Source: Clostridia bacterium | GTDB taxonomy: Bacteria > Bacillota > Clostridia > RGIG6154 | Reading direction: 5' to 3' | DNA length: 64,000 nt | Assembly: GCA_045593265.1 (NCBI GenBank) | Contig: JAZNWH010000105.1 | Location: 19,216-83,215, forward strand | Part shown: positions 1-64,000 of the stretch, piece by piece | How positions within the stretch are numbered: the first letter of the stretch is position 1 | Layout: every line of letters starts with the position of its first letter | Notes under the pieces: model-generated | What the model was told of the DNA's origin: nothing | Databases searched by the model: none | The model's input: the letters and a program-made list of their open reading frames with translations, nothing else | Position numbers and translations under genes: made by a program

Positions 1-182
1 TGTCCAGTTACCACCACCTGAGCTGCTTCTTTTATAAACAGCATCAGCAAGCTTAGTATTCATTTTAGTTTTCCAGATAACCTGAGGGTCAGGACGAAGA
101 AGAGTAATATTTCCCCATCTTTCCATCTTGTCTCCGTTTCCCGTCTGGATTATTTCATAGTCTTTCCACTTATCTGCAAGTA
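1..182 (-). CDS. N-terminal fragment (60 aa, runs off window start) of a putative SAM-dependent RNA methyltransferase-like protein
   Basis: Open frame from ATG at 182 reading leftward: MILADKWKDYEIIQTGNGDKMERWGNITLLRPDPQVIW... with no stops to the window edge. Family assignment by motif memory only. Confidence 0.3.
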
Positions 183-965
183 TCATAAATTTATTACTAC
201 CTCTCCTGTCATTAATGCTGCTTTGGTTTTGTCTTCAAATTCCACAACAAGACGGAATTCTTCATCAATATCAAGAACCTTTGCTGTTCCTCTGCCGGGA
301 ACTTCAACAACCTTTCCTTTAAGCAAATTCTTATTTTTGTATTCATTATAAAAAGTTTTTGCTTCGAGATTTTCATAATACACAAAAAACTTGTTTAAAA
401 CCCCTGCAATAATTCTGTTTTTCAAATCAGTTTCAACATTTGCAGTAAGAAATCCTGCTTTGTTTTCTATATCCTTGGGAAAACCGTCGGCGGGTGGATA
501 AACATTTATTCCAATTCCGAGGACACAAAAACTTTCATTTCCTGAAAACACAGATTCTGCAAGTATTCCACATACTTTTTTATTTTTAAAATATATATCA
601 TTGACCCACTTGATTTGTGTATTGATATTTAAAATCTCATCAAGTGCCAAAGAAACAGCAACTGCAGCTGCTGTTGTTATAAGCAAGCTTTTTTCTGCTG
701 TCATTTGGGGTCGAAGCAACACAGTCATATAAATTCCACTTTCATCAGGAGAAAAGAAGCTTCTGTCCATTCTGCCTCTGCCCGATGTCTGCATTTTCGA
801 TACAACCAATGTACCTTCTTCTTCACCGGTTACACCAAGTTCCTTTGCGTCTTTATTAGTTGATTCTGTAACATCTTTTACAATTATTTTTTTTAAACAA
901 TTTGTATATTTTTTTATTCCCTCTGACGTTATTTCGTCATTAATATTCATAGTTTTTTTAATCAT
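183..965 (-). CDS. birA: biotin--[acetyl-CoA-carboxylase] ligase (BirA catalytic + C-terminal domain, no HTH)
   Basis: 260 aa. Carries the GRGRMDRSF biotin-ligase signature with the typical downstream layout. Confidence 0.8.
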   Translation of the reverse strand: MIKKTMNINDEITSEGIKKYTNCLKKIIVKDVTESTNKDAKELGVTGEEEGTLVVSKMQTSGRGRMDRSFFSPDESGIYMTVLLRPQMTAEKSLLITTAAAVAVSLALDEILNINTQIKWVNDIYFKNKKVCGILAESVFSGNESFCVLGIGINVYPPADGFPKDIENKAGFLTANVETDLKNRIIAGVLNKFFVYYENLEAKTFYNEYKNKNLLKGKVVEVPGRGTAKVLDIDEEFRLVVEFEDKTKAALMTGEVVINL

Positions 966-1912
966 ACTATTCTGTTTTTGCTATTTTTATTTTCTTCATA
1001 AGATTTTATATTTTCAGCCACAGAGTCTACGCATCTGCATCTTGCTTCGAAAGACCCCCACGCCATATGAGGAGTAAGACACACATTTTCCATATCCTTA
1101 AGGGTATTATATACACTGCTTTCATCAAAGGGTTCAGTTGGGTAAACATCACAACCGAAGCCAGCTATTTTACCATCATTTAATGCACAAAGGACGGCTT
1201 CTTCGTCAACAACCTTTCCTCTTGCTGTGTTAACAACAATAACACCATTTTTCATTTTATCTATGGTCGCTTTGTTTATTATTCTGTCCGTTGACGGGCT
1301 GTGAGGAAGATGAATTGAGATAATATCGGAAATCTTGCAAAGTTCTTCAAGAGAAACTGTTTCAAATTCACTGTCGGGAGTTCTTTTGAAAACTACCACA
1401 CGACAGCCAAATGCTTTGGCAACACGGGCAACCTGTTTTCCTATATTTCCCGCACCAACAATTCCCCATACTTTACCTGAAAGCTCATAATAAACAGGTT
1501 CAAGACAATTTGCTTTCATGCTTTTAGTATATTCGCCGCTTTTTACAAAATCGGTATACTGCGACATTTTGTTTGCAAGATTTAAAACCATACCAACTGT
1601 TACCTGGACAACACTGTCAGTTGAATATCCGATAATGTTATAAACTGCAATAGAATTTTCTCTGCAGTAATCAATATCAATATTATCATAACCTGTTGCA
1701 GTAACACAAATCAGTTTAAGCTGTTTTGCATTTTTAAGATTTGCTTCATACAGCTTTATTTTATTTGTTATTATTACCTGACAATCTCTTATTCTGCTTT
1801 CAACTTCATCAGCTTGTGTTGTCTGGTAAATTTCAGTTTCATGAAACTTGGTTATCGGTGATAAATCTATATCCCTACCAAGAGTTGCTGCATCAAGAAT
1901 TACCGCTTTCAT
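962..1912 (-). CDS. D-isomer-specific 2-hydroxyacid dehydrogenase (glycerate/phosphoglycerate DH family)
   Basis: 316 aa. NAD-binding GIVGAGNIGKQVARVAKAFGCRVVVF with the usual catalytic region. Overlaps birA by 4 nt. Confidence 0.8.
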   Translation of the reverse strand: MKAVILDAATLGRDIDLSPITKFHETEIYQTTQADEVESRIRDCQVIITNKIKLYEANLKNAKQLKLICVTATGYDNIDIDYCRENSIAVYNIIGYSTDSVVQVTVGMVLNLANKMSQYTDFVKSGEYTKSMKANCLEPVYYELSGKVWGIVGAGNIGKQVARVAKAFGCRVVVFKRTPDSEFETVSLEELCKISDIISIHLPHSPSTDRIINKATIDKMKNGVIVVNTARGKVVDEEAVLCALNDGKIAGFGCDVYPTEPFDESSVYNTLKDMENVCLTPHMAWGSFEARCRCVDSVAENIKSYEENKNSKNRIV

Positions 1913-2288
1913 TTTTTACCTTCCTTGTCCCCGGTCTGAAGCTTCTCTTTTTTTGACTCTGCGATGGTTTCTTTCCGGTGTTTGAAATCTTTTTCTTTTC
2001 TGTCTTTTTTACAGGCTTGTCCTGCTTTATATTCTTATCCTGTTCTTTTTTAACAACTGTTTTGTTTTTCTGATATCCTTTTGTATTTCTCTGCTCTTTT
2101 TTTGTTGTTTCAAAGCTAAGTTTATTTTCGCTTATACCCATTAAAAGAGCCGCTGATATATCGTTAAGCAGATACCCTTTTTCCAACAGAGCTATAACTG
2201 CACGATAATATTTCATATCCACTCTGTTTTTCAGGATTTTTTCTGTTAATTCAACAAGGCTTTTTTCGTCCATGCCTTTTTTTTGCAT
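1893..2288 (-). CDS. hypothetical protein with small N-terminal domain and Lys-rich basic tail
   Basis: 131-aa ORF. About 55 aa of structured N-terminus, then a K-rich low-complexity C-terminus that could bind nucleic acid. Real start may be the internal Met at 2273. Confidence 0.45.
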   Translation of the reverse strand: MQKKGMDEKSLVELTEKILKNRVDMKYYRAVIALLEKGYLLNDISAALLMGISENKLSFETTKKEQRNTKGYQKNKTVVKKEQDKNIKQDKPVKKTEKKKISNTGKKPSQSQKKRSFRPGTRKVKNESGNS

Positions 2289-2300
2289 AACTATAATAAA

Positions 2301-3266
2301 TCACTCCTTAAGTTTTTCCAATTCTTTATCAGTAAGTATTAAATCACAAAATGCAACTGTATCCTTAAGCTGAGCTATATTTTTACAACCTACTACAGGC
2401 ATTGTAACAGGATTTTTTTGAGATATCAGGTATGCTATAACAACTGCTGCTATGCTTACACCCCTTTTTTGTGCAATCTCTCTTGCAGCAACATATCTTG
2501 CGATATTTTTATCACACCAATACCTCTCTTTTGATTTCCCGTCCAAAGTTCCTTTTTCATACTTTGAGAAAAAGCCTTTTGCCTGAGATGCAAAAGCAGT
2601 TACTTTCAAGTCGTTGTTTTGGTAAAATTCAAGTTCATCTTCATTCATCTCAACCAGTGTCGGGTCATCCTTGAAAAATGGAGAGGTTTCTGCCAAACTC
2701 CATTTAATTTCACTTGCAGCAAAACCTTTAAGTCCGTGAGACTTTGCATAATCGTTAGCTTCCTTTATTCTTGCTGATTTCCAGTTTGAGCATCCTATTG
2801 ATACTGTTTTTCCCTCTTTTATAAAGCTGTTAAGAGTTTCTATTATTTCTCCTGCATGGATCTTAACGTCATCACGATGCAGATAGTATAAATCCACACA
2901 TTCTGTATCAAGCCGAACCAGACTCTCTTCAATATCTCGTCTTAAGCTTTCAGAATCAAGACGGGATACATTCTGATAAGGAAATCCACCTTTGGTTGAA
3001 ACAAATATATCTTCACGCTTTTTTGTTTTCAGCCACTTACCTACAAGTATTTCACTCAATCCCTCACAGTACATATGTGCTGTATCGAAATGATTTCCGC
3101 CAAGGTCAAAATAAAAGTCAAACAAGCTCATAACTTCACTTTCAGGAACCAAAGTTCCCATATAATCTGTACCCATTATAAGCTTAGAGGTTTTCTTTTG
3201 TGATATTTCCGTATAAAGCATACAATCACCTATGATAATTGTACCATATTTTAAAGAAAGTTTCAA
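2301..3266 (-). CDS. aldo/keto reductase family oxidoreductase
   Basis: 321 aa with AKR motifs (GTDYMGT...FDTAHMY). Start may be the internal MLYTEIS. Confidence 0.8.
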   Translation of the reverse strand: MKLSLKYGTIIIGDCMLYTEISQKKTSKLIMGTDYMGTLVPESEVMSLFDFYFDLGGNHFDTAHMYCEGLSEILVGKWLKTKKREDIFVSTKGGFPYQNVSRLDSESLRRDIEESLVRLDTECVDLYYLHRDDVKIHAGEIIETLNSFIKEGKTVSIGCSNWKSARIKEANDYAKSHGLKGFAASEIKWSLAETSPFFKDDPTLVEMNEDELEFYQNNDLKVTAFASQAKGFFSKYEKGTLDGKSKERYWCDKNIARYVAAREIAQKRGVSIAAVVIAYLISQKNPVTMPVVGCKNIAQLKDTVAFCDLILTDKELEKLKE

Positions 3267-3344
3267 GATTTTATTAAATAGATATTTATTTTTTATCCAA
3301 AATGTGTTATTATATATCTATGAGTATATTAAACAGGAGCAATT

Positions 3345-3758
3345 ATGGTTATAACGTGCAAAAATTATGAAGAAACAATTGATGCCGGTTTTAAATTCGG
3401 ACTTACACTAAAAAAAGGAGACATAGTTTGTCTTACAGGTGATTTGGGTGCAGGAAAAACCACTTTCACCAAAGGGATTGCAAAAGCTGTTAATTCAATT
3501 TATGAGCCTGTAAGCCCTACATTCAATATTGTAAACGAATATCCCGGTGATATTACCATTTTTCATTTTGACCTTTACAGGCTTGAAAGTGAAAATGATT
3601 TGTATTCAGTTGATATCGACAACTATCTTTTTGGAGATGGAATATGCGTTATAGAATGGCCGCAAATTGCACTTAATTTAATTGACAAATACTATTCTGT
3701 GCAAATCAAGTATGATGCAGATGGCAGAATAATTGAAACAGAAAGGATTGAACGATAA
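3345..3758 (+). CDS. tsaE: tRNA threonylcarbamoyladenosine biosynthesis protein TsaE
   Basis: 137 aa. P-loop GDLGAGKTTFTKG. Confidence 0.85.
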   Translation: MVITCKNYEETIDAGFKFGLTLKKGDIVCLTGDLGAGKTTFTKGIAKAVNSIYEPVSPTFNIVNEYPGDITIFHFDLYRLESENDLYSVDIDNYLFGDGICVIEWPQIALNLIDKYYSVQIKYDADGRIIETERIER

Positions 3759-4439
3759 ATGAAGGTTCTTGCTATTGACACCTCTACTTCGTCTGCTTCG
3801 GCGGCAATCGTAAGCGACGGAAGACTTTTGGGCGAAATAACTTTAAATCCTGATAAAGCTCATTCTCAGGTCATTATGCCTGTGATAGAAAAATTACTTT
3901 CTCAGCTTGAGCTTACCCCTCGTGATATTGATATTTTTGCTGCAACTCAGGGGCCCGGCTCTTTTACCGGACTTCGAGTTGGCATCAGCACCGTAAAAGG
4001 TCTTGCCGATGCTCAGGATAAACCTGTTATAGGTGTTTCAACCATGGAAGCCATGAGCCATATGTTTGGTTTTAGAAATGATTACATATGTACTCTTATT
4101 GATGCAAGAAGAAATCAGGTATATTTTGCACTTTATCAATATGTTGACGGCAATATAACTACCGTAATGGAACCTGATGTTGAAGATATTTCAATTCTTT
4201 TAAGTAAACTTAGCTGCCTTAACAAACAGATTATTTTCACAGGCGACTGTGTGGAAAAATTCGTTGAACTTATTAAAGAACATATGGGCAGCAGTGCGAT
4301 AATGCCAATGCGTGCTTACTGTGTGAGTGTTGCCACAAGTGCAGCAATTCTTGCAGAAAAGATGTTCAACAAGAAAGAATACAAAAAAATCGAACCAGAC
4401 TATATGATTAAAGCTTATGTAGATCAGGAAAACAAATAA
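3759..4439 (+). CDS. tsaB: tRNA t6A biosynthesis protein TsaB
   Basis: 226 aa. N-terminus MKVLAIDTSTSSASAAIV is typical of the inactive Kae1 paralog. Confidence 0.85.
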   Translation: MKVLAIDTSTSSASAAIVSDGRLLGEITLNPDKAHSQVIMPVIEKLLSQLELTPRDIDIFAATQGPGSFTGLRVGISTVKGLADAQDKPVIGVSTMEAMSHMFGFRNDYICTLIDARRNQVYFALYQYVDGNITTVMEPDVEDISILLSKLSCLNKQIIFTGDCVEKFVELIKEHMGSSAIMPMRAYCVSVATSAAILAEKMFNKKEYKKIEPDYMIKAYVDQENK

Positions 4440-4451
4440 AGGAGAAAGATT

Positions 4452-4892
4452 ATGATAGCAATCGGTTGCGACCACGGTGGTCTTGAATTAAAGGAAAGTA
4501 TAATTAAGCATCTTAAAGACAGAGGTTTTGAGGTTAACGATTTTGGTACATACACAAAAGAGTCAGTTGATTATCCTGATATTGCAGCAAAGGTTTGTCC
4601 TGAAGTCTTAAACGGGAAATGTGAATTCGGTATATTGATATGCGGAACAGGAATAGGTATTTCTATCGCTGCAAATAAACATAAAGGCATCCGTGCTGCT
4701 CTCTGTTCCGACCCGTACAGTGCTGCAAAAACTAAAGAGCACAATAATGCAAATGTTATTTGTCTTGGTGGAAGAGTAACAGGTCCTGACCTTGCAAACA
4801 CCATTGTAGATGCATATATTGATGCAAAATTCGAAGGGGACAGACACGAAAAAAGAATCAAGAAAATTACAGATATTGAAAATAATCAATAA
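4452..4892 (+). CDS. rpiB: ribose-5-phosphate isomerase B
   Basis: 146 aa. MIAIGCDHGG is RpiB/LacAB family. Confidence 0.85.
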   Translation: MIAIGCDHGGLELKESIIKHLKDRGFEVNDFGTYTKESVDYPDIAAKVCPEVLNGKCEFGILICGTGIGISIAANKHKGIRAALCSDPYSAAKTKEHNNANVICLGGRVTGPDLANTIVDAYIDAKFEGDRHEKRIKKITDIENNQ

Positions 4893-4901
4893 GGAGCAAA
4901 T

Positions 4902-5396
4902 ATGGAAAGAATTGATAAAATAAATTATTATCTTGACATAGCAGAAACAGTGCTTGAAAGAGGAACATGCCTCAGACGTAATTACGGAGCTATCATCGTT
5001 AAGAATGACGAAATTATTTCAACGGGATATGTAGGCGCTCCAAGAATGAGAAAGAATTGTATTGATTTAGGTTATTGTCTGCGTCAGAAAATGAATATTC
5101 CACGTGGTACCCGTTATGAATTATGCCGTTCTGTTCATGCTGAAGCAAATGCAATAATCAGTGCTTCAAGACGTGATATGATTGGAGCAACTCTTTATCT
5201 TGTAGGAAGAGAAGTTGACAGTGGTGAATTGATTGAGAATGCATCCTCCTGTGCTATGTGTAAGCGTATGATTATCAATGCAGGAATTGAAAAAGTCTGT
5301 ATAAGAAACACGAAGGATAAATATACAATTATTGACGTTAATGACTGGATTGAAAATGACGATTCTCTTGAAGTTCCAGCTAAGGAAGGTTATTGA
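4902..5396 (+). CDS. comEB: dCMP deaminase (ComEB-like cytidine/deoxycytidylate deaminase)
   Basis: 164 aa. Zinc-binding HAEANAI and CAMCKRM motifs. Confidence 0.75.
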   Translation: MERIDKINYYLDIAETVLERGTCLRRNYGAIIVKNDEIISTGYVGAPRMRKNCIDLGYCLRQKMNIPRGTRYELCRSVHAEANAIISASRRDMIGATLYLVGREVDSGELIENASSCAMCKRMIINAGIEKVCIRNTKDKYTIIDVNDWIENDDSLEVPAKEGY

Positions 5397-6418
5397 TGGA
5401 TACACTTTTTGTAAAAGTAACTGTAGATGATACGAAAAATTTAAAGCAAGCCTCCGATATTATAAAAAACGGAGGTCTTGTTGCGTTTCCTACCGAAACG
5501 GTTTACGGTCTTGGAGGTAACGGGCTTAACAGTAATGCTGTAAAAAATATTTTTGCTGCAAAGGGCAGACCTATGGACAACCCTTTAATTCTTCACATCT
5601 GCAGTCTCTCGCAGCTTGAAGGTCTTGTAAAAGAAGTTACATCATGTGCAAAAACACTTATTGATAATTTCTGGCCGGGTCCTATGACATTAATTTTCAG
5701 AAAGAAAGACATTGTTCCTCCTGAAACTTCAGGAGGACTAAATACCGTAGCAATTCGTTTTCCCGAAAATGAAATTGCTCAGAAGTTCATTGAATTCTGC
5801 GACTTACCTATCGCGGCACCGAGTGCCAATACGTCCGGAAGACCAAGTCCTACAAAAGCACAACATGTTTTTGAGGATATGAATGGCAAAATTGAAATGA
5901 TACTTGATGGTGGTGAATGTGAAATAGGACTTGAATCCACCGTAATCGATGTAACAGGTGAAAACCCGGTTATATGCCGACCCGGTGGTATAACTTTAGA
6001 GCAAGTGAAAAAATTCTTTCCTCTTGCCTGTTACGACAAGCATTTAACAGAAGAAAACAGTGCTGACTTCAAACCTATAAGTCCCGGTATGAAATATAAA
6101 CATTATGCACCAAAGGGTGATTTAATTGTACTTGACGGAGATTTTGATAAAATCAAAGAAATAGTTTTAAATGATAAAGCTGCAGGTTTTATCACATTTG
6201 ACCAGTACAGAATTACAAACTCTGAAAAGGAATTTTCTCTTGGCAATATTAACTCACCTCTTGATTGCAGCCACAGACTTTTTGATATTCTGAGAAAATG
6301 CGACTCTTTAGGCTTAGAAAAGATTTATTCAATGTGTCCACCCTCCGACGGAATTGGTTTTGCTCTTTGCAACAGACTGTTTAAAGCGGCAGGCGGAAAA
6401 ATTATTAAACTGGATTGA
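5393..6418 (+). CDS. tsaC: L-threonylcarbamoyladenylate synthase (Sua5/TsaC with C-terminal Sua5 domain)
   Basis: 341 aa. AFPTETVYGLGGN is the YrdC signature. Overlaps comEB by 4 nt. Confidence 0.85.
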   Translation: MMDTLFVKVTVDDTKNLKQASDIIKNGGLVAFPTETVYGLGGNGLNSNAVKNIFAAKGRPMDNPLILHICSLSQLEGLVKEVTSCAKTLIDNFWPGPMTLIFRKKDIVPPETSGGLNTVAIRFPENEIAQKFIEFCDLPIAAPSANTSGRPSPTKAQHVFEDMNGKIEMILDGGECEIGLESTVIDVTGENPVICRPGGITLEQVKKFFPLACYDKHLTEENSADFKPISPGMKYKHYAPKGDLIVLDGDFDKIKEIVLNDKAAGFITFDQYRITNSEKEFSLGNINSPLDCSHRLFDILRKCDSLGLEKIYSMCPPSDGIGFALCNRLFKAAGGKIIKLD

Positions 6419-6422
6419 TTTT

Positions 6423-6872
6423 ATGGAATTTAAAATAGTTAAACTTGAAAGAAAACATCTTGCAGACTGCAATGAAATAGACCGTCTTTCTTTTTCATCG
6501 CCATGGTCTCCAAAGGAATTCGAAAAAGAGCTTGATAATGCTATTGCTCATTATTTTGTAGCAGAGTCAGACGAGAAAGCTGTTGGATACGGTGGTTACT
6601 GGTGGACCTTTGATGAAGCACAGATTACCAACATTGCTGTACATCCCGATTTCAGAAAGCGGGGTGTCGGACAGGCTATTTTAGAAAAAATGATTGAAGA
6701 AGTTAATGATGGATTTGTTAAAACCCTTACCCTTGAAGTTCGAAAAAGCAATATTGCTGCACAGAACCTTTACAGGAAAATGGGATTTGTACAGGTCGGG
6801 CTTCGTCCTAAATACTATGAACGCACCGAAGATGCTGTTTTAATGACAAAGGAGATAGAATACATTGATTAA
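6423..6872 (+). CDS. rimI: ribosomal-protein-alanine N-acetyltransferase (GNAT)
   Basis: GNAT fold. ATG at 6423 follows the tsaC stop directly. Sits in the conserved tsaB-rimI-tsaD context. Confidence 0.75.
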
Positions 6873-7866
6873 AATTCTTGCTATAGAAAGTTCCTGTGAT
6901 GAAACTGCTGCAGCTGTTGTAGTTGACGGAATTAATGTGTTATCAAATGTTATAAACTCACAGGCTGAACTACATAAAAAATATGGTGGAGTTGTTCCTG
7001 AAGTGGCTTCAAGACTTCATGTAGAAGTAATTGATTCCGTTGTGCACGAGGCTTTAAAAAAGGCAGATATGACACTTGATGACATTGATGCTATAGCTGT
7101 TACTCACGCACCCGGACTTGTAGGTTCTTTACTTGTAGGTCTTTCTTATGCCAAAGGTCTTGCCTTTTCAGCAGGAAAGCCATTAATCGGTGTTCATCAT
7201 ATTGAGGGACATTTATCTGCAAATTATTTATCAGGACTCACCCCTCCCTTTGTAACATTAGTTGCTTCCGGTGGACACAGTCATATAATATATGTGGAAG
7301 ATTATCGCAAATTCACCATTATGGGAAAAACCCGCGATGATGCTGCCGGCGAAGCTTTTGATAAGGTTGCACGCGTCTTGGGGCTTCCGTATCCCGGTGG
7401 GCCTAATATTGACAAAGCTGCAAAAGACGGCTGTGCTAATATTAAAATTACGAAACCAAAATTTCACGAGGAAACTCTTGATTTTTCTTTCAGTGGAATT
7501 AAGACCTTTATCATAAACTACGCTCACGGACTTGAACAAAAAAATATTCCTTTACCAATTAACGATATTGCTGCAAGCTTTCAAAATACTGTTGTGGAGA
7601 TTCTAACGGATAATACTTTTGAAGCTGCAAAGCGAACTAAGGTTAACAAAATTGCACTTGCAGGTGGTGTTGCTGCAAACACAGCACTAAGAACTGCTTT
7701 TGAAGAGCGGGCAAAAAAAGAAGGCAAAGAATTTTATTGTCCCCCATTTGTTTATTGCACAGATAATGCTGCTATGATTGGTGCAGCGGCATATCATTAC
7801 TATCTCGAGGGTAATTTTGCTGATATGAGTTTAAATGCAATACCATATAAACCTATAGGAGAATAA
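6865..7866 (+). CDS. tsaD: tRNA N6-adenosine threonylcarbamoyltransferase TsaD
   Basis: 333 aa. [19 protein letters not shown] with the HxxH metal site of the Kae1/TsaD family. Confidence 0.9.
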
Positions 7867-7868
7867 TT

Positions 7869-8126
7869 ATGCAATATTTAAAATTAACTCTTATAACGTG
7901 GAACATAATTGTGTTTTTATTATTTGCTGTTGATAAATACAAAGCTATAAAAAAGAAAAACAGAATTTCTGAATTCACACTGGTTTTCTGATCTGTTGCT
8001 GGTGGTGGATTAGGTGCAATACTCTCTATGATTATTTTCAATCATAAAACAAAAAAGCATAAATTCAGATTTTTTATACCCATAAGTCTTTTTATATGGA
8101 TTTATATTTTCTTTTATGTCCTTTAA
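7869..8126 (+). pseudogene. DUF1294 family small membrane protein interrupted by an in-frame TGA at 7989-7991
   Basis: Reads MQYLKLTLITWNIIVFLLFAVDKYKAIKKKNRISEFTLVF*SVAGGGLGAILSMIIFNHKTKKHKF..., which matches the DUF1294 consensus (DK..A......RIPE..L......GG.GA..GM..F.HKT.K..F) on both sides of the stop. Confidence 0.5.
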
Positions 8127-8151
8127 TTAAATTTGAACGGAAGATAAAACA

Positions 8152-9459
8152 ATGAATTTTACCTATTTAACAATACTTATATTTACCCTTACTTGCCTCG
8201 TTATGATTGCAATGATTTTAAAAAAGCCAACTATTCATTTAGGGAAAAGAGGATTTTCTTCTTATTGGGTTGTTGCTTTTTTAGGGGCGTTAACTATGCT
8301 TATATTTGGCAATATAACACCTTCGTTTACTGTAAATTCTATGCTTTCAAGCGGTTCTGTTAATCCAATAAAGATACTTGTTCTTTTTATTTCCATGACC
8401 TCAATTTCTGTGTTTCTCGACGAAACAGGTTTTTTCAAGTATCTTGCAGTTAAAACATTAAGACTTGCAGGAAACAGCCAGTATAAGCTATTTACGATGC
8501 TATATATAACGGTTTCTGTTTTAACGGTTTTTACATCCAATGATATAATTATACTTACCTTTACTCCGTTTATTTGTCATTTTGCCAAAAATGCAAACAT
8601 AAACCCTGTTCCATATCTTACTTTGGAATTTGTTGCCGCAAATACGTGGAGCATGCTTCTTATAATCGGAAATCCTACAAATATTTATCTTGCATCTTAT
8701 TTCAATACTGATTTTACAAGCTATACTAAAGTTATGGCATTCCCTACTATTATGGCAGGACTTACTTCCCTTGTAGTTATGCTTTTGCTTTTCAGAAAAG
8801 ATTTAAATAAAGAAACTGTTGTTTCCGATGTTAAAGCAGATGTTATTAACAAGCCTCTTATGATTATGGGTCTGTTCACTCTTGCTGTATGTACTGTAAT
8901 GCTTGCTGTAGCATCTTATATTAATTTACAAATGTGGCTTATAAGTCTCATGTGTGCTTTTATTCTGTTCGTATGTGTATATGTTTTCAATAAGATAAAT
9001 CACAATAGAAACAAAATAATAACTCATACTATGCAACGCGTTCCCTGGCAGCTTATCCCTTTTGTGCTTTCTATGTTTATTATGGTTATTGCTCTCGACT
9101 TTAACCATGTTACCAATTCAATTGCAAACATACTTTCAAAAATCCCTATGCCTGCCTTTACTTACACTTTCTCATCAGCGATTTTTGCAAACTTTCTTAA
9201 CAATATTCCTATGAGTGTTCTTTTCTGTTCAGTTTCACAGAATTCAGGATTCGGTCAATTAGCTGAATATGCAAGTATCATAGGTTCAAATATCGGTGCT
9301 TTAATCACACCGATAGGTGCATTGGCAGGAATTATGTGGACAGACATTTTAAGTGGTCTTAAGGTAAGGTACTCATTTAAAACATTTATTAAAAACGGGG
9401 TGTTGATTGCATTTCCCTCGCTTCTTGCCGCTGCTGCAGGTCTTAACTTTATATTTTGA
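8152..9459 (+). CDS. ArsB/NhaD-superfamily (CitMHS-like) anion permease
   Basis: 435-aa polytopic membrane protein with a GNPTNIY motif. Confidence 0.6.
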   Translation: MNFTYLTILIFTLTCLVMIAMILKKPTIHLGKRGFSSYWVVAFLGALTMLIFGNITPSFTVNSMLSSGSVNPIKILVLFISMTSISVFLDETGFFKYLAVKTLRLAGNSQYKLFTMLYITVSVLTVFTSNDIIILTFTPFICHFAKNANINPVPYLTLEFVAANTWSMLLIIGNPTNIYLASYFNTDFTSYTKVMAFPTIMAGLTSLVVMLLLFRKDLNKETVVSDVKADVINKPLMIMGLFTLAVCTVMLAVASYINLQMWLISLMCAFILFVCVYVFNKINHNRNKIITHTMQRVPWQLIPFVLSMFIMVIALDFNHVTNSIANILSKIPMPAFTYTFSSAIFANFLNNIPMSVLFCSVSQNSGFGQLAEYASIIGSNIGALITPIGALAGIMWTDILSGLKVRYSFKTFIKNGVLIAFPSLLAAAAGLNFIF

Positions 9460-9507
9460 AAATGTACTCTAATTTAAATCATCTTAAGAGAAAGGAAGAA
9501 CTTATAA

Positions 9508-10341
9508 ATGAAAACAGGAATAGTAGGCTTAGGATTAATAGGTGGTTCCTTTGCTAAAGCTTATAAAAAGGACGGACATCAGGTTTACGCGTATGACCTG
9601 AATGAAACTGTAACTGATTACGCAATTTCTTCAGGTGCTGTGGATTTTAAACTCGACAAGAAAAATATAAAAGAATGTGATTTAGTTATCATATGCATAT
9701 ATCCTAAAGCTGCAGTAGGCTTTTTAGAAGAATTTGCACCTTATTTTTCAAAAACTTCCATTGTTATTGATACTTGCGGTACCAAAAGATATGTATGTGA
9801 AAAAGCTTTTCCATTGGCACAAAAATATGGCTTTACATTTATTGGCGCCCATCCCATGGCAGGAACACATAATTCGGGATTTAAATATGCTAAAGAAACT
9901 ATGTTTTCAGGTGCCCCTATGGTTTTAGTACCACAACCTGAAACAGAACCTGACATTCTCGAAAAAGTAACAGAAATGCTCTCTCCCTGCAGATTTGGAC
10001 GTTACTCTGTTACAACAGCCGAAAAACATGACCAGATGATTGCTTTCACATCACAGATGGCACATGTTGTTTCAAATGCTTTTATCAAAAGCCCTACAGC
10101 CTGTGTTCATAAGGGATTTTCAGCAGGAAGCTACAAGGATTTAACGAGAGTTGCCTGGCTTAACCCGTCTATGTGGACAGAATTATTTCTCGAAAATAAA
10201 GATAATCTGATAAATGAAATAGACATTATGGTAAATGCTTTAAACAAATATAAAAAAGCTCTAAAGGATAATGATGAAAAGTATCTTTACGAGCTTCTTG
10301 ATGAAGGTAAGAAGAGAAAAGAAATGGTTGATGGAAGATAA
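9508..10341 (+). CDS. tyrA: prephenate dehydrogenase
   Basis: 277 aa. N-terminal Rossmann GIVGLGLIGGSFA in the TyrA family. Confidence 0.8.
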   Translation: MKTGIVGLGLIGGSFAKAYKKDGHQVYAYDLNETVTDYAISSGAVDFKLDKKNIKECDLVIICIYPKAAVGFLEEFAPYFSKTSIVIDTCGTKRYVCEKAFPLAQKYGFTFIGAHPMAGTHNSGFKYAKETMFSGAPMVLVPQPETEPDILEKVTEMLSPCRFGRYSVTTAEKHDQMIAFTSQMAHVVSNAFIKSPTACVHKGFSAGSYKDLTRVAWLNPSMWTELFLENKDNLINEIDIMVNALNKYKKALKDNDEKYLYELLDEGKKRKEMVDGR

Positions 10342-10401
10342 AAAAGGAAATATAAAAAAAGTTCATAATCGTAAAAATGCTTAAATTTAATATAATTAAA
10401 A

Positions 10402-10440
10402 GGAGACTGTAAAAAACTAAGTTTTTTACAGTCCTTTTCA
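10402..10440. terminator. bidirectional rho-independent terminator between convergent tyrA and the MATE gene
   Basis: GACTGTAAAAAAC-taa-GTTTTTTACAGTC hairpin flanked by T and A runs. Confidence 0.6.
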
Positions 10441-10449
10441 CATTCACTA

Positions 10450-11817
10450 TTATAAATCTTCAACAAGAGTCTTTCTGTTTTTCCATTTTCCTGAGAAGAA
10501 ATAAATCATACTTGGAATTGCAAAACCATATGGTGCAAGAGCATATCCAAGAACAAATCCATAAAATCCCCAATTAAACACCACACCGAAAAGCCAGCTT
10601 AATCCAATTCTTAAAAATACTCCATCAAGAAGTGCAAGTATCATACTAAAGCGTGCATTTCCTATCCCCTGAACAAAAGCTCCGCTGCCTCTCATTACAG
10701 CAAAGGCAGGAAACATCCATAATATTGCTTTTATAAAAGTCTTTGACATTTCGTGAACCTGATAATCGTCGGAGAATATCATAAACAGCTGTCTTCCAAA
10801 CACTATGTAAAGCATCATAAATATCAGTGTAAGTATTCCTGAATATACCCAAGCCCAATACACAATATGTTTTGCACGGTTTTTCTCGCCTGCACCTATA
10901 TTCTGACTTATCATAGGCATAGCCGCATGTTGTATTCCCTGAGAAATTTTATTTATTATATCGTCAATTCTTATACCTACGCCAAATGTTGCTGAAGCAA
11001 CTACACCTACCTGATTTATTATTGAATTAACAAAAAGCATTGATAAATTAATAAACCCCGACTGAATTGCCATAGGCGTTCCTAAGCTTATTATCATTTG
11101 TGCGCAATTCTTATCAATTTTAAAGCTCTCTTTCTTAAACTCAAATCCAAAAGAGTGTCTATGTTTATACAAATACCATATAGAAAACAAAAACGAAACT
11201 GCCTGACCGATTATTGTTGCCCATGCTGCACCTGCAACACCAAATCCCATTATGCCTGTAAACAAAATATCAAGAACTAAATTTGTAACAGAAGCTATAA
11301 CAATAAACAATAAAGGTCTTTTTGAATCTCCCATACCACGAAGTACTGCAGACACCATATTATATCCCGCAGTAAAAAACAACCCTAAACCACATATAAC
11401 AAGGTATTCTATTGCCATTTTATAAGACTCTGACGGAACATTCATTACATTCAATATGCCTTTTCTGAACACAACACAGACAGTAGAAAATATTATCGCC
11501 AAAATAGTCAACAAGCAAAACAAAGTGCCTATAATATCATTGAGTTTTTCACGTTTGTTTGAACCTATAGCCTGAGAAACAAGGACCTGACCTGCATTTG
11601 AAACTCCGAGACATATCATTGTAGCGAAATTCACTATCTGACTACTCAGGGAAACGGCTGATAAACCTGCTGTACCTACATAACGCCCCACAATCATCAT
11701 ATCAATTGTACTGTACAACACCTGCAACGCATTTGACAACATAAACGGCAGCATAAAAAACAATAGCTGACGTGCTATATTTCCCTTAGTAAAATCTTTT
11801 GTAATACCGTTACTCAT
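10450..11817 (-). CDS. MATE family efflux transporter
   Basis: 455 aa, 12-TM MATE architecture. Confidence 0.8.
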   Translation of the reverse strand: MSNGITKDFTKGNIARQLLFFMLPFMLSNALQVLYSTIDMMIVGRYVGTAGLSAVSLSSQIVNFATMICLGVSNAGQVLVSQAIGSNKREKLNDIIGTLFCLLTILAIIFSTVCVVFRKGILNVMNVPSESYKMAIEYLVICGLGLFFTAGYNMVSAVLRGMGDSKRPLLFIVIASVTNLVLDILFTGIMGFGVAGAAWATIIGQAVSFLFSIWYLYKHRHSFGFEFKKESFKIDKNCAQMIISLGTPMAIQSGFINLSMLFVNSIINQVGVVASATFGVGIRIDDIINKISQGIQHAAMPMISQNIGAGEKNRAKHIVYWAWVYSGILTLIFMMLYIVFGRQLFMIFSDDYQVHEMSKTFIKAILWMFPAFAVMRGSGAFVQGIGNARFSMILALLDGVFLRIGLSWLFGVVFNWGFYGFVLGYALAPYGFAIPSMIYFFSGKWKNRKTLVEDL

Positions 11818-11996
11818 TTTATAAGCTCTCCAATTTAAATAATAACTCTTTTAATTTGATCTGTTAAAATACCTTTTCATATAGAGTACAACAAATGTTA
11901 ATATTTTTGCAACTACGGCATATTGTAACATATTTCCCCAAAAAATACAACAAAAAAGTCAGAACACGCAAAATGTATTCTGACCTCTGATTTTTA

Positions 11997-12806
11997 TTAA
12001 TTTATTTCTGTCAGGCTGCCAAAAGAATATCCGAGTTCTTCCCATCTTTGAAGAAGTTCATCCAGTATCATACCGTTTGTTTTTGATGTGGAATGAAGTA
12101 GCACAATCGCTCCGGGATGAATTCTTGTGAGTAACTTTGAAAAAGCTTCGTCTTTAGTAGGCTGTTGCTTATCTATCCAATCTACATAAGCAAGAGACCA
12201 GAAAAATGTTTTATACCCTAATTCCTTTGCCATAGCAAGATTTTCTTCACTGAATTTTCCCTGAGGAGGTCTGTAAAATTTAAGCATTTCCTGTCCTGTT
12301 GTTTTTTTATACAGTTCTTCAAGAGAAGTAAGCTCATCGCTGAATTTTTCTTTAGATGAAATTTTGCTCATATCGGGATGAGAATATGTATGATTTGCAA
12401 CTATATGTCCCTCGTTACACATTCTTTTGACAATATCAGGATTTTTTTCAATATAGTTTCCTACCAGAAAAAATGTAGCTTTTACATCGTGCTTTTTAAG
12501 AGCGTCAAGAATTTGTTCTGTTGCACCGTTTTCATATCCTGCATCAAAGGTAAGATATATTCTTTTTTCGTCTGTAGGTGCAGTATAAAACGCATTATAC
12601 TGTCTTAAAAATTCACTGTCTGCATTACCTACAGGCTTTTCCCCATTAGTCTTATAACTAAGTCCCCAGTCATTTGTTTTAATATTTGAAAAAACCGAAG
12701 TAACAAATCCATTTGCACAAAAGAAATACAAAGCAAAGCCTAACAAAAACAAAGTTACAGCATAAATTATATGCTTACGTTTTAAAACATAAATCAAAAA
12801 AATCAC
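11997..12806 (-). CDS. polysaccharide deacetylase (NodB-domain; PdaA-like)
   Basis: 269 aa. N-terminal TM, then NodB motifs (TFDAGYENG ... HTYSHPDM). Confidence 0.8.
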   Translation of the reverse strand: MIFLIYVLKRKHIIYAVTLFLLGFALYFFCANGFVTSVFSNIKTNDWGLSYKTNGEKPVGNADSEFLRQYNAFYTAPTDEKRIYLTFDAGYENGATEQILDALKKHDVKATFFLVGNYIEKNPDIVKRMCNEGHIVANHTYSHPDMSKISSKEKFSDELTSLEELYKKTTGQEMLKFYRPPQGKFSEENLAMAKELGYKTFFWSLAYVDWIDKQQPTKDEAFSKLLTRIHPGAIVLLHSTSKTNGMILDELLQRWEELGYSFGSLTEIN

Positions 12807-12898
12807 CTCTAAAAAATTATAGTATTATAATTGAAAAATTATGACTTTTATGGTATACTATAACAAGTATATAATTTTTAACGGAAGGAGATATTCTT

Positions 12899-14803
12899 TT
12901 GATACTGCTTACTGCTTCAAAAGTAAAAAAGACATATGGTATAGAAACAATCTTAGAGGATATCTCTTTTACAGTTTCGTCAGGAGACAGAACAGGTATT
13001 TTGGGAATAAACGGAGCAGGTAAAACTACTCTCTTCAAGCTTATAACCGATGAAATTTCTCCTGATGAGGGAAATATATTCAGAAATAAAAATGTTAAAA
13101 TCAGTTATATGAAACAGTTCGGAGAATATTCCTCTGAAAAGAACGCTTTTGACGAAGTAATGACTGTTTTTTCTCATATGGTAGAAATGGAACAGGAATT
13201 AAATGAGCTTAACACCAAAATTGAAACCGACAGCAACGAAGAGCTGATTGCAAAATTTACTGAACTGAACCAAAAATATATTGACCTGGGTGGTCTTACC
13301 TATCGTAATCGTATAAAATCCACACTTACAGGGCTTGGCTTTGAGGAAGAACATTTAAGCGTACCTTTATCCGATTTAAGTGGTGGACAACGCACCCGAG
13401 TTATGCTTGCAAAGGTTCTTCTGGAAAATGCAGATATTCTTCTTCTCGACGAACCTACAAACCACCTTGATATAGACGCTGTTACCTGGCTTGAGGACTT
13501 TCTGTCGGGTTATCCGGGAAGTATCCTTTTAATCACCCATGACCGTTATTTCCTTGATAAGGTAACTAATAAAATATACGAAATAGAACATCATAAGCTT
13601 AAGGAATATAACGGAAACTATTCATACTACAGACAGAAAAAAGAAGCTGACCGTGCAGCACTTGAAAAGGATTATGCCTTAAAGGAAAAAGAAATCAAGC
13701 GTCTTGAAGGTATAATTGCTCAGCAAAAACAGTGGAACAGAGAAAGAAATATAAAAACTGCAGAAAGCAAACAAAAGGTTATTGACAGAATTGAACAGAC
13801 TATGGTAAAGCCTGAAAAAACGCTCGACACTTTAAACTTTAAGTTTAACTTTATGGCCGATTGCGCTAATGATGTTTTAACTGTAGAAAATGTTTCAAAA
13901 CACTTTGACGATGTGCCTTTATTTGAAAATGTCAATTTCGAAGTCAAAAAGAACGACCGTATTTTTATAATGGGTGCAAACGGATGTGGTAAAACTACAC
14001 TTCTTAAAATTCTTTTGGGCAGAACAAGGGCAGATTCAGGTCGTTACAAAATCGGACCGAGAGTTGAATGTGCCTACTATGATCAGGCACAGTGCGACCT
14101 TGATGATTCAAAGACTATATTTGAGGAAATTTCTGATTTTTTACCCGCCCTTGACAATACAACTATAAGAAGCGCTCTTGCAATTTTCTTATTTAAAGGT
14201 GAAGATGTTTTCAAACAAATAGGAACGCTGTCAGGTGGAGAAAAGGCACGTGTTGCTTTTGCAAAATTAATGCTTTCCAAAGCTAATTTCCTTCTTCTTG
14301 ACGAGCCTACAAACCATCTGGATATTCCATCAAAGGAAGCAATTGAATCAGCACTCAAAGCATATGAGGGAACTCTTCTTACAGTTTCCCATGACAGATA
14401 TTTTGTTAATAAGCTTGCAACTAAAATATATCTTCTCTCTAAAGAAGGTATAACTGTAATACACGGTGATTATGACGAATATATAAAAATTAAAAGTTTA
14501 AAAGAGAGCATATCTGAGCCTGAAAAAAAACCATCATCAAATGCTCTTGACTATAAACAACAAAAAGCTCTTGAATCAGAAAAGAGAAAATTAAAAACTA
14601 AAATCTCTCGCTTGGAAGAAAAAATATCTGTTCTTGAGGAAGAAATTAATTCTCTTTCAGAAGAGATTTCAAAACCTGAAAACTCTTCTGATTTTGAAAA
14701 AATTATGCTCCTTAACAATGAACTGACCGAAAAGACAGCTTTGCTCGAGGAAACTATGAAAGAATGGGAAGATTTTTGTACTGCTTTGGAAGAGCTTGAA
14801 TAA
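12899..14803 (+). CDS. ABC-F family ATPase (two ABC domains + C-terminal coiled coil)
   Basis: 634 aa. Two Walker A/LSGGQ/Walker B sets and no TMD. TTG start with GGAAGGAG RBS. Confidence 0.85.
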   Translation: MILLTASKVKKTYGIETILEDISFTVSSGDRTGILGINGAGKTTLFKLITDEISPDEGNIFRNKNVKISYMKQFGEYSSEKNAFDEVMTVFSHMVEMEQELNELNTKIETDSNEELIAKFTELNQKYIDLGGLTYRNRIKSTLTGLGFEEEHLSVPLSDLSGGQRTRVMLAKVLLENADILLLDEPTNHLDIDAVTWLEDFLSGYPGSILLITHDRYFLDKVTNKIYEIEHHKLKEYNGNYSYYRQKKEADRAALEKDYALKEKEIKRLEGIIAQQKQWNRERNIKTAESKQKVIDRIEQTMVKPEKTLDTLNFKFNFMADCANDVLTVENVSKHFDDVPLFENVNFEVKKNDRIFIMGANGCGKTTLLKILLGRTRADSGRYKIGPRVECAYYDQAQCDLDDSKTIFEEISDFLPALDNTTIRSALAIFLFKGEDVFKQIGTLSGGEKARVAFAKLMLSKANFLLLDEPTNHLDIPSKEAIESALKAYEGTLLTVSHDRYFVNKLATKIYLLSKEGITVIHGDYDEYIKIKSLKESISEPEKKPSSNALDYKQQKALESEKRKLKTKISRLEEKISVLEEEINSLSEEISKPENSSDFEKIMLLNNELTEKTALLEETMKEWEDFCTALEELE

Positions 14804-14842
14804 ATAATGTAACACCAATATTATTGAAAGGAGGAACATAAG

Positions 14843-16204
14843 GTGGCAACAATTAATGATTATACCCCTGATTTTGAACTGCTTAACGAAATGCTTGAAA
14901 ACAAACAGCTTCTTAATCTGAAAAAAGAAATATCCAATATGAATGAGGTTGATATAGCCGTCTTTATGGAGGAACTTGACTCCGACAAAGCCCTTATTGT
15001 GTTCCGACTTTTGAACAAAGACCTCGCAAACGAAGTTTTTGCTTGTCTTTCAACTGACACGCAGGAACATATTATTGAGTATATAAGTGATAAAGACCTT
15101 CACGATATGATTGAAGATTTATTTGTGGACGACGTAGTTGACTTGTTGGAAGAGCTTCCTGCAAATGTTGTTAAGCGTATTCTCAGAATAGCAACCCCCC
15201 AGACAAGAAATCTTATCAATCAGTTTTTAAAATACCCCGAGGACAGTGCGGGAAGTATTATGACTGCTGAGTATGTAGCTTTAAAGAAAACAATGAGTGT
15301 AGGCGATGCTATAAACTATATCAGAAAAACAGGCGTTGATAAAGAAACTATTTACACTTGTTATGTTACAAGTCCGCAACGTCTCTTGGAGGGTATTGTT
15401 TCTCTTAAAGACCTTATAATGGCTTCTCCTGATTGCATAATTGAAAACATAATGGATACAAATGTCATAAAGTGTGTAACCACCGAAGAACAGGAAGAAA
15501 TTGTGCAAACTTTTAATAAATATGATCTTCTTGCCCTTCCTGTTGTTGACCACGAAAACCGAATTGTTGGTATTATTACTGTCGATGACGTTTTTGACGT
15601 AATGGAAGAGGAAACAACCGAAGATATGGAAAAGATGGCAGCTATCACACCATCAGAAAAACCTTATCTTAAAACAGGAGTTTTTGAAACTTTTAAGCAA
15701 CGTATACCATGGCTTCTTATCCTTATGATTTCAGCCGCATTTACAGGGAAAATACTGACATTATATGAATCTGCATTAGCAAGCTGTATCATTCTTACAC
15801 AATTTATCCCCATGCTTATGAACACCGGTGGTAACTCAGGCAGTCAGTCTTCCGTTACTGTTATTCGTGGTCTCTCCATTGGTGAAATTGAATTTAAAGA
15901 CGTTTTTAAAGTTTTAGGTAAAGAGTTTTTAGTTTCTGTTCTATGCGGCTTAGTTCTTGCAATTGCTAATCTTGCTAAACTTATTCTTATAGATCGCATA
16001 GCGCTTGATATTGCAATAGTTGTTTGCCTTACTCTTCTTGTAACAGTTATTGCGGCAAAAATCGTCGGATGCTTGCTTCCTATGGCAGCTAAAAAAGTAG
16101 GCTTTGACCCTGCAGTTATGGCAAATCCGTTTATAACTACTATAGTCGACGCACTAAGTCTTGTAATATTTTTCAACATAGCAACATACATTTTAGGTAT
16201 CTGA
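14843..16204 (+). CDS. mgtE: magnesium transporter MgtE
   Basis: 453 aa. MgtE N-domain, CBS pair and C-terminal TM domain. GTG start after AAGGAGG. Confidence 0.85.
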   Translation: MATINDYTPDFELLNEMLENKQLLNLKKEISNMNEVDIAVFMEELDSDKALIVFRLLNKDLANEVFACLSTDTQEHIIEYISDKDLHDMIEDLFVDDVVDLLEELPANVVKRILRIATPQTRNLINQFLKYPEDSAGSIMTAEYVALKKTMSVGDAINYIRKTGVDKETIYTCYVTSPQRLLEGIVSLKDLIMASPDCIIENIMDTNVIKCVTTEEQEEIVQTFNKYDLLALPVVDHENRIVGIITVDDVFDVMEEETTEDMEKMAAITPSEKPYLKTGVFETFKQRIPWLLILMISAAFTGKILTLYESALASCIILTQFIPMLMNTGGNSGSQSSVTVIRGLSIGEIEFKDVFKVLGKEFLVSVLCGLVLAIANLAKLILIDRIALDIAIVVCLTLLVTVIAAKIVGCLLPMAAKKVGFDPAVMANPFITTIVDALSLVIFFNIATYILGI

Positions 16205-16220
16205 TGCCTGAAAGGAATGT

Positions 16221-17726
16221 TTGAATATGACAATTTTGGAACTTATTACGAACATAAACAAACAAATTAATACATTTTTATGGGACAAGCTCGGGCTTGT
16301 CCTTCTTATTTTAACAGGAATTATTTTTACTTTTGCAACACAATTTTTTCAATTGAAACATCTGTTTTTCTGGATAAGTCAACCCTTAAGAAACATAAAA
16401 AAAAGAAAGACAGACAATACACGCTCAGGCATAACCCAAATGCAGGCACTTTGTACCTCTCTTGCATCAACTATAGGTGTCGGAAGTGTTGTAGGTGTAT
16501 CTGCCGCAATCAAATCAGGTGGTTGCGGTGCTGTGTTCTGGATGTGGACAGCTGCATTTTTTTCGATGATGACAGCATATGCAGAAAATGTGCTTAGCAT
16601 ATATTTTAGAGAAAAAAATAAAGACGGAATATGGCAAGGAGGAACAATGTATGTTTTAAAAAATGCAGCCAAAACGAAAAAACACTTCAGAATATTATTT
16701 AAAATACTTGCCGTATTATTCTGCATATTCTGTATTTTAGCCTCTTTTGGTATAGGAAATTTGGGTCAGATTAACAAAATAACAGAAAACCTGATTTATT
16801 CCTTTCCTGTCTCACAATTATCTGACCGAACCTTTTTTAATATTCCTGTATATAATCTAATAATTGCCTTTGTGCTTACTTTTTTATGTGGATTCATAAT
16901 TACAGGTGGTCTTAAAAGAGTTGCAAAATTCGCTGAAAGAGTAGTTCCTCTTATGGTTTTATTTTTTGTTTCAGGAAGTCTTGTTGTAATATTTTATCAC
17001 AAAGAAAACATTACTTTTGCCATAAATTCTATTTTTACGGAAGCTTTTTCTGTAAAAGCTGCACTTGGTGCTGCGAATGGTATAACTCTTAAACATATTA
17101 TAACAACAGGTTGCAAAAGAGGTCTTTTTTCCACAGAGGCAGGAATGGGTTCTACCACACTTATCAATTCCTCCTCCAATGTTAAAGAACCTGCTAAGCA
17201 AGGAATGTGGGGCATTTTTCAGGTTTTTGTGGATACATTCTTAATATGCACAATAACTGCTCTTGTTATTTTAACATCAAAAGTTTCATGGAACCTGTCC
17301 GACTCAGTGATGGTTGCTGATGCATTTGCAACTGTATTCGGTGCCTGGGGAAATAAATTTGTTGCCATAAGTATTCTTATGTTTGCACTTACATCTACTA
17401 TAGGTTGGTCTCAATATGCATCTGTTGCAGTTGAATATCTTAAAATCCCTTTACTGAATATAATTTACAAGGCTTTATTTATAGCTACAATCCCTCTTGG
17501 ATGTATAATTACATCTGAACTTACATGGAGCATCTGTGATACATTTAATGCTCTTATGATGATTCCTAATTTGATTGCACTGATATGTTTGTTCCCCACA
17601 GTGATAAAAATACATAATAATTACTGCAACAGAACATTTAAACATAAAAACATTACACCCATGCTTTCCTTTGATAAGCATATACAAGCAAAGCATCAAA
17701 TGGCCTTAAAACGAGAAAAAGAATAA
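16221..17726 (+). CDS. alanine/glycine:sodium symporter (AGCS family)
   Basis: 501 aa with AGCS motifs (ITQMQALCTSLASTIGVGSVVG). Confidence 0.8.
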   Translation: MNMTILELITNINKQINTFLWDKLGLVLLILTGIIFTFATQFFQLKHLFFWISQPLRNIKKRKTDNTRSGITQMQALCTSLASTIGVGSVVGVSAAIKSGGCGAVFWMWTAAFFSMMTAYAENVLSIYFREKNKDGIWQGGTMYVLKNAAKTKKHFRILFKILAVLFCIFCILASFGIGNLGQINKITENLIYSFPVSQLSDRTFFNIPVYNLIIAFVLTFLCGFIITGGLKRVAKFAERVVPLMVLFFVSGSLVVIFYHKENITFAINSIFTEAFSVKAALGAANGITLKHIITTGCKRGLFSTEAGMGSTTLINSSSNVKEPAKQGMWGIFQVFVDTFLICTITALVILTSKVSWNLSDSVMVADAFATVFGAWGNKFVAISILMFALTSTIGWSQYASVAVEYLKIPLLNIIYKALFIATIPLGCIITSELTWSICDTFNALMMIPNLIALICLFPTVIKIHNNYCNRTFKHKNITPMLSFDKHIQAKHQMALKREKE

Positions 17727-17751
17727 GGCAGGGCCCGTATTTCCCTGCCTT
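17726..17751 (+). terminator. stem-loop immediately after the AGCS stop codon
   Basis: AAGGCAGGG-cccgtattt-CCCTGCCTT. No strong U-run follows, so it is only a putative terminator. Confidence 0.4.
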
Positions 17752-17908
17752 GCACTGTTGCAAATCTGCCGAAGGAGCAGTTTGCATAGAGGATGTGAAA
17801 TCACTTCACGCTTATATATTAACTTTTTATGTGTACAATATTCTGTACACATAATTTTTATTTATATAAAAAACTGCTTAAAAATTTTATTTTTAAACAG
17901 TTTATTTT

Positions 17909-18712
17909 TTATTTATTATCAAGTTTACTTAAGAATGCTTTTGTTCTCTCATGTTTTGGGTTATCAATAACCTCCTGAGGAGTCCCCTCCTCCATTACAA
18001 CACCGTCTGCCATAAATATTATTCTGTCAGACACATTCCTTGCAAATCCGATTTCGTGAGTTACAATAACCATTGTAACATTCTCTTTTGCAAGCTGCTT
18101 TATAACTCTCAAAATTTCTCCTGTAAGTTCAGGATCAAGGGCTGATGTAGGTTCATCAAAAAAGAGTATTCTCGGTTTAAGAGCAAGGGCACGAGCAATA
18201 GAAACTCTCTGTTTTTGACCGCCTGAAAGCTGACAGGGATAATTATTAATCTTGTCTGTTAAGCCAACACGATCAAGAATAGAAAGAGCATTTTTTTCAA
18301 TATCCTCACAAATTTGTTTTTTATTATCCTTATAGTCAGCACGTTCTTTGGCAAGTAGCTTTGGTGCAAGCATAACATTTTCAAGAACTGTATACTGAGG
18401 AAACAAATTAAAATCCTGAAACACAAGTCCGAAATTAAGCTGTTTACTTCTAATTTCCTTTGCTGATGCTTTTTTATGTTCAGCACCGTCAAAAAGAATT
18501 TCACCATCAAGGAAAATTTTTCCCTTATCTGCTCTTTCAAGAAAATTAATACATCTTAAAAGCGTAGTTTTGCCACTTCCCGATGAACCAATAACACTTA
18601 AAACCTCACCCTCCTGCATTGAAAAGTTTACGCCCTTCAAAACCTGAGTTTTACCGAAGTTTTTATAAAGATTTTGTATTTCTAAAATGTTCACAATATC
18701 CCCCCTACTCAA
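17909..18712 (-). CDS. polar amino-acid ABC transporter ATP-binding protein
   Basis: 267 aa. Walker A GSSGSGKTT, LSGGQKQR, GlnQ-like. Confidence 0.85.
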   Translation of the reverse strand: MSRGDIVNILEIQNLYKNFGKTQVLKGVNFSMQEGEVLSVIGSSGSGKTTLLRCINFLERADKGKIFLDGEILFDGAEHKKASAKEIRSKQLNFGLVFQDFNLFPQYTVLENVMLAPKLLAKERADYKDNKKQICEDIEKNALSILDRVGLTDKINNYPCQLSGGQKQRVSIARALALKPRILFFDEPTSALDPELTGEILRVIKQLAKENVTMVIVTHEIGFARNVSDRIIFMADGVVMEEGTPQEVIDNPKHERTKAFLSKLDNK

Positions 18713-19349
18713 AATAGCTTAACTTTTTCTCAATACGACTAAAGAGTATGGTAAGCAAACCGTTGAATATGAGAAAATATATTCCCGTAGAGAAAAGAGG
18801 CCATATTAAACCTTTTTTTGTAAATCTTTCAGCACACATAATAATTTCAGAAACACTAATTACTCTTGCAAGAGATGTATCCTTAACAAGGGTTATTACT
18901 TCGTTACTTATAGGTGCTACTATTCTTTTTACAACCTGAAACAGCACTACCTTGAAAAACGCCTGTGTTTTTGTCATACCAAGCACCTGACAAGCTTCAT
19001 ACTGTCCTTTTGAAATTGACTCTATACCACCTCTGAAGATTTCAGAAAAGTAAGCTGCATAGTTTATTACAAACGCAATTAATGTCGCTGTCATTCTTGA
19101 GCTTATGGGCATATCAAAAAGCATACCCGGAGCATACATAACAACGAAAAGCTGGAGCATCAGAGGTGTACCTCTGATGATCCAGACAAAAGTTCTCGTA
19201 ATCCATCTTATGGGAGCAAATTTCATCATTGAGCCAAATGAAATTATAAGTCCCAAAGGCAATGACATTAAAAGAGTGAGTACAAATATTATACAGTTTA
19301 CATAAAAACCTTCAAACAGAGAAGATATAATAGGTAAAATGTTATTCAT
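18705..19349 (-). CDS. polar amino-acid ABC transporter permease
   Basis: 214 aa, HisM/GlnP-like TMD with EAA loop. Confidence 0.8.
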   Translation of the reverse strand: MNNILPIISSLFEGFYVNCIIFVLTLLMSLPLGLIISFGSMMKFAPIRWITRTFVWIIRGTPLMLQLFVVMYAPGMLFDMPISSRMTATLIAFVINYAAYFSEIFRGGIESISKGQYEACQVLGMTKTQAFFKVVLFQVVKRIVAPISNEVITLVKDTSLARVISVSEIIMCAERFTKKGLIWPLFSTGIYFLIFNGLLTILFSRIEKKLSYFE

Positions 19350-19369
19350 TTAATATCCAATCTTTCAAA

Positions 19370-20191
19370 TTATTTTACTTTTGATACCATAACCTGCTTA
19401 TTCTGCATATATGGTACTGAAATGCTCATATTTTCAAGTCTTTCCTGGGTAATTGTCATACCGTTCCAGATACAGTCGATATTCTTTGAATTAAGCTCGA
19501 TTTCTTTTGCATCCCAGTTAATTTCAATAAAGTTTGCTTCAACACCTAACTTAGCACAAACTGCTTCAGCAAATTCTGTTTCAAAACCTACAAGCTTATT
19601 TGCATCATCATAATAGTTCATAGGTGCAAAAAGTGTAATACCGATGTTAAGTACACCTTTTTCCTTAACATAAGCAAGGTCGCCTTCAGTAATTTCTGTT
19701 TCGTTTGCTTTTCCGTCTTTAATAACAAGAGCATCAAGCTTATAGTTTTTACCGATAGCATCCATTGTTCCGTCAGCAGCAAGTTCTGCAATTGCAGCAT
19801 TTACTGCATTTGTAAGGTCGCTTCCTTTTCTGAAAGCAATACCATATTCTTCAGGGCTGAAATCTTTACCCTCAACAACTGCTAAATCAGCAAAATCTGT
19901 GCCTTCACCTATTGAACCGATTGATGTTACATAGTCAACAATTGCAATATCAGCTGTTCCTGCTTCAACTTCCATCAAAGCTTTTGCCATTGAATCTACA
20001 GGAGTAAATTCAGCATTTGCAAAGAAATCGTCGCCTGTTGCAAGTTCTTCACCTGCTGAACCTGCTTCAGCAACTACTTTTGCACCTTCAACTGACTGTG
20101 AATAATCAACATTTTCATCTGTGTTTGTACCGCATGCAGCAAGTGAAAACATAAGCATTGCTGCAAGAATTAATGATAATACTTTTTTCAT
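19370..20191 (-). CDS. amino-acid ABC transporter substrate-binding lipoprotein (SBP_bac_3-like, apparently circularly permuted)
   Basis: 273 aa. Lipobox LAAC|G. The lobe-2 and C-terminal segments (GAKVVAEAGSAGE ... EEYGIAFRKGS ... DGTMDAIGKNY) come before the canonical N-terminal segments (GFETEF ... GMTITQERLE ... PY). Confidence 0.75.
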   Translation of the reverse strand: MKKVLSLILAAMLMFSLAACGTNTDENVDYSQSVEGAKVVAEAGSAGEELATGDDFFANAEFTPVDSMAKALMEVEAGTADIAIVDYVTSIGSIGEGTDFADLAVVEGKDFSPEEYGIAFRKGSDLTNAVNAAIAELAADGTMDAIGKNYKLDALVIKDGKANETEITEGDLAYVKEKGVLNIGITLFAPMNYYDDANKLVGFETEFAEAVCAKLGVEANFIEINWDAKEIELNSKNIDCIWNGMTITQERLENMSISVPYMQNKQVMVSKVK

Positions 20192-20322
20192 TTTAATTTC
20201 TCCCTTCGGAATTTATTACTCTACCATTTTATCACTTTACTTTAGTAAAGTCAATAGTTTTCATAAAATATTTTTTATTGTATAAATGTTTACTCTGTGG
20301 TATACTTTTAAGTGGTGATAAT

Positions 20323-21078
20323 ATGGTAATAAGACTTGGAAAATCCAACGAAAAAGAAGAACTTAAAAGCTTATGGAGAGAGGTTTTTGATGAAGATGAA
20401 TTTTATCTTGAATACAAATTTGATAAAAACTTTAAACCATGTCAATCCGTTGTAGTTGTAGATAAAAAAATTATTGGAGCTGCCCATTATGATACGCTGT
20501 CCATAAATGGCAAAAAAGTTGCCTATATTAATGGTGTATCCATAAAAAGGGAACATCGCGGGAAAAATATTTCGTTAAGAATGATGGATTACCTGCATAA
20601 CCATTTATTAAACGAAGGCTTTGCTTACTGCTTTTTAAAACCTGCAATTAACAATTATTATGAAAAATTCGGATATAAAACTGTAATTAGTGCCGCAAAA
20701 AGCAATTTGACTTACAAAGAAGTTCCTTCTTACAGTGTTACCAATTACGGTTATATTGAAATTTTTGAAGAGATGTGTAAAAAGCATAGTATTTTTCTTC
20801 CCCGCTCTGAAAAGAGATTTGAAAAAATTAAAAAACTGTATAATAACTATGATGGAGGAATCATTTGTTTTGAAAGAGAAAAAGAGCTTTTAGGATATGC
20901 TCTGTACGCAAAAGAAGATGAAAAAATTGTCATTGAAGAATCTGTTTTCCTCAATGACAACGGTTTTGATATTATGGGTAATTACTTTGAAAATGCCTCT
21001 GTAAACGAACTTGCTGTGATGATTAAAGATTTAAATGATAAATTTGATTATCCTGATGCATTTATTAAAGTTGTTTAA
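20323..21078 (+). CDS. GNAT family N-acetyltransferase (Eis-like two-domain)
   Basis: RBS AAGTGGTGA before ATG at 20323. GNAT core with a C-terminal extension. Confidence 0.6.
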   Translation: MVIRLGKSNEKEELKSLWREVFDEDEFYLEYKFDKNFKPCQSVVVVDKKIIGAAHYDTLSINGKKVAYINGVSIKREHRGKNISLRMMDYLHNHLLNEGFAYCFLKPAINNYYEKFGYKTVISAAKSNLTYKEVPSYSVTNYGYIEIFEEMCKKHSIFLPRSEKRFEKIKKLYNNYDGGIICFEREKELLGYALYAKEDEKIVIEESVFLNDNGFDIMGNYFENASVNELAVMIKDLNDKFDYPDAFIKVV

Positions 21079-21988
21079 TTGTGAGTGTATACTTTTTGAT
21101 AAGTTCAAAGGGTTTGAACATTCTTTTAAACTGACGCAGTCCTGCTATTCCTAAATCAGGCCCTATATTAAAGTATTTTACTTCTTTAAATGAATTTTTT
21201 AATGATTCAACATAAATTGCTGTACCCAATCCTTTTATAAGGGGTTGGGTTGTTTTTTGATGGTATCCCATCAAGGTATCACCCAATATCTCACCTATAA
21301 AAAAAGCTGATGGTTTTGAATCCACGTATAAAATGCCTCCTTTTACAGGATACATATCATAATTATCAATAATTTCTTGTATAATATTTTTTTCACATGT
21401 ATACTCACATAAACTGCATTCTTTTCTTAAGCACCAGTTTTCACAGACTTTCATACAATCATTTTTATTATGACTGTTTATTTCTTCATACAGGTAGTCG
21501 TTATTATTGACAAAGGCGTTGTATTGCTCTCTCTTGTGGCGGTTTTGATTGCCACTCATATTTAAAAATTCCTTTATCTCATAAAGGTAATCCCATTGTT
21601 TTTCATCAGTTTCTATTTTTATAACCTTATCTCTAAAAATATCAGTTAAAATACCTTTCTTTTTTTCCGATAAATATGCCATACGCAAAATCTTGTATTC
21701 GTCAAGAAGTTCTTTGACCGTTTTTTCAAAATTTTTTCCTTTGAAATCCCCTAAAATATTTGTATATTCTTGACCTTTATCTTCAAACCTCAAAACATAA
21801 TAGTCATTCTTTTTAGCAAAATGTGCATTATCAATAGACGTATATACACAGGTAGGTGTAAAACCGTACTCATTAATTTTTTCATTTTGAAGATAAGGAA
21901 TACATTCTCTGAAATTTTCCTTATTAACTTTCACAAAATTCATCAAATCACCAAAGGCTATTATACCCCTTTTCTTGTGATAAATCAA
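21065..21988 (-). CDS. DUF2156-like protein (MprF C-terminal/aminoacyl-tRNA transferase-like fold) with Cys cluster
   Basis: 307 aa. C-terminus ...GLRQFKRMFKP resembles the LPG-synthase C domain. Cys cluster CENWCLRKECSLCEYTC. Confidence 0.5.
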   Translation of the reverse strand: MIYHKKRGIIAFGDLMNFVKVNKENFRECIPYLQNEKINEYGFTPTCVYTSIDNAHFAKKNDYYVLRFEDKGQEYTNILGDFKGKNFEKTVKELLDEYKILRMAYLSEKKKGILTDIFRDKVIKIETDEKQWDYLYEIKEFLNMSGNQNRHKREQYNAFVNNNDYLYEEINSHNKNDCMKVCENWCLRKECSLCEYTCEKNIIQEIIDNYDMYPVKGGILYVDSKPSAFFIGEILGDTLMGYHQKTTQPLIKGLGTAIYVESLKNSFKEVKYFNIGPDLGIAGLRQFKRMFKPFELIKKYTLTIKQL

Positions 21989-22004
21989 TAGAAAATTTCA
22001 AAAC

Positions 22005-22045
22005 AAAGTGGTGTAAAAATCAATGATTTTCACACCACTTATTTG
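22005..22045 (-). terminator. rho-independent terminator downstream of RNase J
   Basis: AAGTGGTGTAAAAATC...GATTTTCACACCACTT hairpin, then a U-rich tract on the minus strand. Confidence 0.55.
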
Positions 22046-22075
22046 CGATTTTGAACCTTTTTTACATCTCCTCTG

Positions 22076-23740
22076 TTAAACTTCAAGAATAACAGGAAGT
22101 ATCATAGGGCTTCTTTTTGTTTCTTCATATAGATACTGACTGAGAGAGTTTTTTATTGCAGCTTTGAGCGTTGACCAGTCATTATGATTTTTATGTTTGC
22201 ACATATTTACTGCGTCAAGGGCTTTTAATCTTATATTATCCATAAGAGTTTCTGATTCTCTCACATAAACAAAGCCTCTGGAAATAACATCAGGACCTGC
22301 AAGAATATCTCCTGTTACAGAAGAAATTCCTAAAACAACAACTATAAGTCCATCCTCTGAAAGATGCTTACGGTCTCTGATAACAATATTTCCTACATCA
22401 CCTACACCGTTTCCGTCCACAAATACTCTGCCTGCCTGTACTGAGCTTGTAATTTTAGCCTCCTTATAATCAAGTTCAAGAACCTGACCTATTCTCATAA
22501 TAAAAGAGTTTTCTGCAGGAATACCCATTTTCTCGGCAAGAGAAACGTGTTGAACAAGATGGCGATATTCACCGTGAACAGGTATAAAATATTTAGGATT
22601 TGCCACAGAAAGCATCAGTTTCAATTCTTCCTGACAAGCATGACCTGATACATGAATATCAGCAAGAGCTTTATAAATAACCTCTGCACCACGTTTGAAA
22701 AGCTCATCAATTACTCTGGCAATAAGTTTTTCGTTCCCCGGAATAGGACTTGCTGAAATTATAACAAGGTCGCCTCTCTTAATTTCAACATTTTTATGAT
22801 CACAGCTTGCCATTCTTGATAATGCAGCCATAGGCTCTCCCTGACTGCCGGTGGTAATAATCACAAGTTGTTCATCTTTATATCTGTTTATTTCAGAAAT
22901 ATCAATAAATGTTTTTTTAGGTGCTTTAAGGTAACCAAGCTCCATTGCAGAAGCAACTACATTTTCCATACTTCTGCCTGAAACAGCAACCTTTCTATTA
23001 TGTTTAACTGCTGAGTTCACAATCTGCTGAACACGGTGAATATTAGATGCAAAGGTGGCAACTATAATTCGTGAATTACAGTTTACAAAGTAGCTCTCCA
23101 AAGTTTCACCAACAGTTCTTTCGGACATAGAATAGCCTGGCTTTTCCACATTTGTGCTCTCAGACAAAAGTGCAAGCAAACCTTTTTTACCTAATTCTCC
23201 TATTCTTGCAAGGTCAATAATTTCACCATCGATAGGTGTTGAGTCTATTTTAAAATCCCCCGTATGCAAAACCGTTCCCACAGGAGTATGAAATGCAACA
23301 GCTACTGCATCTGCAATAGAATGGTTTGTTCTTATAAATTCAATACTGAAAGAACCAAGCTTTATTATATCTCCCGGGCAAACATCATAAGTTTTTGTAT
23401 TTTCCAAAAGACCGTGTTCTTTTAATTTATTTGCAAGTATACCCAAAGTCAGCTTAGTTCCGTAAACAGGAACAGGAACATCCTTCAAAAGATACGGAAT
23501 TGCACCTATATGGTCTTCATGTCCGTGAGTAAGAACTAACCCTCTGATTCTGTCTCTGTTTTTCAAAAGATATGAAAAATCAGGTATTACAAGGTCAATT
23601 CCAAACATTTCTTCATCAGGAAACGCAATTCCGCAATCAAGAATAATAATATCGTCTTCATATTCAAAAACAGTAATATTTTTACCGATTTCTTCAAGAC
23701 CACCTAAAGGAATAATTTTCAATTTTGATTTTTTTGTCAC
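22076..23740 (-). CDS. rnj: ribonuclease J
   Basis: 554 aa. Metallo-beta-lactamase HGHEDH and beta-CASP domains. Long 5' leader of about 230 nt. Confidence 0.9.
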   Translation of the reverse strand: MTKKSKLKIIPLGGLEEIGKNITVFEYEDDIIILDCGIAFPDEEMFGIDLVIPDFSYLLKNRDRIRGLVLTHGHEDHIGAIPYLLKDVPVPVYGTKLTLGILANKLKEHGLLENTKTYDVCPGDIIKLGSFSIEFIRTNHSIADAVAVAFHTPVGTVLHTGDFKIDSTPIDGEIIDLARIGELGKKGLLALLSESTNVEKPGYSMSERTVGETLESYFVNCNSRIIVATFASNIHRVQQIVNSAVKHNRKVAVSGRSMENVVASAMELGYLKAPKKTFIDISEINRYKDEQLVIITTGSQGEPMAALSRMASCDHKNVEIKRGDLVIISASPIPGNEKLIARVIDELFKRGAEVIYKALADIHVSGHACQEELKLMLSVANPKYFIPVHGEYRHLVQHVSLAEKMGIPAENSFIMRIGQVLELDYKEAKITSSVQAGRVFVDGNGVGDVGNIVIRDRKHLSEDGLIVVVLGISSVTGDILAGPDVISRGFVYVRESETLMDNIRLKALDAVNMCKHKNHNDWSTLKAAIKNSLSQYLYEETKRSPMILPVILEV

Positions 23741-23971
23741 AATTTACCTCTCTTTCAATATACAAAGCACGAAAGAAAAACCTCTTTAAGAGGGTACCTC
23801 CTGCTATTCAAATTTAACATACATTTCCATCTGTCTTTGGAAATTACCAATTCCGAACAATAATTTCAAACTCCTTCATTTAAAGGCACAGATATCCATG
23901 CATAAACCGTCCATTAATAAGTAAGTTCAGTATACCATATATTTACCCAATTTGCAACTAAAATATTCCAA

Positions 23972-24004
23972 ATAAAAAAGCTGAAGTGAAAATTCACTTC
24001 AGCT
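23972..24004 (-). terminator. rho-independent terminator after groEL
   Basis: AGCTGAAGTGAAaattTTCACTTCAGCT, then a T-run on the minus strand. Confidence 0.65.
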
Positions 24005-24024
24005 ATATTTATTAAAATTCAGGA

Positions 24025-25671
<1,647 letters not shown>

Positions 25672-25682
25672 TCAAATATTAA

Positions 25683-25961
25683 TTATAAAATCTTAGCAAG
25701 GATATCATCCTGGCTTACAATTCTGTATTCTACGCCATCAAGCTTAACCTTTTTACCTGTATATGAACAGATAACCTTATCACCCTTAGCTACATCCATA
25801 GAAACTAACTTTCCGTCTACCATTTTACCGGGACCTACTTCAACAACCTCTGCAATTTCGGGCTGTTCCTTAGCTGTTCCTGTAAGGATAATTCCTCCTG
25901 CTGTCTTTTCTTCTGCTTCAACCATTTTTATAACAACATTGTCATTTAAAGGTTTAATCAT
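25683..25961 (-). CDS. groES: co-chaperonin GroES
   Basis: 92 aa. Confidence 0.95.
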   Translation of the reverse strand: MIKPLNDNVVIKMVEAEEKTAGGIILTGTAKEQPEIAEVVEVGPGKMVDGKLVSMDVAKGDKVICSYTGKKVKLDGVEYRIVSQDDILAKIL

Positions 25962-25982
25962 TGTTTTCTCCTCCTTCTTCTT

Positions 25983-26009
25983 TTAGCACTCAAAGCTCAC
26001 GAGTGCTAA
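25983..26009. promoter_or_regulatory. CIRCE element (HrcA operator) upstream of groES
   Basis: Perfect TTAGCACTC-N9-GAGTGCTAA. A candidate sigmaA promoter (TTGAAG-16-TAAAAT) lies just upstream on the minus strand. Confidence 0.85.
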
Positions 26010-26148
26010 CACTATATATTTTAACATTTTTTTAAAATACTTCAACTTTTTAAATTCGCTGTTATATCTATTATATGAACATAATTGGTAAATTATTCAT
26101 CCAAAACTATATTTTTCTTAAATTTGCTTAGTTTTTCTTTCATTTTCT

Positions 26149-27156
26149 TCATTTTTCTTCGAAAGATATTCCAAGATAATCGTAAGCAAGCTTTGTTGCA
26201 CATCTGCCTCTTGGTGTTCTGTTAATAAACCCGATTTGCAAAAGATAAGGTTCACACACGTCCTCGACAGTATTGCTCTCTTCTCCTATAGATGCAGAAA
26301 TAGTTTCAAGACCAACAGGCCCTCCAGCGAAATTCTTTATAATTGTAGTTAAGATTCTTCTGTCTATGTTATCAAGGCCTAATTTATCAACCTCCATCAT
26401 ATCCAGCGCAGTATCTGCAATTTCCTTTGTTATAACGCCACTGCCTTTAATTTGTGCATAATCACGTACCCTCTTTAAAAGTCGGTTTGCAATTCTCGGT
26501 GTTCCTCTTGAACGCATTGCAATTTCTTCGGCCCCATCCTTTTCAATTGGAATATTGAGAATTGATGCAGAACGTTCAACTATAGAAGAAAGCTCCTCTT
26601 TGGTATACATTTCAAGTCTTGAAATATAACCAAATCTGTCTCGGAGCGGTGATGAAAGCATACCTGCTCTTGTAGTTGCACCAATCAATGTAAATTTAGG
26701 TAATGCGACACGAACTGTTTTTGCAGAGACACCTTTACCATAAACTATGTCAATAACAAAATCTTCCATAGCAGGATATAAGATTTCTTCTACACTCCTG
26801 CTCAGACGATGTATTTCATCAATAAATAAAATATCATTGGTATTAAGATTTGAAATTATTGCAGCTAAATCGCCCGGACGCTCTATAGCAGGTCCTGAGG
26901 TTACTCTTATATTTACGCCCATCTCGTTGGAGATTATACTTGCAAGGGTAGTTTTACCAAGTCCGGGAGGTCCGTAAAGAAGAATATGGTCAAGAGGCTC
27001 TTCTCTCATTTTAGCTGCCTCAATAAAAATTTCAAGGTTTTCTTTCGCTTTTTCCTGACCAACATAATCACAAAGACGTCTTGGTCTTAAAGAGCTTTCT
27101 ATATCTTCATCCTCTGTGGTAAAGGTAGAAGTTATAAGTCTGTCATCCATTTCCAT
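26149..27156 (-). CDS. ruvB: Holliday junction helicase RuvB
   Basis: 335 aa, AAA+ GPPGLGKTT. Confidence 0.95.
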
Positions 27157-27159
27157 TTA

Positions 27160-27753
27160 TCAGTTTCCTCTCATATTTTTTAAAGCCTGAGCTACCATTT
27201 CATCAACAGTCCCCGTAAGATTGCTGACAGCTTTTTTTGCTTCCATATTTGTATAACCTAAAACAGTAAGAACTTCTGCAGCCTCGCTTCTCGGATCACT
27301 ATCGTCAAAATCTGTACTAACTATATCTACATCTGCGTTTTCAGTTAAATCAAGAGAAATTTTATCCTTAAGCTCAAGGATTATTCTTCCTGCAGTTTTG
27401 GCCCCCACACCCGGAGATTTAGCAATAGCTTTAGCATCGCCTTTCGCAACTGCAACCTTAAACATATCAGGGGTCAATGTTGAAAGAATTGATATTCCTG
27501 CTTTGGGTCCTACCCCAGAAACAGTAATAAGAATTCTGTAAAGTTCAAGTTCATCTCTCGATAAAAAACCGTAAAGTTCCATCAAATCTTCTTTTACATT
27601 TAAATATGTGTATAACTTTACTTCTTTGCCGATAGCACCAAGCTTATTAATTGCAGAAGATGAAACATTAATCTTGTATCCGATACCACTATTTTCTACA
27701 ACTACATAACCAACACCTGCGTATGTAAGTTCACCTTTTATGTATTCATACAT
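27160..27753 (-). CDS. ruvA: Holliday junction DNA helicase RuvA
   Basis: 197 aa. Confidence 0.9.
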   Translation of the reverse strand: MYEYIKGELTYAGVGYVVVENSGIGYKINVSSSAINKLGAIGKEVKLYTYLNVKEDLMELYGFLSRDELELYRILITVSGVGPKAGISILSTLTPDMFKVAVAKGDAKAIAKSPGVGAKTAGRIILELKDKISLDLTENADVDIVSTDFDDSDPRSEAAEVLTVLGYTNMEAKKAVSNLTGTVDEMVAQALKNMRGN

Positions 27754-28264
27754 TTATATCACCAAGCTTTCCTGTTAAACTGGAAGAATTTCCGTGGCAT
27801 ATAGCAACAGCTAAGGCATCAGCAGTATCATCGGGTTTAGGTACTGCCTTTAATTTAAGGAACATCTTTACCATCTGCTGCACCTGATTTTTATCTGCTC
27901 TCCCGTAACCGGCTACTGCCTGTTTTATTTGCAGAGGAGTATATTCGTAAATTTTCAGTTTTGCCTGCCTTGCTGCAAGAATTATAACACCTCTTGCCTG
28001 TGCAACATTTATCGCTGTTGTTGTATTAGTGTTAAAAAAAAGCTCTTCAATTGCAAGCACATCAGGTTTGTAGGCTTCTATTATCTGTTTTAAACCCATA
28101 TAAACGGTATTTAATCTGTCAGGGAACTTTTCACCTGCCTCGGTAGTAATTTTCCCATAATCAACAGTTTTGAAATTTGCAGATTCATAATCTATTACCC
28201 CATAGCCAACAATTGCAAAGCCGGGGTCTATTCCAAGTATTCTCATAAAATTAACTCCAATCAA
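27746..28264 (-). CDS. ruvC: crossover junction endodeoxyribonuclease RuvC
   Basis: 172 aa. MRILGIDPG with RNase H-like fold residues. Confidence 0.9.
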   Translation of the reverse strand: MIGVNFMRILGIDPGFAIVGYGVIDYESANFKTVDYGKITTEAGEKFPDRLNTVYMGLKQIIEAYKPDVLAIEELFFNTNTTTAINVAQARGVIILAARQAKLKIYEYTPLQIKQAVAGYGRADKNQVQQMVKMFLKLKAVPKPDDTADALAVAICHGNSSSLTGKLGDINV

Positions 28265-28340
28265 ATAATATTATATTGATATTGGAGCAAAAAGTCAATA
28301 AATGCCACATAAAAATATCCTCTGAACAATAATAAAAATA

Positions 28341-28369
28341 ACGGTGTAAAAACAGGTTTTACACCGTAC
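28341..28369 (-). terminator. intergenic hairpin (GGTGTAAAA/TTTTACACC family) between the hypothetical gene and ruvC
   Basis: ACGGTGTAAAAacaggTTTTACACCGT, then a T-rich tract on the minus strand. Confidence 0.5.
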
Positions 28370-28384
28370 AATATTTTCAGAAAC

Positions 28385-28837
28385 TTAGTTAACTGTTCTT
28401 TTATCGTCGCGAACTTTCTGGAGTGCTGTAGAAATTGTATTTTCGAGGTCGTTAAGTGTTTTTGCAACATATTCTTTTGTTGCAAGACGCATATTTCTTG
28501 ACTCGTTCTGAGCATTTTCCATAATTTCAGCGGCTTTTTCATTTGCCTTTCTTGTTATCTCATGCTCATTAAGCATCAAATTAACCTTATCAGCTGTCTT
28601 TCTGATGATTTCATCAGCCTCGTGCTGAGCCTCATCTAAAATCTTCTGTCTGTTTTCAATTACATACTGTGCCTGCTTCAATTCTTCAGGATAACGTAAT
28701 CTTATTTGCTCTACAATTTCAAGCAGCTCTGATTTGTCATAAATTGCTTTATGGACAAATGGTATAGCCTTTGCGTCATCTATTGTCTCTTCAAGAAAAT
28801 CAACAATATTTATCAAGCTTTCCTGTTCTTTATTCAT
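28385..28837 (-). CDS. hypothetical coiled-coil protein (ATP-synthase-b/DivIVA-like heptad pattern)
   Basis: 150 aa, A/E/K-rich helical repeats, no clear family. Confidence 0.5.
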   Translation of the reverse strand: MNKEQESLINIVDFLEETIDDAKAIPFVHKAIYDKSELLEIVEQIRLRYPEELKQAQYVIENRQKILDEAQHEADEIIRKTADKVNLMLNEHEITRKANEKAAEIMENAQNESRNMRLATKEYVAKTLNDLENTISTALQKVRDDKRTVN

Positions 28838-28855
28838 TATAAAATCCTCCTGTGT

Positions 28856-29341
28856 TTATTTCAGATTAACTTTTTCTATTACTGCTTTTGCTACTCTTTC
28901 GGATACCAGCGAGTCAATTTTGCCTCCCAGTTTTGCTACTTCCTTTACGATGCTTGAACTAAGATAAGAATATTCCTGTCCTGTCATCATAAACAAAGTC
29001 TCAATGTCGGGACACAATTTTTTGTTTATCTGAGCCATCTGAAACTCATACTCGAAATCAGAAACAGCTCTAAGACCTTTTATAATTACACTTGCTTTTC
29101 TTTCGTACGCATAATCAACCAACAGTTTGTCCTCAAGCAAATGAACTTCAACATTAGGGTATTCTTTTACCTCTTCTTTAAGAAAATCCACGCGTTCCTG
29201 CATTGTAAACATCGGTTTTTTCTGAGAATTTACCGAAACTGCAACAATAAGCTTATCAAAAATGGCAGCAGACCTTTTAATTATATCAAGGTGTCCATAA
29301 GTTACAGGATCAAAACTGCCAGGATATATTGCTGTTTTCAT
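28856..29341 (-). CDS. coaD: phosphopantetheine adenylyltransferase
   Basis: 161 aa. [10 protein letters not shown]. Confidence 0.9.
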
Positions 29342-29874
29342 TAACTGTCTCCTTTTTTATAAACCGTAACAAATACACGTCCGTATTTTGCTCTTCTCAC
29401 AGATTTAAAACCATCGTATTCTACAGGTGGCTGCTCTGTTTCAAGTAAAATCACACCATCATCTTCTAAAATTTTTGAAAGTTGAGGAAAAATATTATCT
29501 TCAAGACCTTTGCTGTAAGGCGGGTCAAGAAAAATAATATCAAATTTCTCAGTGTTTGCATCAAGAAAGCTTTCTGCACTTTTAAGATGTGTAAAAGCAT
29601 AATTTTCAAGCTTTGTATGTCTCAAATTTTCAACAACACAATCATAGGATTTTTTACTTATATCTACAAAATGACAAACCGACGCTCCTCGGCTTATAGC
29701 TTCAATGCCCAGACTTCCTGAGCCTGCAAAAAGGTCAAGCACCTTAGCATTTTCAAGATAAGGATACAGAATCGAAAAAACAGATTCTTTTACCCTGTCA
29801 AGAGTAGGACGAACATCTTTAGAGTCAAGCGTCTTTAATTTATGACCTTTGGCAATTCCTGCAACTACTCTCAT
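29341..29874 (-). CDS. rsmD: 16S rRNA (guanine966-N2)-methyltransferase RsmD
   Basis: Start taken at [13 protein letters not shown], the canonical RsmD N-terminus. SAM-binding fold with a DPPY motif. Confidence 0.8.
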
Positions 29875-30013
29875 AATCCCTCCGTATGATTGATGTGCAT
29901 ACAAACACATATACATAATACATTTTATACTATTAAAAAAATTTGTCAACCCTTTAAACGAAAAAAAACTTATTTTTTTTATTTTTTTACGTTTTTTTGA
30001 ATAAAATTCAATT

Positions 30014-32059
30014 TTAATTTATGATATTACAATTATTATCCATATTATACATATTTTTTATACCAAAATCGATTAATTCCATTTCTGTATCATCTATTTC
30101 CAACGTTCTGTTTACAATCATTTCCCAAGCTTCCTTGGTTTTATATAAAAGCTCTACCTCTGAAACAGGATTGGAATTTTTAAGAGGCGGCAAACCACTT
30201 TGACGTGTACCGAAATAGTCGCCCGGTCCTCTCATTAACAAGTCCTGTTCACTTATATAAAATCCGTCTGTAGAAGATTCTATTACTCTCAGCTTACTTA
30301 TTGTTTCCTGACTTTTAGTATTTGCAACAAGAATACAAAATGATTCTCTCGAGCCTCTGCCAACTCTTCCTCTTAACTGATGAAGTTGAGAAAGACCAAA
30401 TCTTTCGGCATTTTCTATAACCATTAAGGACGCATTTGGTACATCGACACCTACCTCAATTACTGTAGTTGAAACAAGAACATCAAAATCACCGTTTTTA
30501 AATGACTCCATCACTGAAACCTTTTCTGTTTCTTTCATTTTACCGTGAAGAAGTCCAACTTTAAGTGGTTTAAGTTTCTGACTTAAAATATTGGAATATT
30601 CAACTGCTGCTTTAAGGTTTTGAGTATCACTTTCTTCAACCATAGGACAAACAACATAGCTTTGCCCCCCACTTTGAGCCTGTTTCTTTATAAAATTATA
30701 AATTCTTTCGTGCATACTCTCGCCAACAAGATATGTTTTTATTTGTTGTCTTCCTGGAGGCAGCTCATCAATTACAGAAACAGCAAGGTCCCCATACATT
30801 ATTATAGCCAAAGTTCTTGGAATAGGGGTAGCTGTCATTACCATCAGATGAACATTTTCACCCTTTTCGATTAATTTTTGACGCTGTCTTACTCCGAAAC
30901 GATGTTGCTCATCAGCAACCACAAAAGCAAGATTTTTAAAGGTTACGTCAGGCTCAATTAATGCATGCGTTCCTATCAAAACATCACATTCTCCACTTTT
31001 AGTTGCTTCAATTATGCGCATCTTTTCAGATTTTTTCACCGATGAGGTAAGCAACTCAATTTTTAAATGAGGCATAATTTCTCTGGCTTTAAGATAGTGC
31101 TGTCGCGCCAGAATTTCAGTAGGTGCCATAAGGGCACTTTGCATACCATTCTGTGCAGTTAAATATATTCCCTCCAGAGCAATAGCAGTTTTACCTGAGC
31201 CCACATCTCCCTGAATTAATCTTTTCATTGCTTTGCCTGATTTAAAATCAAGCTTTATCTGTTCCGATACTTTCTTTTGTGCATTGGTATAAGTAAATTC
31301 TAATTTTTCATAAAAGCCTTCGCTGTTAATAGTTTTATAAATTTTCCCACCATTTACCTCTACCGTACGCATTTTATAGAGGCCTGCCTGAAACAAAAAC
31401 AATTCTTCAAAAACAAAGCGTCTTCTTGCTCTCAAAGCATTTTCTTCTGTTTCGGGAAAATGTACATTTTTAACGGCATCTACTATTCCCATCAAATTAA
31501 ATTTCTGACGAATGTTTAATGGCAAAATTTCAGGCAATAAACCCGAAAATTTTTCCAAAGCCTCCCAAACAGCTTTCTGCATTACTTTTTGAGTAATTCC
31601 CTTTGTACTCTTGTATACAGGCAAAATTTTGCCTGTAAATGCTTTTTCATTTTTTAATGTTTCAACAGTAGGGTTACTAAGAACAAGTTTATTTTGATTT
31701 TTTGATATCTTACCGAAAAATATGTATTCTGTTCCTGAACGCAGGGTTTTCTCCATAAAACGATTGTTGTACCATACAACTCCTATTTCTCCACTTTCGT
31801 CAAAAACATTTCCCTGAGATATAAGCATTGACTTTCTGACTCTTATATTCTTGATTCTGTTTTTTAAAGTAGCTTTTACGCATACCTCCATCCCCTCACA
31901 CAAACTGTCTATTGACACAAATTCGCTTCTGTCCTGATATCTTACGGGGAAGGCAAAAAGAAGGTCATAAACAGAGTTTATTCCCAATAGCGAAAATACA
32001 ATTTTCCTTTTTTCTCCAACGCCACTTAAGTCAGTAAGAGGCATATTTAGTATATTCAT
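30014..32059 (-). CDS. recG: ATP-dependent DNA helicase RecG
   Basis: 681 aa. Wedge domain plus SF2 helicase motifs. Confidence 0.9.
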   Translation of the reverse strand: MNILNMPLTDLSGVGEKRKIVFSLLGINSVYDLLFAFPVRYQDRSEFVSIDSLCEGMEVCVKATLKNRIKNIRVRKSMLISQGNVFDESGEIGVVWYNNRFMEKTLRSGTEYIFFGKISKNQNKLVLSNPTVETLKNEKAFTGKILPVYKSTKGITQKVMQKAVWEALEKFSGLLPEILPLNIRQKFNLMGIVDAVKNVHFPETEENALRARRRFVFEELFLFQAGLYKMRTVEVNGGKIYKTINSEGFYEKLEFTYTNAQKKVSEQIKLDFKSGKAMKRLIQGDVGSGKTAIALEGIYLTAQNGMQSALMAPTEILARQHYLKAREIMPHLKIELLTSSVKKSEKMRIIEATKSGECDVLIGTHALIEPDVTFKNLAFVVADEQHRFGVRQRQKLIEKGENVHLMVMTATPIPRTLAIIMYGDLAVSVIDELPPGRQQIKTYLVGESMHERIYNFIKKQAQSGGQSYVVCPMVEESDTQNLKAAVEYSNILSQKLKPLKVGLLHGKMKETEKVSVMESFKNGDFDVLVSTTVIEVGVDVPNASLMVIENAERFGLSQLHQLRGRVGRGSRESFCILVANTKSQETISKLRVIESSTDGFYISEQDLLMRGPGDYFGTRQSGLPPLKNSNPVSEVELLYKTKEAWEMIVNRTLEIDDTEMELIDFGIKNMYNMDNNCNIIN

Positions 32060-32083
32060 ATTCTGATTCTACCTTTAAAACAA

Positions 32084-32113
32084 ATGCGGTGTAAAAATCT
32101 TGATTTTACACCG
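32084..32113 (-). terminator. intergenic hairpin (GGTGTAAAA/TTTTACACC family) after the yloV homolog
   Basis: GCGGTGTAAAAatcttgaTTTTACACCGC, then aTTTGTTTT on the minus strand. Confidence 0.5.
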
Positions 32114-32122
32114 CTAATATTC

Positions 32123-33778
32123 TTACTCGATTGAAATATAGTAATAATATAGTGCCTGACCGCCCGGATATATATTAACCGAAACATCAGGATACTTTTC
32201 ACAAAGCAAGCTTTCAATAGCTTCACTTTGCTCCTGAGTTACATCCTTACCTGCGAACAGTGAAATTTCTGATGTGTCCGAGTCAACCATGTTTTCAATA
32301 ACTTCCTGGCAAATTGAATTAACATCTTCACCTACAGCTTTTATTTTACCTTCAACAAGACCCATTACATCGTCCTTGTGAATTTCCAGACCTTCAATCT
32401 CGCAATCTCTTGCTGCAAATGTAACAGAACCCGACTTAACCGACTGAGCAGCCGCAAGCATTGACTCCTCATTCTCCTGTGCTGTGTTATCTTCTTCAAA
32501 AGCCATTAAAGCACTTATTCCCTGAACAATAGTTTTAGTAGGAATAACTACAACATTTTTGCCGCTCATTTCCTGTGCCTGCTGAGCTGCCATAATAATA
32601 TTTTTATTATTTGGAAATACAAATATTGTTCCGGCATTAAGCTTTTCTATTTCACTTATAAAATCATCTGTAGAAGGGTTCATTGTCTGTCCGCCTCTGA
32701 TTATACCGTCGCAACCGAGTTCTTCGAAAAGCTGAACTATTCCATCGCCATTGGCAACGGTAATGAAGGCATTTTCTTTAAAAGGAACAGGTGCTTTCTG
32801 CTCTGAAGATACATCTTTTTTTACAGCATCTTCAGCATCACCATAACTCGAATGCTCGCTCTGTTCACGCATATTATCAATTTTTATATTAATAATAGAA
32901 CCATGCTCCATAGCTTCGTTAAGTACAGTACCGGGCTGATCTGAATGCACATGCACCTTGATTATATCTTTGTCATTGATAACAAGAACACAATCACCAA
33001 TACATTCGAGCGTTTTTCTCAATGCTTTCCAATTGGATTTTTTTGCTTTTTCCTTCTTAATAAGGAATTCTGTGCAATATCCGAATTTTATATCAGATGT
33101 ATCAATTACAGCTTCTTTCTTAACAGTTACTGTTTCTTCATCTTCTGCTGAAACAACTTCTCCATTTTCAAGATAGTACAGCGCACCCTCTAAAAGAAGC
33201 ATCAAGCCTTTGCCACCTGAATCAACAACGCCTGCACTTTTTAAAGCAGGTAAAAGCTCAGGAGTTCTTTCAAGAGATGCGTTTCCGCATTCAACAGCTT
33301 TTTTGAGAAATTCTTTAACATCATCGCCCTCAAATTCAGCAACACCCTCATACATTTCTCTCGCTACTGTTAAGATTGTACCTTCCTGAGGCTTCATAAC
33401 AGCTTTATATGCGTGCTTTTGTGCATTATAAAGCATCTTTTTCGCAATATCAACATTAATCTCGGTAACATTTTCCAAAGCCTTTGCATAGCCACGGAAA
33501 AACTGAGATAAAATTACACCCGAATTACCCCTTGCACCACGAAGTGAAGCAGTCGAAGAATAAGACGCAACCTCTGAACAGGTATCGTAATCAACACCTG
33601 ATAATTCTCTCTTAACTGCCATTATTGTGAGTGCCATATTTGTACCTGTATCGCCATCGGGAACAGGAAACACATTAAGTTCGTCAACAAGCTTTTTATG
33701 ATTACAAAGGTTATTTGCACCTGAAATAATCATTTGCTTGAATACACTGCTATTTACAGTGCTACTCAAAACAACCAC
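32123..33778 (-). CDS. yloV: DAK2 domain fusion protein YloV
   Basis: 551 aa. DAK2 N-domain plus a DegV-like C-region, in the conserved yloU-yloV-recG context. Confidence 0.85.
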   Translation of the reverse strand: MVVLSSTVNSSVFKQMIISGANNLCNHKKLVDELNVFPVPDGDTGTNMALTIMAVKRELSGVDYDTCSEVASYSSTASLRGARGNSGVILSQFFRGYAKALENVTEINVDIAKKMLYNAQKHAYKAVMKPQEGTILTVAREMYEGVAEFEGDDVKEFLKKAVECGNASLERTPELLPALKSAGVVDSGGKGLMLLLEGALYYLENGEVVSAEDEETVTVKKEAVIDTSDIKFGYCTEFLIKKEKAKKSNWKALRKTLECIGDCVLVINDKDIIKVHVHSDQPGTVLNEAMEHGSIINIKIDNMREQSEHSSYGDAEDAVKKDVSSEQKAPVPFKENAFITVANGDGIVQLFEELGCDGIIRGGQTMNPSTDDFISEIEKLNAGTIFVFPNNKNIIMAAQQAQEMSGKNVVVIPTKTIVQGISALMAFEEDNTAQENEESMLAAAQSVKSGSVTFAARDCEIEGLEIHKDDVMGLVEGKIKAVGEDVNSICQEVIENMVDSDTSEISLFAGKDVTQEQSEAIESLLCEKYPDVSVNIYPGGQALYYYYISIE

Positions 33779-33783
33779 CTCCG

Positions 33784-34161
33784 TTATTCGCTGTCTTCAT
33801 CAACCATAAGGCTTTCAACTGTTACAATTACAGATACAACCTCAAGTCCTGTAGACTGTTCAACTGCATACTTAACCTGCTCAATCAAAGATTCACAAGA
33901 GGAAGCAAGATTAACACCGTATCTGCCTATTACATGAATTTCAAGCTTAACCTTTGATGCATTTATACTAACCTTTACACCCTTTGCTGCTGCATTCTTT
34001 TTAAGAAGCGTTGCAAGTTCGTCCGCCTTTGAACGGCTTGCAAGTCCTACAATACCTACACTGTTGGCAAGTGCTGCACATCCTGCAATTTTAGCTATAA
34101 CTTCTTCAGTTATTATTACGTCCCCATAACGGTTTATCTGTTTTGCGGGCATATTTTTCAT
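33784..34161 (-). CDS. Asp23/Gls24 family envelope stress protein (YloU)
   Basis: 125 aa. Confidence 0.8.
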   Translation of the reverse strand: MKNMPAKQINRYGDVIITEEVIAKIAGCAALANSVGIVGLASRSKADELATLLKKNAAAKGVKVSINASKVKLEIHVIGRYGVNLASSCESLIEQVKYAVEQSTGLEVVSVIVTVESLMVDEDSE

Positions 34162-34167
34162 CCTTTC

Positions 34168-35091
34168 TTATTCAAACTTTCCAAGAAATTTTATTTCAGG
34201 GTAAATCATAACCCCTTGTTTTTCAAAAACTGTCTTTTGACAATGTTTTATTAATTTATATATGTCAAGAGCTTTTGCATTTCCCTTATTTACTATAAAA
34301 CCACAATGCTTTTCGGAAACACAGGCATCACCAATTGAATACCCTTTAAGTCCACTGTCCTCAATTAATTTTGCTGCAAAATACCCTTCCGGACGCTTGA
34401 ACGCCGAGCCTGCACTCGGATAATTGAGAGGCTGTTTTTCAAGACGTCGTGATGCGAGCTCATTCATAAGAGCGCTTATTTCATCCTTATTTCCCTTTTC
34501 AAGCTTAAAGGTTGATTCGAGGACATATAACCTTTCGTCAGAAAACATACTGTGTCGGTAAGAAAGATGTGCATCCTTTCCATCAACACAAAAAACATTT
34601 CCTGCTTCATCGCAATATTCGACTTTTTCAAGAACATCCTTAAGCTCACCACCATAAGCTCCTGCGTTCATAACAACGCCACCACCGGCAAATCCCGGTA
34701 TGCCTGAAGCAAATTCAAAGCCTTTAAGGGAATTGTTTAATGCAACTCCTGCGATTTTCGCAAGACTTACACCACAACCGGCAATGATTCTGTCTCCATC
34801 GCAATATACGTGGTCGATACATTCGGTAAGAACAACCACTCCGTCAAACCCATCATCTGAAACCAATAAATTTGAACCATTTCCAACAACTGTATATTCA
34901 AGAGATGTATCTTTCAGGTACTTTATAATTTCAACAAGCTTTTCTTTGGACTGAGGCTTTACAACTACCTTTGCTTCCCCACCTGTCCGAAAGCTTGTAT
35001 GTTTTTTCATAGGTTCATTATACAGAACATTTGCATTACCGCAAATATCTCTTAATCTGTTCATTGAAACCTCCCGAAAAAATTTATTCAT
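34168..35091 (-). CDS. murB: UDP-N-acetylenolpyruvoylglucosamine reductase
   Basis: 307 aa. FAD-binding plus MurB C-terminal domain. Confidence 0.85.
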   Translation of the reverse strand: MNKFFREVSMNRLRDICGNANVLYNEPMKKHTSFRTGGEAKVVVKPQSKEKLVEIIKYLKDTSLEYTVVGNGSNLLVSDDGFDGVVVLTECIDHVYCDGDRIIAGCGVSLAKIAGVALNNSLKGFEFASGIPGFAGGGVVMNAGAYGGELKDVLEKVEYCDEAGNVFCVDGKDAHLSYRHSMFSDERLYVLESTFKLEKGNKDEISALMNELASRRLEKQPLNYPSAGSAFKRPEGYFAAKLIEDSGLKGYSIGDACVSEKHCGFIVNKGNAKALDIYKLIKHCQKTVFEKQGVMIYPEIKFLGKFE

Positions 35092-36037
35092 TTAAAAGTG
35101 CCGCTCCTATAATACCGGCATCATTTCCTGTAGTTGCAGCTACAATTCTTGTCTGAGGAACACCTGTCATATTTCCGTATATCTGAGACATTACTTTTTC
35201 TCTTAACGGTGCCAGAAGATTTTCCCCCTCATTTGCAACACCACCACCAATAACAAGGACCTCAGGCATAAAAATATTAATCATATTCGCTACACCGCAA
35301 GCAAGATAATTTATGTATGTTTCAACTACCTCGCAAGCAGCCTTATCGCCATCGTCAGCCGCTAAAAATGCTGTTCTGCCACTCCATTGGCCTTTTTCAT
35401 TATAATATTCCCACATAAGAGAATCCTTATTCTGTTCAGCTTTTTCCTTGGTCATGCGAATTAAAGCTGTTGCAGATGAATATGCCTCCCAGCATCCTAC
35501 TCTTCCACAGCTGCATGGAATACCATTTTCTTCGATAACAACATGACCAAGCTCAGCACCACAATAATTAAAACCACTGTAAAGTCTGCCGTTTATAATA
35601 ATACCGCCGCCTACACCTGTTCCCAATGTTATCATAACAGCATTTTCGGTTCCCTTTGCAGCCCCTGCAACAAATTCTGCCCAGGCAGCACAGTTTGCAT
35701 CATTATCAATATATATATCAACATTTCTGCCGAAATATTCAATCATCTTGTCTCTTATAGGCATATTATTAAAATCGAGATTGTTAGCATAAAGAACCTT
35801 ACCATTTTTTTTATCAATGGTGCCGGGAGAACCGATACCTACCGACTTTATATCATCAAATGTAATTTTCTGTTCTTCAAGTAAATTCAAAACAATTTTA
35901 CTCATTGCCTGAACAATGTATTCTCCACCTTTTTCTGCACAAGTAGGAACGCTTTTCTTTAAAATAATCTTTCCTTCTTCATCAACAATACCTGCCGCGA
36001 TATTTGTACCGCCCAGGTCTATACCAACATAATACAT
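35084..36037 (-). CDS. glcK: ROK family glucokinase
   Basis: 317 aa. YVGIDLGGTNI, with the CxCGxxGCxE zinc motif. Confidence 0.8.
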   Translation of the reverse strand: MYYVGIDLGGTNIAAGIVDEEGKIILKKSVPTCAEKGGEYIVQAMSKIVLNLLEEQKITFDDIKSVGIGSPGTIDKKNGKVLYANNLDFNNMPIRDKMIEYFGRNVDIYIDNDANCAAWAEFVAGAAKGTENAVMITLGTGVGGGIIINGRLYSGFNYCGAELGHVVIEENGIPCSCGRVGCWEAYSSATALIRMTKEKAEQNKDSLMWEYYNEKGQWSGRTAFLAADDGDKAACEVVETYINYLACGVANMINIFMPEVLVIGGGVANEGENLLAPLREKVMSQIYGNMTGVPQTRIVAATTGNDAGIIGAALLNE

Positions 36038-36055
36038 AAGTTTAAACCCTTCCTG

Positions 36056-37003
36056 TTAATTATTTTCTGTTTTCTTAGCCATACCGTCCATAAGGCGCTG
36101 ATTTAATTCCTCTGCTGCATTGTAACCCATTTTCTTCTGACGGTTATTCATTGCCGCAACTTCAATAATTACTGCCAGGTTTCTGCCCGGTCTCACAGGA
36201 ATTGTAAGAGCAGGTATTTCTATGCCCAAAATTTCAGTATATTCGTTCTGCAGTCCCAGTCTATCATACTTTTTGTGTTCGTCCCACTGTTCAAGATTTA
36301 TTACCATATCTATTTTCTCGGTATCTTTAACAGCACCCATACCAAATATTTTCTTAACATCCACGATTCCTATACCGCGAAGCTCTATAAAATGACGAAT
36401 AATTTCTGGAGCTGAGCCTACAAGGGATATTGCTGAAACCTTTTTAATTTCAACTGCATCATCAGCAACAAGACGATGACCTCTCTTAACAAGTTCGATT
36501 GCCGCCTCGCTTTTACCTACTCCACTTTCACCTAAAATAAGAACACCTTCACCATATACTTCCACAAGAACACCATGACGGGTTATTCTTTCGCCAAGCT
36601 CTACATTTAAAAAGCTTACCATACGGCTTGAAAAACGAGAAGTATTATCTTCCGTTCTTAAAACAGGAACTTTATATTTTTCCGATGCCTGTTTCATTTC
36701 TTCAAACATATCCTGATTTCTTGTAATGACTACAGCAGGTATGTCTTTAGAGAACAAGGCATCAAGACGTTTTGCACGTTCATCGCTTTCAAGTCCTTGC
36801 ATATAAGTATGCTCAACTCTGCCGAATAATTGAATTCTTGTTTTTTCAAAATAATCAAAAAAACCGCAAATCTGCAATCCCGGTCGATTAACATCAGAAT
36901 TGATAATTTTAATTTCTGCAAGCCTGTCAGCATTAGTAAGTACTTCAAGCTTGAAATTCTCAACTATTCTTTCAAGACTTACCGAAAATTCAAAATTCTC
37001 CAT
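36056..37003 (-). CDS. hprK: HPr kinase/phosphorylase
   Basis: Start at MENFEFS, preceded by an AGGAGA RBS. P-loop GESGVGKSE. Confidence 0.9.
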   Translation of the reverse strand: MENFEFSVSLERIVENFKLEVLTNADRLAEIKIINSDVNRPGLQICGFFDYFEKTRIQLFGRVEHTYMQGLESDERAKRLDALFSKDIPAVVITRNQDMFEEMKQASEKYKVPVLRTEDNTSRFSSRMVSFLNVELGERITRHGVLVEVYGEGVLILGESGVGKSEAAIELVKRGHRLVADDAVEIKKVSAISLVGSAPEIIRHFIELRGIGIVDVKKIFGMGAVKDTEKIDMVINLEQWDEHKKYDRLGLQNEYTEILGIEIPALTIPVRPGRNLAVIIEVAAMNNRQKKMGYNAAEELNQRLMDGMAKKTENN

Positions 37004-37128
37004 AGCTTTTCTCCTGTCAAAAAAATCTTCGGTATTATATACCAATATTATTTTACAACAAAAATAAGAATTTATCAAGTGTTTTTGCATATTTATAAAT
37101 CAATAACAAAAAATGCAGATATAGTAAA

Positions 37129-37770
37129 CTATATCTGCGAAAAATCTGTTATGTATTTATCTGAAACTGATTTTATTTCTTCTGTAAGGTCGTCCGATGA
37201 CTTATCATAAACACCTAATGTAAACATGCCTGCTTCCTTTGCTGTTTTAAGAGCGATAAAATTATCTTCTGCAAAAACACATCTGTCAACGGTTGTATTA
37301 AGTCTTTGAGCAGCCTTTTCGTAAATTATTGTTTCTGCTTTCGAATGTCCAAAATCATCAATAGACCAAACATTATCAAACAAATCAAATATACCTATTC
37401 TTTCAAGACAAGGGTCAAGATATATGTGTGGAGATGCTGTCAGAACATTTAAGCTGTACCCTTTATTTTTTAGCCTTTTCAAAGTTTTTGTTACATTCCT
37501 TTTTTCGGGAATCTCAAAACCATATCTTTGAGATAGTATATTATGATTATGCTCGGCTATTTTCTCAACGCTCATATTAAGTCCTAAAGATATGCAATAT
37601 TTTGCCGCTCCGCTGTTACCAAGAGGAGTTATAATTTTAACAATATCATCAGGATAATCAATTTTATGTTCATCAAGAAGCTTTGTATAAATACCTGCCC
37701 ATGTATCCATAGAATCAACCAAAGTCCCATCAAAATCAAAAATATAAGTTTTTTGTTCCATTTCGCACAC
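37129..37770 (-). CDS. HAD-superfamily hydrolase (beta-phosphoglucomutase-like subfamily)
   Basis: 213 aa. DxDGTLVDS motif I. Confidence 0.7.
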   Translation of the reverse strand: MCEMEQKTYIFDFDGTLVDSMDTWAGIYTKLLDEHKIDYPDDIVKIITPLGNSGAAKYCISLGLNMSVEKIAEHNHNILSQRYGFEIPEKRNVTKTLKRLKNKGYSLNVLTASPHIYLDPCLERIGIFDLFDNVWSIDDFGHSKAETIIYEKAAQRLNTTVDRCVFAEDNFIALKTAKEAGMFTLGVYDKSSDDLTEEIKSVSDKYITDFSQI

Positions 37771-37926
37771 ACTTTCAATTATTTTCCATTGATTATAATA
37801 GAAAACTTTCGTTTTCTGTGAAATTAAACAAATCCTTTATCATACGCTGCAGGCGTATTTCATATTGCGAAGTAATATTTCACTCCCGAAGGGTATTTCA
37901 CGAATCCTGAAAGGATTTATTTCATT

Positions 37927-37988
37927 GAAAAACGACTTGTCGAAACAAGTCGTCAGCCCGCTGACAAAGTCAAAGTCAGCGGGCTGAC
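37927..37988 (-). terminator. tandem hairpins + U-run (terminator/attenuator-like) in the leader upstream of the HAD-hprK operon
   Basis: Perfect 14-bp GC-rich inverted repeat GTCAGCCCGCTGAC-N9-GTCAGCGGGCTGAC. A second hairpin ACGACTTGT-cgaa-ACAAGTCGT and TTTTT follow directly on the minus strand. Confidence 0.4.
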
Positions 37989-38049
37989 ACCCCATAGGAT
38001 GTTTTTTCGTTGGAAGAGCCGAATGATTTAGATGCCGTATATTTTTTAG

Positions 38050-38141
38050 GCGATATACTCGCTCACGCTCGTGCGATATATTTGCTTTGCAAATTCGATA
38101 TAATCTCACTTCGTTCGATTGCGATATGATATAAAATTCCT
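38050..38141. repeat. intergenic repeat element copy A (CGATAT-rich; similar to 59550-59639)
   Basis: Small hairpin CACGctCGTG, then AAATtCGATATAAtCtCActt...TTGCGATATGAtAtAAAATTCCT. About 70-75% identical to copy B. Confidence 0.45.
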
Positions 38142-38231
38142 TTATCTCGTTGCCGAAAGGCAACATATCGCATCGAAGATATATCGCGTACGAAGTACAT
38201 ATAACAAATTACGTCAGGAATTTATATCGTT

Positions 38232-38270
38232 AAAAAAGACATTTTTCAAAAATGAAAAATGTCTTTTTTT
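38232..38270. terminator. rho-independent terminator downstream of the tRNA pair
   Basis: AAAAAAGACATTTTTCA-aaaa-TGAAAAATGTCTTTTTTT. Confidence 0.6.
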
Positions 38271-38271
38271 C

Positions 38272-38347
38272 TGGTGGGAACAATAGGGCTCGAACCTATG
38301 ACCCTCTGCTTGTAAGGCAGATGCTCTCCCAGCTGAGCTATGCTCCC
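38272..38347 (-). tRNA. tRNA-Val (anticodon TAC)
   Basis: Reverse complement is GGGAGCATAGCTCAGCTGGGAGAGC...CTTACAA...GGTTCGAGCCC...CCCACCA. Cloverleaf fits and CCA is encoded. Confidence 0.85.
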
Positions 38348-38368
38348 ATAACTGTGTCGGAATTCCAC

Positions 38369-38445
38369 TGGTAGCGGCGAGTAGACTTGAACTACCGACC
38401 GTTCGGGTATGAACCGAATGCTCTAGCCAACTGAGCTACACCGCC
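38369..38445 (-). tRNA. tRNA-Met elongator (anticodon CAT)
   Basis: Reverse complement is GGCGGTGTAGCTCAGTTGGCTAGAGC...TTCATAC...CGCCGCTACCA. Closely resembles Firmicutes elongator tRNA-Met. Confidence 0.8.
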
Positions 38446-38468
38446 ATATGAATTCCGACAGCTTTCTT

Positions 38469-38497
38469 ATTATAATATAGTTACCTTAATTTGTCAA
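38469..38497 (-). promoter_or_regulatory. sigmaA-type promoter for the tRNA-Met/tRNA-Val transcription unit
   Basis: Minus strand reads TTGACA-17 nt-TATAAT, about 20 nt upstream of the tRNA-Met 5' end. Confidence 0.55.
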
Positions 38498-38520
38498 GTG
38501 TTTTTTGAAAAATTATTTTA

Positions 38521-39036
38521 TTACTTTTCAACAGACTTCAAAAAGAGCTTTGCCTGACGCCTGTTTTTAAACTTAATTACTTTAACTCCTACAGCAGAAT
38601 CCAACATTTGCTTATAATTTTCGCTGTGTTGCTTTTTGAACTTTATGACATTCCTGTAAAGTGATAATTTCTGTTTATCAAAATGTTCAGGACAATTACC
38701 ACCCATATCAACTCTTGTTTTTCCGTAGTTTGCTATTATTCTTTTGGTTATTCCCCAAAGGCAAACAATAGTTGGAATGTCAAAATAAAAAACTGTATCG
38801 CAGTATTTTAATCTGTGAGGCAGAGTTCGGTTAAAGTTTCCATCAATAATCCATTCAGTTTTTTCTAATTCTTTTTGCAGTATAATGTCAAATTCCTCTC
38901 TATCAACATACTCCCAGTTTCCACTCCAAAATATTTTATCCAGATGCACAAGAGGTAATTTTGTTTTTTGAGCGAGTTTTCTTGCAAAAGTAGTTTTACC
39001 GCTCCCTGCATTTCCGATTATTAACACTCGTTTCAT
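38521..39036 (-). CDS. P-loop NTPase, topology-modulation/adenylate-kinase-like (FlaR/Tmp family)
   Basis: 171 aa. MKRVLIIGNAGSGKTTFARKL. Confidence 0.6.
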   Translation of the reverse strand: MKRVLIIGNAGSGKTTFARKLAQKTKLPLVHLDKIFWSGNWEYVDREEFDIILQKELEKTEWIIDGNFNRTLPHRLKYCDTVFYFDIPTIVCLWGITKRIIANYGKTRVDMGGNCPEHFDKQKLSLYRNVIKFKKQHSENYKQMLDSAVGVKVIKFKNRRQAKLFLKSVEK

Positions 39037-39136
39037 ATTTAATCCTCACCGTTGATTTTGATGAGATTATATCATAAGTGCAACAACATTTCAATGCCAT
39101 GTTTTTTTATTATAAAACAAATTTATCTATTTTATA

Positions 39137-40651
39137 TCATTTGCTGTTACGAGTAGCATTAAATAAAGCCTCATGTATATTCCAATCACGGGAAACTAAA
39201 AGTTCTTCGGCTTCATTTTCATTTATCTTCAGTATTTCGCAAATCATAGCTACAGCTCTTTTCTTCAGTTTTATGTTTGATGGATTCATATGTGTCATAT
39301 AGTTTTGCCAAGTGCATCCCATTTTAACAAAAACTGCAGTAGAAAACATATTAAGTATCATTTTCTGGGCACTTCCTGCTTTCATTCGGGTAGAGCCTTT
39401 GATGACCTCTGCACCTGTCAACGCCTCTATTGCTATATCGGATAAATCTGCCATTTCTGTATCAAGGTTGTTGACGATTGCTCCCACCTTACAACCACAC
39501 TCTTTAGCTTTTTCCATAAATGCAACTACAAATGGTGCACGTCCTGCAGCAGAAATTCCGATAATTAAATCGTTTTTTGTACAGTTTTGTTTTTCAAATG
39601 CTGCAACACCTGCCTGGCGATTGTCTTCGCAACCTTCTGAGGCATTGGTAATGGCTTTTTCTCCTCCCGCAATTACAGCAGTTATGGTTTCTCTTGAAAC
39701 ACCATATGTCGGTGGACATTCTGCCGCATCGGCTACAGCCAGACGACCACTTGTGCCTGCACCACAGTATATAATACGTCCACCATTTTTCAAAGCTTCT
39801 ACCCCTGCATCAACTAATTTTGCAACCTGTGGAATACAGCTCTTAACAATTGCAGAAACTGATGCATCCTCTCTTTGAATTATTCGTAAAATTGATTGGG
39901 TTGAACCATCTGCTATTCTGTCAGAACGAATATTTCGTGTTTCGGTACGAACATAATTATTATCCCCTTTTTTAGGTATAAAGCTGTTATAATAACGAGT
40001 GATGGCTATAGGATTTGTAATAGCCTTTCCTATGACAACAGCATCTGCTCCTATATTAAAGGCTTCTCTTATATCCTCGCTGCCCCAGATACGCCCTTCT
40101 GCCACAACCTTACAAGGAAGTTTAGCATCAACAATCTGAGATAACAATGTAAAATCAGGCACATACAATTCGTCATCGGTATGTAATGCACCGGGAATAT
40201 ATCCTGCCAATGTAGTGGATACTGCATCAACTCCCATATTTGCAGCGTTAACTGCTTCTTCAAAAGTTGAAATGTCTGCCATAACAGGAATACCAAGTTC
40301 TTCGTGAATACGACGAATTAGTTCTCTGCGTTCTTCTGCAATATCGCTGGGGTAAAAGGTTGCGTCAAGGGCAATAATGCTTGCACCTGCCTCGTATATT
40401 TTTTTAGCACCTTCAAAATCAGGTGTGATTACTGTTCTGCCTGTGGAGTCTTTACGTTTATCAATACCGATAATAGGAATTGAAACACGTTTACGCATAG
40501 CACTTATGTCCTCTACACCGTTGGCACGTATTGCTGATGCACCTCCAATAGCAGCAGACTCTGCCATAAGTGCAAGTGCCTGAGAATTGCGGAAAGGGTT
40601 TCCTTCAAGTGCCTGTGCAGACACAATTAATCCTGTTGGAAAGTCAATCAT
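39137..40651 (-). CDS. bifunctional fusion: N-acetylmannosamine-6-phosphate 2-epimerase (NanE) domain + N-acetylmuramic acid 6-phosphate etherase (MurQ, SIS) domain
   Basis: Single 504-aa ORF. Residues 1 to about 225 are NanE-like (GLIVSAQ, AIRANGV, IPIIGIDKR, SIIALDATF, VSTTLAGY). Residues 228-504 are MurQ-like (TETRN..., GGRIIYCGAGTSGRLAVADAAECPPTYGV). Confidence 0.8.
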   Translation of the reverse strand: MIDFPTGLIVSAQALEGNPFRNSQALALMAESAAIGGASAIRANGVEDISAMRKRVSIPIIGIDKRKDSTGRTVITPDFEGAKKIYEAGASIIALDATFYPSDIAEERRELIRRIHEELGIPVMADISTFEEAVNAANMGVDAVSTTLAGYIPGALHTDDELYVPDFTLLSQIVDAKLPCKVVAEGRIWGSEDIREAFNIGADAVVIGKAITNPIAITRYYNSFIPKKGDNNYVRTETRNIRSDRIADGSTQSILRIIQREDASVSAIVKSCIPQVAKLVDAGVEALKNGGRIIYCGAGTSGRLAVADAAECPPTYGVSRETITAVIAGGEKAITNASEGCEDNRQAGVAAFEKQNCTKNDLIIGISAAGRAPFVVAFMEKAKECGCKVGAIVNNLDTEMADLSDIAIEALTGAEVIKGSTRMKAGSAQKMILNMFSTAVFVKMGCTWQNYMTHMNPSNIKLKKRAVAMICEILKINENEAEELLVSRDWNIHEALFNATRNSK

Positions 40652-41580
40652 TTATCTTTCGCTCCTTTAATATATAAATCTTTTGCAATTTTAAAAGTTC
40701 CTTTAATAAGACCGTCAGAAACATAGTGTATTTTAACATTGGGCAAAATTTGACTTACTGCAGCTTCAAAATACTCTTTCCAGAATTTACAGGAATGAAT
40801 AAGACCTCCCGTAACAACAATATTTGGAATTTCTCCTGTAAGCTTTTTCGCAGTACATACAACCAATTCCGAAAGCTTTTCACCGGAATACTTAAATATA
40901 TCAAGAGCTGTTTTATCGCCCTTTTCTGCAAATTTTGCAACTATTTTCGACAGAGAGGCAATGTTTTGCCTGTCAAGAGGATAAAGATTTCCTCGTATCT
41001 GGTCTCTTTTGTCTCTGTAAACTGTTGGGTCATCAGTTGCAGAAAGGGGTCTTATGCAATTACACAGTTCCTGTGTGAGAGGAGACAATTCTTCTGTATT
41101 ATCCAGTGCACGCAAACTCATACGAATTGCCTGAAGTCCGATATCATAGCCACTTCCGTCATCTCCTATATTTATTCCCCATCCACCTGTGATTACAAAA
41201 CCATTATCCGATTTTCCAACTGCAATTGCTCCCGTTCCTGCCATAAGAACAATGGGAGCATTATATTCTTCTCCTAATGCATAGGCAGCAGTACCTTCTG
41301 ATTCACGAAAAATTTTTAGTGGTGTATCAGGGAAAAACTTTTTGAAACAAAGTTTAACCTGCTCTGTGTTTCGTCCTCCAAGATTTATGGAAACAGCTCC
41401 GATATTTTCTTTATCTGGGATTTCGTTAATCTGTTTTTCAAGAGAAGGAAGTTCCAAAGTACTATCTACAGCACTTGCAATTCCACCTGAAACAGACTCA
41501 TGTATTATATTTCCTTCTATGTCTGTTATTTTAAGTCGTGTATTGGTACCACCAATATCAGCGATAAATAGATGTTTCAT
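40648..41580 (-). CDS. murK: BadF/BadG/BcrA/BcrD-type ATPase, MurNAc/GlcNAc kinase (MurK-like)
   Basis: 310 aa. N-terminal LFIADIGGTNTR and a DGSG motif. MurQ context as in the Clostridium murK locus. Confidence 0.65.
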   Translation of the reverse strand: MKHLFIADIGGTNTRLKITDIEGNIIHESVSGGIASAVDSTLELPSLEKQINEIPDKENIGAVSINLGGRNTEQVKLCFKKFFPDTPLKIFRESEGTAAYALGEEYNAPIVLMAGTGAIAVGKSDNGFVITGGWGINIGDDGSGYDIGLQAIRMSLRALDNTEELSPLTQELCNCIRPLSATDDPTVYRDKRDQIRGNLYPLDRQNIASLSKIVAKFAEKGDKTALDIFKYSGEKLSELVVCTAKKLTGEIPNIVVTGGLIHSCKFWKEYFEAAVSQILPNVKIHYVSDGLIKGTFKIAKDLYIKGAKDK

Positions 41581-41592
41581 ATTTCTCCTTTC

Positions 41593-43482
41593 TTAAAACA
41601 ATCCTTTTTTCAAAGCAACACCAAAGCCAAGACCCATAAGAATTTCAGCTACAGTCCATCCGCTTTCTATACAGCATGGCCCCCAACCCACATCGTGAGG
41701 CATACCATATATTTCCATACGCTTAAGGTCAAGGCATCTTGCCCATGCACCATCATTTTTTTTATCATCGCTTACAATTTGTGCATCTGACATAAACTTA
41801 GCTATATCTTCCCATTTTTTCAGGAAGATTACATCATTGGTTACATAATAAGCATAAGAAAACCCTAAAGGCAACCAATTAAGAGAATACAGCATCTCAG
41901 CTATTTCATTTCCATTATCTGCAAGCATAGAAGATTCTGTGCCTGCTGTTCTGCTTCTATATGCTGTATAGCCAGGGTCAACTTCGGTATATCCACCGGT
42001 TTTATGGCGATAGATTTCAAGACGCTGACAAACATCATAGAGCCATTGTTTATGTTCTTCACTTCCTGTAACCTGATAAAGGCACGCAAGTGGAAAAATG
42101 AGTCTGCACAATTCTTCCGTTTCGCTTATTGCACGCATAGTTTCGGGATATACTCCCATAATGGTTGACAAGCCTTTTACAGCCGTTTCCTTGTATATTT
42201 CCTTGTGGTTGAGCTGATATGCAAGAAGAAGTGCAGCGCTGTAGTAGGCATTACGATGTGCACAGTACTGATTTGAAGGTTTTGATGTCATTTCCTTTAT
42301 TTTTTCATCAGTAAGATAGCTTGTATGAACACCATGTTCCATAAGTCCGTCAGTACCCGTTATACTGATAAGAAAATCAAGAGCTGCTTCAACCTGAGGC
42401 AACAGACTCATATCTTTGGTATACATCATATAAAATAAAGTACTGATAACAGCTCTTCCTGTATCATCTCCGTATACGGTACACCACGCACCTTCTGTCC
42501 ATCTGAGCATTCCTGAAAATTTCCCTGTTTTAATCTGCATTTTATCAAAAATGAAACTCGAAAGATTCTTGTAAACAGCAAGGGATTCTTTGTTATTCGA
42601 CAGAATATAATCAAAAAGATATGCACCTGCTATCTCCCCTACACAATCAACACGAACATTGTTTCTTTCAGCCTGAACACCATCAGGAGTAATTGGATGA
42701 GCCATACCCTCTCTTGCACCATCTTTTCCGTTGTCAAGAAGAATGTTGCATCCATCAAACCATGCCATTCCTCTGTCAAAAGTGCCCTGTGCATCACAGT
42801 TACTGCCAAGAGTATAGTATGGAGCGGGCATCTGTATTTGCTCTACTCCTAAATGATTAAGAATAATTTCAAGAATTCCACACCAGGATTCAAAAGGAGC
42901 AAATCTTGCTTTTACAAAGTTTGAAATACGAAATGAACATACAAGTCTGTTTTCGTTATAATACCAGAGTCGCCAGTCTCTTGTTGCAATCTCATCAGTT
43001 TTTATTTTTGACGCATCTATGTGGTCGTGGCTGACAATATGCCCACCATTATAGAGTATTGGATATGCATTATCAGGTAAAAAAATATGGTTGCACCCTC
43101 TATTTGCCTGGCTGTCAAGCAAATCACCAAATGTCAAGCTTTCGGTATCGCTTCCGATATATACATATCTGTTCATAGTATCACTCATAGAATCTCTGCC
43201 ATCATTGTAATCATCACCATCGGTATAAGTATATCCAAGGCTTGCACACCATTCGTAGAATATCGGCTTACCACTTTCAGCGAACTCCTCCGTTTTAACA
43301 CGAAGTGATGCACTAAGCACACGTGGTCTTGTATTCTCTGTTCCACAAAGCAAAGCTATAGCCGAATAGACAGATAAATCTTTGAGTTCAGCTTCCTTGA
43401 ACGAGAGCATTTCACATTTTCCTGAGTTCATTAAAATATTGCTTAAATCACTTTTGTTATCACTTATAATCAATATAGACAT
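41593..43482 (-). CDS. uncharacterised 629-aa cytoplasmic protein (N-terminal ~220-aa domain + probable alpha/alpha-toroid-like C-terminal domain)
   Basis: No signal peptide, TM or recognisable catalytic motif. First gene of the MurNAc operon, divergent from murR. Contains a GWGPCCIESGW segment. Confidence 0.6.
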   Translation of the reverse strand: MSILIISDNKSDLSNILMNSGKCEMLSFKEAELKDLSVYSAIALLCGTENTRPRVLSASLRVKTEEFAESGKPIFYEWCASLGYTYTDGDDYNDGRDSMSDTMNRYVYIGSDTESLTFGDLLDSQANRGCNHIFLPDNAYPILYNGGHIVSHDHIDASKIKTDEIATRDWRLWYYNENRLVCSFRISNFVKARFAPFESWCGILEIILNHLGVEQIQMPAPYYTLGSNCDAQGTFDRGMAWFDGCNILLDNGKDGAREGMAHPITPDGVQAERNNVRVDCVGEIAGAYLFDYILSNNKESLAVYKNLSSFIFDKMQIKTGKFSGMLRWTEGAWCTVYGDDTGRAVISTLFYMMYTKDMSLLPQVEAALDFLISITGTDGLMEHGVHTSYLTDEKIKEMTSKPSNQYCAHRNAYYSAALLLAYQLNHKEIYKETAVKGLSTIMGVYPETMRAISETEELCRLIFPLACLYQVTGSEEHKQWLYDVCQRLEIYRHKTGGYTEVDPGYTAYRSRTAGTESSMLADNGNEIAEMLYSLNWLPLGFSYAYYVTNDVIFLKKWEDIAKFMSDAQIVSDDKKNDGAWARCLDLKRMEIYGMPHDVGWGPCCIESGWTVAEILMGLGFGVALKKGLF

Positions 43483-43503
43483 ATGTAATCCTCCTTGTGA
43501 TTA

Positions 43504-43535
43504 ATTGTTACATTAATATATTTTTATGTAACAAT
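43504..43535. promoter_or_regulatory. candidate MurR (RpiR) operator: perfect inverted repeat in divergent promoter region
   Basis: ATTGTTACAT-N12-ATGTAACAAT between the divergent 629-aa operon and murR. Confidence 0.45.
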
Positions 43536-43665
43536 TATACATTTATATATTGTAAATGTCAATACTTTTTGATAAAAGTATTGCAAAAATAATAAAAACA
43601 TTGTAGAATTAAAGAAACAATGTTACAAAAAATATTATTTCTGAACAGAAAGGTTTTATTTTACT

Positions 43666-44508
43666 ATGAGGAAAGATCTTGTCCAATTTATCACAGAAAA
43701 ATATACATCTATGACAAATAGTGAAAAAACTATAGCAGATTATATAATCAACAATCTCGAACACGTGCTTACCATAAGTGTGCAGGCACTGTCTGCAGAA
43801 CTAAACATCAGTGTCGCAACAATTGTTCGTTTTGCTCAACATTTAGGCTTTGACGGATATAAAGAATTCAGGCTGTGTCTTGCACAACTTGGTAATGAAC
43901 ACGAAGATTTTATTTTAGATTTTCACAAAAACGAAAACTCCCCCGATGCACAGATTTCAAAAATGCTTATATCCTGTTCAGAATGTTTAAACCTTACACG
44001 TCAAAATATAGATTATGATACTTTAACTGATATTGTCCAGGCAATTCACAGTGCTGAAAAAATAGCCTTCTTCGGTGTCGGAACTTCATATATAGTTTGT
44101 CAGGATGCATCCGTTAAATTCAAACGAATAGGAATTAATGCAGAATGTGCCTGTGAATCAACATCGGCATCACTCATTTTACTAAACATGAAAAAAGGTG
44201 ATGTGGTTTTTGGTATTTCTCATTCGGGAAACAACGAAACTGTAGAGAAAATATTAAAAATGGCACAAAAGATGGGACTGACAACAATTGCAGTAACAAC
44301 TTTCAGCAACACTAATATTTGCAAAACAGCAGATTACACGTTATTTACACAAACAAGAGAAAGTCCTTTGCACAAAATTGCCATCACATCCCGTGTAAGT
44401 CAATTCGCTATGATGGATTCTCTGTTTATGGCATATCTTACAATCAATTATGACCAGTGTATCAGTAACATCGAAAAAACTCATGAAATAAGTGAAGGTT
44501 TAAAATAG
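43666..44508 (+). CDS. murR: RpiR family transcriptional regulator (MurR-like; HTH_6 + SIS)
   Basis: 280 aa. Confidence 0.8.
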   Translation: MRKDLVQFITEKYTSMTNSEKTIADYIINNLEHVLTISVQALSAELNISVATIVRFAQHLGFDGYKEFRLCLAQLGNEHEDFILDFHKNENSPDAQISKMLISCSECLNLTRQNIDYDTLTDIVQAIHSAEKIAFFGVGTSYIVCQDASVKFKRIGINAECACESTSASLILLNMKKGDVVFGISHSGNNETVEKILKMAQKMGLTTIAVTTFSNTNICKTADYTLFTQTRESPLHKIAITSRVSQFAMMDSLFMAYLTINYDQCISNIEKTHEISEGLK

Positions 44509-44524
44509 AATATGCTTTAACTTA

Positions 44525-44560
44525 AAACTGCCCGGCTGAGTTTCAGCCGGGCAGTTTTTA
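44525..44560. terminator. bidirectional terminator between murR and the MATE gene
   Basis: AAAACTGCCCGGCTGA-gtttc-AGCCGGGCAGTTTTT. Confidence 0.7.
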
Positions 44561-45940
44561 ATTTTTATAAGAATTTTGTTCAAGCTTTATATATTGGTCA
44601 GATTTCCACTTGCCTGTAAGGAAAATAACTGTTGCAAATATCAATTCAGTAATATACGCACCGCTAAGTGCTATATGCACCCCATAAATTCGAATTTCGT
44701 AAGGCAATACAGCAAACATAATATAAGCATATACAACATAAGAAATTGCATAAATCAAAGTTGAAATAAACATAAGTGTTCCTGAACCGACCGCCCTGAA
44801 AATTCCGTGGAAAAGGTTATTGAATACATTGAAAAGTATGAAAGGAAATAAAATTCTTATCGTATTAACACTCACGGTAAAGCTTTGAGCGTCGTTAACA
44901 GGATCTAAAAACAAGGCAGTAAACTGCTTGGCAAAAATCATAAAGAATGAAAGAGTTACGCCAAAAAATACCAATCCCTGCGTTGTACCGATTTTTATCC
45001 CTGTCTTTATCTTATCAATTTTCCCCGCTCCCATAGCCTGAGCCACAAAGTTTGTATTTGCTTTAGTTGAATTCTGATAAACTGCCAAAATTAAACTTCT
45101 CGCTTTATTTGCTACTGCATAGCCTGAAAGTGCTGCTGTTGCACAGGTGTTGGTAAGAGGCGAAACCAACGCAGTACAAGCATACATTGCCATCTGCTGA
45201 AACATTGATGGGGTTCCATAGTCTACCGACTTTTTAAACATTTCTTTATTGAATTTAATCCCTCTTATTTTTACCCCCATATTTTTAAACAGTTTTATAT
45301 AAATATAAATATAAACAATTGTTGTAACCAATGCTGCAATTACCGTTGCCAGAGCACTATACCCGATTCCTTTGTGGAAAACGGATAAAAACAGATAGTT
45401 CAGTCCCACATTAATAATCCCTGTAATTACTGAGGCTGTAAGTGGAAGTTTGGTAAGCCCCAATCCGTTTGAAATATATGTAAATCCCCAGTTAAACTGA
45501 AAAACTATATATCCTAAAGCGTATGTTCTGAAATATAGCTCGGCATTTTGGTAAACCTCATCATTTACATTCAATATGTCAAAAATCTTGTCGCAAAACA
45601 AATTACATCCAAGTGAAATAATAATTGCAAAAGAAAGTGTAATCAAAAAATTCACTTTAATAACATTTAACATTTTTTCATATTCACTTTTACCAAAGAG
45701 CACCGAAACATATATTCCTATACCTGTAAGATATCCGAAAAAAATTGAATTTAAAAGCTCAATCAACTCAGCAGTAACTGCTGTTGCAGCAAATGCATCA
45801 CTTCCGATAAACTTGCCTATCATCATTGAATTAACAAAACTGTATGATTGTGAAAGAAGTGCAGATAAAATAAGAGGAATTGCGAATAACAAATACTTTT
45901 TGCGCATATTCCCTTCATATAATTTTTCGATTTTCTTCAT
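44558..45940 (-). CDS. MATE/MOP-superfamily transporter
   Basis: 460 aa, 12 TM. Confidence 0.8.
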   Translation of the reverse strand: MKKIEKLYEGNMRKKYLLFAIPLILSALLSQSYSFVNSMMIGKFIGSDAFAATAVTAELIELLNSIFFGYLTGIGIYVSVLFGKSEYEKMLNVIKVNFLITLSFAIIISLGCNLFCDKIFDILNVNDEVYQNAELYFRTYALGYIVFQFNWGFTYISNGLGLTKLPLTASVITGIINVGLNYLFLSVFHKGIGYSALATVIAALVTTIVYIYIYIKLFKNMGVKIRGIKFNKEMFKKSVDYGTPSMFQQMAMYACTALVSPLTNTCATAALSGYAVANKARSLILAVYQNSTKANTNFVAQAMGAGKIDKIKTGIKIGTTQGLVFFGVTLSFFMIFAKQFTALFLDPVNDAQSFTVSVNTIRILFPFILFNVFNNLFHGIFRAVGSGTLMFISTLIYAISYVVYAYIMFAVLPYEIRIYGVHIALSGAYITELIFATVIFLTGKWKSDQYIKLEQNSYKN

Positions 45941-46059
45941 ATATCTGTGTGCTCCTTGACTTTTATATTTAAATTAAGTATAATTTAACAAATAGGAAAA
46001 ATCAATATTTGCGAAAATATTTCAAAATAATCAACAAAAATCACGAAGGAAGCGATTAT

Positions 46060-46806
46060 ATGTATCAACAGGAGAGAATGGACAAAATAATGAAAATACT
46101 AAAGGAAAATCACTATGTAACCGTAGATTTTCTTGTAAGTGAAATAAAATACAGTCCCGCAAGTATAAGAAGGGATTTAACTCTTCTTGAAAAACAAGGA
46201 CTCATTACAAGAAGCTACGGTGGTGTTACATATAAAGATGCCAATATCTCTCCATTCAGATTTCGTCAGCACAGTATGAAATCCGCAAAAAACGCAATCG
46301 CTCAAAAAGCTGCAACCCTCGTTAAAAATGGTGATTTTGTTTTTATTGATGGTTCATCAACCACTCAATATATGGGACACTTTCTGACGGACAAGAAAGG
46401 TATAACCGTACTTACCTGTAATATGCTTCTTGCGGATTTTTTAAGCGAGCATGGCATAAACACTTATTGTACAGGTGGACAAATTGTGGAATACCCCGGA
46501 ATTTTAGGCGGCAGCTATATGCTGGATACATTGTCAAAATTCAACATAGATATAGCTTTCTTTTCCTCCACCGCATTTAGTTCCAAAGGGCAAATTATAT
46601 CTCTTGGTGAAAGCGGTTTGCTTAATCATCAATCATTAAGGAAGAATTCAAAGAAACTTGCATACCTCTGCGGAAGTGATAAATTTGATACTAACGGAAA
46701 ATTTGTAAGTCTTACATTAAACGATATTGATTACTTTATAAGTGATAAAAATCTTCCCGAAAGTCTGAAACAAAATTACAAAACCACATTTATATGTACG
46801 AAATAG
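46060..46806 (+). CDS. DeoR/GlpR family transcriptional regulator
   Basis: Start at MYQQERMDKIMKIL after a GAAGGAAG RBS. HTH plus DeoR C-terminal sugar-binding domain. Confidence 0.8.
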   Translation: MYQQERMDKIMKILKENHYVTVDFLVSEIKYSPASIRRDLTLLEKQGLITRSYGGVTYKDANISPFRFRQHSMKSAKNAIAQKAATLVKNGDFVFIDGSSTTQYMGHFLTDKKGITVLTCNMLLADFLSEHGINTYCTGGQIVEYPGILGGSYMLDTLSKFNIDIAFFSSTAFSSKGQIISLGESGLLNHQSLRKNSKKLAYLCGSDKFDTNGKFVSLTLNDIDYFISDKNLPESLKQNYKTTFICTK

Positions 46807-46825
46807 ATACTATTTAAATATAAAG

Positions 46826-46857
46826 AATGCTCGCCTACTATTTGATAGACGAGCATT
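46826..46857. terminator. stem-loop after the DeoR gene / spoIVB remnant
   Basis: AATGCTCG-16 nt-CGAGCATT. Confidence 0.4.
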
Positions 46858-46861
46858 TAAT

Positions 46862-46998
46862 TTATTTGATTTTCTCTTCTTCTGCCAGCATATTCTCGAT
46901 GAATATCCCGTATCCTCTCGTTGGGTCATTCACAAAAACGTGTGTTACAGCGCCGACAAGTTTCCCATTCTGAATCACTGGAGACCCAGACACAAGTG
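46862..46998 (-). pseudogene. truncated 3' remnant (~44 codons) of a spoIVB-like S55 peptidase gene
   Basis: Minus-strand translation ...[43 protein letters not shown]. Intact gene at 51005-51135 encodes ...[44 protein letters not shown]. Nucleotide identity is about 80%, with mainly synonymous differences. Confidence 0.65.
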
Positions 46999-47001
46999 AT
47001 G

Positions 47002-47871
47002 TCAATATGGGACAACAATATTTTTTGCCACTTTGATTTCTTCATCTGTTGGTAAGGTCTGTGGCAGCGTATTTTTCATATTTAACGCAGCATATTTTGA
47101 GCCAGCATAATTATGATACGGCAAAACTTTTACCCTTGTTATATTTTGAAGCTGTTTTAAAGATTCTGCAATTTTTTCAATTTGGTCAGAATTATATTCA
47201 GGTACATATGGTATACGAATTTCTGTTTCTTTGCCCAAAGAATCGATATATTTAAGATTATCCAATATAATTTTATTGCTTTGTCCTGTGCATTTAACAT
47301 GCACATTCTCATCAATTGCCTTAATATCATATAAAAATGTATCGGTGTAAGGCAAAACCTTATCAATACTTTCTTTTGGTACATATCCACAGGTATCAAC
47401 TGCTGTATTTATACCTTCTTTTTTTAACATATGTAAAAGCTCTGCACAAAAATCTGCCTGCATAAGACATTCTCCGCCCGAAAGTGTTACTCCGCCGCCG
47501 CTTGTTTCATAAAAGTCCTTATCTTCAAGTAATATCGGCAAAAGTTCATCTACTGTCATTTCCTTGCCGTAAAATTTCAGTGCTTCGCCAAGACAAGCCT
47601 TTTCACATTTTCCGCAAGCAACACATAAATCTCTTTCAAAAATATGACCTTCTCGTGTGATTTTGTGTGCACCTGATGGGCATACAAAAACGCATTCGCC
47701 GCAACTGATGCACTTGTTTTCGTAATATGCAAGCTGAGGCTTAAAATCAATGCTTTCGGGATTGTGGCACCACACACATTTTAGTGGACAGCCTTTGAAA
47801 AATACCGTTGTTCTTATTCCGTCACCATCGTGTACAGCAAAATGTTTTATATCAGAAATTAATGCTTTCAT
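47002..47871 (-). CDS. glycyl-radical enzyme activating protein (radical SAM, with two ferredoxin-like 4Fe-4S motifs)
   Basis: 289 aa. Radical [11 protein letters not shown], then [12 protein letters not shown] and [11 protein letters not shown]. Overlaps the GRE by 4 nt. Confidence 0.85.
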
Positions 47872-50105
47872 TTAGCATTCTCCGCTCTTAAAATATATGC
47901 ATCCTGCTCTTTTTTGCTCATATTATTCCAAAGAGTATTCCAACCACAAACTCTAACCTGCAGATTTTGATATTTTTCCGGATTTTTTTGTGCATCACGC
48001 AGAGTGTCTGTATTAAAAATATTGAACTGAATTGACTGACCGCCTTTGTTAAGATAGGTCATAAGAACACCTTTTAGCACATTTAATCCATCCTCGCCTT
48101 CAACTGCACTCGGGTGAAGCATAACATCAACACAAAACGATTCGTGATAATCAGACGGAATGAGCTTAGTCGCAGACTCAACCAAAGCCGTAACACCTTT
48201 TTTATCCATACTGACAACGGGAGAAGCATTTTTAGACAGTTCTTCTCCTTTTAATCTTCCATCCGGCAAAGCTCCGGTTTTTTCTCCCTGGTTTATAAAA
48301 GCACGGGCAGTGTGGAATATCGCTTTATACACACCGCCTCTGCCATTAGGTACATTATTCACCTTATTTGCAAAATAGCTTGCCATAGCTGATGCGTAAG
48401 TATCTGCCACAGCATCGTTGTTACCATATTTATGTGGCGATTTTTTTATTTGAATCTGTAATTTTTCGTAACCCTTCCAGTTAACTTCCAAAACCTTTGC
48501 AAGCTCAGACAGCGTTATTTCTTTTTTATCAAAAACAAATTCTTTTACCGCCATAATGCTGTCAACCGCACTGGCAAAACCGCAGTTAAGCATCGCATTG
48601 TTATTGAACTTAACACCACCGCCGTATCCGTCTCTGCCGTTTTTCAAAGAAGTTTCAATTGTCGCAGAATACATAGATGACGGATTTACAAATGCAAGAA
48701 AACGTTCTGCATCATTTGTGATTTTCATACTTTGCTCAATGAGATATTCCCATTGTTTTAAAAAGGCAAAATAGAAATCTTCAAATGTTTTGATTTCTGA
48801 AATCTCACCTGTTTTTACACCAACCTGTTTTTTAATCCCATAATCATACCCATTAGTAAACACAAACTCCACGGCTTTTGCCACATTTACATATCCCGAA
48901 GATGAACAAACCTCATTTGCCCTGACTCCTGTTTCATAACATCCTCTGATATCATAGTTAATCGCTTCTTCATAAGTAGCTCCATAACCCATTATAGCTT
49001 TTATCATAGCAGGCTCACAACAAAATACAATGCTGGCATTTTTTCGGCGAACCATATCAAAAGCTTTATTTAAGATTTTATCAGGTGTATTTTTATTTAT
49101 CTTCAACTGTATTTTAGGGTTATAGATTTCAAGCTCATCATATACATCAAGAATTTCGTATGAAAGTTCGTTGTACTTCGTGTTGCTGTTTAAATCGGTG
49201 CCACCCATATAAAACGGTTGCCCCCAATAGTTGCCTATGGCAGACCACTGCATAAAAAAGTAAGATAAATAATTTCTTATATCCTCTTTTGTGCATTTCC
49301 CCGACTCCAGATCATTTTTATAAAATCCGTACAACGTATTATCAAGACCGTTGCCTAGAGAACGAACCTGATAACTGTCTATTGATTCAGATATTATAAA
49401 AAATATATAAATAAACTGTAATGCCTCATAAAAACAAGTTGGATGTCCATCACGAAGATTTTTTAAACACTCAGCTATTTGAGGTGCCTTTTCAAAGGTT
49501 AATTCGCAAGCAGTACGATACATTCTGTCAATTAAATCAATAATTGCTGTGTATTGAATTTCAATGCCATCGAAAAATGCTTCTGTTTCTTTAGTCATAG
49601 TTTTGTTCTCACTGTGCATTTTACGGTATTCTCTTGCTCTTTCACGAATGCCAACAAACCCTAATTCCATTAAAGATTTCCAGTCAGGAACAACATGATC
49701 ATAGTCTGTACGTAGTGTTACTGCACCTGAATTGTTAAAATCATTGGAGCACTCCATAGTCTCGGGATTTCTTAAGGTGTGTGATTCTTTTTCCCATTTT
49801 TTGAAGGTGCTTTCGTTAGCTAAACGATTCAGCGAATAAAGACCTACAAAATAATCGTGCTCATTTATATACAAACGTTGATTTTCAAGAACATATTTAA
49901 TGGCTTTTGCTCTTACAATCGGGTGAGGTAAATTTTCGTTCTCCTTCGAAAGCTGTTCAAGTCCTTTTAACAGTTCCTCATCAACTATCCCACTTTCCTC
50001 TATATAGCCTGTTCCGTGATATGCCATACGGCTAAATGCATCAAATTCTTTTTCGGGATCGTGATATTTTCGTTCAATAAAATATCTGTCTGCAGAATTA
50101 ATCAT
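47868..50105 (-). CDS. glycyl radical enzyme, PFL2/glycerol-dehydratase-like clade, substrate unknown
   Basis: 745 aa from MINSADRY; RBS AGGTGGAG. The ORF could extend to 50129. C-terminal glycyl motif LQVRVCGWNT. Cys loop IRGCYETG sits 332 residues upstream of the radical Gly. Confidence 0.85.
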   Translation of the reverse strand: MINSADRYFIERKYHDPEKEFDAFSRMAYHGTGYIEESGIVDEELLKGLEQLSKENENLPHPIVRAKAIKYVLENQRLYINEHDYFVGLYSLNRLANESTFKKWEKESHTLRNPETMECSNDFNNSGAVTLRTDYDHVVPDWKSLMELGFVGIRERAREYRKMHSENKTMTKETEAFFDGIEIQYTAIIDLIDRMYRTACELTFEKAPQIAECLKNLRDGHPTCFYEALQFIYIFFIISESIDSYQVRSLGNGLDNTLYGFYKNDLESGKCTKEDIRNYLSYFFMQWSAIGNYWGQPFYMGGTDLNSNTKYNELSYEILDVYDELEIYNPKIQLKINKNTPDKILNKAFDMVRRKNASIVFCCEPAMIKAIMGYGATYEEAINYDIRGCYETGVRANEVCSSSGYVNVAKAVEFVFTNGYDYGIKKQVGVKTGEISEIKTFEDFYFAFLKQWEYLIEQSMKITNDAERFLAFVNPSSMYSATIETSLKNGRDGYGGGVKFNNNAMLNCGFASAVDSIMAVKEFVFDKKEITLSELAKVLEVNWKGYEKLQIQIKKSPHKYGNNDAVADTYASAMASYFANKVNNVPNGRGGVYKAIFHTARAFINQGEKTGALPDGRLKGEELSKNASPVVSMDKKGVTALVESATKLIPSDYHESFCVDVMLHPSAVEGEDGLNVLKGVLMTYLNKGGQSIQFNIFNTDTLRDAQKNPEKYQNLQVRVCGWNTLWNNMSKKEQDAYILRAENAK

Positions 50106-50217
50106 ATAATCTCCACCTTTCAAACGCATTTTAGCATAAAAAGAAATTTAATACAATGAATTAAAAGAAACATTTGACTTTTTAGAAACAAAATTATATA
50201 ATAAATACGGTGATTAT

Positions 50218-50988
50218 ATGATTAATTTTATGAAACATGATTTTATTATTGATAAAATTGAGCTTGCATGTATAGTAAAAGCCGGAAAAGGTTCAATGAT
50301 TCACAAAAACAGAGCAAGCAATGGATTGGCTCTGTTTTTAGGTGGCGAAAGAACTTTCTGCTTTGATGAGAAAAAGTTTAAGGTTACCAAAAACACAATC
50401 GTGTATTTTCCAAAAGGCTCAAACTACGTGATTAAAGAAAGAGAAGCTTCTGATTGCTATGCAATTAACTTTCAAATGCCTGATAACGTATTTTTTGAGC
50501 CGTTTGCATTTAAAATAAAAAATCTTAACACATATTTAGAAAACTTCAAAAACAGTCAGAAAATATGGGATAAAAAATCTACGGGGTATTTTTCGAAAGT
50601 TAAATCTGAGCTTTACAGCATAATTTACAATATGCAGTCAGAATATCTTATTCCGTACGGTAATTCATCTGTAATTAAGCCAGCTATTGATTATATACAC
50701 TCGAATTATTATAAAGAGAACATAAGTGTTGTGCATCTGGCATCACTCTGCGATATCAGCGTTGTGCATTTAAGAAACTGCTTTATTAAAAATTTCGCCC
50801 TATCGCCTGTTAAATATATAAATTTTCTTAAGCTAACTCGTGCAAAAGAGTTGCTTGAGTCAGGAATGTATACTGTTGGTGATGCTTGCTTCTTATCCGG
50901 CTATAATGACGAAAGCTATTTTTCCCGTGAATTTAAAAAGTCTTTTAAAAAATCACCAAAAGAATATGCAAAAGCATCCCGTAAATAG
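50218..50988 (+). CDS. AraC family transcriptional regulator (cupin-like sensor + HTH), divergent from GRE
   Basis: 256 aa with a C-terminal AraC HTH. Confidence 0.8.
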   Translation: MINFMKHDFIIDKIELACIVKAGKGSMIHKNRASNGLALFLGGERTFCFDEKKFKVTKNTIVYFPKGSNYVIKEREASDCYAINFQMPDNVFFEPFAFKIKNLNTYLENFKNSQKIWDKKSTGYFSKVKSELYSIIYNMQSEYLIPYGNSSVIKPAIDYIHSNYYKENISVVHLASLCDISVVHLRNCFIKNFALSPVKYINFLKLTRAKELLESGMYTVGDACFLSGYNDESYFSREFKKSFKKSPKEYAKASRK

Positions 50989-51004
50989 CAGGATGCTTTT
51001 TCTG

Positions 51005-52063
51005 TCACTTTATTCTTTCAGCCTCAGCCAGCATATTCTCGATGAATATTCCATAACCTCTCGTTGGGTCATTTACAAAAACATGGGTTACTGCACCTAT
51101 CAGTTTCCCATTTTGAACTAAAGGTGAACCCGACATTCCCTGCACGATGCCTCCTGTCAGGTTCAGGAGTGTTTTGTCGGTAATTTTAATTGTAAAGCCT
51201 TTTATAGTATTATCACCGCCACGAAGTATTTTACTGATTTTTACGCTATATTCTTTTACTTCTCCTCCTGCTATATTACTCAGAAGCATTGCCTCGCCCT
51301 CTGTAATTTCCTGAGAACTTGCAATCTCGATTTGAGGTGAATTGATATCTATGGACAGATTTCCTGCTATTCCGTTTGGTGAATTAGTTTTTATAGAACC
51401 TATAATCTTTCCGTTATTGCCGAAAGAGCCTGTTATCTCCCCTGTTTTACCTAAGGTCGGTTTTGTTATTTTAAAATTATCTGCAAAAAAACATTCTGCA
51501 AAAGAAATAGTAAAAGACACATTCGTATCAACATCATTTATAGGATGACCCAATGCCATAAACTTTTTGTTTTGCGTATCATAAAAAGTAACTGTTCCTA
51601 TTCCTGCAGTACTGTCCCGAACCCAGAGTCCTGCTCTTGTAGTATTTTCTTTAGTTATATGTGGTTCTAATGAAACCGTAAGTTTTTTTCCTTCTCTTAT
51701 TATATCTAATTTAACTTGTTTTTTATTTTGAATTTTTTCAGAAAAATCCGAAATCGAAAAGAGCTTTTTGTTATCTACGTGGGTTATATAATCACCCTTT
51801 TTTAATCCTGCTTCTTTTCCCGGAGAAACGTTTCCGTTATTCGTTTTTAATTCAGTTATATCTACTATAAGTATTCCGTCTGAGAAAAGCTTGATTCCTG
51901 CTATTTGCCCACCAGGAACAACTGTTCTTGGTGCGTAAACAGCTTCTGCAACGGACACATTATCTTTAAAGCCATTGAGACACGCGTTAAAAAAAAGCGC
52001 ACATAAAAGAAAAATTATCAAAGATAAACAAATTTTCTTTTTCGTAATTATCATTCCTTTCAT
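51005..52063 (-). CDS. spoIVB: SpoIVB-like S55 serine peptidase (PDZ + peptidase)
   Basis: 352 aa. N-terminal TM/signal, PDZ domain, GMSGSPLV serine motif. Confidence 0.7.
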   Translation of the reverse strand: MKGMIITKKKICLSLIIFLLCALFFNACLNGFKDNVSVAEAVYAPRTVVPGGQIAGIKLFSDGILIVDITELKTNNGNVSPGKEAGLKKGDYITHVDNKKLFSISDFSEKIQNKKQVKLDIIREGKKLTVSLEPHITKENTTRAGLWVRDSTAGIGTVTFYDTQNKKFMALGHPINDVDTNVSFTISFAECFFADNFKITKPTLGKTGEITGSFGNNGKIIGSIKTNSPNGIAGNLSIDINSPQIEIASSQEITEGEAMLLSNIAGGEVKEYSVKISKILRGGDNTIKGFTIKITDKTLLNLTGGIVQGMSGSPLVQNGKLIGAVTHVFVNDPTRGYGIFIENMLAEAERIK

Positions 52064-52113
52064 TTTTTATTTGATATTAAGTTTTGTAAATTTAAAATAT
52101 ATATGCTGTCAAA

Positions 52114-52146
52114 TAAAAAAAGCATCTCCAAAAAAAGAGATGCTTT
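52114..52146 (-). terminator. rho-independent terminator after the fumarase-alpha-like gene
   Basis: AGCATCTC-N8-GAGATGCT, then TTTTTT on the minus strand. Confidence 0.6.
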
Positions 52147-52159
52147 CATTGAAATGGTT

Positions 52160-53002
52160 TTATAAAATTATTGTCTTATGTCTTGTTACATGGCAGCTTA
52201 TATTTACAGCAACAGGAAGTCCTGCAATATGAGTGGGATAAGTTTCTATATTAACTCCCAATGCAGTTGTTTTTCCTCCCAAGCCTGAAGGGCCGATGCC
52301 AAGAGCGTTAATTTTTTCCAATAATTCATTTTCAAGCTTGGCATAATATAAATTTTCATTTGACGTATCAATGTTCCTTGTAAGTGCTTTTTTGGCAAGA
52401 ATTGCACATTTTTCAAAGCTTCCTCCTATTCCTACACCAACTACTATAGGCGGACAAGGATTGCTTGATGCTTTTTTTACTGTTTCAAGCACAAAATTTT
52501 TGACTCCCTCTTCACCATCTGATGGCTTTAACATTTTTACTGCACTCATATTTTCACTGCCAAAGCCTTTGGGTGCTATTGTTATTTCAATATTATCCCC
52601 GTCAACAATTTCATAGTGAATTACTGCAGGTGTGTTATCGTTTGTGTTTTTTCTTTCTAATGGGTCGCTTACAACTGAACATCTTAAGTATCCGTTTATA
52701 TACCCATTTCTTACACCCTTATTAATAGCATCGGTTATATTTTCACCTTCAATAAAAACATTATTACCTATTTTCACGAAAAATATTGCCATTCCTGTAT
52801 CCTGGCAAACAGGTACATTTTCATTTTCAGCAATTTTATAATTATTAATTATATCCGTTAAAATTTCTTTGGCAATTTGTTTATTTTCATCTTTATATGC
52901 TTTATCAAGTGCACATCTAATATCATCCGGAAGATAACAGTTTGCTTCTATACAAAGCTTTTCAACTGCACTTGCTATAAATTCAGAATTAATTTTTCTC
53001 AT
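52160..53002 (-). CDS. Fe-S hydro-lyase alpha subunit (class I fumarate hydratase / L(+)-tartrate dehydratase alpha-type)
   Basis: 280 aa. Conserved Cys ligands in the FumA N-domain family. No beta-subunit gene is adjacent. Confidence 0.7.
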
Positions 53003-53015
53003 TTGTACACCTCTT

Positions 53016-55115
53016 TTAATTTACAATAACCATATCTATTTTACCATCCTCGGGGTATGATGCAACTATTTGAGTTTTTATTATATCACCTATACGGAAA
53101 ATTTTTCCTGTTCTTGTCCCAATAGCAGACAACGTTTCGCTGTCAAATTCGAAATAATCGTAATCAATATCCGCAAAGCGAACCAATCCTTCTACAGTAT
53201 TAGGATATTCTACAAACATACCAAAAGAAGTAATTGATGAAATTACACCTTTTGTCTCTTCACCTATGTGTTCAAGGGCATATTCAGCCTTTTTGATATC
53301 CATAATATCCCGCTCCGCATCCTGAGCTACTATTTCACATTCGCTTGAATTTTCACTTGCCGAAGATACAAATTCTGACAACTTAAATATATCCTCCGGA
53401 CTTAGTGTTCCTCTCAGTTGTTTTTTCAGTATCCTGTGAATTACCAAATCAGGATATCTTCTTATTGGAGAAGTAAAATGACAGTAATACTTTGAACCAA
53501 GTCCCCAATGTCCAAGACACTGTGGTGAATATCTTGCTTTCATCAGAGAGCGAAGCATCAAAGTTGAAAGAACCCTTTCTTCGGGCTTCCCCTGTGATTG
53601 AGTAATTAATTTATTAAACTGAGACGAATGAATTTCCTTTGCATTTTTCATATTATAACCAAGAAAACCAAGCATTTTTCTAAGGTTGTAAATTTTGTTT
53701 TCGTCCGGAGTTTCGTGAACTCTGTAAACAAAAGGCAGCTCACTCCAGAAGCTGTGTTCTGCTACAGTCTCATTACATACAATCATAAATTCTTCAATAA
53801 TTGAATTAGAAATTGTGTTTTCTCTTAAAACTATATCAATCGCTTTACCATTTTCATCAAGAATTGCTTTAGCTTCCGGAAAGTCAAAGGCTATACTGCC
53901 TCTTCTGTCTCTTTTTTGGGAAAGAATTTTACTGAGTTCTTCCATATCCTTAAGCATCGACACTATTTTCGCATACTTTTCACAAAGACTCTTATCTCCG
54001 TTAAGAATTGCTGTAACATCGCTGTATGTCATCCTGAAATCTGACTTGATAACACTTTCTGATATATCATAATTAATTACTCTTCCTTCAATATCAATTT
54101 CCATAGTTACGGACATCGTGAGCTTCTCTTCATCAGGATTAAGAGAACAAGCTCCATTTGAAAGTGCTTTTGGAAGCATAGGTATAACACGGTCTGCGAA
54201 ATAAACACTTGTCCCTCTTTTATATGCCTCTTTATCAAGCAGACTGTTTTCTGTTACATATTCACTTACATCAGCTATATGAACTGTAAGTAAATAATTA
54301 TCATCCTTTTTACAAAGACTTACCGCATCATCAAGGTCTTTTGCGTCTGAACCGTCAATCGTTATTGTAAGAAGATGTCTTAAATCCTTTCGTTTCTTAA
54401 GCGAAATCGGTTTTGATGCTGACTTTTCTGCCTGTTCGAGCAATTTATCAGAAAATGTATCACGAATTCCATAATTGCGTATAACACTCATTACGTCAAC
54501 GCCCTTTTCTCCGTAATATCCCAAAATCTCTGTAATAACACCTGCAGCACATCTGTCCTTATCAGGCCACCTTAAAATACGTGCAACTGCTTTCATTCCA
54601 TTTTTGTATTTTTTACTTGCCGAATTTGATATAAATATATCGGAACCCAAATTTTCATCATCAGGAATTAAAAAAACAATTCGTCTGTTTATATGGATTG
54701 TTCCTACAACGCTGGTATTACTTCTTGACACTATTTTTACAACCTTGCCTTCAAGAGAAGCCCCTGATTGTTCTTTTATAACTTTAACAAGAACCTTGTC
54801 CTTGTTCATTGCAAAAGCAGAATGTTCTGCAGAAATAAATATATCATTAATACTTTTGTCATCAGGACGCAAAAAGCCGAACCCTTTTTTGTTTTTACAA
54901 AAGGTTCCTGATATCAGGTTTTCAGTTTCGCAAGGAACGTATTTGCCATCACGGGTTTTTATAATTCTTCCTTCGTATACAAGTTCATCAAGAAACTTTC
55001 CTAAAGCAAGCATATCCCCCTGAGGAACAGCTAAAATTGCAGCTATATCTTTATATTTCATAGGAACATATTCTTTATCGTGAAGAAAATTATCCAGCAA
55101 TTGTTTTCTATCCAT
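53016..55115 (-). CDS. rnr: ribonuclease R
   Basis: 699 aa. RNB domain plus C-terminal S1. Confidence 0.9.
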   Translation of the reverse strand: MDRKQLLDNFLHDKEYVPMKYKDIAAILAVPQGDMLALGKFLDELVYEGRIIKTRDGKYVPCETENLISGTFCKNKKGFGFLRPDDKSINDIFISAEHSAFAMNKDKVLVKVIKEQSGASLEGKVVKIVSRSNTSVVGTIHINRRIVFLIPDDENLGSDIFISNSASKKYKNGMKAVARILRWPDKDRCAAGVITEILGYYGEKGVDVMSVIRNYGIRDTFSDKLLEQAEKSASKPISLKKRKDLRHLLTITIDGSDAKDLDDAVSLCKKDDNYLLTVHIADVSEYVTENSLLDKEAYKRGTSVYFADRVIPMLPKALSNGACSLNPDEEKLTMSVTMEIDIEGRVINYDISESVIKSDFRMTYSDVTAILNGDKSLCEKYAKIVSMLKDMEELSKILSQKRDRRGSIAFDFPEAKAILDENGKAIDIVLRENTISNSIIEEFMIVCNETVAEHSFWSELPFVYRVHETPDENKIYNLRKMLGFLGYNMKNAKEIHSSQFNKLITQSQGKPEERVLSTLMLRSLMKARYSPQCLGHWGLGSKYYCHFTSPIRRYPDLVIHRILKKQLRGTLSPEDIFKLSEFVSSASENSSECEIVAQDAERDIMDIKKAEYALEHIGEETKGVISSITSFGMFVEYPNTVEGLVRFADIDYDYFEFDSETLSAIGTRTGKIFRIGDIIKTQIVASYPEDGKIDMVIVN

Positions 55116-55195
55116 CTGTCCTCCAAATCAAACAATATAAAAAACAGGCTGTCCATTTCTGCGAAACAAACAAACCTGCCTTAATTAAATTTAAA

Positions 55196-55429
55196 TTATG
55201 CTGTTAACACATAAAGTAACACTGACAATATAATAAACAATACAGCTAAAATTGATGTAATCTTGCTTAAGATACCGTCGATTGTTCTTCCTTTATTTTT
55301 ACCAAAAAATGTTTCAGCACCACCGGCAATACTTCCGGGAAGACCCTGAGTTTTGCCTGACTGCATAAGTACTGTAATTATAAGAGCTATCGAAACAATA
55401 ATTTGTACAATTGATAAGGCAATCTGCAT
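55196..55429 (-). CDS. secG: preprotein translocase subunit SecG
   Basis: Start at MQIALSIVQIIVSIALI, 8 nt after GGAGG. The track ORF extends upstream to 55483. Confidence 0.8.
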   Translation of the reverse strand: MQIALSIVQIIVSIALIITVLMQSGKTQGLPGSIAGGAETFFGKNKGRTIDGILSKITSILAVLFIILSVLLYVLTA

Positions 55430-55486
55430 TTGTAACACCTCCATAGTATTTGTAATTTTATCACAAAATATAAGCTTTGTCAACAG

Positions 55487-55963
55487 TTATCTTTTAAATA
55501 TTTCGTTTTTATTAACAACTGTATACAGCATCTGTCCCAATAAACCGCAGGAAATAATTTCTCCTAACGCTACTGTAAACATAATAAACCCAAAACTTTC
55601 TTTTGCGCCATAAACATACATTAATACAAATGGTACTATAATTGCATTGGAAAGTATTGGTGGAACAGGAAGAAGCCATCTGTTTTTAATTTTTGATGTA
55701 AAATATGCTCCTATAAAAGTAGCAACACTGCCAAATACAATATCCCACAATGCACATCCTGTCAAAAGATTTGCAATAACACAACCTACCGTTAATCCAA
55801 GGACAGCTTCAGGGAAGAAATACGGAAGTATTGTAAGAGCTTCTGAAAATCTTACCTGCACTACCGAACCCGAAAGTCCAAATATTGCAGAAATCAGTGT
55901 AAGTACCACATACAAAGCTCCTATTGCCGATGCTTTTGTTAAATACTTGATTTTTTTGTTCAT
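55487..55963 (-). CDS. queT: queuosine precursor transporter QueT (ECF S-component, DUF988)
   Basis: 158 aa, 5-6 TM, QueT-like, with a preQ1 riboswitch directly upstream. Confidence 0.7.
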   Translation of the reverse strand: MNKKIKYLTKASAIGALYVVLTLISAIFGLSGSVVQVRFSEALTILPYFFPEAVLGLTVGCVIANLLTGCALWDIVFGSVATFIGAYFTSKIKNRWLLPVPPILSNAIIVPFVLMYVYGAKESFGFIMFTVALGEIISCGLLGQMLYTVVNKNEIFKR

Positions 55964-55971
55964 TTGTAAAT

Positions 55972-56014
55972 TCTCCTTAGTTTTGTTTTGAGTGAGGATG
56001 GTTACGAACTCACT
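55972..56014 (-). ncRNA. preQ1-I riboswitch controlling queT translation
   Basis: Minus strand reads AGUGAG-UUCGUAACCAUC-CUCACU-CAAAACAAAACUAAGGAG, then AAUUUACAAAUG. Compare T. tengcongensis CUGGG-UCGCAGUAACC-CCAG-UUAACAAAACAAGG and B. subtilis ...AUAAAAAACUAAGG. The SD sequence lies in the 3' tail. Confidence 0.6.
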
Positions 56015-56020
56015 TTTATA

Positions 56021-56962
56021 TTAATAAAATGTTGCTACTTCCTGCTCAGGTTTTTCTGAATATTCCATAGCTGTTACATACATTACAGGGCCTCTACCTC
56101 TGTAAATTTTATGTTTTTCAACTTTAATTTTTGCTGTAACTGTTACCCAGTCTTTTAATTTCAAATTCATCATTTCATCGCCGACACAAACAACACCTCG
56201 GTATTCTATGTCATCCACACAACATGTCATAATGTGTCTCCCTATTATTGCTGTGTTTTCAGGCATTTTTGCATCCTTTGCAACAATACCCTTAAAGCAA
56301 ACCTTTTTACCATCGTATTTTGTAAAATCCTCTACCAGATCACGATACCATAAAGCATAATCTTTATCTTCTATACTTATTATATCTGCGTTGATATCAA
56401 ATGGAAGAGGGTCTTCAATCTCGTCTATTTCCACAACGCCTTTTATGTTTTCGTAAAGAATTTCCGTTTTTCTTGATACACCTCTTACCAGCTTATGCAA
56501 CTGGGGCTTTATATCATCGTCGTCAGCACGATTAAATACCACAAGCTCACAATTATTAAGCTTGTCTACAACCAGATTTCTCATATTTGCATTGTACTGC
56601 AATATAGTAGTAGCATCGGCAAACATAACCTCCTGATAGACAACCCAGTTATCAGGCATCTGAGTATAAAGATGAGGTAAATCCCACATACCGTTATACT
56701 CTATCATTACTCTTTCACAACCTGTTTCTTTCTCAAGCTTTTTTAAAGAAACCAGAGAAATATCTTCTTTATCATCTATCTCTCTGATAATAACATTCTT
56801 ACACACAAATCTTGAAGGGTCGTATTCTTCTTCCCCGTCTTCACACATAAGAAGAAGCGTTTTTTCAGCATTGTTGAATTTTTTATCTTCCAGTGTTTCC
56901 TGAATGAATTTTGTTTTACCTGATTCAAGAAATCCTGTAAATAAATATACGGGTATCTCCAT
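56021..56962 (-). CDS. COG0523 (CobW/HypB/UreG G3E GTPase) family paralog, degenerate
   Basis: 313 aa. Walker A degraded to GFLESGKT and the CxCC metal motif is absent (LLMCEDGEE). CobW_C-like C-terminal domain. Confidence 0.65.
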   Translation of the reverse strand: MEIPVYLFTGFLESGKTKFIQETLEDKKFNNAEKTLLLMCEDGEEEYDPSRFVCKNVIIREIDDKEDISLVSLKKLEKETGCERVMIEYNGMWDLPHLYTQMPDNWVVYQEVMFADATTILQYNANMRNLVVDKLNNCELVVFNRADDDDIKPQLHKLVRGVSRKTEILYENIKGVVEIDEIEDPLPFDINADIISIEDKDYALWYRDLVEDFTKYDGKKVCFKGIVAKDAKMPENTAIIGRHIMTCCVDDIEYRGVVCVGDEMMNLKLKDWVTVTAKIKVEKHKIYRGRGPVMYVTAMEYSEKPEQEVATFY

Positions 56963-56972
56963 AACTTACTCC

Positions 56973-58061
56973 TTATTCTATACCAAATAACTCGGTGATT
57001 TTATGCTCATCGATTTTTGAACCTATTACACAAATTCTTCCTGTTATATCAGCTCCGCCTGAACGTACATCAGGTTCGCCCGGAACATAGTCAAAATGAA
57101 TCCAACTTGAATCTTCTGCTTCTACAATTCCCTTTGCTCTCAAAATCATACCATATTCAGTTTCATCATTCAAAGCATTAAGTATACGTTCAATTTCTTC
57201 AACTGTAAACTTTTTAGTAGTTTCAGTTCCCCAGCTTGTAAACACCTCGTCAGCATGATGATGTTCGTGATGATGGTCATGACAGCCACAAGAACATTCT
57301 TCACCATGATGGTGCTCATGTTCATGATGATGCTCATGTTCATGATGGTGCTCGTGCTCATGGTGATGTTCGTGTTCATGGTGATGTTCGTGTTCATAAT
57401 GATGACCACATACAGGACAAGCACTTTCCTGTTCGTCTTTTAATTTTTCAAGAACAGCATCAAGTGTAGACTCTCTTTCTATCGCTTCAAGAAGCTGTTT
57501 TCCTGTGAGCATATCCCATGGAGTCGTAACTATAACTGCATCTTTATTATGCTCTCTAATAAGCTCTGCTGCTTTTTTTGTTTTTTCCTCGCCTACTGTT
57601 TGAGTATGACTTAAAACAATACATCCTGCATGCTCAATCTGATCATTGTAAAATTCACCGAAATTTTTCATATACATTTTGCATTTTCCTGCATCTGCAA
57701 CAGCAGTAAATCCATTTAACACCACATCATCGGCTTCTATATCTCTTACAGCTTTTATTACATCACTCAGTTTGCCAACGCCTGAAGGTTCAATCAAAAT
57801 TCTGTCAGGAGAAAAATCTGCAAGAACTTTTTTAAGTGCTTCGCCAAAATCTCCTACAAGACTACAGCAAATACATCCCGAATTCATTTCTGTAATTTCT
57901 ATTCCTGCTTCCTTTAAAAACCCTCCGTCAATACCTATTTCACCAAACTCATTCTCTATTAAAACAACCTTTTCACCACAATAAGCTTCCTGAATAAGTT
58001 TTTTAATGAGAGTAGTTTTTCCTGCACCTAAAAAACCTGAAAATATATCTATCTTTGTCAT
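56973..58061 (-). CDS. COG0523 family metallochaperone GTPase with His/Glu-rich metal-binding tract
   Basis: Start MTKIDIFSGFLGAGKTT after AGGAGG. Has the GCICC motif. Tract CPVCGHHYEHEHHHEHEHHH...HGEECSCGCHDHHHEHHH. Upstream TTGACA-17-TATAAT promoter. Confidence 0.8.
   Translation of the reverse strand: MTKIDIFSGFLGAGKTTLIKKLIQEAYCGEKVVLIENEFGEIGIDGGFLKEAGIEITEMNSGCICCSLVGDFGEALKKVLADFSPDRILIEPSGVGKLSDVIKAVRDIEADDVVLNGFTAVADAGKCKMYMKNFGEFYNDQIEHAGCIVLSHTQTVGEEKTKKAAELIREHNKDAVIVTTPWDMLTGKQLLEAIERESTLDAVLEKLKDEQESACPVCGHHYEHEHHHEHEHHHEHEHHHEHEHHHEHEHHHGEECSCGCHDHHHEHHHADEVFTSWGTETTKKFTVEEIERILNALNDETEYGMILRAKGIVEAEDSSWIHFDYVPGEPDVRSGGADITGRICVIGSKIDEHKITELFGIE
57255..57410. repeat. 18-bp tandem coding repeat (x5-6) encoding (HEHEHH)n within the COG0523 gene
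   Basis: ttcatgatggtgctcatg / ttcatgatgatgctcatg / ttcatgatggtgctcgtg / ctcatggtgatgttcgtg / ttcatggtgatgttcgtg. Confidence 0.8.
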
Positions 58062-58178
58062 AACTTTTTTCCTCCTTTGAATCTTATAATTTGCAGCATA
58101 CACTAAATACTAATTATACATAACTTTTTCATTCCTGTCAATTGCTCTTCATAACCAATCAGATAGAATTTAAAACAC

Positions 58179-58697
58179 TTATCTTTTCGAAAGTTTTACT
58201 ACTTTGTCGTGTATCAAATGCCAATTACCCTTATCATTAATTTTAATTGCCTTGTCTGTTTTATATAATGTTTTAACAGAATTATTACTGTAATCAACAC
58301 TAACATAATTTGATAGATATTGATTAAGTTCTTTATGCAAAGGAATTGCCTCTTTTATCATATCAGGATTATTTTTCATAATTCTTAAAAGAAGCTTATA
58401 ATCATCAATTAAATACTCTAAAAACATGTCCCTCTTCGGATAAATTGTATAATAAAAAACAAACTCTTCTTCTATCTTATCACAAATATTTATGGCATTA
58501 ATTATTGAAGATTCAAAATATCTGTTAGGCTCATCATCTGAATACATATTCTCATACAAATTAGATAATTGATGTATATTTGAAATTATATAATCAGAAA
58601 TATTCTTTGATATTCTTTGCTTGTTGTTTACATGCACTACATTAATTATTCCCAGAACAACAATCACTGCAACCAACAATGTAACAATTTTCTTCAC
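58179..58697 (-). CDS. hypothetical membrane-anchored protein (N-terminal TM, 172 aa)
   Basis: Very AT-rich, no homology recognised. Confidence 0.45.
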   Translation of the reverse strand: MKKIVTLLVAVIVVLGIINVVHVNNKQRISKNISDYIISNIHQLSNLYENMYSDDEPNRYFESSIINAINICDKIEEEFVFYYTIYPKRDMFLEYLIDDYKLLLRIMKNNPDMIKEAIPLHKELNQYLSNYVSVDYSNNSVKTLYKTDKAIKINDKGNWHLIHDKVVKLSKR

Positions 58698-58750
58698 TCT
58701 AATTACCTCCTCATTACAGCCATAATAACAGTCTATAACAAATATCGAAG

Positions 58751-59446
58751 TTATTCTTTAATGGTTCTATTTATATAAGTTGCGTATATAAGTGGCACTA
58801 TTATCAAAAACATAGGAACTATATATAATGACATTGAATTTTCAATATTAAATACAGAAAGTGAATTCATTAAAGAATGTGTAATTATACAAGGGATGAG
58901 TGATTTACTTTTATAAAATATAATAACAAATAAATATCCGATTGAAAAAGCATAGCATATTTGCATTAATGTTGGAATTAATTCTGCACCGTTTAACAAA
59001 TTAATTATATGTCCTATTCCAAAAGTAATTGCATTTACAATTATTGCAATTCTAACATTATCTTTTTCCATCATTTTAAATAAAAACCCTCTGAAAATTA
59101 TTTCCTCAATAAATCCAACATTTATCATGGTTAGCACATAAAATACAATATCGCCTGTTGAATGATTTATGTTAATTCCATTCCACAAGTTTACAGTTGA
59201 TATTAGAATTAATGGAAAGAAAAATAAATATTTCTTTGGATTTTTGATTTTGGTAATACCATAATATTTTGTCCTGCCCAAAGCAATCATCAATACTATT
59301 AAAAATACAGAAAAAACAGTATTAACAATTGTGCTTCTATAATCAATTAAACCGAAATTCTGAATACAATAAGAGTTTATAATCAGATAAAGTAAAACTA
59401 ATAATATACAAAATAAAGTTTCATTCTTTTCAAATATTTTTTTCAT
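58751..59446 (-). CDS. CPBP family intramembrane metalloprotease (CAAX protease/Abi-like)
   Basis: 231 aa. EEIIFRGFLF, HIINLL and HSLMNS motifs. Confidence 0.75.
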   Translation of the reverse strand: MKKIFEKNETLFCILLVLLYLIINSYCIQNFGLIDYRSTIVNTVFSVFLIVLMIALGRTKYYGITKIKNPKKYLFFFPLILISTVNLWNGININHSTGDIVFYVLTMINVGFIEEIIFRGFLFKMMEKDNVRIAIIVNAITFGIGHIINLLNGAELIPTLMQICYAFSIGYLFVIIFYKSKSLIPCIITHSLMNSLSVFNIENSMSLYIVPMFLIIVPLIYATYINRTIKE

Positions 59447-59549
59447 AAGTTCACTCTAATCTTTTATATGATATTCTCTGTCTTTTTAACAAATTCAACA
59501 TAATTCTTACAAGGCTTAAGGTTTAGATATAAACCATTATAGCAATATA

Positions 59550-59639
59550 TTCACGAGCTTCGTGCTTTAATTTTCACTCTATTCAAATGCGATATAACTC
59601 CATTTTGCGACCTTGCGATATGAAATTTAGGAAATTCCT
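59550..59639. repeat. intergenic repeat element copy B (similar to 38050-38141), containing an extended -10 promoter-like sequence on the minus strand
   Basis: CACGAGCttCGTG hairpin, then AAATGCGATATAACTCC...CCTTGCGATATGAAATTTAGGAAATTCCT. Minus strand has TGcTATAAT about 100 nt upstream of the CPBP gene. Confidence 0.45.
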
Positions 59640-59982
59640 ATTCAGCAACAATAAGAGCAATAAAAACAAGCATTTCATCACCGGTATTTCTAATTGAGTG
59701 CCCCTGCCCCGACGGGGTTAATGTTACCATTCCCGGAGCTACTTCAATTTTGTTTCCGTTATCATTATAACTACCTTGTCCCGAAAGAATAAAGTATGTT
59801 TCACTTTCTCCAACGTGCATATGATAATCCACTGCCTCACCCGGTTTTATCTGCACCAAAGAGAACGTTCTTATTCTCGGATCTGATACATCAAAGTCTG
59901 CAAGGTCAGTCATAAACATTTTTTCCCTGCCTTCATTATTTAACTTTGTTTTCGTTTTTAGTTGTTGTATTTTTTTGTGCAT
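59638..59982 (-). CDS. cupin domain protein
   Basis: 114 aa with a small-barrel His cluster. Confidence 0.6.
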   Translation of the reverse strand: MHKKIQQLKTKTKLNNEGREKMFMTDLADFDVSDPRIRTFSLVQIKPGEAVDYHMHVGESETYFILSGQGSYNDNGNKIEVAPGMVTLTPSGQGHSIRNTGDEMLVFIALIVAE

Positions 59983-60226
59983 ATTAAACCCTTTCTACAA
60001 TTAAAAATTATATTTTACTTAAGCTTATTATATACGGGATATAAAGTTTAGCTTTTCTCAATTTTGATATCTGTTTCGTTTTTTCATACTCATTTACCGC
60101 AACCAATGCACCAGCACAAATATTTGTTGATATTTTACCATAATTATATTATAAGCAGGCAAAATTGTCAATGTATTGTATACGCCTTGTGTTCGTTTGA
60201 TATTCCCTGTTTTAAGCTTGTATTAA

Positions 60227-60262
60227 GTTAAAAAAAGTCCAGAATTATCCGGACTTTCAGAA
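60227..60262. terminator. bidirectional terminator after the alcohol dehydrogenase gene
   Basis: AAAAAAAGTCC-agaattatcc-GGACTTT; U-run on the minus strand. Confidence 0.55.
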
Positions 60263-60344
60263 CTTTTTTACAGCTTGTGAAATCAAGTTTATACTGTGGC
60301 AACTTTAGATAACAATTTCTCGATAAATATCACCTTTTCGTACT

Positions 60345-61370
60345 TTACATTTCAACAACAGCTTTTATTAGGTTTTTATCTTTAGATTTTAAAAGCTCAA
60401 CTGCGTTTGGCAGTTCATCAAGGGTAAATGTATGTGTAACCATATCATGAACGTTTAATCTTCCACTTGCTACAAGAGTAACAAGCGAATCCCAACCTGC
60501 ACAGTACTCAAGAATTCCGTGAAGTCTTAACTGCTTCATAAGCATTTTCATAAATGGAAACGAAATCTGTGCCTTTTCGTCAGGAATTCCGTAATATAAA
60601 ACATCTCCACCTATTTTGCACACATCAAAGCAAAGTAATATACTGTCAACACTTCCGGCAGCGTCAATAACATAATCACAACCTTCTCCGTTTGTCAGTT
60701 CCATTACTCTTCCAAGTACATTTTCGTTCTGTGCATCAATGACCACATCTGCTCCAAAGAACTTTGCATATTCAAGTCTTTTTTCGCCCTTTGCAGAAAC
60801 TATTATTTTTCCTGCTCCACTAAGCTTTGCCGCCTGTATAAACGCAATTCCTGCAGGGCCTGCCCCCTGAATCAACACACTGCTTCCGGGTTTAATTCCT
60901 ATTCTAAGCACAGCACCAAACGGGCAAGCAACACTTTCAAGTATTGCCGCATCCCTGAACGGAATCTCTTCCGGTAATTTTACAAGACACTGCGCCGGAA
61001 CTCTTACAAACTCAGCATATCCTCCATCATAAGGTGTATAACCTATCTCCATTCTGTCAGGACAAAGTTCCTTTCTGCCCCTTTTGCAAGCCGGGCATTG
61101 TCCACAGGAAATAATTGTATCAATTACAACTCTGTCGCCCTTTTTCCAGCCTTTTACACCCTTGCCTATATCTTCAATCTCTCCGGCAATTTCGTGCCCC
61201 AGCACATGCGGAGGCTTTGCAAGAGATATATTTCCTGAAATCATATGCACATCTGTTGCACAAACACCAACTGCCTTCACCTTTACAACAACATGACCTT
61301 CATCTGCCACGGGCTTCGGTCTTTCGCATATGCTGACGTGATTTATTGCGTCCCAAACCGCTGCTTTCAT
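60345..61370 (-). CDS. zinc-dependent medium-chain alcohol/polyol dehydrogenase (sorbitol/threonine DH-like)
   Basis: 341 aa. GHE...GD catalytic zinc motif, structural-zinc Cys cluster, GAGPAG NAD-binding motif. Confidence 0.8.
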   Translation of the reverse strand: MKAAVWDAINHVSICERPKPVADEGHVVVKVKAVGVCATDVHMISGNISLAKPPHVLGHEIAGEIEDIGKGVKGWKKGDRVVIDTIISCGQCPACKRGRKELCPDRMEIGYTPYDGGYAEFVRVPAQCLVKLPEEIPFRDAAILESVACPFGAVLRIGIKPGSSVLIQGAGPAGIAFIQAAKLSGAGKIIVSAKGEKRLEYAKFFGADVVIDAQNENVLGRVMELTNGEGCDYVIDAAGSVDSILLCFDVCKIGGDVLYYGIPDEKAQISFPFMKMLMKQLRLHGILEYCAGWDSLVTLVASGRLNVHDMVTHTFTLDELPNAVELLKSKDKNLIKAVVEM

Positions 61371-61386
61371 AATACTTCTACCGCCT

Positions 61387-62283
61387 TTATTTTATCTTTT
61401 TAATACCTCTGAACAATTCGTCAAGTTCAGCATACATAGAAAGTCTGAGAGCTCTTATTGCCTGTTCATCGACTACCTGACAATGCCCCATTGAAAAACC
61501 TCTCTGCTCAAAAACAAGCTTATATCCACTTGGGAACATAACAGAATCCGCAAGTCTTAGAAGTTTGAGTGCCTTACGGTTCAAATCCTGTGCCTCGGCA
61601 ATATGTCCTGCATTAAAAAGCTCATATATTTTTGCATTAATTTCGGGAACAATTACCGAAAATGCCGTAACCGAACCCACGCAACCTGCAAGAAGCGCCG
61701 GTACAATACAGTCATCTGTACCTGTCATAAGTGAAAAATCCGGACGGTTCCTGCGGACTATATCTGCTTCGTGAGCTATCTGCTTCATATTTCCTGAAGA
61801 ATCCTTCATGCCGACAATACGTCTTTCCTGAAGCAGTGTTTCAAAAGACGGAAGCTCTATAGTATTGGTAAACATCGGAATTTTGTAAAGAACAAGGTCG
61901 ATAATATTCTGGTCTGCCATATACTTATAGTACCTTATAACATCATCCTGTTTCATGGTAAAATAATACGGTGGACAAATCATCGCAGCATCATATCCAT
62001 ACTCCTGCGCTGCCTTCAAATATTTTATAGAAGTTGCAGGATTGGGATCTGAAGCACCAGCAAGAAGTTGTTTCTTGCCACGAAGATGCTTCGCTGTAAA
62101 CGCCATAAGTTCAATATTTTCTTCAGGAGAAAGACTTACAAACTCTCCCGTTGTGCCACAGGCAAAAAATCCCTGAATATCAGATTTTAATAAAAAATCC
62201 AATTGAATTTCAAATGCATTATAGTCAACTTTTCCCTCTTCGGTAAAAGGAGTTAACAGAACACCATATGGTCCTCTAAACAT
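61387..62283 (-). CDS. DapA/NanA-family class I aldolase (dihydrodipicolinate synthase family)
   Basis: 298 aa. GTTGE motif. Confidence 0.8.
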   Translation of the reverse strand: MFRGPYGVLLTPFTEEGKVDYNAFEIQLDFLLKSDIQGFFACGTTGEFVSLSPEENIELMAFTAKHLRGKKQLLAGASDPNPATSIKYLKAAQEYGYDAAMICPPYYFTMKQDDVIRYYKYMADQNIIDLVLYKIPMFTNTIELPSFETLLQERRIVGMKDSSGNMKQIAHEADIVRRNRPDFSLMTGTDDCIVPALLAGCVGSVTAFSVIVPEINAKIYELFNAGHIAEAQDLNRKALKLLRLADSVMFPSGYKLVFEQRGFSMGHCQVVDEQAIRALRLSMYAELDELFRGIKKIK

Positions 62284-62289
62284 TTTCTT

Positions 62290-62937
62290 CTATCCTTTCA
62301 CAATATATTCCTCTTTGTCCAGTGGAAGATTACACAATCTCTCATAACCATTTTCTGTAATCAAATAATTATTCTCAAGCCTTATGCCGAATTTCCCCGG
62401 ATAATAAACTGCCGGTTCAAGCGTTACCACCATACCGGGCTTGAGCGTTTCTTCACATTCAGGAACAAACCTCGGCTCTACAACTATTTCCTCTGTAGGA
62501 AACGTACCTATACGATGTCCTGCATGGTGTGTAAAAGCATATTCCGAGCCGGTTGCTTTGCGAACAAGGTCCCACAAATCCTTACCCTTTTTCCCGGAGT
62601 ACAGATTTGCCTCTCCTGCCTTAAGTGCATTTATAACCTGGTTATATGCATTTTCTTGCTCCCCCGATATTCCCCCTATAAAATATACACGGGTTAAATC
62701 AGACCAACAATTTTCTGCACAAATCTGCAAATCGAGTAAAACCACATCACCGTATTTTATGACACGGTCGGTAGGTAGCCCCTCAATCTCTGCAGTTCGC
62801 TCCCCTGAAATCAAATCGCCTTGCCAATCAGAACAAACACTTGTGATTACATCAGCAAGCTCCTTTTCTGTCATACCTGCATGTAATTTCTCTTTTACAG
62901 CTTTATGAACCAGGCTCTGAAGTTCCCACGTGGTCAT
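62290..62937 (-). CDS. M24-family (pita-bread) metallopeptidase-like protein, catalytic domain only
   Basis: 215 aa. D, D, H, E, E ligand pattern. No N-terminal creatinase/prolidase domain. Confidence 0.6.
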   Translation of the reverse strand: MTTWELQSLVHKAVKEKLHAGMTEKELADVITSVCSDWQGDLISGERTAEIEGLPTDRVIKYGDVVLLDLQICAENCWSDLTRVYFIGGISGEQENAYNQVINALKAGEANLYSGKKGKDLWDLVRKATGSEYAFTHHAGHRIGTFPTEEIVVEPRFVPECEETLKPGMVVTLEPAVYYPGKFGIRLENNYLITENGYERLCNLPLDKEEYIVKG

Positions 62938-64000
62938 TATTTCACCTCGTAATGTTTAAGAACATCCTCGTCAATTTCAACACCAAGTCCTGGCTTTTGA
63001 GGAATATTCACAAAGCCCTTATCATCAATAGCAAAATGCTTTTTAACAAGCTTCTTTGAAAGAACTGTTTCCTGACAGCAATATTCAAGCCAAAGAGCGT
63101 TAGGAGTAGCTGCAATAACCTGTAATGAAGCACTCATAAGTATGCCTGTCTTGAAAGCATGAGGAATAACAGGAATCTTATGAAGATATGCCATATCAAT
63201 AACCTTTTTGGCAATAGTAATACCACCGCAACGACTGATATCCGGCTGAATAATGTCAATTCCGCAACCTGCAATAAGTTCGTTGAATTCAAACATTGTT
63301 CCAACCTGCTCACCTGCAGAAATTCTCATATCAACACTGTGAGTAAGTCTCTTATATGCTTCAAGGTCATCAGGAGTAAAAGGTTCCTCAACCCAATAAA
63401 CATTCTCCTGTTCAAACTCTTTACAAAGTCGAATAGCCGTCTTTACATCTCTCCATACCATACCGATATCAATCATAAGCTGAGGGTCATCACCCATAGC
63501 CTTACGGCACATCTTTACAAGCTCAAGGTCTCTCTTGTCGCTCTGACCAAGTGCACCCCAACCAAACTTGATACCTGTATATCCCTGTGGAAGATATGTA
63601 TCTGCAATTCTTTTAATTTCATCTTCGTTATCAGGCATAAGCACACTGCAGTATGCAGGAATCTTATCACGGAAAGCTCCGCCTATCAGCTTATGAACCG
63701 GAACACCAAGTTTTTTACCAAGAATATCCCAAATTGCCATATCAATACCACTCATTGCGTGGATAGCAACACTGCGTCGTCCATAATAGTTTGCAAGATT
63801 ATACATCTTATACCAGATTTTTTCAACATCAAATGGATCTTCGCCTACAACTATATCACGAAGTCCCATACATACCATATGAGATGCCGGAGATTCAACT
63901 ATTGCCTTAACTACATAAGGAGATGAGTCTACCTCACCAATACCGGTAATTCCCTCATCTGTCATAACCTTGATAACAACAGTATCCTGACTTCCGTCAC
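62937..64000 (-). CDS. enolase-superfamily enzyme (mandelate racemase/muconate lactonizing enzyme / sugar-acid dehydratase-like), N-terminus beyond window
   Basis: The open frame continues past 64000 without a stop. Enolase-superfamily TIM-barrel metal ligands. Confidence 0.8.
   Translation of the reverse strand, partial: DGSQDTVVIKVMTDEGITGIGEVDSSPYVVKAIVESPASHMVCMGLRDIVVGEDPFDVEKIWYKMYNLANYYGRRSVAIHAMSGIDMAIWDILGKKLGVPVHKLIGGAFRDKIPAYCSVLMPDNEDEIKRIADTYLPQGYTGIKFGWGALGQSDKRDLELVKMCRKAMGDDPQLMIDIGMVWRDVKTAIRLCKEFEQENVYWVEEPFTPDDLEAYKRLTHSVDMRISAGEQVGTMFEFNELIAGCGIDIIQPDISRCGGITIAKKVIDMAYLHKIPVIPHAFKTGILMSASLQVIAATPNALWLEYCCQETVLSKKLVKKHFAIDDKGFVNIPQKPGLGVEIDEDVLKHYEVK

Follow-up and report, generated by a model that had tools for sequence, protein, structure and literature searches.

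A glycyl radical enzyme from a large uncharacterised GCYE/LQVRVCGWN clade, with its activase and a divergent AraC-family regulator

The window, i.e. the whole 64,000-nt stretch of DNA analysed here, encodes a glycyl radical enzyme (GRE) that, judging from profile scores and alignments, belongs to no characterised GRE clade and represents one subfamily of a large uncharacterised one. Together with its activase and its own regulator, this oxygen-sensitive enzyme forms an intact, conserved module. Host-relevant anaerobic GRE reactions in gut microbiomes include the formation of TMA, H2S, p-cresol and skatole, as well as the use of hydroxyproline and anhydro-sugars. Entire GRE clades are still unassigned according to a 2026 review (PMC13450708), and the gene described here is an entry point to a very large one, known chiefly from metagenomes of gut, rumen and other anaerobic habitats.

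The GRE coding sequence (47868..50105, minus strand) specifies 745 amino acids followed by a TGA stop. The first ATG in the list of open reading frames lies further upstream, at 50129, and would give a 753-aa frame (47868..50129). A strong ribosome-binding site, AGGTGGAG (50111-50118), is found 5 nt 5' of the ATG at 50105, and almost every homologue has a length of 745 aa; thus the shorter model, already chosen in the first-pass annotation, is the better one. Pfam recognizes the PFL-like barrel (PF02901, 1.4e-100) and a C-terminal Gly_radical domain (PF01228, 2.5e-21). The AF2 model (mean pLDDT 95.7) has the GRE fold, with TM-scores of 0.82-0.87 to the top-ranked solved PFL2-type GREs, and the protein has no extra domain or cofactor site. 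It had been described as compact, and it is indeed 20-100 aa below every solved PFL2-type GRE (native lengths of about 765-850). However, GDH and HypD exceed it by only 42-44 aa, of which about 27 fall N-terminal to His137, and the length is a trait of the clade. Across 40-58 kb of the window there is no GC anomaly that would point to horizontal transfer. Among GTDB species, 56 loci retain the 745-aa ORF (44-98% identity), as do 80 metagenome loci.

When judged against curated equivalog cutoffs, the NCBIfam scores of the protein fall far short of every named function. The HypD model gives 328 bits (cutoff 1100), HpfG 271 (1000), CutC 236 (1050) and the PflD-type model NF007437 214 (1109). The decarboxylases IAD and HPAD both give 187 (1100 and 1150), and TIGR01255 (PFL) gives 77 (994). 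The PFL2/glycerol dehydratase subfamily model TIGR01774 reaches 325 bits, below its cutoff of 678. The top PDB sequence match is HypD (272 bits), followed by AfPFL2 (246), with BSS and MasD at 168-180, and structural alignments to solved GREs have 20-26% identity. In a neighbour-joining (NJ) sketch with four partial references and without bootstrap, the enzyme stands apart from HypD, GDH, HpzG and AfPFL2. These results bear out the initial view of an enzyme outside the characterised clades: in scores, tree sketch and alignment there is neither tight clustering with any of them nor conservation of their specificity residues.

The Gly loop R718-V-C-G721-W722 (47940..47954, minus strand, translated from the exact coordinates) lies within the clade hallmark LQVRVCGWN and aligns with RVAGY of HypD and GDH, Gly721 being the predicted radical site. 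Across 137 clade sequences, R718 and G721 are invariant, and C720, W722 and N723 nearly so. The RVCGW motif noticed early on is present, but the label “atypical” does not hold: it is a clade hallmark within the accepted GRE fingerprint RVxG[FWY] (PMC13450708), AfPFL2 has RVAGW, and the Gly motif of class III RNR is RVCGY. The query also conforms to the extended fingerprint RVxG[FWY]x6-8[FL]x4Qx2[IV]x2R, which it reads as RVCGW-NTLWNN-M-SKKE-Q-DA-Y-IL-R; it retains the core RVxG[W]...Q...R, with deviations at two peripheral positions (Leu to Met, Ile to Tyr).

The Cys loop G388-C389-Y390-E391 (48933..48944, minus strand, likewise translated) aligns with the GCVE of HypD and GDH, so that Cys389/Glu391 correspond to Cys434/Glu436 and Cys433/Glu435, respectively. 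Cys389 is predicted to be the thiyl radical site, and Glu391 the general base. The loop and its 332-residue spacing from the radical Gly had been correctly recognized, but the original numbering (Cys397/Glu399) came from the 753-aa frame. Over 137 sequences C389, like G721, is invariant, and Y390, E391 and H137 are nearly invariant; Tyr390 is clade-specific. Alignment and translation place His137 in the stretch D134-Y-D-H137 (49695..49706, minus strand), opposite the essential His164 of GDH. Almost all clade members keep Asp134, a position taken by Gly in GDH and AfPFL2. Based on the roles of Cys, Glu and His described for GRE eliminases and isomerases (PMC13450708; PMC7077986), Gly721, Cys389, Glu391 and His137 match the catalytic set of GRE 1,2-eliminases and isomerases. 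C389-Y-E391 agrees with the CxE motif as defined for these enzymes, but the motif is not exclusive to them: it is also found in GRE decarboxylases (PMC13450708), and therefore does not fix the reaction class.

The clade, as defined in the present analysis, is marked by a Gly loop LQ[VI]R[VLI]CGWN, a Cys loop GC[YFW]E, Asp134-x-x-His137, Arg248-[ST] and a length of about 650-790 aa; the query carries every one of these hallmarks. It accounts for nearly all of the best 150 cluster representatives at 50% identity and occurs in more than 600 metagenome stretches. Its sources are almost all uncultured gut, rumen and other anaerobic assemblies, and its few named members are “hypothetical”. It is monophyletic in the NJ sketch (four partial reference sequences, no bootstrap). 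Six residues (Asp134, Arg248, Tyr390, Cys720, Trp722 and Asn723) are invariant or nearly so in more than 130 sequences that are about 30% identical. RVCGW, GCYE and the shorter length are traits of this large clade, and not peculiar to the query protein.

Two segments, both located by alignment and translation, hold candidate pocket residues. In the Q246-V-R248 loop (49362..49370, minus strand), Gln246 takes the position of HypD Asp278 and GDH Ser282 and is confined to the orthologue group. Arg248, conserved in almost every clade member, is missing from the other GREs aligned. In the H598-T-A600-R601 strand (48303..48314, minus strand), His598 stands at GDH Tyr640 and HypD Leu643, and Ala600 at HypD Thr645; both are candidate orthologue-specific specificity residues. 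Arg248, Gln246 and His598 are predicted to face the active site solely from their alignment with HypD and GDH. The candidate pocket (Tyr245, Gln246, Arg248, Tyr299, Tyr405, Lys594, His598 and Arg601) is polar and partly basic. HypD Asp278, Ser334, Phe340 and Thr645 and GDH Ser282, Asp447 and Tyr640 are all replaced or deleted in the query, and the aligned specificity positions match those of no known enzyme. The FCCEP segment also reported at first (residues 361-365; 49011..49025, minus strand) is confirmed by translation. Alignment and the AF2 model put it on a barrel strand, where GDH and HypD have (F/Y)YN(D/T)E. Its Cys pair is kept only in orthologues of at least 73% identity, with F[IVML]N[DE] elsewhere; since conservation stops at close orthologues, we rejected it as a functional Cys motif, and a catalytic or metal-binding element is unlikely.

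The activase, a GRE-activating radical SAM enzyme of 289 aa (47002..47871, minus strand), passes TIGR02494 with 336 bits for a cutoff of 174 and carries a CX3CX2C motif and two ferredoxin-type CX2CX2CX3C motifs. Its start codon overlaps the stop codon of the GRE (ATGA), and by this arrangement it is translationally coupled to the GRE. About 145 nt 3' of the activase, a terminator-like hairpin (46826..46857, minus strand, from a consensus scan only), with a 13-bp stem and then a T-rich tail, bounds the two-gene operon. On the other side, an AraC-family regulator of 256 aa (50218..50988) is divergently encoded on the plus strand and occupies the same position in most of about 130 related loci. 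It has an HTH_18 domain at residues 175-252, and its N-terminal 150 aa or so, for which there is no Pfam match, are presumably the sensor domain. Both the pairing with a two-ferredoxin-motif activase and the neighbouring divergent AraC gene had been proposed from the outset, and both are confirmed.

The two transcription units share a 112-bp control region (50106..50217, both strands), whose elements are assigned putative roles from their sequence. On the minus strand, the operator-like direct repeats GTTTCTAAAAAGTCAA and GTTTCTTTTAATTCA (50174-50189 and 50157-50171) are followed by a -35-like TTGTAT (50151-50156), a 17-nt spacer, and the extended -10 TGCTAAAAT (50128-50136) of a probable GRE promoter. 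On the plus strand, TTGACT-17-TATAAT (50174-50202) lies 5' of the AraC gene. Comparison of this region across 10 orthologous loci shows conservation of AGTCAA and of a TGnTAnAAT block. The conserved operator-like repeat and the weak -35, with the activase and the divergent AraC gene, fit the substrate-inducible system that had been suggested, but the dehydratase or lyase chemistry suggested along with it would follow by analogy only.

Gene neighbourhoods offer a hint about the substrate. The order AraC< GRE> AE> (AE, activase) recurs among the related loci, and in about 12-14 of some 130 of them an SMP-30-type lactonase (SGL) and an EamA transporter are inserted between GRE and AE. These inserted genes form tight orthogroups (51-100% identity), whereas the GREs that they accompany share only 37-83% identity among themselves. 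Neither the 64,000-nt window nor most of the roughly 130 loci contain the lactonase and EamA genes, and the hint at a lactone-derived hydroxy acid may hold for part of the family only. Given the polar, partly basic candidate pocket and the orthologous lactonase and EamA genes that recur between GRE and activase, our best guess for the substrate is a hydroxy-carboxylic acid in equilibrium with its lactone, such as a plant-derived aldonic acid or another acid formed from a sugar. In most cassettes there is neither a transporter nor a downstream enzyme, so that a detoxifying or product-releasing role fits as well as catabolism. In 31 cases analysed with Pfam, the genes 3' of the operon are heterogeneous and carbohydrate-flavoured (RhaA, GH43, GH5, SASA esterase, MFS_2), with no consistent partner. 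A MATE transporter was considered as a conserved partner and rejected, the MATE genes of different loci being about 25% identical and not orthologous. The neighbours in a human-gut subgroup are an EAL protein, ABC permeases, GH35 and an M42 peptidase. For distant clade members, gene context is mostly on contigs too short to inform.

We lean, with moderate confidence, towards a module that is self-contained, induced by its substrate and used in catabolism or detoxification, in which the GRE would perform a 1,2-elimination or a ring-opening isomerisation, with a hydroxy acid or lactone as the guessed substrate. AraC would bind a small-molecule inducer and activate the weak-(-35) GRE-activase promoter via the conserved GTTTC-N-TCA direct repeats. 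As expected from its family, the activase would then use its [4Fe-4S]/SAM site to abstract a hydrogen atom from Gly721. By homology with GDH, PD, HypD, PflD and YbiW, the radical would move to Cys389, whose thiyl would take a hydrogen from a hydroxylated carbon in a polar substrate. Glu391, aided by His137, would deprotonate the substrate hydroxyl to give a ketyl radical, and the adjacent C-O bond (less likely C-N or C-S) would be cleaved, the net result being a 1,2-elimination or a ring-opening isomerisation. The product radical would finally regain its hydrogen from Cys389.

Other chemistries have to be weighed against this elimination or isomerisation. Decarboxylation of a carboxylic acid, with a volatile or toxic product that exits, sometimes via a neighbouring EamA-type exporter, is an unlikely alternative, even though several features would suit such a reaction. 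CxE occurs in decarboxylases too, and HPAD, PAD, IAD and AAD likewise need just a GRE and its activase, as in this minimal two-gene operon without downstream enzymes. A carboxylate could be held by Arg248, which is conserved in the clade, a free acid would be released by a neighbouring lactonase or esterase, and EamA-family proteins are often exporters. However, the HPAD and IAD scores lie below those of the eliminase models as well as below their own cutoffs, the candidate pocket is mostly polar rather than an aryl-binding set, the small-subunit gene is absent, and His137 is common to the C-O-cleaving GDH. Still less credible, indeed very improbable, is a mis-sorted pyruvate or 2-ketoacid formate-lyase or an X-succinate synthase. 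The Pfam name “PFL-like” and the presence of BSS and MasD among the PDB matches might suggest one, but the loop has a single Cys (GC) instead of the CC pair of PFL, TIGR01255 remains at 77 bits against 994, BSS and MasD reach only 168-180 bits, the candidate pocket is polar, and genes for accessory beta or gamma subunits are absent. We rejected identification as PFL, X-succinate synthase or AARE because of the single Cys, the low scores, the missing accessory subunits and the use of Gly as the radical residue.

The six clade-wide residues raise the question of a new GRE reaction type, in which they would serve a different strategy of radical handling or substrate activation. They are absent from HypD, GDH, AfPFL2 and HpzG, the clade is separate in the NJ sketch, and the literature searched holds nothing relevant on the RVCGW motif or on a GRE paired with a gluconolactonase or lactonase. 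Against this, the fold and the Cys/Glu/His/Gly set are canonical, the x of both RVxG and CxE varies within the accepted fingerprint, and the protein has neither an additional domain nor a further cofactor site; we thus regard a new reaction type as rather unlikely. A wider reading is possible, if doubtful: the GCYE/LQVRVCGWN clade might be a new functional GRE class beside the eliminases, decarboxylases and isomerases, which would have diversified in gut and rumen Clostridia into well over 100 cassettes, every one with a single enzyme under AraC control and a different plant- or host-derived polar metabolite to convert. For the present subfamily, the substrate would be a lactone-derived hydroxy acid, and the clade-conserved Arg248, Asp134 and Tyr390 would set a common way of anchoring substrates or handling the radical that known GREs lack.

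The GCYE and RVCGWN hallmarks make the clade easy to mine. The AraC sensor of each cassette, beside a conserved operator-like site, offers a practical reporter route to the substrate ahead of anaerobic enzymology, and the recurring lactonase and EamA genes help to limit which substrates to try first. Should the substrate turn out to be an abundant dietary compound, gut metabolism in herbivores and humans would gain a new anaerobic route from this family.

Comparison with named enzymes shows how far the resemblance goes. HypD (trans-4-hydroxy-L-proline dehydratase, PDB 6VXC/6VXE) is both the best PDB match and the best NCBIfam model; CxE is conserved, and HypD Tyr450 corresponds to Tyr405. However, its essential Asp278 is replaced by Gln246 and Thr645 by Ala600, and its Ser334-Asp339-Phe340 loop is 7-8 residues shorter in the query. 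GDH (C. butyricum, PDB 1R8W/1R9D) and 1,2-propanediol dehydratase (PD, 5I2G) share the ten-stranded barrel (TM-score 0.85-0.87), but only 23-25% identity, and no microcompartment or diol-pathway genes are seen near the query. GDH also has a G-C-x-E Cys loop, an RVxG[aromatic] Gly loop and a neighbouring ferredoxin-domain activase gene, and its His164 and Tyr339 correspond to His137 and Tyr299. On the other hand, Ser282, Asp447 and Tyr640 of GDH become Gln246, Ser402 and His598, and the query is 42 aa shorter, with Tyr for Val in CxE and Cys/Trp for Ala/Tyr in the Gly loop. PflD and YbiW (1,5-anhydrohexitol-6-phosphate C-O lyases) and HplG are only 20-24% identical, and the query cassette lacks sugar-phosphate genes (PTS, aldolase). 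They are nonetheless close in structure (TM-score 0.84-0.85) and size (765 aa for PflD), and CxE-dependent beta-scission of a C-O or C-N bond beside a hydroxylated carbon, on carbohydrate-type substrates, is counted among the features that would be shared. AfPFL2 (Archaeoglobus fulgidus, PDB 2F3O), whose function is debated, is 26% identical and has GCVE instead of GCYE, Ile for Arg248 and Gly for Asp134. In the NJ sketch without bootstrap it branches with the characterised eliminases, and not with the RVCGWN clade, but like the query it has a Trp after the radical Gly (RVAGW) and a His at the position of His137.

The glycyl radical enzyme (GRE) is encoded on the minus strand. The ORF listing gives 47868..50129 (753 aa), and a 745-aa model starting at 50105 is preferred because AGGTGGAG lies 5 nt upstream of that ATG and nearly all homologues are 745 aa long. 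The 47868-50105 coordinates of the first-pass annotation are thus the better gene model; its Cys397 and Glu399 are real residues numbered in the 753-aa frame, and correspond to Cys389 and Glu391 of the 745-aa protein, whose numbering is used throughout. Pfam recognizes PFL-like (1.4e-100) and Gly_radical (2.5e-21) domains, and exact translation recovers the three motifs reported earlier: the GCYE Cys loop with Cys389 and Glu391 (48933-48944), the RVCGW Gly loop with Gly721 (47940-47954), and the FCCEP segment (49011-49025), all on the minus strand. The NCBI record reads “hypothetical protein [Clostridia bacterium]”, and GC content around the gene is even (0.31-0.39).

The enzyme belongs to no characterised family, as the first-pass annotation had proposed for its specificity. 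No NCBIfam equivalog is reached, the scores being well under each curated cutoff: HypD (trans-4-hydroxy-L-proline dehydratase) 328 bits against 1100, HpfG 271 against 1000, HpsG 255 against 1000, CutC 236 against 1050, PflD-type 214 against 1109, HPAD 187 against 1150, IAD 187 against 1100, and PFL 77 against 994. The protein also falls short of the broad PFL2/glycerol-dehydratase subfamily model (325 against 678). The top matches among all PDB sequences are HypD (272 bits), Archaeoglobus fulgidus PFL2 (AfPFL2; 246), glycerol dehydratase (GDH; 243), and propanediol dehydratase (230). An AlphaFold2 model built from a 137-sequence alignment (mean pLDDT 95.7, pTM 0.94) superposes on the top-ranked solved PFL2-type GREs with TM-scores of 0.82-0.87 at 20-26% identity, with no single nearest neighbour evident, and no counterpart was found among the characterised GREs tabulated in a June 2026 review (PMC13450708). 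In an indicative neighbour-joining sketch, made without bootstrap from partial reference sequences taken from the alignment, the GCYE/RVCGWN clade forms one group apart from HypD, GDH, HpzG, and AfPFL2, and from neighbouring GRE paralogues of related genomes (RVCGF, RVTGY, RVSGF, and YjjI-like).

The clade is large, and we found no characterised member in it. An exhaustive phmmer scan covered 1.84 billion cluster representatives; among the best 150 matches (280-950 bits), all but the few lowest outscore every characterised GRE, and the full-length ones, mostly 650-790 aa, nearly all carry both LQ[VI]R[VLI]CGWN and GC[YFW]E. A metagenome scan for Q[VI]R[VL]CGWN gave at least 600 matches. In 120 close homologues (71-100% identity), the Gly loop is RVCGW in 117 and RICGW in the other three, and DIRGCYETG is kept in 114. 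Seven clade members (P0152, P0159, P0160, P0164, P0167, P0205, and P0242; 941-1563 aa in total) have very long N-terminal extensions, with the GRE domain C-terminal. RVCGW was originally called atypical, a description that overstates the case: it conforms to the accepted RVxG[FWY] fingerprint (PMC13450708) and is a clade hallmark, sharing its Trp with AfPFL2 (RVAGW) and its Cys with class III RNR (RVCGY). “Compact” is correct in direction and modest in degree: compared with this enzyme, GDH and HypD are 42-44 aa longer (~27 of these N-terminal to His137, with 4-8 more in the loop before the conserved GG) and PflD is ~20 aa longer. FCCEP stands where GDH and HypD have a strand reading (F/Y)YN(D/T)E; only orthologues of at least 73% identity keep it, the wider clade having F[IVML]N[DE], and it was therefore rejected as a functional Cys motif.

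Alignment to HypD, GDH, and other references shows that the catalytic set is conserved: Gly721, Cys389 (HypD Cys434, GDH Cys433), Glu391 (HypD Glu436, GDH Glu435), and His137 (GDH His164). In HypD the corresponding His and Glu are both essential (PMC7077986), and in glycerol dehydratase they serve as acid and base (PMC13450708). Across the 137-sequence alignment, G388, C389, R718, and G721 are invariant, D134, H137, R248, P297, Y390, E391, C720, W722, and N723 are at least 90% conserved, and position 249 is almost always Ser or Thr. The positions that decide specificity in known GREs are altered. Gln246 replaces HypD Asp278/GDH Ser282, the loop that holds Ser334, Asp339, and Phe340 in HypD is shorter, GDH Asp447 becomes Ser402, GDH Tyr640/HypD Leu643 becomes His598, and HypD Thr645 becomes Ala600; Tyr299 matches GDH Tyr339, and Tyr405 matches HypD Tyr450. 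Gln246, Tyr299, His598, Ala600, and Phe603 are kept in orthologues down to ~38% identity and vary elsewhere in the clade, the pattern that would be expected of specificity residues. Arg248 and Asp134 occur throughout the clade, and HypD, GDH, AfPFL2, and HpzG lack both. Since Arg248 lies two residues past the HypD Asp278-equivalent position, it may be within reach of a substrate anion.

The partners described earlier are present. The 289-aa radical-SAM activase (47002-47871, minus strand) has a CX3CX2C motif, two CX2CX2CX3C motifs, and a TIGR02494 score of 336 bits (cutoff 174); its ATG overlaps the GRE stop (ATGA), and a consensus scan places a terminator-like hairpin 3′ of it (46826-46857, minus strand). 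The 256-aa AraC-family gene, identified by domain search, diverges from the GRE (50218-50988, plus strand). Ten orthologous GRE-AraC intergenic regions align well, with conserved blocks that include the GRE ribosome-binding site. On the GRE strand these are GTTTC(T/G)AAA(A/T)AGTCAA (50174-50189), a degenerate second copy 18 nt downstream, GTTTCTTTTAATTCA (50157-50171), a weak -35 TTGTAT (50151-50156), and, after a 17-nt spacer, an extended -10, TGCTAAAAT (50128-50136). AraC-activated promoters usually have direct repeats flanking a weak -35, and the predicted GRE promoter matches this layout. Read on the opposite strand, AGTCAA supplies the -35 element (TTGACT) of the AraC gene's best promoter-like site, so the shared block would allow AraC autoregulation. 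A 19-nt inverted repeat (95% complementary; GGAGATTATATGATTAATT at 50096-50114 and GGTGATTATATGATTAATT at 50209-50227) spans the ribosome-binding site and start codon of both genes; both proteins begin M-I-N, and close orthologous loci have kept both start regions.

Members of the family were found in 56 GTDB species representatives. Each of these is an uncultured metagenome-assembled genome from the gut of ruminants, horses, deer, or humans, and most belong to Clostridia, Oscillospiraceae, or Acutalibacteraceae. When about 136 related loci are compared, just two genes accompany the GRE almost everywhere, namely the divergent AraC gene and the activase gene. The window has the minimal operon, GRE-activase; about a dozen loci have GRE, SMP-30/gluconolactonase-like protein, EamA transporter, and activase, and variants carry EamA alone, or a GDSL, beta-lactamase-fold esterase, or GH-like gene. 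The lactonase-like proteins (51-100% identity, median 59%; nearest solved relatives regucalcin/SMP-30 lactonases, 99 bits) and EamA proteins (52-100%) are tight orthogroups, while the accompanying GREs are only 37-83% identical to one another; the association thus extends over the full range of the family. No lactonase homologue lies in the 64 kb of the window. The remaining neighbours are mixed and carbohydrate-flavoured. Some loci, this one among them, have MATE genes close by; these are not orthologues of one another and were rejected as a conserved partner. A 42%-identical member (L139, 8001-12102) has GCKE with RVCGW and retains the complete GRE-lactonase-EamA-activase operon, so Tyr390 is not strictly required in that context.

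The spoIVB-adjacent locus is variable in GRE cassettes. L003 (6050-16517), a same-species locus with a 98%-identical GRE, has three tandem AraC/IclR-GRE-activase cassettes (680-aa RLYGF with GCxE unmatched, 745-aa RVCGW, and 710-aa RVSGF/GCNE), L001 (2349-15124) has four GRE genes, and at 46000-52100 the window carries the RVCGW cassette alone, with DeoR and MATE genes after it. Eight loci (L020, L029, L035, L068-L071, and L077) contain a co-resident paralogue family, a further uncharacterised GRE type with an RVCGF Gly loop and GCWD, GCEE, or no GCxE motif; in several of them it has its own AraC gene and activase and a beta-lactamase-fold (esterase-like) gene nearby. Elsewhere in the window, a 280-aa Fumerase-domain gene (52160-53002, minus strand; class I fumarate hydratase/tartrate dehydratase alpha subunit) has spoIVB and RNase R as neighbours and no adjoining beta-subunit gene, as in L003. 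A 629-aa ORF (41593-43482, minus strand) with no Pfam or NCBIfam match adjoins an RpiR/SIS regulator gene (43666-44508) and has a 638-aa homologue at the equivalent position in L003. What looks like an amino-sugar catabolic cluster comprises a 504-aa fusion of N-acetylmannosamine-6-phosphate epimerase (NanE) and SIS/GKRP-like domains (39137-41580, minus strand), then a BadF/BcrAD-type ATPase gene, with the RpiR gene ~2 kb off, past the 629-aa ORF.

On balance we lean toward an inducible GRE module with chemistry like that of the CxE eliminases and isomerases. The Cys389 thiyl radical would abstract hydrogen at a carbinol carbon, Glu391 and His137 would assist ketyl formation, beta-scission of the adjacent C-O bond would follow, and the hydrogen would be given back. 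The substrate would be a polar, probably anionic compound; given the lactonase and EamA link, the best guess, still a tentative one, is a hydroxy acid derived from a lactone. The clade-specific invariant residues suggest GRE chemistry of a new type, which we regard as a minority possibility. Somewhat less probable is a decarboxylase: CxE and a minimal operon would suit one, but the scores and the polarity of the pocket fit less well. PFL or X-succinate synthase is rejected as very improbable: the loop has a single Cys, scores are low, and accessory subunits are absent at this locus.

The combination of GRE, activase, and regulator is a well-known system type. The architecture is canonical throughout and the existence of unassigned GRE clades was already known, which limits the value of the gene; what adds to it is its place as a representative of a very large, easily recognised, gut-enriched clade, whose AraC sensor, lying within the cassette, makes substrate discovery tractable.

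Follow-up and report, generated by a model that had tools for sequence, protein, structure and literature searches.

A His/Cys-rich COG0523 protein and a co-encoded second G3E-like P-loop NTPase: a conserved gene pair and candidate metal-handling module of Clostridia

HypB and UreG are G3E nickel chaperones whose G domains dimerise in a nucleotide-dependent manner, the metal lying at the dimer interface. The TIGR03943 proteins (DUF1980, B. subtilis YcgQ type) are accessory subunits of PF03773/ArsP_1 permeases. COG0523 proteins are widespread, and their partners and clients are mostly unknown. Reviews describe them as largely Zur-controlled and as probably monomeric in action (PMC11672702).

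We analysed two adjacent minus-strand ORFs, gene A (56973..58061) and gene B (56021..56962), in a 64-kb stretch of clostridial DNA (hereafter the window). The features discussed below are listed in Table 1. An earlier note had read the two genes as tandem COG0523 paralogs, one intact and one degenerate, and had connected them with the following queT gene. The sequence features that it reported proved right, but its interpretation of gene B did not. No experimental description of the A-B pair was found in the literature, and searches for DUF1980, YcgQ, TIGR03943, UPF0703, PF21537 and COG0523 in Clostridia returned almost nothing and no relevant work.

Table 1. Position of features at the A-B locus in the window
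Feature	Position	Strand	Evidence
Sigma-70-type promoter TTGACA-17-TATAAT of the A-B operon	58113..58141	-	12/12 consensus matches
Shine-Dalgarno GGAGGA of gene A	58070..58075	-	Read from sequence; 8 nt ahead of ATG 58061
Gene A, His/Cys-rich COG0523 (G3E) metallochaperone, 362 aa	56973..58061	-	Pfam cobW E 5e-36 and CobW_C 30.3 bits (cut-off 22)
Gene A Walker A / G1 GFLGAGKTT, aa 9-17	58011..58037	-	At least 90% conserved in 73 orthologues; agrees with GxxGxGK[ST]
Gene A CxCC metal motif C63-I-C-C66 within NSGCICCS	57864..57875	-	NSGCICCS identical in 73/73; aligns with YjiA GCICC
Gene A G4 position L-S-H-T (then Q) replacing [NT]KxD	57603..57614	-	Aligns with YjiA L-T-K-T-D; no [NT]KxD
Gene A His/Cys/acidic linker, aa 215-269 (~55 residues), including CSCGC	57255..57419	-	29 His per 60-aa window
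Gene A C-terminal RxKG motif R308-A-K-G311	57129..57140	-	LRAKGI 66/73, LRAKGM 3, LRSKGI 3
Gene B, G3E-like P-loop NTPase domain without CxCC (aa 1-~185) and DUF1980_C OB fold (aa ~190-313)	56021..56962	-	
Gene B Walker A G10-F-L-E-S-G-K-T17	56912..56935	-	G10, G15, K16, T17 invariant (70 sequences)
Gene B Walker B / G3 E88-Y-N-G-M-W93	56684..56701	-	E88, N90, G91 invariant including distant members
Gene B G4 position F-N-R	56528..56536	-	N144 and R145 conserved; following residues vary, fourth-position Asp unconserved
Gene B OB signature R242-H-I-M-T-C247-C248-V-D-D251	56210..56239	-	R242, M245, C247, D251 invariant; C248 at least 90%
Probable preQ1-I riboswitch aptamer	55971..56019	-	RF00522 36.9 bits (gathering score 39), E 1.7e-4, full-length match
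queT, queuosine-precursor transporter	55487..55963	-	Pfam QueT E 2e-41

Conservation of the gene pair in Clostridia

Gene A was directly upstream of gene B in every locus for which upstream sequence was available (80 species-representative loci, drawn from at least 596 matching stretches). The adjacency extends over ~84 Oscillospirales loci, three lineages of a Lachnospiraceae clade and three reciprocal look-ups that started from gene A matches. The intergenic gaps measure 10-40 nt, and in the window the stop codon of gene A overlaps the ribosome-binding site of gene B. The pair is also kept in the Lachnospiraceae-type clade, where gene B is 31% identical. It was found in hundreds of gut Clostridia species, including very abundant Ruminococcus, Oscillospiraceae and Lachnospiraceae of the human and ruminant gut.

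Clustering of the flanking ORFs revealed no conserved neighbour beyond A and B, the next commonest family being present in nine of the 80 loci. Long matches that resembled natural A-B fusion proteins were rejected as assembly or read-through artefacts. We conclude that A and B are a strictly conserved pair and not an intact gene next to a decayed copy. The idea of the earlier note that gene B may be a partner of gene A agrees with this synteny.

Domains of the two proteins and a proposed mechanism

Judged by its sequence, gene A is a genuine and intact COG0523 protein. The P-loop, the GCICC motif and the long His-rich tract for which it had previously been called intact are all present, and its sole relative in the PDB is YjiA (E 5e-20). 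Like the COG0523 chaperones E. coli YjiA/YeiR, A. baumannii ZigA/MigC, B. subtilis ZagA/YciC, CobW and eukaryotic ZNG1, it has the G1 and G3 loops, N(G/S)CxCC between G2 and G3, a His-rich linker and a CobW_C domain with RxKG. Its Walker B sequence ILIEPSGVG is conserved and agrees with the G3E pattern hhhhExxG. The RxKG motif has been described as the invariant arginine finger of COG0523 C-terminal domains (PMC13001444); in our alignment of 73 orthologues it was present in all 72 that were readable at this position, the remaining one being masked there. Part of the linker (CPVCGHHYEHEHHH...CSCGCHDHHHEHHH) is encoded by 5.6 tandem copies of an 18-nt repeat (57305..57404). All 73 orthologues carry 20-36 His per 60 aa in this region, with variable repeats.

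In contrast to the known COG0523 chaperones, gene A has no Zur box, has a constitutive-looking promoter, reads S[HR]Tx instead of [NT]KxD at G4 and is always accompanied by a second G3E-type protein. The fourth-position Asp of G4 was found in only 11 of the 73 orthologues; gene A of the Lachnospiraceae clade retains SRTD. The protein also scores far below all the NCBIfam equivalog cut-offs (CobW: 84.9 vs 332.1; ZigA: 72.7 vs 600; PRK11537: 83.1 vs 361).

The N-terminal domain of gene B is modelled with confidence as a G3E fold and may bind and perhaps hydrolyse nucleotides. It combines a Walker A motif of the form GxxxxGK[ST] and a Walker B motif ExxG with a SIMIBI/G3E fold, and in the fold model (pLDDT 90.6) it matches YjiA, HypB and UreG, while the C-terminal domain matches OB folds. 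Position 13 in the P-loop is Glu or Asp without exception. The absence of CxCC, already stated in the earlier note, holds for the whole family, no member having a Cys at the aligned position; Cys40, in switch I, is invariant.

The C-terminal half of gene B gave no CobW_C match and has no RxKG. Residues 191-307 are instead an OB fold of the DUF1980_C type (PF21537, 83.1 bits vs a cut-off of 25.9), in which the signature R..M.CC..D is placed in a loop between two predicted beta-strands. The ligand set of this putative site is uncertain because His243, part of the GRH motif in the window, is not conserved in distant members. Nucleic-acid binding, which fold matches to AspRS, RPA and MCM might suggest, is disfavoured by the acidic character of both the domain and the whole protein. 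Apparent fusions of HisRS or RecD2 to DUF1980_C were seen among metagenome representatives.

The description of the two genes as tandem COG0523 paralogs is thus right for their adjacency and for gene A, but gene B is no plain duplicate, as it carries DUF1980_C and not CobW_C. Its G domain shares 27% identity (E 1e-12) with a permease-fused G domain of C. butyricum and 25% (E 3e-6) with gene A, so that it is at least as close to the former.

We propose that A and B, as a conserved bicistronic module, specify a constitutive two-subunit, nucleotide-driven metal-handling system, a reading that we consider moderately probable. Domain content, motif conservation, purifying selection, strict synteny and the missing Zur box are observed; physical association, the identity of the metal, the direction of transfer and the client are what we infer. 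Both proteins would be made together from a strong promoter without sign of Zur control. The CxCC motif of A would provide a high-affinity site, and its His/Cys/acidic linker could hold several more metal ions. A and B may associate, possibly through G-domain contacts of the kind seen in HypB and UreG dimers. Nucleotide binding and hydrolysis would then pass a divalent, thiophilic metal between A, with its CxCC/His-rich store, and gene B, where the Cys-Cys/Asp site or a docking surface would form the other end of the transfer, before the metal moves on to a client or permease. The metal is most likely zinc, with nickel or cobalt as possible alternatives. The Asp of G4 that specifies guanine is missing from most A and B proteins, so the use of nucleotides may not be strictly confined to GTP.

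Compared with HypB and UreG, such a dimer would be a heterodimer of unlike subunits. Gene B also differs from these chaperones in having no CH/CPH interface motifs, with the invariant Cys40 in their place, and no hydrogenase or urease genes occur near the A-B pair. In its most far-reaching form, the proposal would make this the first COG0523 system to act as an obligate HypB/UreG-like heterodimer of two unlike G3E domains, both without guanine specificity, in which B contributes an OB-fold Cys-Cys site derived from a permease accessory protein and the chaperone is coupled to a PF03773-type permease or a housekeeping client. We put this forward tentatively and regard it as rather unlikely in full. 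If the heterodimer reading is true, dominant gut Clostridia would allocate metal by a constitutive pathway that lies outside the Zur regulon. In the COG0523 subfamily described here, a second NTPase subunit is invariably co-encoded, and hundreds of species have the module without recognisable zinc-starvation control. The pair offers a testable two-protein system for metal hand-over by COG0523 proteins, and a first functional handle on DUF1980.

Permease-linked relatives of gene B and the question of decay

Through the domains it shares with both, gene B connects the COG0523 family with the uncharacterised DUF1980/PF03773 permease systems. Its C-terminal domain has the R..(C)C..D, W and P signature of the TIGR03943 proteins; R, C248, D, W272 and P292 are common to gene B and the five membrane TIGR03943 proteins that we compared. 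However, gene B has no adjacent permease and lacks the N-terminal DUF1980 membrane domain (PF09323), the G domain taking its place. Against the NCBIfam model TIGR03943 it scores 79.8, short of the 88.8 cut-off.

TIGR03943 proteins adjoin PF03773 permeases, in one case within a metal-resistance island on pBM400, and another such pair adjoins a CobW_C remnant and a Ni/Co ABC transporter. Plasmid copies of TIGR03943 are found in metal-related neighbourhoods and have His/Cys-rich loops. The ZevAB system of Haemophilus was dropped as a candidate DUF1980 system, ZevA being described as a periplasmic ABC component. In C. butyricum, an N-terminal G domain without CxCC (GLLESGKT, IETNGM) is fused to the PF03773 permease WP_071981825, and this fusion is conserved in nine megaplasmids. 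Together with the adjacent TIGR03943 protein, it presents the three building blocks seen here in another arrangement. The G domain resembles that of gene B in its GxLESGKT P-loop, its ExNGM Walker B motif and the absence of CxCC, but it is joined to the permease and not to an OB domain, and no His-rich COG0523 gene adjoins it. At the level of sequence, these likenesses establish an evolutionary link among the gene B-type G domain, DUF1980 and PF03773.

Gene B could accordingly be a cytoplasmic equivalent of TIGR03943 whose OB domain docks on a PF03773-type permease encoded elsewhere, with A loading or unloading the metal and uptake or export thereby coupled to a chaperone. The C. butyricum fusion and the CobW_C remnant beside a permease-TIGR03943 pair are consistent with such coupling, as are the occurrence of DUF1980_C elsewhere only beside PF03773 permeases and, in one genome, an HMA protein and a P-type ATPase upstream of the A-B pair. 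On the other hand, neither a PF03773 permease nor an obvious client gene was found within 6-7 kb of the pair in ~95 loci, the 64-kb window has no PF03773 homologue, and gene B is without the membrane-anchoring domain. We judge transport coupling to be possible but not likely.

The earlier note had called the P-loop of gene B corrupted and the protein degenerate, perhaps a pseudo-enzyme. As a decaying or dead COG0523 paralog, gene B would at most regulate A without binding nucleotides. It does lack CxCC, CobW_C with RxKG and the Asp of G4, has a P-loop whose fourth position is, unusually, a conserved acidic residue, and matches Pfam cobW weakly (E 2.5e-7). The gene A family, however, is likewise without the Asp of G4, so its loss does not mark gene B as dead. 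Careful alignment keeps a P-loop of functional type: GFLESGKT fits GxxxxGK[ST], and G10, G15, K16 and T17 show conservation of at least 90% even among members as distant as 31% identity. E88, N90, G91, R145, R242, C247, C248 and D251 are held over the same range, so that the ExxG of Walker B is kept as well.

The family is large, with at least 8000 candidates at E <= 0.001, and consists of full-length proteins (312-322 aa; all 120 among the gene B matches listed were full-length). The dN/dS ratios of close pairs, restricted to dS < ~0.8 as distant pairs are saturated, were 0.011-0.056 for B and 0.011-0.095 for A, and 0.069 for B between the window and its relative L005. Gene B is under strong purifying selection. 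The gene B range of 0.01-0.07, together with the confident G3E fold model, contradicts the description as degenerate and makes a dead paralog improbable.

Promoter region, queT and other neighbours

The start codon of gene A is most likely ATG 58061, which is preceded by GGAGGA and opens the conserved N-terminus MTKI.IFSGFLG; the alternative GTG 58103 was rejected in its favour. The promoter looks constitutive, as had been noted before, and most orthologues are preceded by similar -35 and extended -10 boxes. No Zur-, Fur- or PerR-type box was found upstream of gene A in the window. We extended the search for such boxes to 73 orthologous upstream regions and found none, the best match to the Zur-box consensus TCGTAATNATTACGA having at least 4 mismatches in each (this consensus is of the Bacillus type, and individual species may have divergent operators). 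Motif enrichment across the 73 loci likewise revealed no shared palindrome, k-mer or operator-like motif beyond the -10 box and the ribosome-binding site. Without a promoter Zur box, gene A falls outside the Zur-regulated COG0523 subfamily of the YciC/ZagA/ZigA type.

In the window, a probable preQ1-I aptamer, scoring just under the Rfam gathering threshold, begins 1 nt past the gene B stop codon and directly precedes queT, whose Shine-Dalgarno sequence is within the 3' tail of the aptamer. No terminator was predicted between gene B and queT, which is possibly read through from the A-B promoter. The only other locus with queT directly after gene B is that of L005, an 87%-identical relative with a nearly identical aptamer; among the other 79 species-representative loci, queT lies within 6 kb, differently arranged, in two (L009 and L050). 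The linkage with queT, from which a connection between metal delivery and queuosine metabolism had been suggested, is therefore not conserved, and queT with its putative riboswitch is an incidental, lineage-specific neighbour outside the conserved module.

A supply of metal to a queuosine-salvage or tRNA-modification enzyme would explain the adjacency of queT. It would also suit QueH, whose gene immediately precedes A in one very common Lachnospiraceae species, and ThiI, LeuRS and ThrRS, which are neighbours of the pair in other loci. However, each of these arrangements is confined to a single lineage, queuosine genes are absent from the surroundings of at least 75 of the 80 species loci, queT is preceded by a probable riboswitch of its own, and the acidic OB domain and the acidity of gene B as a whole argue against RNA binding. 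Unrelated neighbours are as frequent or more so: ProC recurs in 8 loci, class II aldolase in 6 (7 with L092) and PBP in 5. Because ProC and PBP recur equally often, we did not take lineage-limited neighbours as significant, and class II fructose-bisphosphate aldolase, queT, QueH and aminoacyl-tRNA synthetases, which recur within lineages only, were rejected as functional clues. A queuosine or tRNA role is very unlikely in our view.

That A and B are independent and adjacent by operon inheritance alone is hardly credible: each has its own nucleotide-binding domain, but their order, adjacency and close spacing persist in two orders of Clostridia, with gene B down to 31% identity, while the other flanks change. 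The order A-B is also kept in metagenome contigs and in cultured Vescimonas fastidiosa, and a single gene B protein sequence is indexed, letter for letter, in 1853 blocks of the public collection of assemblies.

Conservation of gene B and gene A

The earlier note read gene B, the neighbour of the His-rich COG0523 gene A, as a degenerate paralogue with a corrupted P-loop. However, its GFLESGKT fits the consensus GxxxxGK[ST] and is conserved down to 31% identity. Across 70 close relatives and 28 others reaching down to 31% identity, P-loop residues G10, G15, K16 and T17 are invariant or at least 90% conserved, as are E41 and G43 of switch I, E88, N90 and G91 of the G3E Walker B motif, and N144 and R145. 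P-loop position 13 is Glu or Asp without exception. On careful alignment, gene B retains an apparently functional P-loop, the very finding that had been named beforehand as speaking against degeneration. For close pairs (dS 0.2-0.8), dN/dS was 0.011-0.056 for gene B and 0.011-0.095 for gene A; between the window and its closest relative, locus L005, gene B gave 0.069. The gene B family comprises at least 8000 candidates at E≤0.001 (90%-identity clusters), with at least 596 matching stretches in species-representative genomes and a length of 312-322 aa in all 120 matches listed. Conserved motifs, low dN/dS and a large full-length family thus contradict a degenerate copy. The reported absence of CxCC holds, and CobW_C with its RxKG motif and a conserved G4 Asp are missing as well.

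Residues 191-307 of gene B are assigned to DUF1980_C by Pfam (E 2e-23) and also match the C-terminal portion of TIGR03943 in NCBIfam ('putative permease subunit'), the latter with 79.8 bits, under the cut-off of 88.8. In an AlphaFold2 model from 70 sequences (mean pLDDT 90.6), the family-wide invariant residues of this OB domain, R242, M245, C247, C248 and D251, sit in a loop joining two strands. The N domain has a net charge of about -16 and the OB domain one of -1 to -3. As both the OB domain and the whole protein are acidic, binding of nucleic acids by the OB domain is not favoured. In two metagenome representatives (P0281, P0296), DUF1980_C appears to be fused to a HisRS-like domain or to the N-terminal region of RecD2, probably through an artefact of gene calling or assembly.

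Gene A is a genuine COG0523 protein with GFLGAGKTT and GCICC intact, as had been noted. It matches Pfam cobW (E 5e-36) and CobW_C (30.3 bits; cut-off 22), and its sole solved-structure relative is E. coli YjiA (E 5e-20). In an alignment of 73 orthologues, GFLGAGKTT, IENEFG and IEPSGVGKL are conserved and NSGCICCS is identical throughout. RxKG, which a 2026 preprint (PMC13001444) identifies as the arginine finger invariant in COG0523 C-terminal domains, occurs as LRAKGI in 66 of the 73 and as LRAKGM or LRSKGI in six more. The linker contains 20-36 His per 60 residues together with Cys and Asp/Glu in every orthologue, often with C-x-C-G-C. Its repeat unit and length differ widely among orthologues, which suggests that it grows and shrinks by slippage. 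G4 deviates from the usual [NT]KxD, reading L-S-H-T-Q compared with L-T-K-T-D in YjiA. The Oscillospirales family has S[HR]Tx, which ends in Asp in only 11 of 73 orthologues, whereas the Lachnospiraceae-type clade keeps it (SRTD); nucleotide specificity may have shifted within the family. Gene A scores far below the NCBIfam equivalog cut-offs for CobW, ZigA and YjiA-type proteins, and therefore represents a separate COG0523 subfamily.

Pairing, regulation and queT

Using gene B, 80 species-representative loci were recovered. Wherever upstream sequence exists, it carries a co-directional gene A orthologue immediately before gene B, with called gaps of 10-39 nt. Five loci seemingly lack it: in four the contig ends inside gene A, whose C-terminal end is present, and the fifth has only 27 nt of upstream sequence. 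The arrangement recurs in metagenome contigs, in three lineages of the Lachnospiraceae-type clade (B protein 31% identical to that of the window), in three look-ups begun from gene A matches, and in cultured Vescimonas fastidiosa MM35, where RefSeq names the products 'CobW family GTP-binding protein' and 'GTP-binding protein'. The two genes form an obligate pair. When all flanking ORFs at the 80 loci were clustered, no third conserved gene emerged; the next commonest family occurs at nine loci, confined to one lineage.

In the window, 10 nt separate the gene A stop from the gene B start, and the gene B ribosome-binding site overlaps the gene A stop codon. The ORF finder began gene A at a GTG (56973..58103). 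The conserved N-terminus MTKI.IFSGFLG of the 73 orthologues and a GGAGGA 8 nt upstream point to the ATG as the real start.

Features of the window around genes A and B
Feature	Position	Strand	Details
Glycyl-radical enzyme and radical-SAM activase	47002-50129	minus	PFL-like + Gly_radical, 753 aa; activase 289 aa
AraC-type regulator	50218..50988		adjoins the preceding genes
queT	55487..55963	minus	Pfam QueT E 2e-41
preQ1-I aptamer	55971..56019	minus	36.9 bits, E 1.7e-4; Rfam gathering score 39
Gene B	56021..56962	minus	313 aa
Gene A	56973..58061	minus	ATG start, 362 aa
18-nt tandem repeat in gene A linker	57305-57404		5.6 copies, 87% matches; encodes (HEHEHH)n
Gene A G4	57603-57614		
Promoter	58141..58113	minus	TTGACA-17-TATAAT, perfect
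172-aa ORF	58179-58697	minus	N-terminal hydrophobic segment; just upstream of promoter; no match in Pfam or NCBIfam
CPBP/Rce1-like intramembrane protease	58751..59446		beyond the 172-aa ORF

The observation that gene A has no Zur box and looks constitutive is upheld for the window, where no Zur consensus site was found upstream, and extends to the upstream regions of the 73 orthologues. There, the best match to the Bacillus-type consensus TCGTAATNATTACGA had at least four mismatches in each region, and neither a common palindrome nor an enriched k-mer was detected. The only common features were a sigma-70-type -35, an extended -10 and a GAAAGAAGTG-like ribosome-binding site.

A connection of the pair with queuosine, suggested from the neighbouring queT, is unsupported, though conceivable. 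Apart from the window, L005 (gene B 87% identical, aptamer almost identical) is the only one of the 80 loci at which queT and its riboswitch directly follow gene B; at two further loci queT lies within 6 kb at different positions. In one very common gut Lachnospiraceae species, the gene for QueH (epoxyqueuosine reductase; L085-L087:5006-5638) is found immediately 5′ of the gene A orthologue, which makes a second, independent case of a queuosine gene beside the pair. All these arrangements are lineage-specific and no commoner than unrelated recurring neighbours. In the lineage of the window, queT may well be co-transcribed with A and B, because the aptamer begins 1 nt past the gene B stop, too close for a promoter to fit in between, and the stretch from gene B to queT has no predicted terminator. 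Translation of queT, whose Shine-Dalgarno sequence lies inside the aptamer 3′ tail, would still be controlled by its own riboswitch.

Transporter-associated relatives of gene B

We searched annotated plasmids and megaplasmids with the gene B OB domain (tblastn). The matches were canonical TIGR03943 proteins (DUF1980 membrane domain plus DUF1980_C), the gene of each adjoining a PF03773/ArsP_1 'permease' gene. They share an R..(C)C..D, W and P signature with gene B but differ in carrying the membrane domain and adjoining permease. Priestia megaterium pBM400 (L097:4428-8641) has two tandem permease-TIGR03943 pairs in a metal-resistance island that also encodes a P-type ATPase, two HMA2 proteins, CopC and YcnI; the Cys/His-rich loops of these TIGR03943 proteins (CECSHDH, CDCGCGHSH) resemble the CxCGCH motif of the gene A linker. 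On plasmid pA of Priestia sp. J2 (L100:5765-5935), a 56-aa 'GTP-binding protein' is a CobW_C remnant with the RxKG motif VRAKGI, flanked by a permease-TIGR03943 pair on one side and an opp1-type nickel/cobalt ABC transporter on the other.

In Clostridium butyricum pNPD4_2 (L096:3904-5517), the 537-aa 'permease' WP_071981825 is a fusion of a cobW-like G3E domain (aa 7-179, Pfam E 8e-14) with a PF03773/ArsP_1 permease (aa 239-530). The fusion is kept in nine C. butyricum megaplasmids and adjoined by a TIGR03943 gene. Its G domain has the same variant features as gene B, namely GLLESGKT, IETNGM and no CxCC, and is 27% identical to gene B (E 1e-12) and 22% to gene A (E 9e-13); genes A and B are 25% identical (E 3e-6). 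From these arrangements, the CxCC-less G domain, the DUF1980 OB domain and the PF03773 permease are linked through fusions in different combinations. This favours a gene B G domain that is a long-standing partner of this transporter-associated system over a recent decayed duplicate of gene A.

A candidate metal-handling system

Databases carry both families under generic names (GTPase, GTP-binding protein, CobW), and the searchable literature yielded no experimental or comparative description of the A-B pair, the G3E-DUF1980_C fusion or DUF1980 function. The module is best classed with the G3E/COG0523 metallochaperone systems, as a variant, and is most likely a two-subunit, NTP-driven metal-handling system. 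The gene A protein would hold metal at CxCC and the His/Cys-rich linker and have its own arginine finger. The gene B protein would add another nucleotide-binding domain, plus an OB domain whose putative Cys-Cys/Asp/Arg site could accept the metal or dock onto a client or permease. A heterodimer of the two G domains, of the HypB/UreG kind, is an attractive but hypothetical model. Zinc is the most likely metal, by analogy with the CxCC chemistry of characterised relatives; nickel or cobalt is a possible alternative in view of the CxCGC and poly-His linker. As the G4 Asp has been lost from most proteins in the two families, the system may not be specific for GTP. We consider it fairly probable that A and B act together in metal trafficking, and are much less sure of any specific geometry or client.

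A divalent-metal enzyme, class II fructose-bisphosphate aldolase, adjoins the pair in several lineages and in two arrangements, downstream of gene B (L016, L025) or upstream of gene A (L039, L044, L059 and probably L024), and also at locus L092. It could be a client of A-B, or a coincidence.
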